Shown piece after piece: positions 1 through 64,000 of a stretch of 64,000 bases of DNA. The translations under genes and the position numbers were made by a program. Below the pieces are notes generated by a model, which was not told the origin of the DNA, ran no database searches, and saw only the letters and a program-made list of their open reading frames with translations. Every line of letters begins with the position of its first letter. The first letter of the stretch is position 1. This stretch comes from Octopus sinensis. Lineage: Eukaryota. The stretch spans positions 5,084,001 through 5,148,000 of the forward strand of contig NC_043014.1 of NCBI RefSeq assembly GCF_006345805.1, given 5' to 3'.

Positions 1-889
1 ACACACACACACTAACACACACACGCACTGATACACACACACGCACACACTGACAAACACACACACACTCACACACACACACACACGCTGACACACACAC
101 TGACACACACACGCACACACTGACACTCACACACACACATACACTGACACACACACTGACACACACACTCACACACATACACACACACTCACACACTGTT
201 TTAATATTCAGTGTGGGAAGTATTTCGTTCAACCCACACAGTAATCGCAAGACTTAATCTAATGAAGTCCGCTGTTCGGATTGGATTCTTCACAACAAGC
301 GTTAATCTGATTAGAAATGTTTTATGTGAATATCAAAATCAAAACCTACCAATTCCCACCCACCCATACATACATACATAGATACATACATGCACACATA
401 CATACAAGCATACATACACACATACTTGCATATATACATACATACATAAATACATACACACATACATACATACATACATACATACATACATACATACAAA
501 CATACCCCCATACATATATACATACATACACACACACACATTTATTCAAACATACACACATACATACATACAAAAATACATACATACATATATACATACT
601 TTCAAACATACATAGATGCATGCATATATGTATACATTCATGTATGTATGTATACATGTATGCATGCATGTATGTATGAATGTAAGCATGTATATGTCGA
701 TAGACACATATACACATACATACATACATACATACATACATACATACATACATACATACATACATACATACATCCATCCATCCATACATACATACATACT
801 TGGTGGCCCTCGTTATCGAGTATGGCCATTGCACGAAGCTTAATCAATGTTGTTATCGTGCAATGCCTGTGCATGGAGATTATTTTTAA

Positions 890-1344
890 AGCGAGGAAAG
901 GCTGTGCACTGAGTCAATCCCAGTCATTAAGCAACAGCAGCCATAATACGAAAAAAACACGTCAACATCACCGGTAACCACTGAGCCGCAGTTTTTATAT
1001 CGGAGTTATCCCAGTTACCTGAGTTAACTTCTCAAAAAGGATGCCCTAACAAAGTCTAGGAGTCCTTCACTCCCAACGGTTTAACCGCGCGATCGGGTAT
1101 TCAGTCCGATTATTTCTATGTCTCCGCGCATGATACAGCCTTAAGACAGTTATTGGATGGCCGTTGACTCTCAAGAGTTCCTCCGCTCTTTGACGGGTTT
1201 TGTTTTTCATCCCGCAGGGTGTCTAATAAACTCCCTCCTCACCAAGCAAACTTGGTGGGGATGCCAGTTTAGTCGCCGACGACCCGACAATGCAATAGGT
1301 TGTACTGGGTTACATGTTACCAGTAGTACTCGAAAGTGACCTGA
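890..1344 (-). mobile_element. GC-richer interspersed repeat between (CATA)n tracts, possibly a LINE 5-prime UTR fragment (paralog about 29488-29946)
   Basis: Non-coding, composition differs from flanks, bounded by microsatellites; family assignment is uncertain. Confidence 0.35.
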
Positions 1345-1965
1345 CATACATACATGCATACATACATACATACATGCATACATACATACATACATAAATA
1401 CATACATGCATACATACATACATACATGCATTCATGCATACATACATGCATACATGCATACGTACATACATACATGCATACATGAATACATACATGCATA
1501 CATGCATACATACATACATACATGCATACATACATACATACATACACACATACATACATACATACATACATGCATACATACATACAAACATGCATTCATA
1601 CATACATACATACATACATACATACACACATACATGTATACATGCATACGTACATACATTCATGCATACATGCATACATACATACATACATACACACATA
1701 CATACACACATACATGCATACATACATACATACATGCATACATACATACATACATGCATACATACATACATGCATGCATGCATACATACATACATACATA
1801 CATACATACATACATACATGCATGCATGCATACATACATACATACATACATACACACATACATACACACATACATGCATACATACATACATACATACATG
1901 CATACATACATACATGCATGCATGCATACATACATACATACATACATACATAAGTACATACATAC
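1345..1965. repeat. (CATA)n/(CATG) microsatellite (also 360-800, 28855-29390, 29947-30430)
   Basis: Direct reading. Confidence 0.95.
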
Positions 1966-2307
1966 AAAAAAATCGTGTTCATGTTGTTGAAATTCTAATG
2001 AAAGATACTTGGAACTAAGTTAGAAGCCGTCTCTCTTTCTGTTGACCAGAAATATTCTATTAAAACCGAATAATGACATTCATACATATTTTTAGCTAGT
2101 CATTGTCACTAGCTTTGAATATTTTTCTTCTTGTTTTATAAATCATAGCAAAACATACAGGTACAGTGTCTCCCATTTGAAACTCAATTCGCAAGTGCAC
2201 CTTCCGTATGGACTGCATATGTACGACGGAATTCCATAGTTATGATTAAATTTTCTTAGATGAAGCATATTAGACCCCTCAGATATAGTTTTACCTAATT
2301 TAATATA

Positions 2308-2344
<37 letters not shown>

Positions 2345-3599
2345 TTATGTGTGTGTGTGTGTGTGTATGTGTGTAACATTCTCGGTTTGGCCCTCGAAAT
2401 AAGGTTAATTTGAAATAAGCTACAAATTAAATCTTACAGCCATGTCAGATTTCAACAAAGTCCCATAATTTTTCCTATCGTAATGGCGGGTTGAATATGC
2501 AGCTGCGCATGCTCTGTACAGCTTAAACACCTGGCGGTCGTTTTAACTGTCTAATTATGTCGCTGAATCAAAAGATGAATTTGAAGATCTACCAGCGTCC
2601 GTATTCTCTGCAATTGTTTACGATTTACAACCAGGAAAATATTTGTAATCTAGAGAAGCGAATGCAGATTTACCCATTAGACTAATAATAGTGGGATAGT
2701 AAACATTAATAATCTTTATTCTTTATTGCAGCTTGATGCTGTTAACCGAACCCTTCGTTTATCTAACATATATTCTACACACTCCAACATACTGTCATGA
2801 ATCCTATTGGATATAACGTGACGGTCACAACATCTCAGCCTTCTTACACACAGCATCCGTGCTTGCCCTGACTATATTTGCTCTCTTTTGTCTCACTTTT
2901 ATGTGTGTTGTATTCGTTTCGCATGAAATGTATTCAGCTTCTAGGATCCATCCTTTCTTCGGTTCTGTTATGTTTACGTAGATGAGTGAAAGAAATCGTC
3001 GTATTTGATGTTCTCTGCTGCTGAAATGAGGCAATTTTTCTGGTTGATTTCATTTCTTATTCTTGTATATCAGCATTTAGTGTATAATGTGTATGTTGTG
3101 GGCATCGAGTTTCATTTTGTATCTTATCTTGAAGAGAGATGGGAATTTTGTGGCATAGATTTAGGTTGGCAGGACCAATACTCATTTATACTGTCTTTTG
3201 AGGAATTGATCGTGTAAATTCCACAGTCTCAGAAAGCTTAAATTGAACATTTTGTGATATTTCTAAAGTAGACGATAGATAGGTTTTATAAGATATGGCG
3301 TTGGAATGGAACGGAAAGCTTTCCTGATTAATAACGGCAAATAGAATGGATTGTGTGGAAGTATCTGGTTGTTGTTGAAAGAATCAGTTAAGTTCTGTGC
3401 TATGTAATATAGCGGTTCATGGCTCCTTGTCAGAATCTGAGTTGTAATTTGAAAACCAAGATGTCTGAGATAGTAGCGTCGAGTATTAGATTTTCTAAGG
3501 CTGTGCATGAAAAGCTGATATAATTCTATGGTGGTACTTTATTTGGGGTTTTGTTGAATCATGAGACAGAAGACAAAATACTGTTAAACAAAATAATAT

Positions 3600-3605
3600 T
3601 TTATT
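3600..3605 (-). terminator. Probable polyadenylation signal AATAAA of copy A (paralogs 17470-17475, 32112-32117, 47547-47552, 60175-60180)
   Basis: About 270-290 nt past each stop codon, at the same position in all five copies, followed by T/GT-rich sequence; homology between the two flank types ends soon after. Confidence 0.6.
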
Positions 3606-3875
3606 TCAGCGATAAGTTTGATACACTGAAATCTTACAAAATGTTTTTTCTAGAATCATTCCGACAGATTTAGATTATTCTTGTGTTTGAGGATATTTCT
3701 GGCATTCTACGTCGCCTCCTTTGTATTGTTTGAATATCTTCTGTAAACTAGTACAACAGTTTATTGTAACGATAGACATACTTTAAAGAAAATATTAGGT
3801 AACACAATTGAAAATTTATGTTCTTTATTAAAATTCACAGACATATTTTCATATGGAACCGAATTTAATTTCTAT

Positions 3876-4372
3876 TCAATATTTACTGCACACAACGCAG
3901 GTTAATTCTTGACCATTGACATACGGTGGACATGGCAATGAACCACAAGAAGCCTGAACGAAATATAATAGAGCTCCATCTTCGTTTCTGTAACCTGCTG
4001 GATCAGCTTCTGGTGCATAATCCACACACACATATTCATGTCTGCCCTTATGACTATGACATTCGGTCATCAAATATCCTGAATACTCAGCTGTCCAACC
4101 ATCGTAACACTTTGTCCTGGCTGGTAACATCATAACAACAGCAGGTTGTCGTGTCAAACAGACAGCGCACGGAACGTTGTGTTGATGAAGTGATTTAGCG
4201 TTAGCAAAAGAAAAGAGTTTATTTGAGTAGTGGCCTATTTCATATTCACTGCCATAAATGTAACCACCTTCTTCAACTTTAGTCGTATAATTGGCCCAAA
4301 TGGGATCGTTAGGTAAACACAAGAGATTACTTCCACCACCTGTGTGGTCATAAAATTGTCCACCCACCACAC
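3876..4372 (-). CDS. Copy A exon 4 (terminal), short-chain collagen C4-like/NC1-related domain; full protein 255 aa
   Basis: Acceptor cttaccaattctag; GGGSNLLCLP, VPCAVC, EYSGYLM, YVCVD, CGSLPCPPY, ELTCVVCSKY-stop; in frame with exon 3. Confidence 0.92.
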
Positions 4373-4579
4373 CTAGAATTGGTAAGAATAAATCAAGTAA
4401 AAAAAGATAATAAGCAAAATTATATATGAAATAACGGAAACATTCATTACAATTTTTCACTTAAAAGAAGTCATGTTTACTCGCGTGTGAACGAATTGTG
4501 GTGTATATATTAGTGTTTATGTGAGTGTAAGCTGTGTGTTGCTGTATGCTTGATATCATAGCTGTGCATTTGCATTCTC

Positions 4580-4634
<55 letters not shown>

Positions 4635-4636
<2 letters not shown>

Positions 4637-5652
4637 CGAAGTAAGCAACAAGGATATCCAGAGATAATGCAGTACGATTGTTTCATGCAACTCCATATAA
4701 TTGAACAATACAATCATTAAATCAATTTAAAATATAGAGCAATCTTCAGCTGCACAAATACATAGGATATAATTAAATTAAAACAGATTGACACATTGGT
4801 ATAATTATACGTAAAATCTCAAAGAAGTTAAGGAGATACACAAAGAACATGTCTCTACTTCAGCATAGAAATTAATAAAATTATCAAGAAATTTATGAGT
4901 ACTTATGAATAGAAAAAATATTCAACAATTTCTATCCTTTTGTTATAATATTCTTCTTAATAATCCTTTGGTAAACCCTAAACTTCAACTGTATTCATAG
5001 CAACATTGTTTAAAATATTTAACTATAATATATGATAAGACCTTCCGTTTCATTGTCAATAGTCTGCCAGTGTGCGACCCCCTTAATTATCATCTAACAT
5101 CTTGTTTTAAGTTTTCCCTTACTAAACCTCATGGTATTGCTTATAATAATTCTTGATTATTTTATAATTATACCAACTACAATGTCTATCTACTGCCTAA
5201 GCCCTCCCCCTAACAGATACTGCCCTGTGTTCTCTCAGACTTAGATATACAAAGGATTTGTAAATTAGTCTATAAATTAAAACTGACACCATAAAGACAA
5301 AAAATCAGTGGTAAGCTGAGTCTTCTTGATAATTTTAGTAACTGCTATGCTGAAGTAGAGACAACATGTTCTCTGTAATATCTTGGAAATTTTAAGTATA
5401 ATTATACAAATGTGTCCATCTGTTGTAATTTAATTAAATCCGACGTTTTTGCAGCTGAAAATTGCTCTAAATTTTAAACTGATGTAATGATTGCATTGTT
5501 CAATTAAATGGAGTTGCATGAAACGAACCTACTGCATTATCTCTGGATATCATCTTTGCTTATTTTAATTTTAATCCCCTTACATTGAAATTGTATGGAT
5601 AATGCCGTACTAAATTCTGGAGCCTCAACTTAAGTACCATATTCATCCGAAT
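4635..5652. mobile_element. Fold-back insertion (about 250-bp diverged inverted arms, 4642-4890 and 5324-5561) in (TA)n, Penelope inverted-pLTR-like
   Basis: gatatccagagataatgcagta...tttcatgcaactcca mirrored by tggagttgcatgaaa...tactgcattatctctggatatc; hammerhead in arms; remnant in copy D at about 49040-49100. Confidence 0.65.
4668..4754 (-). ncRNA. Type I hammerhead ribozyme with long stem II
   Basis: TGCAG-CTGAAGA-tTGC...GCAt-GAA-AC(AATC)GT-A^-CTGCA; degenerate mirror copy (core CTGAAAA) at 5450-5536 on + strand. Confidence 0.65.
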
Positions 5653-5693
5653 CTATATATATTATATATATATATACATATACATACACACAG

Positions 5694-5807
<114 letters not shown>

Positions 5808-6847
5808 GTAGGAATATGTATATATATGTTGAGTGTATACGGGTAAGTATTTGTGGTTACGACGTGGATTATTATGTATGTTATCATGGGGAAGTGTTAA
5901 TAGAAGGAGAAAAAGAAAGGAATTCGGTAACGCATGTACTCGTGTTTACCCGAAATAGAAAATGTGTTCACGAGTGAACGAGGATATTTTTGGCGATGGA
6001 GTCGGCGACCGATAAAATATACGTGTAGGGTTTATAAGGAGCAGATACAGAGCATTTTTAAGGAACGTAAGGTTGATTGGGGACGCAGTTTGTAGCAGCA
6101 GTTTTGAATTGGAAGTGTCGTAATTACCTTACAAAGATATACTGGATAATTAATGAGGTGATGTGGTGCATGAAAAGAGCAAGGTTTTAGCGATAGGACG
6201 ATTTCGGTGAGGGGGGGAAGAATAGAAGTGCATTCTGTACTCTGTTGTGTTCTCTCACTAATATTTAGTCTCTCTATATATTACTTAATGAATAAAGTCC
6301 TTAGCTTTTTCCATCAGTTATAGTATGTGGCTTGTCCAGTCCTCATTCTACATTGTGCGTTCATTCCATTAACCATTTACAGTCACTGTCATCAATTCTA
6401 ATAGACTCTATTAAATTTAGCCCACACCTACGATCATTGTGCACTCTAGTTAATGATTGTCAAGCGGCCACTTTTCAGCTCTGGTCAGTCACGTACAATA
6501 CCACCATCCGTAGCCTGTACAATTGATCACCAGTTAGCATCCTTTTCACTTGGTCCGTAGTAGACAACATATAATATGATTTGACCAAATACCCACGAAG
6601 GAGTAAGCATTCTTGTGTAGTGTCTGTATAGTCTATAAGTATAGACGTTTGAAACGTGACATATCATAAGAGGATTTGAGAATGTTTATGTCAGACAACA
6701 CGACAAAGTGTGAGTGTGTGTGCGTGTGCGTGAGAGAGAGGATGAGAGAGAAAGAGAGGTAACAAAAAGAGAAAATGAGAGGTATAAAAAGAGAGCAAGA
6801 GAAAGACAAAAAGAGAATGAGGGGTCAGAAATATAAAGTATACTAAC

Positions 6848-6922
6848 CGTCATATACAAGTTTTGAATAAGGAGGACAAGTTGTTCTGCCCCACCGGGTA
6901 TACAATGATCCGAGACCGGGTT
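6848..6922 (-). CDS. Copy A exon 3 (KPGLGSLYTRWGRTTCPPYSKLVYDG), start of C4-like domain
   Basis: Acceptor ttttaatttcacag, donor GACG|gttagt; 75 nt, phase 1-1; YxRWGRTTCP motif typical of short-chain collagen C4-like proteins. Confidence 0.9.
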
Positions 6923-8519
6923 CTGTGAAATTAAAATGAAATAATGTAGTTTAAAAGAAAGAATTGGGGGACCATTTACAAAGTAGGATGTTGGATGGGA
7001 AGGAATTGATGGAGAAGAGAGAAATATAGAATTTAAGAAAGAACGAGTGAATGAATGAAAGTCAGAACGAAAGATGTAAATAATAAGAATAAATTGTAAA
7101 GAAAGAAAAAAGACATTTGTCTGTTGAGCCTGTTGTTGACGTTGATGTCAAAGATTTGAGAGATTAATCTCAGAATATCAGAATGCGTATCGGTCTCCGC
7201 TATGAACGGATGTATGTATGGTACGTAAACTTGGGTATGAGTATATATACTTCTCAATAGAATAATGATAAAACTCAATAGAATAATGATAAAATATTCT
7301 CAAGGTGCGAATATTCATCGGTCAATTACAAATATCATTTGGAGCTCGGCGCAAATAGGGCCATCATAACTACAATATGAAAATAACAACCATACCGCAT
7401 CATTTGTCGATTTAGTTAAAAGACATCACATCCGGATCTCGAGTAGAGGAGTCCGTTCGATAAATATATTGCACACCTCATCCAATACGGGTGCAGTCAG
7501 CAACTTAATCTGGGGTGCGTGGGGTGGTAGCACATAATTGACGGTCTCAGGAAACCAAAGCAGATCAAGAAGGGAACAAACTTTAATAAGTGAGATTTTA
7601 ACTGTCTGAATTGTTAGATATAATCTGCCTGTAAGATATAATCGGTGTCTCCTCTACAAAATTTCCTTTCTCCGATAGCGTACACCTGGATATAGTCTTG
7701 AAACTCCACTACGCAACTGTGGTGCCAGCAATGTCTGCACAGGTGGGATTAGGATACTCTCAATCCCCAGCTTTCGGATTGTATTATGGAGTGAAACCTA
7801 CTAGGTGTGAGGGTTCGCCTCTTGAAGCTAAGGCTGAATATGAAGGACCACTGTGGCTGCTCTAAGTATATGCAGCAAACAGCTAGGTCAAATACAAATC
7901 CTTCCTAAGCAAATTCACCTCAGCTTTAGATATATTTGGGGTAAAGTCATTTGTCCTGCAAGAAGAATGCAGTGCACACCTTGGCACTGATAACCGTGAG
8001 AAGGATTGATTGGAAGGAATGTCGTCAGTGAACTTAATGGAGAGATCATAGCAGCCTTCTGTGCAGGATACACACTCTCCTCTCTATGGTATAGATATTA
8101 TCTTAAGACAGGGATATTTATAAGGGTGCCTGGAATAGAAATACTTGGTGACAGAGGTTTTTGATAGATTTCGGTCATCTTTCACTCTTTGGTGAAAGTT
8201 CGGGTAAAAGGAGGGGTGGAGTTGTCAACTCGTCACAACCTAAACGTCTAAAAATCTGAAAATTCCTACAGTCTGCCGAACACTAGAAATTGGTAAGTCC
8301 AGTGCGACCTACAGAATACAGTTGGAACCGCAGAGGATGCTGGGATCAGAAACAAAAATGTGGAGCTTTTGCATCCAAATTGAGAGTGACCCGCCTGAAT
8401 GAAGTTGGACATCGAAATGGATTCGTGATTGTATTATATTTGTCGTCAGGTTCTTCTTCGGTTGAACGCTTATTTGAGCTAAACTCACTTAAAAGTGATA
8501 AAGCTGCTGGTGAAATGTA

Positions 8520-9370
8520 CGTCCGGCTTGATATTTTAGAAACCTTAAATACAGATGGTATTCTCTGAGTGACCCATATATGCTAGGTGGATGGGAACCC
8601 TGGGAAAAACACCAAGGAATGGTAATATGGGATGACAATCACAATTTTTCAAACAGAGACCAAAGAGTGTGTTCTAATTATAGAAAAGTCTACACTAGAT
8701 ATCTGGAAAAATATGTAGGGAAGTTGTCGCTCCCAAGATTACCGTCCTGGACGGAGTACACCCGGCCAGAGAGTCGGTCAGAGATAGATCTTCGAGAAAA
8801 CGTTGAAATACGTCCAGGGTTATACGCTGTAAACCACGAAAAGGCACACGATCACGTGCCCTGGGGCATGTTGCGGATGGTTTACATGGAAGGTGATTTT
8901 ACTGGGCAAATACTGGTTGCCATAAAGTATTTATATGGATGTTCAAATTATTGTATTTATGTAAAAGTCGAAAGTTTTCAACATGAAGGTTTCACTTAGT
9001 TGAAGTGTGCATTGTTAGTGCCCCTTCTCACATTCTTTTTTGTGATCTGGTTGAATATGCGCAGCCATTGTGGTAGAGGTATCCCAATTCATCTCTACGT
9101 GATCGGTCGACTGTTATTTGTGGACGACATGCTGCTACCTGATTCGTCTGATGGTCACCAATAACGTGCATCGAATGGGTTGGCTGACGTGCACCCAAAG
9201 GCAGGATTGACAAATACGCACTGTGTAGGAAAGTGGAACATCATTATTTCGGGTCTCTATTCACGAACGATTGGAAGCACAAGAGTGTACAAAATGCTGA
9301 ATTGTAGATATAAACGCATGAAGCGCCAGCTCGGGCATTTGATTCTCAGATGAAGAGGGCTTGGTACAAT
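8520..9370 (+). mobile_element. Decayed non-LTR retrotransposon reverse transcriptase fragment, RTE-like (paralogs about 22040-22890, 39000-39860, 52160-53015)
   Basis: Remnant motifs DQRVCSNYR, EKAHDHVPWGML, LVAIKYLY, LLFVDDMLL (FADD-like); broken by frameshifts and stops. Confidence 0.75.
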
Positions 9371-9618
9371 TATCGATCTAGCACTGCATATATACTCATA
9401 TACACACAATAAATGGCATAGTATATTAGAGTAACATTTTATTTAGGAAATTATTGTAACGTAGAATACAGTTTGAAATACATTTAGGCAAGTGTCTTAG
9501 CATATATTATTGTGGACATATGGATAGTAATGTGGAACTAATTCAAAGTTGGTGAAATAATAAATCATTAATTAATGAGTCACGGGTAAAAGATTTTTGC
9601 CATAAAATTATTTCTTAC

Positions 9619-9670
9619 TTGGTGTGTCATCAGGTTTATCGTCGAGAGATTTCTTGGAGATGAAACGGTT
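9619..9670 (-). CDS. Copy A exon 2 (NRFISKKSLDDKPDDTP, stalk)
   Basis: Acceptor tatttctattttgtcacag, donor CCAA|gtaaga; 52 nt, phase 0 to 1, which bridges exon 1 to exon 3; conserved in copies A-D. Confidence 0.8.
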
Positions 9671-9754
9671 CTGTGACAAAATAGAAATAGGATCATATAA
9701 ATAGAACTTCAGGTTATTTATTATCGTTTAGAACTTAAAACAATGCGATAGATG

Positions 9755-10070
9755 ACAACATATTCGGACAGGTATCATTGCCAGCAATACCATCTGAACA
9801 CCTTTCGGAATCTTCTAGAAGGCGCTTCCATCCAGTCAAAGGATTTTCTGAACAATATCAGACAATAAAAATCTGAATTTCAAATGACATCCTTTGGTGA
9901 ATCTAAGAAGATAGATAAACATGAATTTACGCCGACGTCAAAGTTCAAGGGCAAGTATATCCCTTCAATGGTTCCCTGGTACCCGCGAATGAACAAGCAC
10001 AGTTCCTCCAAATTTACTCTATGTGTGATGTAGGACAACAAACCCGACGTGAGGTGTCAAAATTTCCAAT
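9755..10070 (+). mobile_element. Helitron Rep/helicase N-terminal fragment (paralogs about 23405-23720, 40245-40560, 53300-53620)
   Basis: FLNNIRQYNSAFQMTSFG in copy C and similar in paralogs, followed by a frameshifted KVQGQV-like motif characteristic of Helitrons. Confidence 0.7.
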
Positions 10071-10367
10071 GATGGGCCGTGTTTGACACAGCGCACACTG
10101 CTGCAAAGGAGAGTATATCCACTGACAGCTTTTCTATGCGTTCAAAAATCACACAAACACCACCTCCAAATTTGCATGACAGGTTAGGGCCTGAAACACT
10201 CCAAACGGACGCATAGCATGTTGCTTAGTCGAATTAGCCCAGCATTTACTCTACAAATGTTTTGTCGTCAATGTTGCACTTTCCCATATCACCTGTTTCA
10301 AAATGACTGCAATACATTATATACCAACTTTGCCATTTTAATCATTAGCAATGCAGGGTATGTCTGC

Positions 10368-10432
<65 letters not shown>

Positions 10433-10441
10433 GATATTTCC

Positions 10442-10509
<68 letters not shown>

Positions 10510-10515
10510 ATATAT

Positions 10516-10790
10516 AGTTAAATTTAATCCAAACAAAAAAGCACAAAGAAACACAACAACGCGTGGACGTGGAACAAATATAGTATTATTGAACGCTCAG
10601 GAAAGAAGGAGGGATCAGCGTTTCGGGTGGAACTCTTCGTTTGAAACATACGAGATGGAAAGATCCAGAGGAGGGAAGACAGAGGAAAAAAATCGCTAAC
10701 GGTACACACGCGGTCACATTTTGAATGACCGGAAGGAAATGGGTGAAGAAAAGTTCTTTCAAAGACAGGAGAGTGGTTGAGGAGGAAGTA
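10516..10790 (-). mobile_element. Older Penelope pLTR-like fragment with hammerhead-like motif, shared by copies A-D (also about 24164-24445, 40786-41066, 54062-54340)
   Basis: Minus strand in copy D gttt-CCGACGA-agagctccaccc-GAAACGTT-aaac (54167-54201); sits next to (TA)n and is followed by a complex GT repeat. Confidence 0.45.
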
Positions 10791-11760
10791 CGTGTATGTA
10801 AGTGCGGAAAAGAACGTGCGCGGTGGTCTGCGTGTGTCTGTGTGTGGTTACGTGTTGTAGGGTTAGTAGTGTTAAGGTCAAGGAAGAAGGAATTGGGCGT
10901 GGCTCCTTTTGTCTCTACCACAGGTCAAGTAGTAGGTACTGCTAGTTTGATGTATGTGTGTGTGTGCGTGTATGTATATGTATCGTGTGTGTGTATTGTT
11001 TGTAGTGTGTGTGCATGTGTGTGTGTTCCTGTGTGTAGGCGTCGAGTTAGGGTGTTTGGCGAATAACAGTGCTTTACAGAGTGTATGTGTGCGTGTGTGT
11101 GTATGTGTATATGCGTGCAATGATGAAACGTGTACGTGTGTGTGTAGAGTTTGTGTGTGTGGCGAATAACTGTGTGTATGTGTGTGTACATGTATGTATA
11201 ATTGTGCGCGTGTATGTATTATTGTGTACCATGTGTATGGGACGTATGTGTGGGTTCATTGTGTGTGTGTATGTATGTGCGTGCGTCTCGTATGTGCGTG
11301 AGTGCATGTACGTGTACGTTTGTATGTGTGTGTGTAAGCGTATATGGGTGTATATGCGTGTATCCGTGGGGTTGTGAGTTTTCGGTGTGTGCATTCGTGT
11401 GCGTGTGTACGTGCGTATGTGTGCGCATGTTTTTGCGTGCGTGTGTGTGTGTGTGTCTGTGTCTATATGTGTATACGGATGTGTGTGCGCGTGTAGGCAT
11501 ATATTGTGTGTATGTATATGTATCGGTGTGTATGTGAATTTGTACATGCGTGTGTGTTTTGGGTTTTTCTGGAGTTGTGTGGGAGTAATGTGCGTGCGTG
11601 TGTGCGCTTAAGTACGTGTATGTGCGTGTGTGTCTCTGCCCATGTGTGTATAAGTGTGTGCGTATCTGTATGAGTATTGTTCGTTAAAGGTATATGTGGA
11701 CATCTGTGCTGGTGTGTGTGTATGTACGTGTGTATGTATGTGTGTATGTATTGTGTGCTT
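10790..11760. repeat. Complex GT-rich low-complexity block (paralogs about 24445-25390, 41066-42120, 54340-55385)
   Basis: Direct reading; collinear between copies. Confidence 0.85.
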
Positions 11761-11775
11761 ATGATGCATATATCT

Positions 11776-12046
11776 CCGTGATCACCGTCACAGACCAGTT
11801 GTTGCTACATATCGCTGGTCACAATGCGCTTCGCGTTGTTTTAGCCTTCAAATGACGCCACTCGGCTGGTTAAGCTAGCAGGTCAACAGAAGAAAGGGAG
11901 AAAGTTGTAGGGGAAGAGTGATCACAACAACCCAACTCCCTGAGACTCGTGATGCATTAAACACTCACAACGCCGAGTCTGGGAATCGAAACCGCGATCC
12001 GACAACCATGAGTCCGCTGCCCTAACACTCGGGCCACTGCGCCTCC
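11776..12046 (-). mobile_element. tRNA-derived SINE family 2 (paralogs 25402-25645, 42131-42408, 55400-55676)
   Basis: Minus head ggaggcgcagtggcccgagtgttagggcagcggactc...ggtttcgattccc with A/B boxes. Confidence 0.7.
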
Positions 12047-12051
12047 ACACA

Positions 12052-12175
<124 letters not shown>

Positions 12176-12255
12176 GGTCCCGGGTTGAGTCGGGGTTAAC
12201 CACAGTAAATAAGGTACTCAATACATAGCAGAGTAAATTAATTTATTTTATAGAA

Positions 12256-12310
12256 GGAGCTTCTACAGGACTAGAACTGTTTCATTCAAAAGAAATCATC
12301 AGGAAGCTCC
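12256..12310 (-). ncRNA. Type I hammerhead ribozyme in a 142-bp (TA)n insertion (12173-12314) unique to copy A
   Basis: GGAGCTTC-CTGATGA-tTTC(TTTT)GAAt-GAA-ACAG(TTCTAGTC)CTGT-A^-GAAGCTCC: 8-bp stem I, GUA triplet, U-U mismatch at base of stem II. Confidence 0.75.
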
Positions 12311-12315
12311 TGAAA

Positions 12316-12367
<52 letters not shown>

Positions 12368-13232
12368 CATATCAATATATAGGTATACACGTAAATATCA
12401 CAAATATACGTATCTACTTATACGCATACACACACACAAACGCACGCATATATGTGAGTGGACATACACTGTATAGTGTGATTGTTCGTGTACAATTGAG
12501 CACGTGTGTCTATGCGCGTGCGTATGTGTGTGTGTGTTTGTGTTTATTTGTGCGTGTGTTTGTCCGTGTGTCTGTGTGTATGTATTTACATTCGTTCTTA
12601 CATATTGTCATATATAAAAACCAACGTGAATTACAGTCAAACATTACGAAATTCACCGATCTACATTGGCACTCGCACGTTTTATTTTCAGTTGGAAAGA
12701 AAAGATTCAAAAAAACTCGCCTCACTTCCGTTCCTGATGGAGAGAAATAGATAAATGGTGTAAATATGTACGTATTCCTATGTGTGCGTGTGTGTGTGTT
12801 TGTATGTGTCTGTTTCTTTGCGTGTGTGTAAGTGTACATCTAGATATAATACTTAACACTAATATTAATAGGGCTAAACGTTGCAGCGACAGGGCATGGC
12901 CATGCTAGAACTCCACCAGTAGATTTTTTTCATTACGCACTTATTTCCCTCTCCAGGATTATGTCTGGTGAAAGAGCGATCGGAGAGGAGTACAATTCCA
13001 CTCTTCTTTGTGTTTACTTGGGATGTTTGTATATGTATGTATATATAGATATATATATATACAAAATAAGAAAATGGAGAAACATATCTAAATCAATTAT
13101 CAACCATCAGATAATACCCAATCAATACTTTATTAAACCATTACATAACAGCAATGACATTATACATAATATATTGCAAATATAACTAGACATGGAAATA
13201 GAAATAGAATATACGTTTACATCATATCTGAC

Positions 13233-13741
<509 letters not shown>

Positions 13742-13755
13742 ATATATATATATAT

Positions 13756-13786
<31 letters not shown>

Positions 13787-14017
13787 TATAGATAGATAGA
13801 TAGGTAGATAGATAGATACATAGATAGATAGATAGGTAGATAGATAGATACATAGATAGATAGATAGATATGTATGTACATACATACGTAACTATATATG
13901 TGTGTATGTATATATGATATGTATATATATATATATATTGATTTGTGTGTGTGCGTGTGTGTGTGTATAGCACACATAGTGTGTATGTATCTATGTTTTA
14001 TGTATGTGTCTGTTATT

Positions 14018-14200
14018 GTCGCACCGCTATCGATTCTCAACTGATGTCGGTGTGTTTACGTCCCCGTTACATAGCCGATCGGCTAGAGATACCGATAGAA
14101 TGAGCAATAGGCTTACAAAGAATAATTCCTGAAGTCGATTTGTCCTACTAAACGCAGTGCCCTAGCATGGCCGCAGTCAGATGACTGAAACGGTTAAAAG
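14018..14200 (+). mobile_element. 3-prime half of SINE family 1 (paralogs 26955-27137, 44110-44292, 56708-56890; degenerate head at about 43855-44000)
   Basis: gtgtttacgtccccgttac...agcatggccgcagtcagatgactgaaac matches the reverse complement of the full SINE body. Confidence 0.7.
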
Positions 14201-14225
14201 TATATATTTATATACAAACACACAG

Positions 14226-14268
<43 letters not shown>

Positions 14269-14686
14269 GATAATTAGAGAGAGAGAGATAGACAGAGTGA
14301 TACAGTGATAGATACACAAACGCATGTATTTGTTTGTATATATATATCTATATATGTTCACGCACTAATATATTCATATATATGTATATTTAGATATACA
14401 TATATATGTATATTATATATACAACTATATGTATATGTGTATATACGTATGTTTAGGTGTGTGCGCCTGTGTGTTCGTGTGTGATTACGTGTGTGATCTT
14501 ATGTGTGTGTGTGTGCTCCATAGGAACATATGTACATGGTTCATGCATACATCATTACATTCATCCATCCATCGGTACGTACATACATCCACACATTAAT
14601 ACATACATACGTAAATGCATACATACATACATGCATATATAAATACATAAAGACATACATATATTAACACAAAATCCATGACTTAC

Positions 14687-14830
14687 CGTTTTCGATTTCT
14701 CTTCCATTTTTCCTATTCTTGAATCTTGATGAAGAATCACGATCGTCAGAACGAGAAGAACCCCAAAAGCTATGAGAGAAGAAATGGAATAACGCTGCGA
14801 AATATTCCTGGACAGTTGTGCGAAATCCAT
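14687..14830 (-). CDS. Copy A exon 1 of short-chain collagen C4-like (NC1-type domain, collagen-less) gene: MDFAQLSRNISQRYSISSLIAFGVLLVLTIVILHQDSRIGKMEEKSKT, signal peptide/signal anchor
   Basis: ATG at 14830; 144 nt ending ACG|GTAAGT donor (phase 0); hydrophobic stretch SLIAFGVLLVLTIVIL; same peptide in four array copies. Confidence 0.85.
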
Positions 14831-15240
14831 TCTGGTGACAGTTGTCGGTCGTACGTGATACTTCGTGTGGCTTCAACAAAAGATCGAGATGCGAGGTTTA
14901 AGCTGAAAACCTGTAACTGAATTCCACGTATTTATTGAGCGCACAACAACCCAGCTCTGGCATAGATCTTATCGTAAATTTATGAACCAATGCGATTGGT
15001 GGAACTGTAAAAGCGGGTGTGAACTTGTCTGACAGGTTTAATTATTGGAAAGAGATGGTTTGATATTGTCACACAATAATTAGCAAAATATTTTGATGAA
15101 TGAGAGACACGTGTAAAGTGAAATGATTCCTGTTTCTGGATATATTATGATATATTTATTTACTAATGTTGTTATTTAATTTTATTTGTTATTATTGGGA
15201 AACTGTTTTAATATTCAGTGTGAGAAGTATTTCGTTCAAA
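14831..15240 (-). promoter_or_regulatory. Putative 5-prime UTR and proximal promoter of copy A (paralogs at 27839-28250, 44970-45380, 57530-57940)
   Basis: About 400 nt of nearly identical non-repetitive sequence directly upstream of each ATG; Inr-like TCAGTT on minus strand near 14915-14920; inverted CCAAT pair ccaatgcgattgg at 14987-14999. Confidence 0.5.
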
Positions 15241-15247
15241 CAACAAA

Positions 15248-16078
15248 TACACAGACACAAAGACACACACACACACACACACACACACACTGACACACAC
15301 ACTGATACACAAACACACACTGACACACAATGACACACACACTGAGAAACACACACACACTGACACCCACACCCACACACACACACACTGAGAAACACAC
15401 ACACTGACACACACACACACACACGCACACACACACACCGATACACACACACTGACAAACACACATACACACTGACACACACACACACACACACACACAC
15501 ACTGACATACACACATACACACTGACACACACACTGACATACACACACACACTGACACACACACACACTGACATACACACACACACACACTGACACACAC
15601 ACACACTAACATACACACACACACGCACACACACGCTGTGACACATACACACACTGACATACACACACACACACACTGACACACACACACACTCACACAC
15701 ACACACACACACACACTGACACACACACACACTGACATACACACACACACACACTGACACACACACACACTAACATACACACACACACGCACACACACGC
15801 TGTGACACATACACACACTGACATACACACACACACACACTGACACACACACACATTCACACACACACATTCACACACACACATTCACACACACACATAC
15901 ACTGACACACACACACATACACACTGATATACACACCCACACACACTCACACACACTGACCCACACACCGTGACTCACACACACTGACACACACACACGC
16001 TGACATACACACACACACACACACACATACACACACATGGACACATGCGCACACACACACACACACTAACATACACAC
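15248..16078. repeat. Complex (CA)n-CTGA repeat upstream of each promoter (also 1-196, 28257-28685, 45388-46153, 57947-58780)
   Basis: Direct reading; length differs per copy. Confidence 0.95.
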
Positions 16079-16165
16079 AAATATGCGGGAAAATGCGGGC
16101 CCGTACGAGCGACCACAGTTACTGTTGGGGCACAAGGTTGAAGTCAACTCCTCTAGCGAAGTACA

Positions 16166-16320
16166 TATCAAAGAGAAATACCGAAGGGAGGTAACTCACG
16201 ACAGTCTCCAGCCTGGCGCTCTAATGGCGTCACTTACTCGTTGTTGTTGACTATGTTTAAGTTAAAGCTATGGCTTTAAGTTTGTCCAGATGTTCCCCTC
16301 TTCGGTATTTTCTTTTGATA
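16166..16320. mobile_element. Small MITE-like element with terminal inverted repeats (paralogs about 46241-46395, 58870-59024)
   Basis: tatcaaagagaaataccgaaggg ... cccctcttcggtattttcttttgata; TA at both ends. Confidence 0.5.
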
Positions 16321-17759
16321 ACGACTGAACTGGAACCCGATAGGCAGCAGCACTGGACTGATATGCTGTTTTTGCAGCTTCCTGCACTGAATTTGCATTT
16401 AGAGTTTGAAATATGCCATTAGCACATTTTAACGAACCCAAAAATGGCTTATGCCTAATACTGAGCGCTAATACTGTTCACTGGAAACGCCATGTTGAAT
16501 GTTTCCATATATTCATTTGTCAATTTGCATTTCGTGCTTTCATATTACTTAATTATTATTCTTTTTCTCTAGCTTTTTCACAATCGAGCATTCTTATGGC
16601 ACGCAATTAATCGGACAAAAAACGTGCTGCCACCCACAGATCCCTCTTTCCACGGATACCTTCGTTTATGTGGCAGCCATTCTACAAACTCCCACATACA
16701 AGGAGCAATCATGCTGGGTATAGTGTGAAAGACTCAACATGTTGCACTGATTCCACCTAATGTATATTTTATAAGTCGTCTTCCTTTCCTTACTAAGTCG
16801 TTTATGTGTGTTACAGTTATTGTATGCATGTATCTCGAAGCAAGTTCCTCTTCTGCGAGTTTGATAGTTTTATGTTACAGACGGAGATAATTTGTTGAAC
16901 TTGATGTTTTGTGGTGTTGCTGTAGATTCGGTTGATGCTGTTCCTGAAGTCTACTCATATTTCTTGGTGGTTTCATATTTTATTTTGGCACATCAGTGTT
17001 CAGGGAACGATGAGAGGCTGCGTGTATAATGTGACGCGAGACTCTGTGTGTGTGATTTTTGTAGAAATGCGAGAATATGTGAATGTAGGTTGAAAATAGT
17101 TGATCGTGGGACGTGTACTTGTAACCTTGTCGAAAGTGTTTCGTGAAAACTTCAATGTGTTAGTAAGCTGACAAGTAGTTAGGTAGTCAACATTTTGTGG
17201 TATTTCTTCAGTGGATATCAAATATCCTTTATTAGGCAATATCTGCTATTGGATTGCAGAACTTTCATCGCATCGATTGTAGTTACAATGATACGTATGG
17301 GAGTATTTTTTTATCAAACCATCATGATTTAGTGATGTTAGTTATAAGCTTTTATCGTGTTTTCTGAAGATTGATCCTGAAAGGGTGATATATTTGTACG
17401 GAGGTGTTTCATTTGGGGATTGTTTTCATTTTAAGACGGAATACAACACACATTTAAACGAATCATCATTTTATTTCAACATTTAAATTTGATAAACTGA
17501 ACCTCATAAAATGTATTCTAGAATCATTCCCTGAGGATTACATCGTTCTGTTAAGCTATTTGTCACATTCTATGACGTCTCTGTTGTTTCGTTTTGAATA
17601 TTTTCTGAAAACTTGTAGCAGCAACTTATTTAACGACATATATTAGTCGGATAAAATATTGCAAAACACAATTACAAGAAACGTATATGTTGCTTTATTA
17701 TATTATATTTTATGATTCGCCGACATAAATTTTCATATAGAAACGAATGTAAATTCTAT

Positions 17760-18259
17760 TCAATATTTACTGCACACAACGCAGGTTAATTCTCGACCAT
17801 TGACATACGGTGGACATGGCAATGAACCACAAGCAGCCTGAACGAAATATAATAGAGCTCCATTTTCGTTTCTGTAACCTGCTGGATCAGCTTCTGGTTC
17901 GTAGTCCACACACACATACTCATGTCTGCCCTTATGCTTATAATACTCGGTCATCAAATATCCCGAATACTCAGCTGTCCAACCAGCGTAACACTTTGTC
18001 CTGGCTGGTAACATCATAACGACAGCAGGTTGTCGTGTCAAACAGACAGCGCACGGAACGTTGTGCTCATGAATTGATTCAGCGTTAGCAAAAGAAAAGA
18101 GTTTATTAGTTGGGTAAAAATCTAATTGATATTCACTGCCATAAATGTAACCACCTTCTTCAACTTCTGTAGTATAATTGGCCCAAATGGGATCGTTGGG
18201 TAGACACAAGAGATTACTTCCGCCACCAGTATAAGAATAAAATTGTCCACCAGCCACAC
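17760..18259 (-). CDS. Copy B exon 4, C4-like domain; full protein 256 aa
   Basis: Acceptor aattcaag (AAG); open to stop; all framework cysteines kept. Confidence 0.92.
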
Positions 18260-18510
18260 CTTGAATTGGTAAGAATAAATCAAGTAAAAAAGATAATAAT
18301 CAAAATTATATATGAAATAACAGAAACATTCATTACAATTTTTCACTTAAAAGAAGTCACGTTTACTCACGTGTGAACGAATTGTGGTGTACATATGTTA
18401 GTGTTTCTGTGAGTGTAAGCTGTGTGTTGCTGAAAGCTTGAGAACGTAGCTGTGCATTTGCCTTCTCATCATATGTATATATATATATGTATATATATAC
18501 TCTTTTTTTT

Positions 18511-18911
18511 CTTTTACTTATTTCAGTCATTTGACAGCGGCCATGCTGGAGCACCGCCTTCAGTCGAGCATATCGACCCCGGGACTTATTATATGTAAGC
18601 CCAGTACTTATTCTATCGATCTCTTTTTGCCGAACCGCTAAGAAACGGGGACGTAAACACACCAGCATCGTTTGTCAAGCGATGGTGGGGGGGACAAACA
18701 CAGACACACAAACATATACACACACACAAATATATATATACATATATTCCACAGGCTTCTTTCAGTTTCCGTCTACCAAATCCACTCACAAGGCATTGGT
18801 CGGCCCGAGGCTATAGCAGAAGACACTTGCCCAAGATGCCACGCAGTGGGACTGAACCCGGAACCATGTGGTTGGTAAGCAAGCTACTTACCACACCGCC
18901 ACTCCTGCGCC
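18511..18911 (-). mobile_element. tRNA-derived SINE family 1 (octopus-type), full length
   Basis: Minus strand head ggcgcaggagtggcggtgtggtaag...ggttcagtcccact with A/B boxes, internal CA microsatellite, tail ...tgactgaaataagtaaaag. Confidence 0.8.
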
Positions 18912-20358
18912 TATATATATATATATGCATATATATGTTGTGTGTTTACGGGTACCTATTTGTGGTTGCGACGTGGATTATTATGTATGTTTGCATGGGT
19001 AGATGTTTTTCGGTGGATGTCAATAGATGGAGGAAAAGAAAGATATTTTATAACGCATGCGTTCGTGTTTATCCGAAATGGAAAAGATATTCACGTGTGA
19101 ACGGGGATATTTTGGGTGGTGGAAATTGTTGGTGGTTTGAGTAGGACAATGCGGGAGACGATGAGATGCAGAGAAGTGGTGGGTAACCGTCGATGAAATG
19201 TTGTTTAGTCGATCGTACGACAGTCAGTGGCTAAACCTCTCGTTTAGACTCGGACGAATCAGGCTTACATAGACGTTATGATCACACAGACTTGTTTTCA
19301 TGCAATACACAGAAACGAGGTGGGAGGAAAAATTGTGAGGTTCAGTGATGGCTTAGTGCTTAAGATGAATGGACGGCCGAGTTAGCGACCGATAAAGGAT
19401 ATGTGTAGGTTTTATAAAGAGTAGATTCAGAGCATTTTAATGGAATGTGAGGTTCATTGCGGAAGCGGTTTGTAGCAGCAGTTTTGAATCGCAAGTTTCG
19501 GAATTACCTTACAAAGATATACTGGATAATTAATGAGGTGATGTGGTGCATGAAAAGAGCAAGGTTTTAGCGATAGGACGATTTCGGTGAGGCGGAGAAG
19601 AATAGAAGTGCATTCTGTACTCTGTTGTGTTCTCTCACTAATATTTAGTCTCTCTCTATTTTACTTAATGAATAAAGTCCTTAGCTTTTTCCATCAGTTA
19701 CAGTATGTGGCTTGTCCAGTCCTCATTCTACATTATGCGTTCATTCCATTAACCATTTACAGTCACTGTCATCAATTCTAATAGACTCTATTCAATTTAG
19801 CCCACACCTACGATCATTGGGCACTCTAGTTAAAGATAGTCAAGTGGCCACTTTTCAACTCTGGTTACTCACGTACAATACCACCATCCGTAGCCTGTAC
19901 AATTGATCACCAGTTAGCAGCCTCGGTATTTGATATCTACAATCCAAAGCTGGTCAGCCTGAAAATCTTGATCGCCATGGTGGTTTTCAGTCCAGCCCCT
20001 GTCTATAATTTAACGTAGAGATATCTATATTCTGTAGTTAGACAACATCCTTTTCACTTGGTCCGTAGTACACAACATATAATATTCTGATTTGACCAAA
20101 TACTTACAAAGGAGTAAGCTGTCTTATGTAGTGTCTGTATAGTCTACAGGTATAGACGTTTGAAACGTGACATATCATAAGAGGATTTGAGAATGTTTAT
20201 GTCAGACAACCCGACAAAGGGTGAGTGTGTGTGCATGTGCGTGAGAGAGAGGGTGAGAGTGAAAGAGAGGCAACAAAAAGAGAGAATGAGAGGTATAAAA
20301 AGAGAACAAGAGAAAGACAAAAAGAGGATGAGAGGTGAGAAGTATAAAGTATACTAAC

Positions 20359-20433
20359 CGTCATATACAAGTTTTGAATAAGGAGGACAAGTTGTTCTGC
20401 CCCACCGGGTATACAATGATCCGAGACCGGGTT
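20359..20433 (-). CDS. Copy B exon 3
   Basis: 75 nt, ttcgcag acceptor, gttagt donor, PGLGSLYTRWGRTTCPPYSKLVYD. Confidence 0.9.
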
Positions 20434-22890
20434 CTGCGAAATTAAAATGAAATAATTTAGTTTAAAAGAAAGAATTGGGGGATCATTTACAAAGTAGGTT
20501 GTTGGATGGGAAGGAATTGATGGAGAAGAGAGAAATATAGAATTTAAGAAAGAACGAGTGAATGAATGAAAGTCAGAACGAAAGATGTAAATAATAAGAA
20601 TAAATTGTAAAGAAAGAAAAAAGACATTTGTCTGTTGAGCCTGTTGGTGACGTTGATGTCAAAGATTTGAGAGATTAATCTCAGAATATCAGAATGTGTA
20701 TCGGTCTCCGCTATGAACGGATGTATGTATGATACGTAAACTTGGGTATGAGTATATATACTTCTCAATAGAATAATGATAAAACTCAATAGAATAATGA
20801 TAAAATATTCGCCAGGTGCGAATATTCATCGGTCAATTACAAATATCAGTTTGGAGCTCGGCGCAAATAAGGCCATCATAACTACAATATGAAAATAACA
20901 ACCATACCGCATCATTTGTCGATTTAGTTAAAAGACATCGCATCCGGATCTCGAGTAGAAGAGTCCGTTCGATAAATGTATAGCACACCCCACCCAATAC
21001 CGGTCCAACCAGCAAGAAGCCTGGGACAAACACTGGGGTTTGTGGGTTGGGAGCACAGTATTGACGGTCTCAGGAAACCAAAGCAGATCAAGAAGGGAAC
21101 AACCTTTAATAATAGAGAATTAAAACGTCAACATTGTTAGATATAATCTGCCTGTAAGATATAATCGGTGTCTCCTCTACAAAATTTCGTTTTTCCGATA
21201 GCGTACACTTGGATACAGGCTTGAAACTCCACTACGCAAAAGTTGTGCCAACAATGTCTGCACAGGTGGGATTAGGATACTCTCAATCCCCAGCTTTCGG
21301 ATTGTATTATGGAGTGAAACCTACTAGGTGTGAGGTTCAAACTCTTGAAGCTAAGGCTAAATATGAAGGACCACTGTGGCTGCTGTAAGTATATGCAGCA
21401 AACAGCGAGGTCAAATACAAATCCTTCCTAAGCAAATTCACCTCAGCTTTAGATATATTTGGGGTAAAGTCATTTGTCCTGCCAGGAGACTTCAGTGCAC
21501 ACCTTGGCACTGATAACCGTGAGAAGGATTGATTGGAAGGAATGTCGTCAGTGAACTTAATGGAGAGGTCATAGGAGGCTTCTGTGCAGGATACACACTC
21601 TCCTCTCTATGGTAAAGATATTACTTTAAAACAGGGATATTTATAAGGGTTCCTGGTATGGAAATACTTGGTGACAGAGGTTTATGAGAGAGTTCGGTCA
21701 TCTTTCTCTCTTTGCTGAACGTTCGGGTAAAAGGAGGGGTAGATTTGTCAACTCGGCATTACCTAAATGTCTGAAAACCTGAAAATTCCAACAGTCTGCT
21801 GAACACTGGAAATTGTTAAGTCCAGTGCGACCTACAGAATTCAGCTGGAAGCCGCAATGGATGCTGGGATCAGAAACAAAATTGTGGAGACTTTTGCATC
21901 CAAATTGAGAGTGACCCGCCTGAATGAAGTTGGACCTCGAAATGGATCCGTGATTGTATTATTTTTTTCGGCAGGTTCTTCTTCGGTTGAACGCTTATTT
22001 GAGCTAAATTCACTTAAAAGTGATAAAGCTGCTGGTGAAAAGCTCGTTCGGCTTGATATTTTAGAAACCTTAAATACAGATGGTATTCTCTGAGTGACCC
22101 ATGTATGCTAGGTGGATGGGAACCCTGGGAAAAACACCAAGGCAATGGTAATATGGGGTGACAATCACACTTTTTTTCAAACAGAGACCAAATATTGTGT
22201 TCTAATTATCGAAAAGTCTACACTAGATGTCAGGAAACGATAAGTAGGGAAAATGTCGTGCCCAAGATTACTGTCCTGGTTGCAGTACACTCGACCTTTT
22301 AGACATTCAAAGACAGATCTTCCAGCAAACATTGAAGAATTTCCAAGGTTTATACGCTGTAAACCACGAAAATGCACACGATCACGTGCCCTGAGTCATG
22401 TTGTGGATGGTTTACCTGGAAGGTGTGTTTAATGTGCAAATAGTGTTTGCCATAAAGTACTTATATGGATGTTCAAATAATTGTATTTATGTAAAATTCG
22501 AAAGTTTTCAACGTGAAGGTTTCACTTAGTTGAAGTGTGCATTGTTAGTGTCCCTTCTCACATTCTTTCTTGTGATCTGGTTGAATATGCGCAGCCATTG
22601 TGGTAGAGGTATCCCAATCCATCTCTACGTGATCGGTCGACTGTTATTTGTAGACGACATGCTGCTACCTGATTCGTCTGATGGTCACCAACAACGTGCA
22701 CCGAATGGGTTGGCTGCCGAGTACCCCAAGGCAGGATTGACAAATGCGCACTGTGTAGGAAAGTGGAACATCATTATTTCGGGTCTCTATTCACGAATGA
22801 TTGGAAACACAAGAGTGGACAGAATGCTGAATTGTAGATATAAACGCAGTGAAGCGCCAGCTCGGGCATTTGATTCTCAGATGAAGAGGG

Positions 22891-23030
22891 TATTCCATGC
22901 TTTTCGTATGCAAGTCGGTGGGGCTCGCTCTGAGCACTCTAATTTTTTCACAGTGAACGTACCGGCCGCCTCGGTCACTCGGCGAAGAGCACCCTCAGAG
23001 GAACCGTGCGAGCCGAAACAATTCTCGACG
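22891..23030 (-). pseudogene. 18S rRNA (V4 region) fragment inserted in copy B only
   Basis: Minus strand gttcactgtgaaaaaattagagtgctcagagc...gcatggaata resembles conserved 18S TTTACTTTGAAAAAATTAGAGTGCTCAAAGC...GCATGGAATAAT; absent at the same site in A, C, D. Confidence 0.75.
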
Positions 23031-23270
23031 TAGCACTGCATATATACTCATATACACACAATAAATGGCATAGTATATTAGAATAACATTTTATTTAGGA
23101 AATTATTGCAAAGTAGAACATATTTTGAAATAAATTCAGGCAAGTGTCTTAGTATATATTATTGTGGACATATGGATAGTATTGTGGAACTAATTCAAAG
23201 TTGGTGAAATTATAAATCGTTGGTTAAGGAGACACGGGTAAAAGACTTTAGCTGTAAAATTAGTTCTTAC

Positions 23271-23322
23271 TTGGTGTGTCATCAGGTTTATCGTCGAGAG
23301 ATTTCTTTGAGATGAAACGGTT
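23271..23322 (-). CDS. Copy B exon 2
   Basis: 52 nt, AG/GT flanked, NRFISKKSLDDKPDDTP. Confidence 0.8.
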
Positions 23323-24040
23323 CTGTCAAAAAATAGAAATAGCATCATATAAATAGAACTTCAGGGTATTTATTATCGTTTAGAACTTAAAACAATGCAA
23401 TAGATGACAACATATTCGGGCACGTATCATTGCCAACACTACCATCTCAACGCCCTAGGAATCTTCTAGAAGGCGCTTCCATCCAGCCAAAGGATTTTCT
23501 GAACAATATCAGACAATACAACTCAGCATTTCAAATGACATCGCTTGGTGAATCTAAGAAGATAGATAAACATGAATTTACGCCGAAGTCAAAGTTTAAG
23601 GTTAAGTCTATCCCCTCAATGGTTCCCTGGTACCCGCGAATGAACAAGCACAGTTCCTCTAAATTTACTCTATAAGTGGTGTAGGACAACAAACCCGACG
23701 TGAAGTCTCCGAATTTCCGATGATGGGTCGTGTTAGACACAGCGCACACTGCTGCAAAGGAGAGTATATCCACTGACAGCTTTTTGGTGCGTTCAAAAAT
23801 CACAGAAAACCAACCTCCAATTTTGCATGACAGGTTAGGGCCTGAAACACTCCAAACGGACGCATAGCATGTTGCTTAGTCGAGTTAGCCCAGCATTTAC
23901 TCTACAAATGTTTTGTTGTCAATGTTGCACTTTCCCATATCACCCGTTTCAAAATGAGTGGAATATATTATATACCAACTTTGCCATTTTAATCATTAGC
24001 AATGCCGGGTAATTCTACTAGTACACACGTACACACACAT

Positions 24041-24081
<41 letters not shown>

Positions 24082-25650
24082 GACATATACACACACATAT
24101 TTCTACATATAATATATATATATATTTATATATATATATAAACACACACACATGTATATATATAGTTAAATTTAATCCAAATAAGAAAGCACAAAAAAAC
24201 ACAACAACGCAAGGACGTGGATCAAAGATAGTATTATTGGACGCTCAGGAAAGAAGGAAAGAAGGAGGGTTCAACGTTTCGAGCGGAACTCTTCGTCGGA
24301 AACATACGAGATGGAAAGATCCAGAGGAGTGAAGACAGAGGAAAAAAAATCGCCAACGGTACACACGCGTCACATTTTGAATGACCGGAAGGAAATGGGT
24401 GAAGAAAAGTCCTTTGATAGACAGGAGAGAGGTAGAGGAGGAGGAATGTGTGTGTAAGTGTGGATAAGAGCGTGTGCGGTGTCTGCGTGTGTTTGTGTGT
24501 GTATGTGTCTATGTGTGCAATGATGGCACGCGTGTGTGTGTGCGTGTGTGTGTATGTGTGTGTTTGTGGCTGTTAATCTTTACGTGTTGTAGGGTTAGTA
24601 GTGTTAAGGTCAACGAAGAAGGAATTGGCCGTGGCTCCTTTTGTCTCTACCACGTGTCAAGTAGTAGGTACTGCTAGTTTGATGTATGTGTGTGTGTGTG
24701 CGTGTATGTATATGTATCGTGTGTGTGTGTGTGTATGTATGTGTGTGTTCGTGTGTGTATGCGTAGATTTTGGGTATGTGGCCAATAACTGTGCTTCACT
24801 TAGTGTATGTGTGCGTGTGCTTGTACGTGCGTATGTGTGTATACATGTATGAAAAAATGTGTGCCGTGTGTATGGGATGTATGTTTGGGCTCATTTGTGT
24901 GTGTGTGTGTATGTATGTGCGTGCGTCTCGTATGTGCGTGAGTGCGTGTACGTGTGTGTTTCTATGTGTGTGTGTAAGTGTATATAGGTGTATATACGTG
25001 TATCCATGGGGTTGTGAGTTTTCGGTGTGTGCATTAATGTGCGTGTGTACGTGCGTATGTGTGCGCATGTTTTTGCGTGCGTGTGTGTGTGTGTCTCTGT
25101 CTATATGTGTATACGGATGTGTATGTGTGCGCGCGCGTGTAGGCGTATATTGTGTATGTATATGTATCGGTGTGTATGTGAATTTGTACATGCGTGTGTA
25201 TGTGGGTTTTTTTTGAGTTGTGTGGGAGTAATGTGCGTGCGTGTGTGCGCTTAAGTACGTGAATGTGCGTGTGTGTCTCTGCCCATGTGTGTATAAGTGT
25301 GTACTAATCTGTATGAGTATTGTGGGCATCTGTGCTGGTGTGTGTGTATGTACGTGTGTATGTGTGTGCATGTGTATTGTGTGCGTATGATATATATATC
25401 TCCGTGATCACCGTCACAGACCAGTTGTTGCTACATATCGCTGGTCACAATGCGCTTCGCATTCTTTTAGCCTTTAAATGACGCCACCCCGCTGGTTAAG
25501 CGAGCAGGCCAACAGAGTGATCACAACAACCCAACTCCCTGAGCCTCGTGGAGCATTAAACACACACAACGCCGAGTCTGGGAATCGAAACCGAGATCCG
25601 ACAAACATGAGTCCGCTGCCCTAACCACTGGGCCACTGTGCCTCCACACA

Positions 25651-25774
<124 letters not shown>

Positions 25775-26683
25775 CATATCAATATATACGTATGCACGTA
25801 CGCTGAAGCATACACACCATAAATATCACAAATATACGTATCTACTTATACGCATACACACACACAAACGCACACATATATGTGAGTGGACATACACTGT
25901 ATAGTGTGATTGTTCGTGTACAATTGAGCACGTGTGTCTGTGTGTGTGCGTCTGTGTGTGTGTTTGTGTTTATTTGTGCGTGTGTTTGTCCGTGTGTCTG
26001 TGTGTATGTATTTACATTCGTTCTTACATATTGTCATATATAAAAACCAACGTGAATTACAGTCAAACATTACGAAATTCACCGATCTACATTGGCACTC
26101 GCACGTTTTATTTTCAGTTGGAAAGAAAAGATTCAAAAAAACTCGCCTCACTTCCGTTCCTGATGGAGAGAAATAGATAAATGTGTGTAAATATGTACGT
26201 ATTCCTATGTGTGCGTGTGTGTGTATGTTTCCATGTGTCTGTTTCTGTGCGTGTGTGTAAGTGTACATCTAGATATAATACTTAACACTAATATTAATAG
26301 GGCTAAACGATGCAGCCACAGGGCATGGCCATGCTAGAAACCCACCATTAGATTTTTTTCATTACGCACTTATTTCCCATTCCAGGATTATGTCTGGTGA
26401 AAGAGCGATCGGACAGGAGTACCATTCCACTCTTCCTTGTGTTTACTTGGGATGTGTGTATATGTATGTATATATAGATATATATATATATACAAAATGA
26501 GAAAATGGAGAAACATATCTAAATCAATCATCAACCATCAGATAATACCCAATCAATACTTTATTAAACCATTGCATAACAGCAATGACATTATACATAA
26601 TATATTGCAAATATAACTAGACATGGAAATAGAAATAGAATATACGATTACATCATATCTGACAGATATATATATATATATAT

Positions 26684-26806
<123 letters not shown>

Positions 26807-27150
26807 TGTATGTACATACGTACGTAACTATATATGTGTGTATGTATATATGATATGTATATATATATATATATTGATTTGTGTGTGTGCGTGTGTGTGT
26901 GTATAGCACACATAGTGTGTATGTATCTATGTTTTATGTATGTGTCTGTTATTGTCGCACCGCTATCGATTCTCAACTGATGTCGGTGTGTTTACGTCCC
27001 CGTTACATAGCGGTTCGGCTAGAGATACCGATAGAATGAGCAATAGGCTTACAAAGAATAATTCCTGAAGTCGATTTGTCCTACTAAACGCAGTGCTCTA
27101 GCATGGCCGCAGTCAAATGACTGAAACGGGTAAAAGAATATATTTATATA

Positions 27151-27220
<70 letters not shown>

Positions 27221-27694
27221 TATATATATATAGATAAATAGAGAGAGAGAGATAGACAGAGAGATAGACAGAGAGATAGACAGAGAGAGAGAGAGATAGA
27301 CAGAGAGATACAGTGATAGATACACACACGCATATATTTGTTTGTATATATATATCTATATATGTTCACGCACTAATATATTCATATATATGTATATTTA
27401 TATATACATATATATGTATATTATATATACAAATATGCGTATATGTATATATATGTATGCTTAGGTGTGTGCGCCTGTGTGTTCGTGTGTAATTACGTGT
27501 GTGATCTTATGTGTGTGTGTGTGCTCCATAGGAACATATATACATGGTTCAGGCATACATCCTTACATCCATCCATCCATCGGTACGTACATACATCCAC
27601 ATACTAATACATACATACGTAAATGCATACATACATACATGCATATATAAATTCATAAAGACGTACATATATTAACAAAAAATCCATGACTTAC

Positions 27695-27838
27695 CGTTTT
27701 TGATTTCTCTTCCATTTTTCCTATTCTTGAATCTTGATGAAGAATCACGATCGTCAGAACGAGAAGAACCCCAAAAGCTATGAGAGAAGAAATGGAATAA
27801 CGCTGCGAAATATTCCTGGACAGTTGTGCGAAATCCAT
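27695..27838 (-). CDS. Copy B exon 1 (signal/anchor)
   Basis: Same 48-aa peptide and GTAAGT donor as copy A. Confidence 0.85.
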
Positions 27839-28270
27839 TCTGGTGACAGTTGTCGGTCGTACGTGATACTTCGTGTGGCTTCAACAAAAGATCGAGATGC
27901 GAGGTTTAAGCTGAAGACCTGTAACTGAATTCCACGTATTTATTGAGCGCACAACAACCCAGCTCTGGCATAGATCTTATCGTAAATTTATGAACCAATG
28001 CGATTGGTGGAACTGTAAAAGCGGGTGTGAACTTGTCTGACAGGTTTAATTATTGGAAAGAGATGGTTTGATATTGTCACACAATAATTAGCAAAATATT
28101 TTGATGAATGAGAGACACGTGTAAAGTGAAATGATTCCTGTTTCTGGATGTATTATGATATATTTATTTACTAATGTTGTTATTTAATTTTATTTGTTAT
28201 TCTTGGGAAACTGTTTTAATATTCAGTGTGGGAAGTATTTCGTTCAACCGACAAATACACAGACACACAC

Positions 28271-28305
<35 letters not shown>

Positions 28306-30811
28306 ACACACACACACCCACACACACTGACACACAGACACACACACGCACACACACTAACACACACACACTGACATACACACACACCAACACACAAACC
28401 CACAGACACCAACACACACTGACACACACACACAGATACATTGTCTTACACACACACACACACACACACTCACGCACACACATACACATTGACACACAGA
28501 CACTGACAGAGACACACACACTGACACACACACACACACGCTGACACACACACGCACACACACTGACACACACACATACACTGACACACACACACATTGA
28601 CACACACACACACTCCCACACACACACATACACTGACACACACACACACACACACCGACACACACACACACACACACTCACACACTGTTTTAATATTCAG
28701 AGTGGGAAGTATTTCGTTCAACCCACACAGTAATCGCAAGACTTAATCTAATGAAGTCCGTTGTTCGGATTGGATTCTTCACAACAAGCGTTAATGGGAT
28801 TAGAAAAGTTTTATGTGAATATCAAAATCAAAACCTACCAATTCCCACCCACCCATACATACATATATACATACATACACACTTACATACACACATATAT
28901 ACATACATGCATACATACACACACACACATACATACATACATGCATACATACATACAAACATGCATACATACATACACACACACATACATACATACACAC
29001 ATACATACATACATGCATACATACACACTCGCGTATATACATACATATATACATACATACATACCCCCATACATATATACTTACATACACACACATATAT
29101 ACATATATATACATACATACACACATACATACACACATACATACATACAAACATACATACATACACACACATACATACATACATGCATACATACTTTCAT
29201 ACATACATACATATATGTATGCATATATTTATACATAAATGTATGTATACATGTATACATGCATGTATGTTTGAATGTAAGCGTGTATATATCGATAGAC
29301 ACATATACACATACATATATATATACATACATCCATACATACATACATATATACTTACATCCATCCATCCATCCATACATACATACATACTTGGTGGCTG
29401 CACCCTCGTTATCGAGTATGGGCATTGCACGAAGCTTAATCAATGTTGTTATCTTGCAATGGCTGTGCATGAAAATTTATTTTTTATAGCGAGGAAAGGC
29501 TGTGCACTGAGTCAATCCAAGTCACTAAGCAACAGCAGCCATAATCCGAAAAGAAGAAAAAGTCAACATCATCGGTAACCACTGAGCCGCAGGTTTTATG
29601 TCGGAGTTATCCCAGTTACCTGAATTACCCTCTCCTAGAAGGATGCCCTAACAAAGGCTAGGAGTCCTCCACTCCCAATGGTTTAACCGCGCGATCGAGT
29701 ATTCAGTCCGATTACTTCTATGTCCCCGCGCATGATACAGCCTTAAGACATATATTGGATGGCCGTTGAATCTCAAGAGTTCCTTCGCTCTTTGACGGGT
29801 TTTGTTTTTCATCCCACAGGGTGTCCAATAGACTCGCTCCTCACCAAGCAAGCTTCGTGGAGTCGCCGGCTTAGTCGCCGACGACCCGACAATGCAACAG
29901 GTTGTACTGGGTTACATGTCACCAGTAGCACTCGAAAGTGACCTGACATACATACATACATACATACATATATACATACATACATACATGCATACATACA
30001 TACATACATACATACATACAAACATACATACATGCATACATACATACATACACACGTACATACATACATACATACATACATACATACATGCATACATGCA
30101 TACATACATACATGCATACATACATACAAGCATACATTCATGCATGCATACATAATACATACATACATACATGCATACATGCATACATACATACATACAT
30201 GCATGCATACATACATACATACATACATGCATACATGCATACATACATGCATTCATGCATATATACATACATACATGCATACATACATACATGCATACAT
30301 ACATATATGCATACCTACTTACATACATGCATACATACATACATACATATATACATTCATGCATACATACATACATACATACATGCATACATACATACAG
30401 ACATACATACATACATACATACATGCATACAAAAATATCCTGTTCATGTTGTTGAAATTCCAATGAAAGATACTTGGAACTAAGTTAGAAACCGTCTCTC
30501 TTTCTGTTGGCCAGAAATATTCTATTAAAACCGAATAATGACATTCATACATATTTTTAGCTAGTCATTATCACTAGCTTTGAATACGTCTCTTCTTGTT
30601 TTATAAATCATAGCAAAACATACAGGTACAGTGTCTCCCATTTGAAACTCAATTCGCAAGTGCACCTTCCGTATGGACTGCATTTGTACGACGGAATCCC
30701 ATAGTTATGATTAAATATTCTTAGATGAAGCATATTAGACCCCTCAGATATAGTTTGACCACATTTAATATATTTGTATATATATGTGTATGTATGTGTG
30801 TGTGTGTGCGC

Positions 30812-30842
<31 letters not shown>

Positions 30843-32385
30843 CTTGTGTATTTGTGTGTGTGTGTGTGTGTGTATTTGTGTGTGTGCTTGTGTGTTTGTT
30901 TGTGTGTGTGTCTGTGTGTGTGTGTGTGTAACACTCTCTGTTTGGCCCTCGAAATAAGGTTAATTTCAACAAAGTCCCATAATTTTCCTATTGTAATGGC
31001 GGGTTGCATATGCAGCTGCGCATGCTCTGTACAACTTAAACACATGGCGGTCGTTTTAACTGTCTAATTATGCCGCTGAATCAAAAGATGAATTTGAAGA
31101 TCTACCAGCGTCCGTATTCTCTGCAATTGTTTACGATTTACAACCAAGAAAATATTTGTAATCTAGAGAAGCGAATGCAGATTTACCCATCAGACTAATA
31201 ATAGTGGGATAGTAAACATTAATAATCTTTAATCTTTATTGCAGCTTGATGCTGTTAACCGAACCCTTCGTTTATCTAACAAATATTCGACACACTCCAA
31301 CATGCTGTCATGAATCCTATTGGATATAACGTGACGATCACAACATGTCAGCCTTCTTACACACAGCATCCGTGCTTGCCCTGACTATATTTGCTCTCTT
31401 TACACTCACTTTTATGGGTGTTGTATTCGTTTTACATGAAATGTATTCAGCTTCGCGGATCCATCCTTTCTTCGAGTCTGGTATGTTTACGTAGATGAGT
31501 GAAAGAAATCGTCGTATTTGATGTTCTCTGCTGCTTAAATGAGGCAATTTTTCTGGTTGATTTCATTTCTTATTCTTGTATATCAGTGTTTAGTGTATGA
31601 CATGTATGTTGTGTGCATCGAGTTTCATTTTGTATCTTATTTCGAAGAGAGGTGGGAATTTTTTGGCATAGATTTTGGTTGGCAGGACCAATACTCATTT
31701 ATACTGTCTTTTGAAGGATTGATCGTGTAAATTCTACATTCTCAGAAAGCTTAAATTGAACATTTTGTGATATTTCCAAAGTAGACGATAAATAGGTTTT
31801 ATAAGATATGGGGTAGGAAAGGAACAGAAAGCTTTCCTGATTAATAACGGCAAATAGAATGGATTGTGTGGAAGTATTTGGTTGTTGTTGAAAGAATCAG
31901 TTAAGTTCTGTGCTATGTAATGTAGCGGTTGATGGCTCCTCGTCAGAATCCGAGTTGTAATTTGAAAACCAAGATGTCTGAGATAGCAGCGTCGAGGATT
32001 AGATTTTCTAAGGCTGTGCATGAAAAGCTGATATAATTCTATGGTGGTACATTATTTGGGGTTTGTTGAATCATGAGACAGAAGACAAAATACTGTTAAA
32101 CAAAATAACATTTTATTTCAACGATAAGTTTGATAAACTGAAATCTTACAAAATGTTTTCTAGAATCATTTCGACAGATTTAGATTTTTCTTGTTTTTGA
32201 GGATATTTCTGGCATTCTACGTCGCCTCTTTTGTATTGTTTGAATATCTTCTCTAAACTAGTACAACAGTTTATTGTAACGATAGACATACTTTAAAGAA
32301 AATATTAGGTAACACAATTAAAATTTTATGTTATTTATTGAAATTCACAGACATATTTTCATATGGAAACGAATTTAATTTCTAT

Positions 32386-32885
32386 TCAATATTTACTGCA
32401 CACAACGCAGGTTAATTCTTGACCATTGACATACGGTGGACATGGCAACGAACCACAACCAGCCTGAACGAAATATAAAACAGCTCCATCTTCGTTTCTG
32501 TAACCTGCTGGATCAGCTTCTGGTGCATAATCCACACACACATATTCTTGTCTGCCTTTATGCCCGTGATAATTGGCCATCAAATATCCTGAATACTCAG
32601 CTGTCCAACCAGCGTAACACTGTGTCCTGGCTGGTAACATCATAACAACAGCAGGTTGTCGTGTCAAACAGACAGCGCACGGAACGTTGTGATCATGAAG
32701 TGATTTAGCGTTAGCAAAAGAAAAGAGTTTATTAGTTGGGTAGGATTCCAGTTGATATTCACTGCCATAAATGTGACCACCTTCTTCAACTTTTGTAGTA
32801 TAATTGGCCCAAATGGGATCGTTAGGTAGACATAAGAGATTACTTCCGCCACCTGTGTGGTCGTACCATTGTCCACCAGCCACAC
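32386..32885 (-). CDS. Copy C exon 4, C4-like domain
   Basis: Acceptor aattctag; open reading frame to ELTCVVCSKY-stop. Confidence 0.92.
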
Positions 32886-34404
32886 CTAGAATTGGTAAGA
32901 ATAAATCAAGTAAAAAAGATATTAAGCAAAATTATATATGAAATTACGGAAACATTCATTACAGTTTGACCCTTAAAAGGAGTCATGTTTAGTCACGTGT
33001 GAACGAATTGTTGTGTATGTTTTAGTGTTTATATGAGTGTAAGCTGTGTTATATATTTGTGTCTTTGTGTTTGTGTGTGTGTGTGTGTGTGTGTACGGGT
33101 AAGTATTTGTTGTTGTGATGTGTATTGCTTGGGGTAGATGTTTGTGTGTGGATGTCAATAAACGGTGAAAGGAAAGGGATTTTGTTACTCTTGTGGTCGT
33201 GATTTCCCGAAATGGAAAAGATGTCGTTCACATTTGAACGGGAAAATTGTTGGTGATGGGAATTGCATATGGTTTGAGTAGAAGAATACGAGAGACGGCG
33301 AGATGCAGAGAACTGGTGGGTAAGAGGGGATGAAATACTGTTTAGCCGACCATACGGGTGTGGCTGGCTATATCCATCGGTTTGTCTGGGACGAGTCAGG
33401 CCTACCACGAGACGGGCCTACCACATACTATAATATTATGATCACACAGATTTTATTTCATACAAAGCATGAACTGAGGTGGGGTGAATTTTGAAGCTCA
33501 TTGATGGCGTAGTGCTTAAGAAGAATGGACAGCGGAGTGGGCGACCGATAAACGATATGTGTAGGGTTTATAGAGAGCAGATTCACAAAGGATGCCAGGT
33601 TGGTTGGAGAAGATGTGGGAAGCAGTAGCTTTGAATTGAATGTGCCGGTGTTACCTTACAAAGATACACTGGACAATTAATGAGGCGAGGTGTTGCATGA
33701 AAAGAGATAGGTTTGAGGGATAGGACGATTTCGGTGAGGTGGAGAAGAATAGTTGTGCAATATGTACTCACTTGGGTTCTCTCAGTGGTACTTCATCCCT
33801 CCACATTTTGCATAATACATACGACCCTAAGTTAGCTTTGTCCATTAGTTACAGTGTGTGGTCTGTCCAGTCCACATTGTACATTCTGCGTTCATTTCAT
33901 TAACCATATACATTCATTCATCAATTCTAATTAGACCTTGTTCAATTTAGTCTATAACAACAAGCAATAGACATTCTAGTTAATGATAGTCAAGTGGCCA
34001 CTTTCAGCTCTGGTCACTCACGTACAATACCACCATCCGTATCCAGTACACTTGATCACCAGTTAGCAGCCTCGGTATTTGATATCTACACTCCATACAA
34101 GTCAGCCAGGTGTCCTTGATCGCTATACTGGATTCCAGTCTAGTCCCTATCTATAATTAAACGTAGAGATATCTATATTCTGAGGTTAGACAACATCCTT
34201 TTCACCTGGTCCATATTAGACCACATTTAAATTCTGATTTGACCAAATACCTACAAAGGAGTAAGCAGTATTGTGCAGTCTCTATAGGGTCTATAGGTAT
34301 CGTTTCAAACGTGATATATCACATGATTTGCTTGAGTGTGCGTGCGTGTGCGTGCGTGCGTGTGCGTGTGAGAAAGAGAGGATAGAAATACAGAGTATAC
34401 TAAC

Positions 34405-34479
34405 CGTCATAGACAAGGTTTGAATAAGGAGGACAAGTAGTTCTGCCCCACCGGGTATACAATGATCCGAGACCGGGTT
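34405..34479 (-). CDS. Copy C exon 3
   Basis: 75 nt, PGLGSLYTRWGRTTCPPYSNLVYD, canonical splice sites. Confidence 0.9.
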
Positions 34480-34807
34480 CTGTGAAATTAAAATGAAACA
34501 ATTTAGTTTAAAAGAAAGAATTCTTGAATCCTATACAAAGGATGTTGTTGGTTTGGAAGAAATTGAGAGAGAGGAAAGAAATTTAGAATTTAAGAGAAAA
34601 AGAATGAGTGAATGAATGAGAATCAGAATGAAAGAAGTAAATGATTCGCAAAGAATAAATTTTAAACGAAGAAAATTAGTCATTTGACTATTGAGCCTGT
34701 TGTTGACGTTGATGTCAACGAATTCAGAGATTAATCTCAGAATATCAGAATGTGTATGTGTCTCCCTTAAGAACGGATGTTTGTTTTGTAGTTGGACTTG
34801 GATGTGA

Positions 34808-34857
<50 letters not shown>

Positions 34858-35077
34858 TCAATATAGGGTGGCAAAAAAATTTTGTAGAATTCTTTTGCCA
34901 CCAGCGGCCTAGTGGGAAAAAATTAAATAGTCATAAACCATTTTTAAGTTCAACATCACAATCAAGGAACGGCCATAATAGGCCATTCACCCACTAGAAA
35001 TAACAGCCAAAAGCTTTAACCGCAAAATAACGTCAATTCCGTAAACCAGGAGAAAATTAAAAAACATTTACCCTGTA

Positions 35078-35184
35078 ATTTCTTAGACGATGCACCGTTT
35101 CATCTACTGTTTAATGGAAAACTAACCTGATTAAATTAAATCAAGCCAATCTACCATAGGCCCTTAGATTCATCAGTAAGAAAT
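35078..35184 (-). ncRNA. Type I hammerhead ribozyme, canonical core
   Basis: ATTTCTTA-CTGATGA-ATCTA...TAGAT-GAA-ACGG(TGCA)TCGT-C^-TAAGAAAT: 8-bp stem I, 5-bp stem II base with long insert, 4-bp stem III (one G-U pair), GUC triplet; cut between 35086 and 35085. Confidence 0.85.
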
Positions 35185-35567
35185 AGCCAAGCCGGAACAG
35201 ATATTTTTCACGAGGCATTCTCGTTGCTACCTCGTCAATATCTGACCTAAAATTTTCAAATCGTCGCACTCGCGCCAAATTTATCGGCAGCAAATAAATA
35301 TAAGCCGCCGATTCCATTACGGAACTAACCAGAAAATTCATAATTAATCAATATAGGGTGGCAAAAAAATTTTGTAGAATTCTTTTGCCACCAGCGGCCT
35401 AGTGGGAAAAAATTAAATAGTCATAAACCATTTTTAAGTTCAACATCACAATCAAGGAACGGCCATAATAGGCCATTCACCCACTAGAAATAACAGCCAA
35501 AAGCTTTAACCGCAAAATAACGTCAATTCCGTAAACCAGGAGAAAATTAAAAAACATTTACCCTGTA

Positions 35568-35674
35568 ATTTCTTAGACGATGCACCGTTTCATCTACTGT
35601 TTAATGGAAAACTAACCTGATTAAATTAAATCAAGCCAATCTACCATAGGCCCTTAGATTCATCAGTAAGAAAT
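35568..35674 (-). ncRNA. Type I hammerhead ribozyme, second tandem copy
   Basis: Same as 35078-35184, offset 490 nt. Confidence 0.85.
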
Positions 35675-36444
35675 AGCCAAGCCGGAACAGATATTTTTCA
35701 CGAGGCATTCTCGTTGCTACCTCGTCAATATCTGACCTAAAATTTTCAAATCGTCGCACTCGCGCCAAATTTATCGGCAGCAAATAAATATAAGCCGCCG
35801 ATTCCATTACGGAACTAACCAGAAAATTCATAATTAATCAATATAGGGTGGCAAAAAAATTTTGTAGAATTCTTTTGCCACCAGCGGCCTAGTGGGAAAA
35901 AATTAAATAGTCATAAACCATTTTTAAGTTCAACATCACAATCAAGGAACGGCCATAATAGGCCATTCACCCACTAGAAATAACAGCCAAAAGCTTTAAC
36001 CGCAAAATAACGTCAATTCCGTAAACCAGGAGAAAATTAAAAAACATTTACCCTGTAAATTTACAGGGTAAATGTTTTTTAATTTTCTCCTGGTTTACGG
36101 AATTGACGTTATTTTGCGGTTAAAGCTTTTGGCTGTTATTTCTAGTGGGTGAATGGCCTATTATGGCCGTTCCTTGATTGTGATGTTGAACTTAAAAATG
36201 GTTTATGACTATTTAATTTTTTCCCACTAGGCCGCTGGTGGCAAAAGAATTCTACAAAATTTTTTTGCCACCCTATATTGATTAATTATGAATTTTCTGG
36301 TTAGTTCCGTAATGGAATCGGCGGCTTATATTTATTTGCTGCCGATAAATTTGGCGCGAGTGCGACGATTTGAAAATTTTAGGTCAGATATTGACGAGGT
36401 AGCAACGAGAATGCCTCGTGGAAAATATCTGTTCCGGCTTGGCT

Positions 36445-36551
36445 ATTTCTTACTGATGAATCTAAGGGCCTATGGTAGATTGGCTTGATTTAATTTAATC
36501 AGGTTAGTTTTCCATTAAACAGTAGATGAAACGGTGCATCGTCTAAGAAAT
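36445..36551 (+). ncRNA. Type I hammerhead ribozyme in the inverted arm
   Basis: atttctta ctgatga atcta ... tagat gaa acgg tgca tcgt c taagaaat read directly on + strand; cut after 36543. Confidence 0.85.
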
Positions 36552-36695
36552 TACAGGGTAAATGTTTTTTAATTTTCTCCTGGTTTACGGAATTGACGTT
36601 ATTTTGCGGTTAAAGCATTTGGCTGTTATTTCTAGTGGGTGAATGGCCTATTATGGCCGTTCCTTGATTGTGATGATATATATATATATATATAT

Positions 36696-37117
36696 CTTTA
36701 CTCTTTTTTCCTTTTACTCTTTTATTTGTTTCAGTAATTTGACTGCGGCCATGCTGGAGCACCGCCTTTAGTCGAGCAAATCGACCCCGGGACTTATTCT
36801 TTGTAAGCCTAGTACTTATTCTATCGGTCTCTTTTGCCGAACCGCTAGATGACGGGGACGTAAACACACCAGCATCGGTTGTCAAGCAATGCTAGGGGGA
36901 CAAACACAGACACACAAACACACACACATACATATACATATATATATACATATATACGACAGGCTTCTTTCAGTTTCCGCCTACCAAATCCACTCACAAG
37001 GCATTGGTCGGCCCGGGGCTATAGTAGAAGACACTTGCTTAAGGTGCCACGCAGTGGGACTGAACCCGGGACCATGTGGTTGGTTAGCAAGCTACTTACG
37101 ACATAGCTACTCCTGCG

Positions 37118-37119
<2 letters not shown>
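36696..37119 (-). mobile_element. tRNA-derived SINE family 1
   Basis: Same head and body as 18511-18911, embedded in (TA)n. Confidence 0.8.
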
Positions 37120-37167
<48 letters not shown>

Positions 37168-37168
<1 letters not shown>

Positions 37169-37453
37169 CGGGAAGCGTTATGAAAATAGACAAAAGACGA
37201 AGGCAGGTGCAAAACAAACAAACAATTGTATTAGTATGGCGCTCAGGAAATATAAATAAAACAAGTCTTTAACGTTTCGAGCCTACGCTCTTCAACAGAA
37301 AGATACACAGAGAAAAAAAACACAGAAAGAAGGAGAGAAAAAAATGCGTGCAGTAACTAACGAATCAACATGGCGATCTGATTTCAGCCAGAAGTCAAAG
37401 AACAAACATGAGACGTGAGAGCGAAATTAGGGGAGATAATAGGGTTGAAAGAT

Positions 37454-37455
<2 letters not shown>
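37168..37455 (-). mobile_element. (TA)n-embedded Penelope pLTR-like fragment with minimal hammerhead-like motif at 37266-37303
   Basis: Minus strand TCTTT-CTGTTGA-A-GAGC(GTAG)GCTC-GAAACGTT-AAAGA; core deviates (A6 to U); flanked by (TA)n. Confidence 0.5.
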
Positions 37456-37515
<60 letters not shown>

Positions 37516-40111
37516 TACATATATATATGCATTTATATATATTTGTGACAATAAAAATGATTAAGTTCTTCTTTTATAGATATGTTAGCCATATTATCAA
37601 TTCTTGGCACCTGATTGGTCAATTACAAATATCAGCTTGGTGTTTGGCGCGAAGAGAGTCCATTTCCTTCCAGAAGACTAGTATGGCCACCCCATTAAGT
37701 TGTGTGAGGCGATTCCACCCAATCAATACTTCTTGCGGTTATAGGCGTCAAAGTGTGCACGGAAGTCTCCTTGTAAGACAACTGACTTTACCCCAAATAT
37801 ATCCAAAGATGCAGTGACTTTGTTAAGGAAGCATTTGTATTTGGCCTCGCTATTGGATGCATTTACTTCCAGCAGCTACACCACTCCTTCATTCTGCTTG
37901 AGCTTCAGGAGGTATCCCTTAATACCTAGTGGGATTCACTCCATAATCCAATCTGAAAACCAGGGATCGTGAGCATCCCACTTCCGACTGTGCAGACATA
38001 GTTGGCACCACGCCTGCACAGTGGAGTTTCCAACCTACTTCCAAGTGTATGCCTCCGAAGTAACGAAGCTTTCTTGAGGAGACTGATTATATATAACAGG
38101 CAGCGTTTTGTATCGTCCGGTTTTGACAGTCTAATTCTCAATTATGAACGGTTGATCCCTTCTGGACCTGCTACGTGGTTTGGAAGACGCATATTTTGTA
38201 TTCCATCCCAATGCATCTCAGATTGAGTTGGGTGGAGACTGCAATATATTTTCCGAATCGTCTTCTCCAATCAAGATCCAGAGGCAACTGCTTTTATCCC
38301 ACTCGATGGATGATTCGGTATGGCTATTCCTTTGAGCCCTTAGCGTACTCTTTGTATATGCAGCAAAATGCGAATTCAAATACAAATTCTTTCTAAGCAA
38401 ATTCACCTCAGCTTTAGATATATTTGGGGTAAAGTCATTTGTCCTGCCAGGAAACTTCAGTGCACACCTTGGCACTGATAACCGTGAGAAGGATTGATTG
38501 GAAGGAATGTCGTCAGTGAACTTAATGGAGAGGTCATAGGAGGCTTCTGTGCAGGATACACAATCTCCTCTCTCTGGTATAGATATTATTTTAAGACAGG
38601 GATATTTATAAGGGTACCTGATATAGAAATACTTGGTGACAGAGGTTTTTGATAGAGTTTGGTGATCTTTCACTCTTTGGTGAACGTTCGGGTAAAAGGA
38701 AGGGGTGGAGTTGTCAACTCGGCACTACCTAACTGTCTGAAAACCTGAAAATTCTCACAGTCTGCCGCACAGTGAAAATTGGTAAGGCCAGTGCGACCTA
38801 CAGAATACAGTTGGAAGCCGCAGTGGATGCTGGGATCGGAAACAAAAATGTGGAGACATTTGCATCCAAATTGTGAGTGACCCACCCGTATGAACTTGGA
38901 CCTCGAAATGGGTTCGTGATTGTATTATTTTTCGGCAGGTTCTTCTTCGGTTGAACGCTTATTTGCGCTAAATTCACTTAAAAGTGGTAATGCTGCTGGT
39001 GAAATGTACGTCCGGCTTGATATTTTAGAAGCCATAAATACAGATGGTATTCTCTGAGTGACCCATGTACGCTAGGTGGATGGGACCTCTGGAAAAATCA
39101 CCAAGGCAATGGTAATATGGGGTGACAATCACAATGTTTTCAAAAAGAGACCAAAGTGTGTGTTTTAATTATAGAAAAGTCTACACTAGATGTCAGGAAA
39201 AGATATGTAGGGAAATTGTCGTGCCCAAGATTACTGTCCGGGACGCGGAACACCCGACCAGATAGTCGTTCAAAACAGATATTCCATCAAACGTTGAAGA
39301 ACTTCCAAGAGGAATACGCTTTAAACCACAAAAAGGCACACGATCACGTGCCCTGGGGCATGTTGCGGATGGTTTACCCGGAAGGTGAGTTTAATGGGCA
39401 AATACTGGTTGCCATAAAGTACTTATATGGATGTTCAAATGATTGTATTTATGTAAAAGTCGAAAGTTTACAACGTGAAGGTTTCACTTAGTTGAAGTGC
39501 GCATTGTTAGTGCCCCTTCTCACATTCTTTTTTGTGATCTGGTTGAATATGCGCAGCCATTGTGGTAGAGGTATCCCAATTCATCTCTACTTGATCGGTC
39601 GACTGTTATTTGTAGACAACATGCTGCTACCTGATTCGTCTGATGGTCACCAACAACGTGCACCGAATGGGTTGTCTGCCGAGTACCGCAAAGCAGGATT
39701 GACAAATACGCACTGTGTAGGAAAGTGGAACATCATTATTTCGGGTCTCTATTCACGAATGATTGGAAGCACAAGAGTGGACAGAATGCTGAATTGTAGA
39801 TATAAACGCAGTGAAGCGCCAGCTCGGGCATTTGATTCCCAGATGAAGAGGTCTTGGTAGAATTATCGACGTAGCACTGCATATATACTCATATACACAC
39901 AATACACGGCATAGTATATTGGAGTAACATTTTAGTTAGGAAATTATTGTAAAGTAGAACATATATTGAAATAAATTCAGGCAAATGCCTTAGTATATAT
40001 TTTTGTGGACATATGGATAGTAATGAGGAACTAATTCAAAGTTGGTGAAATAATAAACCATTAGTTAATGAGTCACGGGTAAAAGACTTTAGCCATAAAA
40101 TTAGTTCTTAC

Positions 40112-40163
40112 TTGGTGTGTCATCAGGTTTATCGTCGAGAGATTTCTTGGAGATGAAACGGTT
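40112..40163 (-). CDS. Copy C exon 2
   Basis: 52 nt, AG/GT flanked, same peptide. Confidence 0.8.
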
Positions 40164-40700
40164 CTGTGAAAAAATAGAAATAGCATCATATAAATAGAAC
40201 TTCAGAGTATTTATAATCGTTTAGAACTTAAAACAATGCAATAGATGACAACATATTCGGACAGGTATCATTGACAACACTACCATCTCAACCCCTTAGG
40301 AATCTTCTAGAAGGCGCTTCAATCCAGTCAAAGGATTTTCTGAACAATATCAGACAATACAACTCTGCATTTCAAATGACATCGTTTGGTGAATCTAAGA
40401 AGATAGATAAACAGGAATTTACGCCGACGTCAAAGTTCAAGGGCAAGTCTATCCCCTCATTGGTTCCCTGGTACTCGCGAATGAACAACCACATTTCCTC
40501 CAAATTTACTCTATGAGTGATGTAGGACAAGAAACCCGACGTGAGGTGTCAAAATTTCCGATGATGGGTCGTGTTAGACACAGCGCACACTGCTGCAAAG
40601 GAGAGTATATCCGCAGCAATGCCGGGTATGTCTGCTAGTACACACACACACACACATACACTCACACACACACACATATATATATACACATAGATATATC

Positions 40701-40779
<79 letters not shown>

Positions 40780-43172
40780 ATATATAGTTAAATTTAATCC
40801 AAACAAAAAAGCACAAAGAAACACATCAACGCGTGGACGTGGAACAAACATAGTATTATTGGACGCCCAGGAAAGAAAGAAAGAAGGAGGGTTTAACGTT
40901 TCGTGTGGAGCTCTTCGTCGGAAACATACGAGATGGAATGATCCAGAGGAGGGAATACAGGGGAAAAAATCGCCAAAGGTACACACGCACACACATTTTG
41001 AATGACCGGAAGGAAATGGGTGATGAAAAGTTCTTTCAAAGACAGGAGAGTGTTAGAGGAGGAGGAATGTGTGTGTAAGTGTGGATAAGAGCGTGTGCGG
41101 AGGTCTGCGTGTGCGCGTGTGTGTCAGTGTGTATGTGTGCAATAATAACACGTGTGTGTGTATGTGTGTGTGTGTGTGGTTGTGGCTGTTAAACTTTGCG
41201 TGTTGTAGGGTTAGTAGCGTTAAGGTCAACGAAGAAGGAATTGGGCGTGATTCCTTTTGTCTCTAGCACAGGTCAAGTAGTAGGTACTGCTAGTTTGATG
41301 TATGTGTGTGTGTGCGTGTATGTATATGTATCGTGTGTGTGTATTGTTTGTAGTGTGTGTGTGTGCATGTGTGTGTGTTCGTGTGTGTAGGCGTAGAGTT
41401 AGGGTGTTTGGCGAATAACAGTGCTTTACAGAGTGTATGTGTGCGTGTGTTTGTATGTGTATATGTGTGCAATGATGACACGTGTGCGTGTGTGTGTAGA
41501 GTTTGGGTGTGTGGCGAATAACTTTGCGTCTGTGTGTATACATGTATGTATAATTGTGCGCGTGTATGTATTATTGTGTACCGTGTGTATGGGACGTATG
41601 TGTGGGTTCATTTGTGTGTGTATGTATGTGCGTGCGTCTCGTATGTGCGTGTGTGCATGTACGTGTACGTTTGTATGTGTGTGTGTAAGCGTATATGGGT
41701 GTATATGCGTGTATCCGTGGGGTTGTGAGTTTTCGGTGTGTGCATTAATGTGCGTGTGTACGTGCGTATGTGTGCGCATGTTTTTACGTGCGTGTGTGTG
41801 TGTGTGTCTCTGTCTATATGTGTATACGGATGTGTATGTGTGTGCGTGTAGGCATATATTGTGTGTATGTATATGTATTGGTGTGTATGTGAATTTGTAC
41901 GTGCGTGTGTGTTTTGGGTTTTTCTGGAGTTGTGTGGGAGTAATGTGCGTGCGTGTGTGCGCTTAAGTACGTGTATGTGCGTGTGTGTCTCTGCCCATGT
42001 GTGTATAAGTGTGTGCGTATCTGTATGAGTATTGTTCGTTAAAGGTATATGTGGACATCTGTGCTGGTGTGTGTGTATTTACGTGTGTATGTATGTGTGT
42101 GTGTATTGTGTGCGTATGATGCATATATCTCCGTGATCACCGTCACAGACCAGTTGTTGATACATATCGCTGGTCACAATGCGCTTCGCGTTGTTTTAGC
42201 CTTCAAATGACGCCACCCCGCTGGTTAAGCGAGCAGGCCAACAGAAGAAAGGGAAAAAGTTGTAGAAAAAGAGTACAGCAGAGATCAACACAACCCATTC
42301 CCTGAGCCTCGTGGAGCATTAAACACTCACAACGCCCAGTCTGGGAATCGAAACCGCGATCCGACAACCATGAGTCCGCTGCCCTAACCACTGGGCCACT
42401 GCGCCTCCACCCAGACACACACACACACACATCACACATATATAAATACATATCGATATATACGCATGCACGTATACTTAAGCATACACACCATAAATAT
42501 CACAAATATACGTATCTACTTATACGCATACACAGACAAACGCACACATATATGTGAGTGGACATACACTGTGTAGTGTGATTTTTCGTGTACAATTGAG
42601 CACGTGTGTCTGTGTGCGTGCGTATGTGTGTGTGTTTGTGTTTATTTGTGCGTGTGTTTGTCCGTGTGTCTGTGTGTATGTATTTACATTCGTTCTTACA
42701 TATTGTCATATATAAAAACCAACGTGAATTACAGTGAAACATTACGAAATTCACCGATCTACATTGGCACTCGCACGTTTTATTTTCAGTTGGAAAGAAA
42801 AGATTCAAAAAAACTCGCCTCACTTTCGTTCCTGATGGAGAGAAATAGATAAATGTGTGTAAATATGTACGTATTCCTATGTGTGCGTGTGTGTGTGTTT
42901 GCATGTGTCTGTTTCTGTGCGTGTGCGAAAGTGTACAACTAGATATAATACTTAACACTAATATTAATAGGGCTAAACGTTGCAGCGACAGGGCATGGCC
43001 ATGCTAGAACCCCACCATTAGATTTTTTTCATTACGCACTTATTTCCCTCTCCAGGATTATGTCTGGTGAAAGAGCGATCGGACAGGAGTACAATTCCAC
43101 TCTTCTCTGTGTTTCCTTGGGATGTGTGTATATGTATATACATACATATATACATATATATACATATACATA

Positions 43173-43214
<42 letters not shown>

Positions 43215-43367
43215 TAGATAGTTAGATAGATAGATAGATAGGTAGATAAATAGATAGATAAATAGATAGTTAGATAGATAGATTGATAGATAGATAGGTA
43301 TGTATATACATTCGTAAGTATATATGTGTGTATGTATATATGACATGTATATATATATATATTTATG

Positions 43368-43401
<34 letters not shown>

Positions 43402-43470
43402 GAGGTACAATGGCCCAATGTTCGTAGGATCGCGCTTTCGATTCCCAGACCGAGCGGTGATATATGTATG

Positions 43471-43545
<75 letters not shown>

Positions 43546-43550
<5 letters not shown>

Positions 43551-43826
43551 TAATAAGGGTTTTTGGCAATAAGTTGCTAAACCACATACCGAAACTATTA
43601 GAAAAAGCAGTCAAAGGCCTACCATTTTTATCACAACAATGGTAGAAATGGTAGCCCTTTGACTGCTATTTCTAATATTTTCGGTATGTGGTTTAAGCAA
43701 CTTGTTGCAAAAAACCCTCATTATAATTGTTTAAATTTTTACCGTATATGGTCCTTTTCCATACCGAAATACTACTAGGTGAAATTTATTGATTTTATTA
43801 AATTAATTATATTTCACACATTATCT
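43546..43826. mobile_element. Hairpin insertion next to (TA)n in copy C intron 1
   Basis: About 85-bp imperfect inverted arms spanning 43546-43728 with a loop of about 6 nt; not present in the other copies. Confidence 0.55.
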
Positions 43827-44305
43827 GTATATATGTATATATATATATTACAGTGTCTGTGTGGGAAAACACTTGCTTCTTAACCACAAGGTATTCTGTT
43901 CATTCCCACTGCGTAGAAAATTTGACGAATGCCTACCACTATAACCTCGAGTTGACCAGAGCCATGTCAGTAGATTTGGTAGATTGAGACTGAAATAAGG
44001 GTGCTAAACACACACACACACACACACACACGGACACACACACACACACACAAACACACGGATGTGTATGTATGTATGTATATACGTATTATGTATGTGT
44101 CTGTGATTGTCGCACCACTATCGCTTCTCAACTGATATCGGTGTGTTTACGTCCCCGTTACATAGCGGTTCGGCTAGAGATATCGATAGAATGAGCACTA
44201 GGCTTACAAAGAATAATTGCCAAAGTCGATTCGTCCTACTAAACGCAGTGCTCTAGCATGGCCGCAGTCAAATTACTGAAACGGGTAAAAGAATATATTT
44301 ATATA

Positions 44306-44345
<40 letters not shown>

Positions 44346-44825
44346 TATATACGTATGTATAGATAAATAGAGAGAGAGAGAGAGATGGACAGAGAGATAC
44401 AGTGATAGATACGCACACGCATATATTTGTTTGTATATATATATCTATATATGTTCACGCACTATTATATTCATATATATGTATATTTATATATACATAT
44501 ATATGTATATTATATATACAAATATATGTACATGTATATATATGTATGTTTAGGTGTGTGCGCCTGTGTTTTCGTGTGTGATCTTATGTGTGTGTGTGCG
44601 CGCTCTATAGGAACATATGTACGTGATTCAGGCATACATCCTTACATCCATCTATCCATCCGTACGTACATACATCCATATATTCATACATACATACGTT
44701 GATGCATACATACATACATACATGCATCCACATATTAATACATACATACGTAAATGCATACATACATACATGCATATATAAATACATAAAGACATAAATA
44801 TATTAACACAAAATCCATGACTTAC

Positions 44826-44969
44826 CGTTTTCGACTTCTCTTCCATTTTTCCTATTCTTGAATCTTGATGAAGAATCACGATCGTCAGAACGAGAAGAAC
44901 CCCAAAAGCTATGAGAGAAGAAATGGAATAACGCTGCGAAATATTCCTGGAGAGTTGTGCGAAATCCAT
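44826..44969 (-). CDS. Copy C exon 1 (signal/anchor)
   Basis: Same 48-aa peptide, GTAAGT donor. Confidence 0.85.
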
Positions 44970-46113
44970 TCTGGTGACAGTTGTCGGTCGTACGTGATAC
45001 TTCGTGTGGCTTCAACAAAAGATCGAGATGCGAGGTTGAAGCTGAAGACCTGTAACTGAATTCCACGTATTTATTGAGCGCACAACAACCCAGCTCTGGC
45101 AGAGATCTTATCGTAAATTTATGAACCAATGCGATTGGTGGAACTGTAAAAGCGGGTGTGAACGCGTCTGACAGGTTTAATTATTGGAAAGAGATGGTTT
45201 GATATAGTCACACAATAATTAGCAAAATATTTTGATGAATGAGAGACACGTGTAAAGTGAAATGATTCCTGTTTCTGGATATATTATGATATATTTATTT
45301 ACTAATGTTGTTATTTAATTTTATTTGTAATTCTTGGGAAACTGTTTTAATATTCAGTGTGGGAAGTATTTCGTTCAACAGACGAATACACAGACACACA
45401 AAACACAGACACACAAACACACACACACACACACACTGACACACACACACACTCCCACACGCACACGCACACAAAACGTACACACACACAAACACACACA
45501 CACACACTGACACACACACACACTCACACACTGACACACACACACACACACACACAGACAGACATACACACGCACACACTGACATACATACACACACACA
45601 CACTGACACACACACACCGACACACACACAAATACAAACACACATACACACTGACACACACACACACACACACACTCTCACACACACACACTGACACACA
45701 CACACACACATACACTGACACACACAGACACACACACACACACTGACATACACACACACACACTGACACATACACACACACACTGACACACACACACGCA
45801 CACACACACTGACACACATACACACACTGACATACACACACGCACACTGAGACACACACACACACACTCACACACACACACACACTGACATACTCATACA
45901 CACATACACACATTAACACACACACACACATTCACACACACATATTCACACACACACACATACACTGACGCACACACACACATATACACTGATACACACA
46001 CACACACACACTGACACACACAGACACACACTGACCCACACACCATGACTCACACACACTGACACACACACACGCTGAGACACACACACACACATACACA
46101 CACACGGACACAT

Positions 46114-46146
<33 letters not shown>

Positions 46147-47835
46147 TACACACAAATATGCGGGAAAATGCGGGCCCGTCCGAGCGACCGCAGTTACTGT
46201 TGGGGCACAAGGTTGAGGTCAACTCCTCTAGCGAAGTATTTATGAAAGAGAAATACCGAAGGGAGGTAACTCACGACAGACTCCAGCCTGGCGCTCTAAT
46301 GGCGTCACTTACTCGTTGTTGTTGACTATGTTTAAGTTAAAGCTATGGCTTTAAGTTTGTCCAGATATTCCCCTCTTCGGTATTTTCTTTTGATAACGAC
46401 TGAACTGGAATCCGATAGGGAGCAGCACTGGACTGATATGCTGTTTTTGCCGCTTTTTGCACTGAATTTGCCTTTAGAGTTTGAAATATGCCATTAGCAC
46501 ATTTTAACGAACCCAAAAATTGCTTACGCCTAATACTGAGCGCTAATACTGTTCACTGGAAACGCCATGTTGAATGTTTCCATATATTCATTTGTCAATT
46601 TGCATTTCGTGCTTTCATATTACTTAATTATTATTCTTTTTCTCTAGCTTTTTCACAATCGAGCATTCTTATGGCACGCAATTAATCGGACAAAAAAACG
46701 TGCTGCCACCCACAGATCCCTCTTTCCACGGATACCTTCGTTTATCTGGCAGCCATTCTACAAACTCCCACATACAAGGAGCAATCATGCTGGGTAGAGT
46801 GTGAAACACTCAACATGTTGCACTGATTCCACCTAATGTATATTTTATAAGTGCTGTTCCTTTCCTTACTAAGTCGTTTATGTGTGTTACAGTTATTGTA
46901 TGCATGTATCTCGAAGCAAGTTCCTCTTCTGCGAGTTTGATAGTTTTATGTTACAGATCGCGATAATTTGTTGAATTCGATGTTTTGTGGTGTTACTGTA
47001 GATTCGGTTGATGCTGTTCTTGAAGTGTACTCATATTTCTTGGTGGTTTCATATTTTATTTTGGCACATCAGTGTTCAGGGAGCGATAAGAGGCTGCGTG
47101 TGTAATGTGACGCGAGGCTGTGTGTGTGTGATTTTTATAGAAAAGCGGGAATATGTGAATGTAGGTTGAAAATATTTCATCGTGGGACGTGTACTTGTAC
47201 CCTTGTCGAAAGAGTTTTGTGAAAACTTCAATGTGTTCGTAACCTGACAAGTAGTTAGGTAGTCAACATTTTTTGGTATTTCTTCAGTGGATATCAAATA
47301 TCCTTTATTAGGAAATATCCGCCATTGGATTGCAGAGATTTCTTCGCATTGATTGTAGTTACAATGATACGTATGGGAGTATTTTTTTTATTAAACCATC
47401 ATGATTTAGTGATGTTAGTTATAAGCTTTTATCGTGTTTTTTGAAGATTGATCATGAAAGGGAGATATATTTGTACGGAGGTGTTTCATTTGGGGATTGT
47501 TTTCATTTTAAGACGGAATACAACACACATTTAAACGAATCATCATTTTATTTTAAATTTTAAATTTGATAAACTGAACCACATACAATGTATTCTAGAA
47601 TCATTCCCTGGGGATTACATCGTTCTGTTAAGCTATTTGTCACATTCTATGACGTCTCTGTTGTTTCGTTTTGAATATTTTCTGAAAACTTCTATCAAAA
47701 ATTTATTTAACGACATATATTAGTTGGATAAAATACTGCGAAACACAATTACAAGAAACGTATATGTTGCTTTAAAATATTATATTTTAGGAATCGCCAA
47801 CAAATTTTCATATAGAAACGAATGTAAATTTCTAT

Positions 47836-48335
47836 TCAATATTTACTGCACACAACACAGGTTAATTCTCGACCATCGACATACGGTGGACATGGCAATG
47901 AACCACAAGCAGCCTGAACGAAATACAGTAGAGCTCCATTTTCGTTTCTGTAACCTGCTGGATCAGCTTCTGGTGCATAATCTACACACACATATTCTTG
48001 CCTGCCCTTTTCTGCGTGATGACTAGCCATCAAATATCCTGAATACTCAGCTGTCCAACCAGGGTAACACTTTGTCCTGGCTGGTAACATCATAACGACA
48101 GCAGGTTGTCGTGTCAAACAGACAGCGCACGGAACGTTGTGCTCATGAATTGATTCAGCGTTAGCAAAAGAAAAGAGTTTATTAGTCGGGTAATACTGTA
48201 GTTGATATTCACTGCCATGAATGTAACCACCTTTTTCAACTTCTGTCGTATAATTGGCCCAAATGGGGTCGTTAGGTAGACACAAGAGATTACTTCCGCC
48301 ACCTGTGTGGTCGTACCATTGTCCACCAGCCACAC
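47836..48335 (-). CDS. Copy D exon 4, C4-like domain
   Basis: Acceptor aattcaag; open to stop. Confidence 0.92.
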
Positions 48336-48556
48336 CTTGAATTAGTAAGAATAAATCAATTAAAAAAGATATTAAGCAAAATTATATATGAAATAACGGA
48401 AACATTCATTACAATTTTTCACTTAAAAGAAGTCATGCTTAGTCACGTGTGAACGAATTGTGGTGTATATATGTTAGTGTTTATATGAGTGTAAACTGTG
48501 TGTTGCTGAATCGTAACTGTACATATACCTTCTCATATATATATATATATATATAT

Positions 48557-48959
48557 AATTTGATCAAAATAAAAACATGATGCCAAGGATTCAGCGGTAC
48601 ATATGTTTCGGGCCTTTATTAGACAGATTTATAACAATGCATAATGTATGTCTGTGGCCTTCTTCAGCCGCGCACAACAACTTCTTCCACAAGGACATGT
48701 GTTACATCAATAATTCTTGGTTGATGATGCAAATCCTCTCATTCGCGTACGACTTAATGCGGCAACAGCATAGAAGTGAAGCGTCCATCTCGTTCTTCTC
48801 TCAATGTAGAATGTCTAATAAAGGCCCGAAACATATGTACCGCTGAATCCTTGGCATCATGTTTTTATTTTGATGAATTTATTCCACCACCTACACCACC
48901 TAACTGTATATACAGGTGCTTACATTTATCAAGTACTCACCCCGAATTTCTGTACTCAA

Positions 48960-48961
<2 letters not shown>
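48557..48961. mobile_element. Fold-back (TA)n insertion in copy D intron 3, Penelope-like remnant
   Basis: About 65-bp near-perfect inverted arms 48557-48625 and 48812-48879; degenerate hammerhead-like ctaataaaggcccgaaacatatgta. Confidence 0.5.
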
Positions 48962-49003
<42 letters not shown>

Positions 49004-50534
49004 TATATATATATGTATGTATATGTATGTATATATATCGTAGTAAGCAACGAGGATATCCAGAGATAATGCGGCACGATTGTTTCATGCAACTCCATTT
49101 ATATATATATATGTTTTGTGTATGCGGGTAAGTATTTGTGGTTACGACTTGGATTATTATGTATGTTTGCATGGGGTAGGTGTTTTTCGGTTGATGTGAA
49201 TAGATGGAGGAAAAGAACGATATTTTATAACGCATGCACTCGTGTTTATTTGAAATGGAAAAGATGTTCACGTGTGAACGCGGATATTTTGGGTGGTGGA
49301 AATTGTTGGTGGTTTGAGTAGGACAATACGGGAGACGACGAGATGCAGAGATGTGGTGGGTAACCGTCGATGAAATGTTGTTTAGTTGATCAAACGAGAG
49401 TCTGGCTAAACCTCTCGTTTAGACTCGGACGAATCAGGCTTACAAAGACGTTATGATCACACAGACTTTTTTTCATGTAATACACAGAAACGAGGTGGGA
49501 GGAAAAATTGTGAGGTTCAGTGATGGCGTAGTTCTAAAGATGAATGGACGGCGGAGTGGGCGACCGATAAAGGATACGTGTAGGGTTTATAGAGAGAAGA
49601 TTCGGAGCACTTTTAGGGAATGTGAGGTTGATTGGGGAAGAGGTTTGTAGCAGCAGTTTTGAATTGGAAGTTTCGGAATTACCTTACAAAGATATACTGG
49701 ATAATTAATGAGGTGATGTGGTGCATGAAAAGAGCAAGGTTTTAGCGATAGGACGATTTCGGTGAGGCGGAGAAGAATGGAAGTGCATTCTGTACTCTGT
49801 TGTGTTCTCTCACTAATATTTAGTCTCTCTATATTTTACTTAATGAATTAAGTCCTTCGCTTTTTCCATCAGTTACAATATGTGGCTTGTCCAGTCCTCA
49901 TTCTACATTGTGCGTTCATTCCATTAATATTTTACAGTCACTGTCATCAATTCTAATAGACTCAATTCAATTTAACCCACACCGACGATCATTGGGCACT
50001 CTAGTTAATGATAGTCACGTGGCCACTATTCAGCTCTGGTCACTCACGTACAATACCACCATCCGTAGCCTGTACAATTGATCACCAGTTAGCAGCCTCG
50101 GTATTTGATATCTACAATCCAAAGCTGGTCAGCCTGAAATTCTTGATCGCCATGGTGGTTTTCAGTCCAGCCCTGTCTGTAATTTAACGTAGACATATCT
50201 ATATATTCTGTAGTTAGACAACATCCTTTTCACTTTGTCCGTAGTAGACAACATATAATATTCTGATTTGACCAAATACCTACAAAGGAGTAAGCAGTCT
50301 TGTGTAGTGTCTGTATAGTCTACAGGTATAGACGTTTGAAACGTGACATATCATAAAAGGATTTGAGAATGTTTATGTCAGACAACCCGACAAAGGGTGA
50401 GTGTGTGCGCATGTGCGTGAGAGAGAGGGTGAGAGAGAAAGAGAGGCAACAAAAAGAGAGAATGAGAGGTATAAAAAGAGAACAAGCGAAAGACAAAAAG
50501 AGAATGAGAGGTCAGAAATATAAAGTATACTAAC

Positions 50535-50609
50535 CGTCATATACAAGGTTTGAATAAGGAGGACAAGTTGTTCTGCCCCACCGGGTATACAATGATCCGA
50601 GACCGGGTT
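50535..50609 (-). CDS. Copy D exon 3
   Basis: 75 nt, PGLGSLYTRWGRTTCPPYSNLVYD. Confidence 0.9.
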
Positions 50610-53170
50610 CTGTGAAATTAAAATGAAATAATGTAGTTTAAAAGAAAGAATTGGGGGATCATTTACAAAGTAGGTTTTTGGATGGGAAGGAATTGATGGA
50701 GAAGAGAGAAATATAGAATTTAAGAAAGAACGAGTGAATGAATGAAAGTCAGAACGAAAGATGTAAATAATAAGAATAAATTGTAAAGAAAGAAAAAAGA
50801 CATTTGTCTGTTGAGCCTGTTGGTGACGTTGATGTCAAAGATTTGAGAGATTAATCTCAGAATATCAGAATGTGTATCGGTCTCCGCTATGAACGGATAT
50901 ATGTATGATACGTAATCTTGGGTATGAGTATATATACTTCTCAATAGAATAATGATAAAATATTCGCCATGTGCGAATATTCATCGGTCAATTACATATA
51001 TCAGTTTGGAGCTCGGCGCAAATAAGGCCATCATAACTACAATATGAAACTAACAACCATACCGCATCATTTGTCGATTTAGTTAAAAGACATCGCATCC
51101 GTATCTCGAGTAGAGGAGTCCGATCGATAAATGTATAGCACAACCCACCCAATACCGGTGCAACCAGCAAGAAACCTGCAAATTGATCTGGGGTGCGTGG
51201 GGTGGGAGCACAAAATTGACGGTCTCAGGACACGAAAGCAGATCAAGAAGGGAACAACCTTTAATAATTGAGAATTAAAACGTCAACATTGTTAGTTATA
51301 ATCTGCCTGTAAGATATAATCGGTGTCTCCTCTACAAAATTTCCTTTCTCCGATAGCGTACACCTGGATAAATGCTTGAAACTCCACTACGCAACTCTGG
51401 TGCCAACAATGTCTGCACAGGTGGGATTAGGATACTCTCAATCCCCAGCTTTCGGACTGTATTATGGAGTGCAACCTACTAGGTGTGAGGGTTCACCTCT
51501 TGAAGCTAAGGCTGAATATGAAGGACCACTGTGGCTGCTGTAAGTATATGCAGCAAACAGCGGGGTCAAATACAAATCCTTCCTAAGCAAATTCACCTCA
51601 GCTTTAGATATATTTGGGGTAAAGTCATTTGTCGTGCATGGTGACTTCAGTGCACAGCTTGGCACTGATAACCGTGAGAAGGATTGATTGGAAGGAATGT
51701 CGTCAGTGAACTTAATGGAGAGATCATAGCAGCCTTCAGTGCAGGATACACACTCTCCTCTCTATGGTATAGATATTATTTGAAGACAGGGATATTTATA
51801 AGGGTGCCTGGTATAGAAATACTTGGTGACAGAGGTTTATGATAGATTTCGGTCATCTTTCACTCTTTGCTGAACGTTCGGGTAAAAGGAGGGTTGGAGT
51901 TGTCAACTCGTCACTACCTAAATGTCTAAAAACCTGAAAATTCCTACAGTCTGCCGAACACTGGAAATTGGTAAGCCGTGGATGCTGGGATAAGAAACGA
52001 AAATGTGGAGACTTTTGCACCCAAATTGTGAGTGACCCGCCTGAATTAAGTTGGACATCGAAATGGATTCGTGGTTGTATTATTATTTTCGGCAGGTTCT
52101 TCTTCGGTTGAACGCTTATTTGAGCTGAACTCACTTAAAAGTGTTAATGCTGCCGGTGAAAAGCGCGTTCGGCTTGATATTTTAGAAACCTTAAATACAG
52201 ATGGTATTCTCTGAGTGAGCCATGTACGCTAGGTGGATGGGACCCCTGGAAAAAACACCAAGGCAATGGTAATATGGGGTGACAATCACAATTTTTTCCA
52301 ACAGAGACCAAAGATTGTGTTCTAATTATAGAAAAGTCTAAACTAAATGTCAGGAAAAGATATGTAGGGAAATTTTCATGGCCAAGATTACTGTCAGGGA
52401 CGCAGTACACCCGACCAGATAGTCATTCAAAGACAAATCTTGCAGCAAACATTGAAATATTTCCAAGGTTTATACGCTGTAAACCACGAAAAGGCAGACG
52501 ATCACGTGCCCTGGGACATGTTGCGGTGGGTTTACGAGGAAGGTGATTTTACTGGGCAAATACTTGTTGCCATAAAGTACTTATATTTATGTTCAAATGT
52601 TTGTATTTAAGCAAATGTCGAAAGTTTCAACTTGAAGGTTTCACTTAGTTGAAGTGTGCATTGTTAGTGTCCCTTCTCACATTCTTTTTTGTGAACTGGT
52701 TGAATAAGCGTGGCCATTGTGGTAGAGGTATCCCGATTCATCTCCACTTGATCGGTCGTCTGTTATTTGTAGACGACATCCTGCTACCTGATTCGTCTGA
52801 TGGTCACCAACAACATGCACTGAATGGGTTGGCTGCCGAGTACACCAAGGCAGGATTGACAAATACGCAATTTGTAGGAAAGTGGAACATCATTATTTCG
52901 GGTTTCTATTCACGAATGATTGGAAGCACAAGAGTGGACAGAATGCAGAATCGTAGATATAAACGCAGTGAAGCGCGGGCACGGGCATTTGATTCTCAGA
53001 TGAAGAGGGCTTGGTACAATTATCGAGGTAGCACTGGATATATACTCATATACACACAATATTGTGGACATATGGATAGTAATTTGGAACTAATTTAAAG
53101 TTGGTGAAATTATAAATCATTAGTTAATGAGACACGGGTAAAAGACTTTAGCCATAAAATTAGTTCTTAC

Positions 53171-53222
53171 TTGGTGTGTCATCAGGTTTATCGTCGAGAG
53201 ATTTCTTGGAGATGAAACGGTT
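53171..53222 (-). CDS. Copy D exon 2
   Basis: 52 nt, AG/GT flanked, same peptide. Confidence 0.8.
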
Positions 53223-53929
53223 CTGTGAAAAAATAGAAATAGCATCATATAAATAGAACTTCAGGGTATTTATTATCGTTTAGAACTTAAAACAATACAA
53301 TGAATGACAACATATTCGGGCAGGTATCATTGCCAACACTACCATCTCAACCCCTTAGGAATCTTGTAGAAGGCGCTTCAATCCAGTCAAATGATTTTCT
53401 GAAGAATGTCAGAAAATACAATTCTGCATTTCAAATGACATCGTATGGTGAATCTAAGAAGATAGATAAACATGAATTTACGCCGACGTCAAAGATCAAG
53501 GGCAACTCTATCCCCTCATTGGTTCCCTGGTAACCGCGAATGAACAACCACAGTTCCTCCAAATTTGCACTATGAGTGATGTAGGACAAGAAACCCGACG
53601 TGAGGTGCCAAAATTTCCGATGATGGGTCGTGTTAGACACAGCGCACACTGCTACAAAGGAGAGTATATCCACTGACAGCATTTCGGTGCCTTCAAAAAT
53701 CACACAAACCCCACCTCCAATTTAGCATGACAGGTTAGGGCCTGAATCACTCCAAATGGACGCATAGCATGTTGCTTAGTCGAATTATCCCAGCATTTAC
53801 TCTACAAATGTTTTGTTGTCAATGTTGCACTTTCCCATATCAACTGATTCAAAACGACTGGAATATATTATATACCAGATTTGCCATGTTAATCCCCAGC
53901 AATACCGGGTATGTCTGCTAGTACACACA

Positions 53930-53974
<45 letters not shown>

Positions 53975-54003
53975 ACATATACACACACATATTTCTACAT
54001 GTA

Positions 54004-54035
<32 letters not shown>

Positions 54036-55811
54036 AAACACACACACACATGTATATATATAGTTAAATTTAATCCAAATAAGAAAGCACAAAAAAACAC
54101 AACAACGCAAGGACGTGGATCAAAGATAGTATTATTGGACGCCCAGGAAAGAAAGAAAGAAGAAGGGTTTAACGTTTCGGGTGGAGCTCTTCGTCGGAAA
54201 CATACGAGATGGAAAGATCCAGAGGAGGGAAGACAGAGGAAAAAATCGCCAACGGTACACACGCGTCACATTTTGAATAACCGGAAGGAAATGGGTGATG
54301 AAAAGTTCTTTCAAAGACAGGAGAGTGGTAGAGGAGGAGAAATGTGTGTGTAAGTGTGAATAAGAGCGTGAGCGGTGGTCTGCGTGTGTATGTCTGTGTG
54401 TATGTGTGCAATAATGACACGTGTGTGTGTGTGTGTGTGCATGTGTGTGTGTTTGTGGCTGTTAAACTTTGCGTGTTGTAGGGTTAGTAGTGTTAAGGTC
54501 AAGGAAGAAGGAATTGGGCGTGGCTCCTTTTGTCTCTACCACAGGTCAAGTAGTAGGTACTGCTAGTTTGAAGTATGTGTGTGTGTGTGTGCGTGTATGT
54601 ATATGTATCGTGTGTGTGCATTGTTTGTAGTGTGTGTGTGTGCATGTGTGTGTGTTCGTGTGTGTAGGCGTAGAGTTAGGGTGGCGAATAACACTGCTTT
54701 ACAGAGTGTATGTGTTTGTGTGTGTATGTGTATATGCGTGCAATGATGACACGTGTGCGTGTGTGTGTAGAGTTTGGGTGTGTGGCGAATAACTGTGTGT
54801 ATGTGTGTGTACATGTATGTATAATTGTGCGCGTGTATGTATTATTGTGTACCGTGTGTATGGGACGTATGTGTGAGTTCATTTGTGTGTGTGTGTATGT
54901 ATGTGCGTGTGTCTCGTATGTGCGTGAGTGCATGTACGTGTAGGTTTGTATGTGTGTGTGTAAGCGTATATGGGTGCATATACGTGTATCCGTGGGGTTG
55001 TGAGTTTTCTGTGTGTGCATTAATGTGCGTGTGTACGTGCGTATGTGTGCGCATGTTTTTGCGTGCGTGTGTGTGTGTGTCTCTGTCTATATGTGTATAC
55101 GGATGTGTATGTGTGTGCGTGTAGGCATATATTGTGTGTATGTATATGTATCGGTGTGTATGTGGATTTGTACATGCGTGTGTGTTTTGGGTTTTTCTGG
55201 ACTTTTGTGGGAGTAATGTGCGTGCGTGTGTGCGCTTAAGTACGTGTATGTGCGTGTGTGTCTGTGCCCATGTGTGTATGAGTGTGTGCGTATCTGTATG
55301 AGTATCGTTAAATGTATATGTGGACATCTGTGCTGGTGTGTGTGTATGTACGTGTGGATGCGTGTGTGCGTGTATTGCGTGCTTATGATGCATATATCTC
55401 CGTGATCACCGTCACAGACCACTTGTTGCTACATAACGCTGGTCACAATGCGCTTCGCGTTGTTTTAGCCTTCAAATGACGCCACCCCGCGGGCTAAGCG
55501 AGCAGGTCAACAGAAGAAAGGGAGAAAGTTGTAGCGAAAGAGTACAGCAGAGATCAACACAACCCACTCCTTGAGCCTCGTGGAGCATTAAACACTCACA
55601 ACGCCCAGTCTGGGAATCGAAACCGCGATCCTACAAACGTGACTCCGCTGCACTAATCACTGGGCCACTGCGCTTCACACACACACCAAAGCCATGTCAG
55701 TAAATTTGGTAGATTGAGACTGAAAGAAGGGTGCTATACACACACACACACAAAACACACACACACACACAACACACATACATATACAAACACACACACA
55801 CACAAACACAT

Positions 55812-55842
<31 letters not shown>

Positions 55843-56554
55843 CACATCAATATATACGTATCTACTTATACGCATACACACACACAAACGCACACATATA
55901 TGTGAGTGGACATTCACTGTATAGTGTGGTTGTTCGTGTACAATTGAGCACGTGTGTCTGTGTGTGTGCGTCTGTGTGTGTGTTTGTGTTTATTTGTGCG
56001 TGTGTTTGTCCGTGTGTCTGTGTGTATGTATTTACATTCGTTCTTACATATTGTCATATATAAAAACCAACGTGAATTACAGTCAAACATTACGAAATTC
56101 ACCGATCTACATTGGCACTCGCACGTTTTATTTTCAGTTGGAAAGAAAAGATTCAAAAAAACTCGCCTCACTTCCGTTCCTGATGGAGAGAAATAGATAA
56201 ATGTGTGTAAATATGTACGTATTCCTATGTGTGCGTGAGTGTGTGTGTTTGTATGTGTCTGTTTCTGTGCGTGTGTGTAAGTGTACATCTAGATATAATA
56301 CTTAACACTAATATTAATAGGGCTAAACGTTGCAGCGACAGGGCATGGCCATGCTGGAACCCCAACATTAGATTCTTTTCATTACGCACTTATTTCCCAT
56401 TCCAGGATAATGTCTGGTGAAAGAGCGATCGGACAGGAGTACAATTCCACCCTTCTTTGTGTTTCCTTGGGATGTGTGTATATGTATATATACATACATA
56501 CATATATATACATATACATATACATATATATATATATATAGATAGATAGATAGT

Positions 56555-56601
<47 letters not shown>

Positions 56602-56903
56602 TATATATGATATGTATATATATATATATATAGATGTATGGGTGTGTTTGTGTGTATAGCACACATAGTTTGTATGTATCTATGTTTTATATATGTGTCT
56701 GTTATTGTCGCACCACTATCGATTCTCAACTGATGTCGGTGTATTTACGTCCCCGTTACATAGCGGTTCGGGTAGAGATAACGATAGAATGAGCAATAGG
56801 CTTACAAAGAATAATTCCTGAAGTCACTTTGTTCTACTAAACGCTGTGCTCTAGCATGGCCGCAGACAAATGACTGAAACGGGTAAAAGAATATATTTAT
56901 ATA

Positions 56904-56947
<44 letters not shown>

Positions 56948-57385
56948 TATATACATATGTATAGATAATTAGAGAGAGAGAGATATAGACAGAGAGATAC
57001 AGTGATAGATACACACACGCATATATTTGTTTGTATATATATATATCTATATATGTTCACGCACTAATATATTCATATGTATGTATATTTATATATACAT
57101 ATATATGTATATTATATATACAATTATACGTATATGTATATATATGTATATTTAGGTGTGTGCGCCTGTGTGTTCGTGTGTGATTACGTGTGTGATCTTA
57201 TGTGTGTGTGTGTGCTCCATAGGTACATATGTACGTGATTCATGCATACATCCTTACATCCATCCATCCATCGGTACATACATACATCCACATATTAATA
57301 CATACATACGTAAATGCATACATACATACATGCATATATAAATACATAAAGACATACATATATTAACACAAAATCCATGACTTAC

Positions 57386-57529
57386 CGTTTTCGATTTCTC
57401 TTCCATTTTTCCTATTCTTGAATCTTGATGAAGAATCACGATCGTCAGAACGAGAAGAACCCCAAAAGCTATGAGAGAAGAAATGGAATAACGCTGCGAA
57501 ATATTCCTGGACAGTTGTGCGAAATCCAT
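57386..57529 (-). CDS. Copy D exon 1 (signal/anchor)
   Basis: Same 48-aa peptide, GTAAGT donor. Confidence 0.85.
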
Positions 57530-58311
57530 TCTGGTGACAGTTGTCGGTCGTACGTGATACTTCGTGTGGCTTCAACAAAAGATCGAGATGCGAGGTTTAA
57601 GCTGAAGACCTGTAACTGAATTCCACGTATTTATTGAGCGCACAACAACCCAGCTCTGGCATAGATCTTATCGTAAATTTATGAACCAATGCGATTGGTG
57701 GAACTGTAAAAGCGGGTGTGAACTTGTCTGACAGGTGTAATTATTGGAAAGAGATGGTTTGATATTGTCACACAATAATTAGCAAAATATTTTGATGAAT
57801 GAGAGACACGTGTAAAGTGAAATGATTCCTGTTTCTGGATATATTATGATATATTTATTTACTAATGTTGTTATTTAATTTTATTTGTTATTCTTGGGAA
57901 ACTGTTTTAATATTCAGTGTTGGAAATATTTCGTTCAACAGACGAATACACACACACAAAGACACACACACACACACACTGGCACACACAAACACAAGCA
58001 CAGACTGACACAAACGCCAACACACACACCCACACACACAGACACACACACACACACAAACACGCAGACTCACACTCACACACACACACAAACACACACT
58101 CACACACATACACCCGCACACACTTACATACACACACACACACACACTGACATACACACAAACACACTGTCATACACACACTGTCACACACACACTGACA
58201 CACACACATACACACACATTGACACACACACAAATACACACGCACACACACTGTCACACACACACACATACACACACACAATGACTGACACACACACACA
58301 CTGACATACAT

Positions 58312-58346
<35 letters not shown>

Positions 58347-58726
58347 CACATACACGCACACTGACACACATACACACGCACACACTGAAATACATACACA
58401 CACACACAGACACTGACACACATACCCACACACACACACCGACATACACACAAACTGACACACACATACAATCACACACACTGACACTCAAACACAAACA
58501 AACACTGACATAAACACACACACACACAAAAATTGACACACACACTCACACACACTGACACACACACACATACACACACACACTGACACTGACACACACA
58601 TACTGCCACTCACACTGACACACACACACACACACACACACACACTGACACACACGCTGACACACACACACACACTGACACACACAGAGTGACACACACA
58701 CACCGACACACACACACTCACTGACA

Positions 58727-58771
<45 letters not shown>

Positions 58772-60466
58772 TCATACACACAAATATGCGGGGAAAATGC
58801 GTGCTCGTACGAGCGACCGCAGTTACTGTTGGGGCACAAGGTTGAAGTCAACTCCTCTAGCGAAGTATTTATCAAAGAGAAATACCGAAGGGAGGTAACT
58901 CACGACAGACTCCAGCCTGGCGCTCTAATGGCGTCACTTACTCGTTGTTGTTGACTATGTTTAAGTTAAAGCTATGGCTTTAAGTTTGTCTAGATATTCC
59001 CCTCTTCGGTATTTTCTTTTGATAACGGCTTAACTGGAACCCGATAGGGAGCAGCACTGGACTGATATGCTGTTTTTGCCGCTTTCTGCACTGAATTTGC
59101 CTTTAGAGTTTGAAATATGCCATTAGCACATTTTAACGAACCTAAAAATTGCTTATGCCTAATACTGAGCGCTAATACTGTTCACTGGAAACGCCATGTT
59201 GAATGTTTCCATATATTCATTTGTCAATTTGCATTTCGTGCTTTCATATTACTTAATTATTATTCTTTTTCTCTAGCTTTTTCACAATCGAGCATTCTTA
59301 TGGCACGCAATTAATCGGAGAAAACACGTGCTGCCACCCACAGATCCCTCTTTCCACGGATACCTTCGTTTATCTGGCAGCCATTCTACAAACTCCCACA
59401 TACAAGGAGCAATCATGCTGGGTATAGTGTGAAACACTCAACATGTTGCACTGATTCCACCTAATGTATATTTTATAAGTGGTGTTCCTTTCCTTACTAA
59501 GTCGTTTATGTGTGTTACAGTTATTGTATGCATGTATCTCGAAGCAAGTTCCTCTTCTGCGAGTTTGATAGTTTTATGTTACAGACGGAGATAATTTGTT
59601 GAACTTGATGTTTTGTGGTGTTGCTGTAGATTCGGTTGATTCTGTTCCTGAAGTCTACTCATATTTCTTGGTGGTTTCATATTTTATTTTGGCACATCAG
59701 TTTTCAGGAAACGATGAGAGGCTGCGTGTGTAATGTGACGCGAGGCTGTGTGTGTGTGATTTTTGTAGAAAAGCGGGAATATTTGAATGTAGGTTGAAAG
59801 TAGTTCATCGTGGGACGTGTACTTGTACCCTTGTCGAAAGTGTTTCGTGAAAACTTCAATGTGTTAGTAACCTGACTAGTAGTTAGGTAGTCAACATTTT
59901 GTGGTATTCCTTCAGTGGATATCAAATATCCTTTATTAGGTAATATCCGCGATTGGATTGCAGTGCTGTCATCGCATCGATTGTAGTTACATTGATACGT
60001 ATGGGAGTATATTTTTTATTAAACCATCATGATTTAGTGATGTTAGTTATAAGCTTTTATCGTGTTTTCTGAAGATTGATCATGAAAGGGTGATATATTT
60101 GTACGGAGGTGTTTCATTTGGGGATTGTTTTCATTTTAAGACGGAATACAAAACACATTTAAACGAATCATCATTTTATTTCAACTTTTAAATTTGATAA
60201 ACTGAACCTCATACAATGTATTCTAGAATCATTCCCCGAGGATTACATCGTTCTGTTAAGCTATTTGTCACATTCTATGACGTCTCTGTTGTTTCGTTTT
60301 GAATATTTTCTGAAAACTTGTAGCCGCAATTTATTTAACGACATATATTACTTGGATTAGAATACTGCGAAACACAATTACAAGAAACGTATATGTTGCT
60401 TTATTATAATATATTTTATGATTCGCCGACATAAATTTTCATATAGAAATGAACGTAAATTTCTAT

Positions 60467-60966
60467 TCAATATTTACTGCACACAACGCAGGATAATTCT
60501 TGACCATTGACATACGGTGGACATGGCAATGAACCACAAGCAGCCTGAACGAAATATAAAGTAGCTCCATTTTCGTTTCTGTAACCTGCTGGATCAGCTT
60601 CTGGTGCATAGTCCACACACACATATTCAAGTCTGCCATTATCCTTATAATGCTCAGCCATCAAATATCCTGAATACTCAGCTGTCCAGCCAGGGTAACA
60701 CTTTGTCCTGGCTGGTAACATCATAACAACAGCAGGTTGTCGTGTCAAACAGACAGCGCACGGAACGTTGTGTTGATGAATTGATTCAGCGTTAGCAAAA
60801 GAAAAGAGTTTATTAGTTAGGTATGTTTCCAGTTGATATTCACTGCCATAAATGTAACCACCTATTTCAACTTCTGTCGTATAATTGGCCCAAATGGGAT
60901 CGTTGGGTAGACACAAGAGATTACTTCCGCCACCTGTGTAGCCGTACCATTGTCCACCAGCCACAC
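60467..60966 (-). CDS. Copy E exon 4, C4-like domain
   Basis: Acceptor catttctag; open to ELSCVVCSKY-stop. Confidence 0.92.
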
Positions 60967-61175
60967 CTAGAAATGGTAAGAATAAATCAAGTAAAAAAGA
61001 TATTAAGCAAAATTATATATGAAATAACGGAAACATTCATTACAGTTTGACCCTTAAAAGAAGTCATGTTTAGTCGCGTGTGAACGAATTGTGGTGTATA
61101 TATGTTAGTGTTTATGTTATTGTAAACTGTGTGTTGCTGAAAGCTTGAGAACGTAGCTTTGCATTTGCATTCTCG

Positions 61176-61234
<59 letters not shown>

Positions 61235-61235
<1 letters not shown>

Positions 61236-61631
61236 TCTTTTACTCTTTACTTGTTTCAGTCATTTGACTGCGGCCATGCTGGAGCACCGCCTTTAGTCGA
61301 GCAAATCGACCCCGGGACTTATTCTTTGTAAGCCCAGTACTTATTCTATCGGTCTCTTTTGCCGAACCGCTAAGTGACGGGGACGTAAACACACCAGCAT
61401 CGCTTGTCAAGCAATGCTAACACAGACACACAAACATATACACACACACTTATATATATATACATATATACGACAGGCTTCTTTCAGTTTCCGTCTACCA
61501 AATCCACTCACAAGGCATTTGTCGGCCCGGGGCTATAGCAGAAGACACTTGCCCAAGATGCTACGCAGTGGGACTGAACCCGGAACCATGTGGTTGGTTA
61601 GCAAGCTACTTACCACACAGCCACTCCTGCG

Positions 61632-61633
<2 letters not shown>
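61235..61633 (-). mobile_element. tRNA-derived SINE family 1
   Basis: Full-length copy flanked by (TA)n. Confidence 0.8.
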
Positions 61634-61680
<47 letters not shown>

Positions 61681-61726
61681 TTATTTATATATATGTATTT
61701 ATTTATATATATATATATATATACCC

Positions 61727-62138
61727 TTTTTTATTTTACTTGTTTCAGTCATTTGACAGCGGCCATTCTGGAGCACCGCCTTTAGTCGAGCATATCGACC
61801 CCGGGACTTATTCTTTGTGAGCCCAGTACTTATTCTATCGATCTCTTTTTGCCGAAAGGCTAAGTGACGGGGACGTAAACACACCAGAATCGGTTGTCAA
61901 GCGATGGTTGGGGGACAAACACAGACACACAAACATATACACACACACAAATATATATATATATATACATATATTCCACAGGCTTCTTTCACTTTCCGTC
62001 TATCAAATCCACTAACAAGGCATTGGGCGGCCCGAGGCTAAAGCAGAAGACACTTGCCCAAGATGCCACGCAGTGGTACTGAACCCAGAACCATGTGGTT
62101 GGTAAGCAAGCTACTTACCACACAGCCACTCCTGCGCC
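61727..62138 (-). mobile_element. tRNA-derived SINE family 1, second tandem copy, orthologous to the copy-B insertion
   Basis: Shares diagnostic gacagcggcc, gagcatatcgacc and tattccacaggc with 18511-18911. Confidence 0.8.
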
Positions 62139-63540
62139 TATATATATGTATATATATGTTATATGTATACGGGTAAGTATTTGTGGTTACGACTCGGATT
62201 ATTATTTATGTTTGCATGGGGTAGGTGTTTTTCGGTGGATGTCAATAGATGGAGGAAAAGAAAGATATTTTATAACGCATGCACTCGTGTTTATCCGAAA
62301 TGGAAAAGATGTTCACGTGTGAACGGGGATATTTTGGGTGGTGGAAATTGTTGGTGGTTTGAGTAGGACAATACGGGAGACGACGAGATGCAGAGAAGTG
62401 GTGGGTAATCGTCGATGAAATGTTGTTTAGTCGATCATACGAGACTCAGTGGCTAAACCTCTCGTTTAGACTCGGACGAATCAGGCTTACAAAGACGTTA
62501 TGATCACACAGACTTTTTTTCATGCAATACACAGAAACGAGGTGGGAGGAAAAATTGTGAGGTTCAGTAATGGCGTAGTGTTTAAGATAAATGGACGGCG
62601 AAGTGGGCGACCGAAAAAGGATACGTGTAGGGTTTATAAAGAGCAGATTCAGAGCATTTTTAAGGAACGTAAGGTTGATTGGGGACGCAGTTTGTAGCAG
62701 CAGTTTTGAATTGGAAGTTTCGGAATTACCTTACAAAGATATACTGGATAATTAATGAGGTGATGTGGTGCATGAAAAGAGCAAGGTTTTAGCGATAGGA
62801 CGATTTCGGTGAGGCGGAGAAGAATAGAAGTGCATTCTGTACTCTGTTGTGTTCTCTCACTAATATTTAGTCTCTCTCTATTTTACTTAATGAATACAGT
62901 CCTTAGCTTTTTCCATCAGTTACAGTATGTGGCTTGTCCAGTCCTCATTCTACATTGTACGTTCATTCCATTAACCATTTACAGTCACTGTCATCAATTC
63001 TAATAGACTCTATTCAATTTAGCCCACACCTACGATCATTGGGCACTCTAGTTAAAGATAGTCAAGTGGCCACTTTTCAGCTCTGGTCACTCACGTACAA
63101 TACCACCATCCGTAGCCATTACACTTGATCACCGGTCAGCAGCCTCGGTATTTGATATCTACACTCCATACAAGTCAGCCAGGAGTCCTTGATCGCTATA
63201 CTGGATTCCCGTCTAGTCCTATCTATAACTTAACGTAGAGATATCTATATTCTGTAGTTAGACAACCGCCTTTTCACTTGGTCCGTAGTAGACAACATTT
63301 AAAATTCTGATTTGACCAAATACCTACAAAGGAGTAAGCAGTCTTGTGCAGACTCTATAGGGTCTATAGGTATCGTTTCAAACGTGATATGTCATCAAAT
63401 GATTTGCTTGAGTGTGTGGGCGTGTGCGTGAGAGAGACGGGGATGGAGAGAGACGACAGAAAGAGAAAATGAAGGAATAAAAAGAGAAGAAGAGAAAGAT
63501 AAAGAGAGAAAGAGAGAACAGAAGTATAGTTTATACTAAC

Positions 63541-63615
63541 CGTCATATACAAGGCTTGAATTAGTAGGACAAGTAGTTCTGCCCCACCGAGTATACAATG
63601 ATCCGGGACCAGGTT
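63541..63615 (-). CDS. Copy E exon 3 (PGPGSLYTRWGRTTCPTNSSLVYD); exons 1-2 would lie beyond the window
   Basis: 75 nt, ttcacag acceptor, gttagt donor. Confidence 0.88.
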
Positions 63616-64000
63616 CTGTGAAATTAAAATGAAACAATTTAGTTTAAAAGAAAGAATTCTTGAATCCTATACAAAGGAAGTTGTTGGCTTGGAAGGAATT
63701 GATAGAGAGGAGAGACATTTAGAATTTAAGAGAAAAAGAATGAGTGAATGAATGAAAATCAGAATGAAAGAAGTAAATGATTCGCTAAGAATAAATTTTA
63801 AACGAAGAAAATAAGTCATTTGTCTATTGAGCCTGTTGTTGACGTTGATGTCAACGAATTGAGAGATTAATCTCAGAATATCAGAATGTGTATTTGGCTC
63901 CTTTAAGAACGGATGTTTGTTTTGTTGTTGAACTTGGATGTGAGTATATATATATATTTGTGACCGTAATAATGATAAAGTCTTTTATAGATATGTAGGC

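What the first reader, a model, noticed from the sequence alone, without database searches (positions are those of the whole stretch)
35444..36675. Spacer-less 616-bp-arm palindrome centred about 6 nt from the ribozyme cleavage site
Seen: the sequence mirrors around 36059/36060 (ccctgtaaa|tttacaggg), with only about two mismatches that I noticed (near 36421 and 36617). The next hammerhead cut in the 490-nt register would fall at 36066/36065, so the inversion lies almost exactly at the 5-prime end of a self-cleaved RNA. Inference: reverse transcription reached the ribozyme-generated RNA end and the cDNA snapped back to prime the second strand. This would be a direct footprint of how inverted pLTRs form. 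The structure could also extrude a cruciform and give long dsRNA (ADAR or siRNA substrate) in the intron.
Basis: partly seen in the sequence, partly recalled or inferred. Interest (0 to 1): 0.72.

Follow-up and report, generated by a model that had tools for sequence, protein, structure and literature searches.

The report
Head-to-head hammerhead repeat insertion
A 1.8-kb insertion of a non-coding 490-base repeat carrying a predicted self-cutting RNA motif sits in a TA microsatellite as two mirror-image arms, the usual layout of this repeat family, and its mirror point likely marks the ribozyme-cut end of the RNA that was copied.

Summary
The palindrome is real as described: arms 35444-36059 / 36060-36675, no spacer, 2 mismatches (36421, 36617). 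It is the inner part of an 1,826-bp insertion (34850-36675) of a 490-nt, ORF-free tandem repeat with a sub-threshold type I hammerhead motif, lying in a (TA)n microsatellite. Five paralogous sites are empty, and a near-identical paralogue carries the same structure. Head-to-head arms are the family norm: 73 of 93 and 47 of 58 sampled insertions. One arm nearly always ends outside at unit position ~132 and the other at ~236. Inversion centres are scattered. However, the 17 nt just 3' of the predicted cut are the strongest hotspot for inner ends of the 132-type arms (19 of 138 against 4.8 expected). Symmetric centres are far commoner than chance. Spacerless centres sit on short natural palindromes. 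This, with the 132/236 rule, favours two convergent cDNAs annealing over a snap-back of one cDNA. The object is a new member of the animal retrozyme / Penelope-type insertion kind. No read-level check, RNA, editing or intron test was possible.

The parts
34809..34852 (.). Left (TA)22 microsatellite, the target of the insertion. The boundary with the element is ambiguous by 2-3 nt.
   Evidence: TRF. Empty paralogous sites read GGATGTGAG(TA)nTCTTTACTC.
34850..36059 (-). Long arm: 2.47 units of the 490-nt repeat, with the ribozyme (RNA) sense on the - strand. Its outer end is at unit position r236 and its inner end at r8.
   Evidence: row L125. Units are 100% identical to each other.
36060..36675 (+). 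Short arm: 1.26 units, RNA sense on the + strand. Inner end at r8, outer end at r132.
   Evidence: It differs from the long arm at 2 places, 36421 and 36617.
36059..36060 (.). Palindrome centre. The dinucleotide AT belongs to neither arm's unit register.
   Evidence: 36059 is the only mismatch of the third unit against the second.
36445..36551 (+). Predicted type I hammerhead. Helix I is 36445-36452 paired with 36544-36551. CUGAUGA is at 36453-36459, followed by a long helix II, GAAAC at 36528-36532 and a short helix III. The predicted cut follows GUC at 36543|36544.
   Evidence: Rfam RF00163, 20.5 bits, below the gathering score of 34, E 0.0076. The fold gives -35.4 kcal/mol, z -3.1. Cleavage is untested.
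35568..35674 (-). The same predicted hammerhead in the long arm. Predicted cut at 35576|35575.
   Evidence: Mirror image of 36445-36551.
35078..35184 (-). The same predicted hammerhead one unit further out in the long arm. Predicted cut at 35086|35085.
   Evidence: 490-nt register.
36237..36272 (+). 36-nt natural hairpin of the unit (r184-219). Further copies lie at 34867-34902, 35357-35392 and 35847-35882.
   Evidence: the repeat finder family D4.
36676..36697 (.). Right (AT)n remainder of the target microsatellite.

Best explanation
The palindrome is the inner part of one 1,826-bp insertion of a 490-nt, ORF-free repeat with a predicted hammerhead into a (TA)n microsatellite, laid down as two head-to-head arms. 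It was likely made when both cut ends of the target primed reverse transcription of the same RNA, and the two cDNAs, likely run to the ribozyme-cut 5' end, annealed and were joined there.

Shown directly:
- the insertion and its empty sites;
- the two-arm layout as the family norm;
- the rule that one arm ends outside at r~132 and the other at r~236;
- the equal likeness of all units of a locus;
- the hotspot of inner ends just 3' of the predicted cut;
- the excess of symmetric centres, and their position on short palindromes.

Inferred:
- A Penelope-type reverse transcriptase/endonuclease nicks both strands of (TA)n.
- Each 3' end primes at one of two fixed places on one homogeneous template, either a monomer circle copied round and round or a uniform multimer.
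- In this copy the template had, or acquired, a 5' end at the hammerhead cut.
- The two same-sense cDNAs can pair only at self-complementary motifs, here the AATT of r6-9. That makes the junction symmetric, and hence a perfect palindrome, with 2 extra central bases left unexplained.

The element has no known use to the host. The palindrome is a by-product of insertion.
For: One real insertion:
- Five paralogous sites (93-99% flank identity) have only (TA)n where the window has the 1,826-bp structure.
- A near-identical inverted paralogue (12 difference sites in 9,008 columns) carries the same palindrome.

Family norm:
- 73 of 93 loci anchored on the r132 end and 47 of 58 anchored on the r236 end have an inverted partner arm.
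- The partner's outer end is r231-240 in 62 of 73 loci. In the other sample it is r126-137 in 41 of 47, and never r229-241.

One event, one template:
- Arm-to-arm identity within a locus has a median of 0.9905 (57 loci), against 0.9713 between loci (311 pairs).
- Unit-to-unit identity is 0.9877 within an arm and 0.9876 across arms, against 0.9689 between loci (17 loci).

Ribozyme end:
- 132-type inner ends at r<=17 number 12 of 91 and 7 of 47, pooled p 3.6e-7.
- r1-17 is the top sliding window. The scan-statistic P is 0.012.
- Arms reach r1-2 in L086, L120, L156 and L196, and L161 has a second centre at r5-8.

Annealing of two cDNAs:
- Symmetric junctions with |dr|<=3 occur in 5 of 72 and 11 of 47 loci, against 1.1 expected in each sample.
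- Spacerless centres sit on CTAG (3 loci), AAGCTT (3), CG and AATT.
- L040 is joined through the palindromic 8-mer AAAATTTT at two different unit positions.

Hammerhead:
- The full core is present. In the family only the two permissive positions vary: N7 is U in 56 and C in 33 of 89; H17 is A in 187 and C in 4 of 191.

Literature:
- Penelope-like elements insert with inverted 5'-truncated copies, a one-sided tail and (TA)n targets, and the mechanism is stated to be open (PMC8557442, passages).
- Twin priming gives two cDNAs of opposite orientation (PMC12016303, passages).
Against: - No read-level confirmation.
- The hammerhead match is below Rfam's threshold, and cleavage is untested.
- Annealing through AATT predicts CCCTGTAATTACAGGG. 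The window has two more central bases (AT).
- The arms stop 7 nt short of the cut.
- 236-type arms show no significant hotspot at r<=17 (7 of 130, p 0.17), yet in the window both arms end at r8.
- In all 10 loci of the class [236..~22][~1-8..132] it is the 132-type arm that keeps the last nucleotides. A symmetric two-cDNA model does not predict this.
- The hotspot could be driven by the A/T-rich local sequence rather than by an RNA end.
- L038 and L030 read through the cut site.
- No autonomous partner element was identified, and no RNA evidence was obtained.
Confidence: 0.55

Rival explanations
1. Snap-back. One cDNA reached the ribozyme-cut RNA end, folded back on itself and primed its own second strand, so that one arm is a copy of the other.
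For: - The centre is perfectly symmetric and lies 7 nt from the predicted cut.
- Several loci have hairpin-like centres with short spacers and arms with 0-1 mismatch in 200 nt: L141 (spacer 8), L060 (14), L139 (21).
- L039 folds at a natural imperfect hairpin whose stem mismatch is kept.
- Near-symmetric junctions are 3-4 times commoner than chance.
Against: - The long arm (1,210 nt, outer end r236) cannot be copied from the short arm (616 nt, outer end r132).
- If the short arm is the copy, its stop at exactly the family's canonical r132 end needs a second explanation.
- Among junctions offset by 4-25 nt, the 132-type arm reaches further inward in 23 and the 236-type arm in 8. The 132-type arm cannot template the partner's outer 104 nt.
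- Spacerless centres on 4-6-nt palindromes cannot form by folding one strand, which needs a loop.
- A TAA/TTA fold-back at the full-length cDNA end predicts a TTTC spacer, which is not seen (reasoned from the sequence).
Confidence: 0.2
2. A DNA-level event after insertion. A single-orientation array was inverted-duplicated by fold-back replication or break repair, or gene conversion between the arms keeps them identical.
For: - Symmetric joints on short palindromes are also the signature of head-to-head joining of two identical DNA ends.
- The arms are 99.7% alike, while the family differs by about 3%.
Against: - Both outer ends are the family's canonical insertion ends and abut (TA)n.
- The same 132/236 pairing recurs at over 100 unrelated loci, so the two arms arise at insertion.
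- Paralogous sites are empty rather than single-armed.
Confidence: 0.08
3. An assembly or sequencing artefact, such as a fold-back chimeric long read.
For: - No read that bridges the centre could be shown.
- The literature notes that such structures trouble assemblies (PMC8557442, passage).
Against: - The structure was assembled twice, in copies that differ at 12 sites.
- A fold-back read would mirror the flanks. Here the arms have different lengths, different canonical ends and different unique flanks, which match the empty paralogues.
- The same kind of centre recurs at many loci.
Confidence: 0.04
4. Two separate insertions of the repeat, in opposite orientations, into the same microsatellite.
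For: (TA)n is the family's preferred target, with at least 726 ends of one type abutting it. Repeated hits are therefore possible.
Against: - Arms of one locus are more alike than arms of different loci (0.9905 against 0.9713).
- The strict pairing of a 132 end with a 236 end, and the direct head-to-head abutment with 0-8 nt of microhomology, are not expected of independent hits.
Confidence: 0.03

Closest known systems
Metazoan non-LTR retrozymes (Cervera and de la Pena 2020, PMC7229834, passages read; Li, Clavereau and Pollet 2026, bioRxiv 10.64898/2026.07.22.740005, passages read)
   Same: A short, low-GC (36.5%), protein-free tandem repeat with a type I hammerhead motif in every unit. It occurs in many dispersed copies and was proposed to be mobilised by Penelope-like elements.
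   Different: - The unit is 490 nt, above the 150-450 nt range quoted.
- Helix II carries an insert of about 68 nt, and the motif scores below Rfam's threshold.
- The two-armed head-to-head layout, with its two fixed outer ends, is not described in the passages I read. The word 'inverted' occurs 0 times in PMC7229834, and only in the reference list of the preprint.
- Circular RNA was not tested here.
Insertion architecture of Penelope-like elements, notably the (TA)n-targeting Naiad and Hydra clades (Craig et al. 2021, PMC8557442, passages read)
   Same: 5' truncation, partial tandems, an inverted 5'-truncated copy abutting the 5' end, an extension ('tail') at one end only, insertion into (TA)n, and a hammerhead in the repeated part.
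   Different: - The element has no RT/EN reading frame, so it is not itself a Penelope-like element.
- The one-sided extension is about 104 nt (r133-236), not 30-40 bp.
- The partner element was not identified here.
Twin priming of LINE-1 (Ostertag and Kazazian 2001, as described in PMC12016303, passages read)
   Same: Two cDNAs of opposite orientation, primed from the two target strands on one RNA and joined head-to-head with short overlaps.
   Different: - There is no poly(A).
- Both priming places are fixed.
- The two cDNAs overlap by hundreds of nucleotides, which is possible on a repeated or circular template.
- It occurs in about 80% of insertions, against about 20% for L1.
Self-primed (hairpin) second-strand synthesis by reverse transcriptases (recalled from general knowledge, from no call)
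   Same: It gives an inverted duplication centred at the end of the first cDNA.
   Different: It needs a loop and gives arms with a common outer end. Neither fits the window or most of the family.

Membership tests
Hammerhead ribozyme type I (Rfam RF00163) | Conserved core CUGANGA ... GAAA ... and a cut triplet NUH | tested here: met
   CUGAUGA at 36453-36459, GAAAC at 36528-36532, GUC at 36541-43. In the family GAAAC is intact in 184 of 191 sites, and only N7 and H17 vary.
Hammerhead ribozyme type I (Rfam RF00163) | Score at or above the curated gathering threshold | tested here: not met
   20.5 bits against 34. There was no hit at E<=1 in the 12-kb search. The loss comes from a helix II insert of about 68 nt.
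Hammerhead ribozyme type I (Rfam RF00163) | Three helices around the core, with helix I open | tested here: met
   Helix I has 8 Watson-Crick pairs (36445-52 with 36544-51). Helix II is long and helix III has 2-3 pairs.
Hammerhead ribozyme type I (Rfam RF00163) | Self-cleavage at the predicted site | not testable with these tools
   There is only indirect support, from the hotspot of arm ends at r1-17.
Metazoan non-LTR retrozyme | [quoted passage not shown] | tested here: met
   490-nt period, with the motif in each complete unit. The unit size is slightly above the quoted 150-450 bp (PMC7229834).
Metazoan non-LTR retrozyme | No protein-coding capacity; low GC | tested here: met
   No stop-to-stop frame of 130 aa or more overlaps 34850-36675. 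GC is 0.365.
Metazoan non-LTR retrozyme | Expressed as linear and circular monomer RNA | not tested
Contigs could not show circles.
Penelope-like element (autonomous) | A reading frame with RT and GIY-YIG endonuclease | tested here: not met
   The element has no long frame. None of the 16 longest frames of the window has a Pfam match.
Penelope-type insertion footprint | 5' truncation, partial tandem, adjacent inverted 5'-truncated copy, one-sided extension, (TA)n target | tested here: met
   compared with passages of PMC8557442.
Non-autonomous derivative of a named Penelope-like family | Shared 3' end or pLTR sequence with an autonomous element of the same genome | not tested
   No search for the partner was made.
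L1-type twin priming | One cDNA primed at the RNA 3' end and one internally, with opposite orientations | tested here: inconclusive
   The two fixed outer ends and the opposite orientations fit. Which of them, if either, is the RNA 3' end is unknown.

The most novel reading that the evidence does not exclude
Both broken ends of a TA microsatellite prime reverse transcription on one small ribozyme RNA at two fixed registers 104 nt apart. Where the hammerhead has opened the template, both cDNAs run off at the cut and anneal through the nearest self-complementary motif. Perfect palindromes such as this one are then genomic footprints both of hammerhead cleavage in vivo and of how Penelope-type enzymes build their inverted insertions.
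Probability: 0.4. Interest if true: 0.7.

Novelty: new member of a known kind. Interest (0 to 1): 0.5.

Why it matters
How Penelope-like elements make their tandem and inverted insertions is stated to be unsolved (PMC8557442, discussion passage). Animal retrozymes are thought to ride on them.

This family offers hundreds of young, short insertions whose junctions can be read to the nucleotide. Five regularities constrain any mechanism and can be tested in a reconstituted reaction:
- two fixed outer ends that pair almost strictly;
- a single homogeneous template for each event;
- a hotspot of inner ends at the predicted ribozyme cut;
- an excess of symmetric joints;
- symmetric joints placed on short palindromes.

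The hotspot is also indirect evidence that a hammerhead below Rfam's threshold cleaves in vivo.

For genome work, it shows that long perfect palindromes in TA microsatellites of this genome are genuine insertions rather than fold-back artefacts.

Tried and rejected
- Rfam at E<=1 over 30000-42000 found no hammerhead, only microsatellite-driven miRNA look-alikes. The motif appeared only in a 151-nt search.
- Read support failed. Of four runs laid on 35700-36420, the raw-read run X24 laid 0 reads (no test). The Logan contigs of X1, X2 and X4 were 57-84-nt pieces of a very high-copy repeat, and none could be shown to bridge the centre. The loose ends at 36058 and 36061 were the normal tandem continuation from other copies.
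- My first impression from 15 junctions was that centres are random. The larger samples overturned it.
- Three apparent arm ends at r1 (L005, L038, L030) turned out to read through the cut site or to end elsewhere. L088 (r8) is an internal 20-nt deletion, and I dropped it from the hotspot count.
- I tried to explain the central AAATTT by a variant template. L120 has AAATTT at r4-9, but all internal units of the window read GAAATTAC, so I rejected this.
- I considered a foldback-type DNA transposon and rejected it, because the two outer ends are not inverted repeats of each other.
- The gene or intron context could not be settled: 59 frames of 130 aa or more, the 16 longest scanned, no Pfam match.
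- Look-ups of earlier findings by place and by sequence gave nothing.

Full report
**1. The observation**

Arms 35444-36059 and 36060-36675 are 616 nt each with no spacer. There are two non-complementary pairs, at 35502/36617 and 35698/36421.

The left arm is the inner part of a 490-nt tandem array (34850-36058, 2.5 copies, 100% matches). The structure is therefore a 1,210-nt arm and a 616-nt arm, 1,826 bp in all. It lies between (TA)22 on the left and (AT)n on the right.

I number the unit in RNA sense from the predicted ribozyme cut, so that r1 is the first base after the cut (window 36544). On this scale:
- both arms stop matching the unit at r8;
- the two central bases (AT) fit neither arm;
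- the long arm ends outside at r236;
- the short arm ends outside at r132.

**2. The ribozyme**

A 12-kb Rfam search at E<=1 found no hammerhead. A 151-nt search found Hammerhead_1 (RF00163) at 36447-36549 on the + strand. It scored 20.5 bits against a gathering score of 34, with E 0.0076. The match has the whole core and an insert of about 68 nt in helix II. The fold gives helix I and a long helix II (-35.4 kcal/mol, z -3.1). Helix I is r1-8 paired with the eight bases before CUGAUGA.

In the family the core varies only where a hammerhead tolerates it:
- CUGAUGA in 56 and CUGACGA in 33 of 89 anchored sites;
- GAAAC in 184 of 191 sites;
- cut triplet GUA in 187 and GUC in 4 of 191.

The window's lineage has GUC. 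Cleavage is predicted, not shown.

**3. Is it real?**

The window lies in a cluster of paralogous segments on contig C18. Five paralogues with 93-99% flank identity read GGATGTGAG(TA)nTCTTTACTC, with nothing between the flanks. The whole two-armed structure is therefore an insertion into the microsatellite.

A near-identical inverted paralogue about 0.4 Mb away carries the same structure with the same centre. It has 12 difference sites in 9,008 aligned columns, five of them substitutions.

Read-level support could not be had. The one raw-read run laid nothing, and the contigs of three other runs were short pieces of a very high-copy repeat.

A fold-back read artefact would mirror the flanks. 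Here the arms differ in length and have different canonical ends and different unique flanks.

**4. The family**

The unit has at least 201 matches among the 40 scored of 1,133 candidate places.

Sample 1 was taken without regard to the junction.
- All 97 genomic matches to the r132 end plus TA flank (control pattern 0) were fetched.
- I dropped L066, L068 and L124 (loci fetched twice, or the window's paralogue) and L079 (no anchored arm). That left 93 loci.
- 73 have an inverted partner arm abutting head-to-head.
- The partner's outer end is r231-240 in 62, r128-136 in 2 and other in 9.

Sample 2 was anchored on the r236 end.
- The pattern has 726 matches, of which 100 were listed (control 0).
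- I took the first 60 listed places on contig C1 that were not already in sample 1.
- 58 arms were anchored and 47 have partners.
- The partner's outer end is r126-137 in 41 of 47, and never r229-241.

Arms of one locus are more alike than arms of different loci: median 0.9905 for 57 loci, against 0.9713 for 311 pairs. Units are as alike across arms (0.9876) as within an arm (0.9877), and more alike than between loci (0.9689; 17 loci). Each two-armed insertion is therefore one event from one homogeneous template.

**5. Where are the centres?**

They are scattered over the whole unit. Two regularities stand out.

First, inner ends of the 132-type arms pile up just 3' of the predicted cut.
- With the window and the mis-called L088 left out, r<=17 holds 12 of 91 in sample 1. 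This is the best of all sliding 17-nt windows; the next best holds 8. P(max>=12) is 0.012 under a uniform null.
- Sample 2 gives 7 of 47 (p 0.0011).
- Pooled, 19 of 138 against 4.8 expected (p 3.6e-7).
- Arms reach r1-2 in L086, L120, L156 and L196.
- L161, on another contig, has a centre at r5-8 and a 1,215-nt arm like the window's.
- The 236-type arms show no significant excess (7 of 130).
- About 86% of arms end elsewhere, and some arms read through the cut site (L038, L030).

Second, the two arms tend to end at the same unit position.
- |dr|<=3 occurs in 5 of 72 and 11 of 47 loci, against 1.1 expected in each.
- |dr|<=12 occurs in 15 of 72 and 15 of 47, against 4.1 and 2.9. No shuffle of 5,000 reached these.

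Spacerless symmetric centres sit on short natural palindromes:
- CTAG at r89 (L163, L200, L203);
- AAGCTT at r69 (L142, L116, L168);
- CG at r63 (L052);
- AATT (L130).

Others have spacers of 8-26 nt with arms of 0-1 mismatch in 200 nt (L141, L060, L139, L176). L039 folds at a natural imperfect hairpin.

**6. Mechanism**

The following is inference.

Two strands of the same sense and sequence can pair only at self-complementary motifs, and such pairing is necessarily symmetric. Pairing through an inverted pair of motifs gives asymmetric joints, such as the palindromic 8-mer AAAATTTT used at two different positions in L040.

Together with the strict 132/236 pairing, this fits two cDNAs. Each is primed by one 3' end of the broken (TA)n at one of two fixed places on one RNA, and they are joined by annealing. 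This has the topology of L1 twin priming (PMC12016303, passages). It also matches the known but unexplained layout of Penelope-like insertions: an inverted 5'-truncated copy, a one-sided tail and (TA)n targets (PMC8557442, passages).

The equal likeness of all units suggests a monomer template copied round and round, or a uniform multimer.

In the window both cDNAs would have run to a hammerhead-cut 5' end and paired through the AATT of r6-9.

Points this model does not explain:
- the two extra central bases;
- why the arms stop at the edge of helix I;
- why, in all 10 loci of the class [236..~22][~1-8..132], the 132-type arm keeps the last nucleotides.

A pure snap-back cannot give an arm that runs 104 nt beyond the start of its supposed template. 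It also cannot give spacerless centres. It remains possible for the loci with spacers.

**7. Comparison and novelty**

The element meets the descriptive features of animal non-LTR retrozymes (PMC7229834; bioRxiv 10.64898/2026.07.22.740005; passages only). It shows the Penelope-type insertion footprint. It is not itself a Penelope-like element, because it has no reading frame. Its partner element, its RNA and its circles were not examined.

Earlier notes of this scan describe sister families in this and related genomes with the same two-armed, two-end rule. They agree with what I found, but they are not independent evidence.

New here are the measured position of the centres relative to the cut and the link between symmetric centres and short palindromes. 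In the papers I read, in passages only, I found neither. Their supplements were not read.

**8. Verdict**

The ribozyme-end idea is partly supported. Snap-back is not favoured. The object is a new member of a known kind, with moderate interest as a mechanistic footprint.

Noticed in passing
window 31109-57800 versus G000:C18:4690217-4717000: A near-identical inverted duplicate of at least 26 kb lies about 0.4 Mb away on the same contig (12 difference sites in 9 kb). Window 1500-2300 is not part of it. It is either a very recent segmental duplication or a duplicated haplotype in the assembly.
   Followed up: partly
G000:C18, about 3.66-5.97 Mb: The window lies in a cluster of at least 40 paralogous segments (91-100% identity), mostly on this contig. 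Inside the window, frames of 181 aa recur every 12.6-15.4 kb (17760, 32386, 47836, 60467). None has a Pfam match.
   Followed up: partly
L067/L068 = G000:C2:149648295-149648971: An exception to the end rule: both arms end outside at r132, with inner ends at r301/r303 and a 4-10-nt spacer.
   Followed up: no
L088 = G000:C6:94944099 region: An internal 20-nt deletion between two GAAA repeats removes helix III and the cut site of one hammerhead copy (GATGAAA|TTACAGGG).
   Followed up: no
L161 = G000:C1:31809305 region: Beyond a centre at r5-8, the short arm is replaced by a tandem expansion of AAATTTTTT-like units that seem to derive from r17-33 of the repeat.
   Followed up: no
L008, L011, L178 and others: Very short 236-type arms of only about 18-24 nt (r213/219-236) recur, often joined through CCCT or at the natural hairpin r184-219.
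   Followed up: no
genome-wide: Exact matches to the r236 end plus TA flank (726) are 7.5 times as many as to the r132 end plus TA flank (97). This may reflect sequence conservation of the patterns or a real excess of 236-type ends.
   Followed up: no
window 36990-37100: By eye this stretch looks like a tRNA-derived SINE (GGCTATAGTAGAAGACACTTGCTTAAGG...), flanked by TA and CA microsatellites. It was not tested.
   Followed up: no
window 37671-37866 and 38354-38549: A second inverted repeat nearby: 196-nt arms, 77% complementary, 487 nt apart. It was not examined.
   Followed up: no
window 30000-30431, 37106-37178, 37456-37542: The Rfam 'miRNA' matches (mir-297, mir-3149, mir-1277 and others) all lie on (ATAC)n or (TA)n microsatellites and score below their gathering thresholds. 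They are false leads.
   Followed up: yes
run X24: A 2026 raw-read run labelled with the same species as the best holders laid no read at 97% on a repeat present in hundreds of copies. Only about 3 in 100 of its letters were read, so this is no test. The total absence is nevertheless odd.
   Followed up: no
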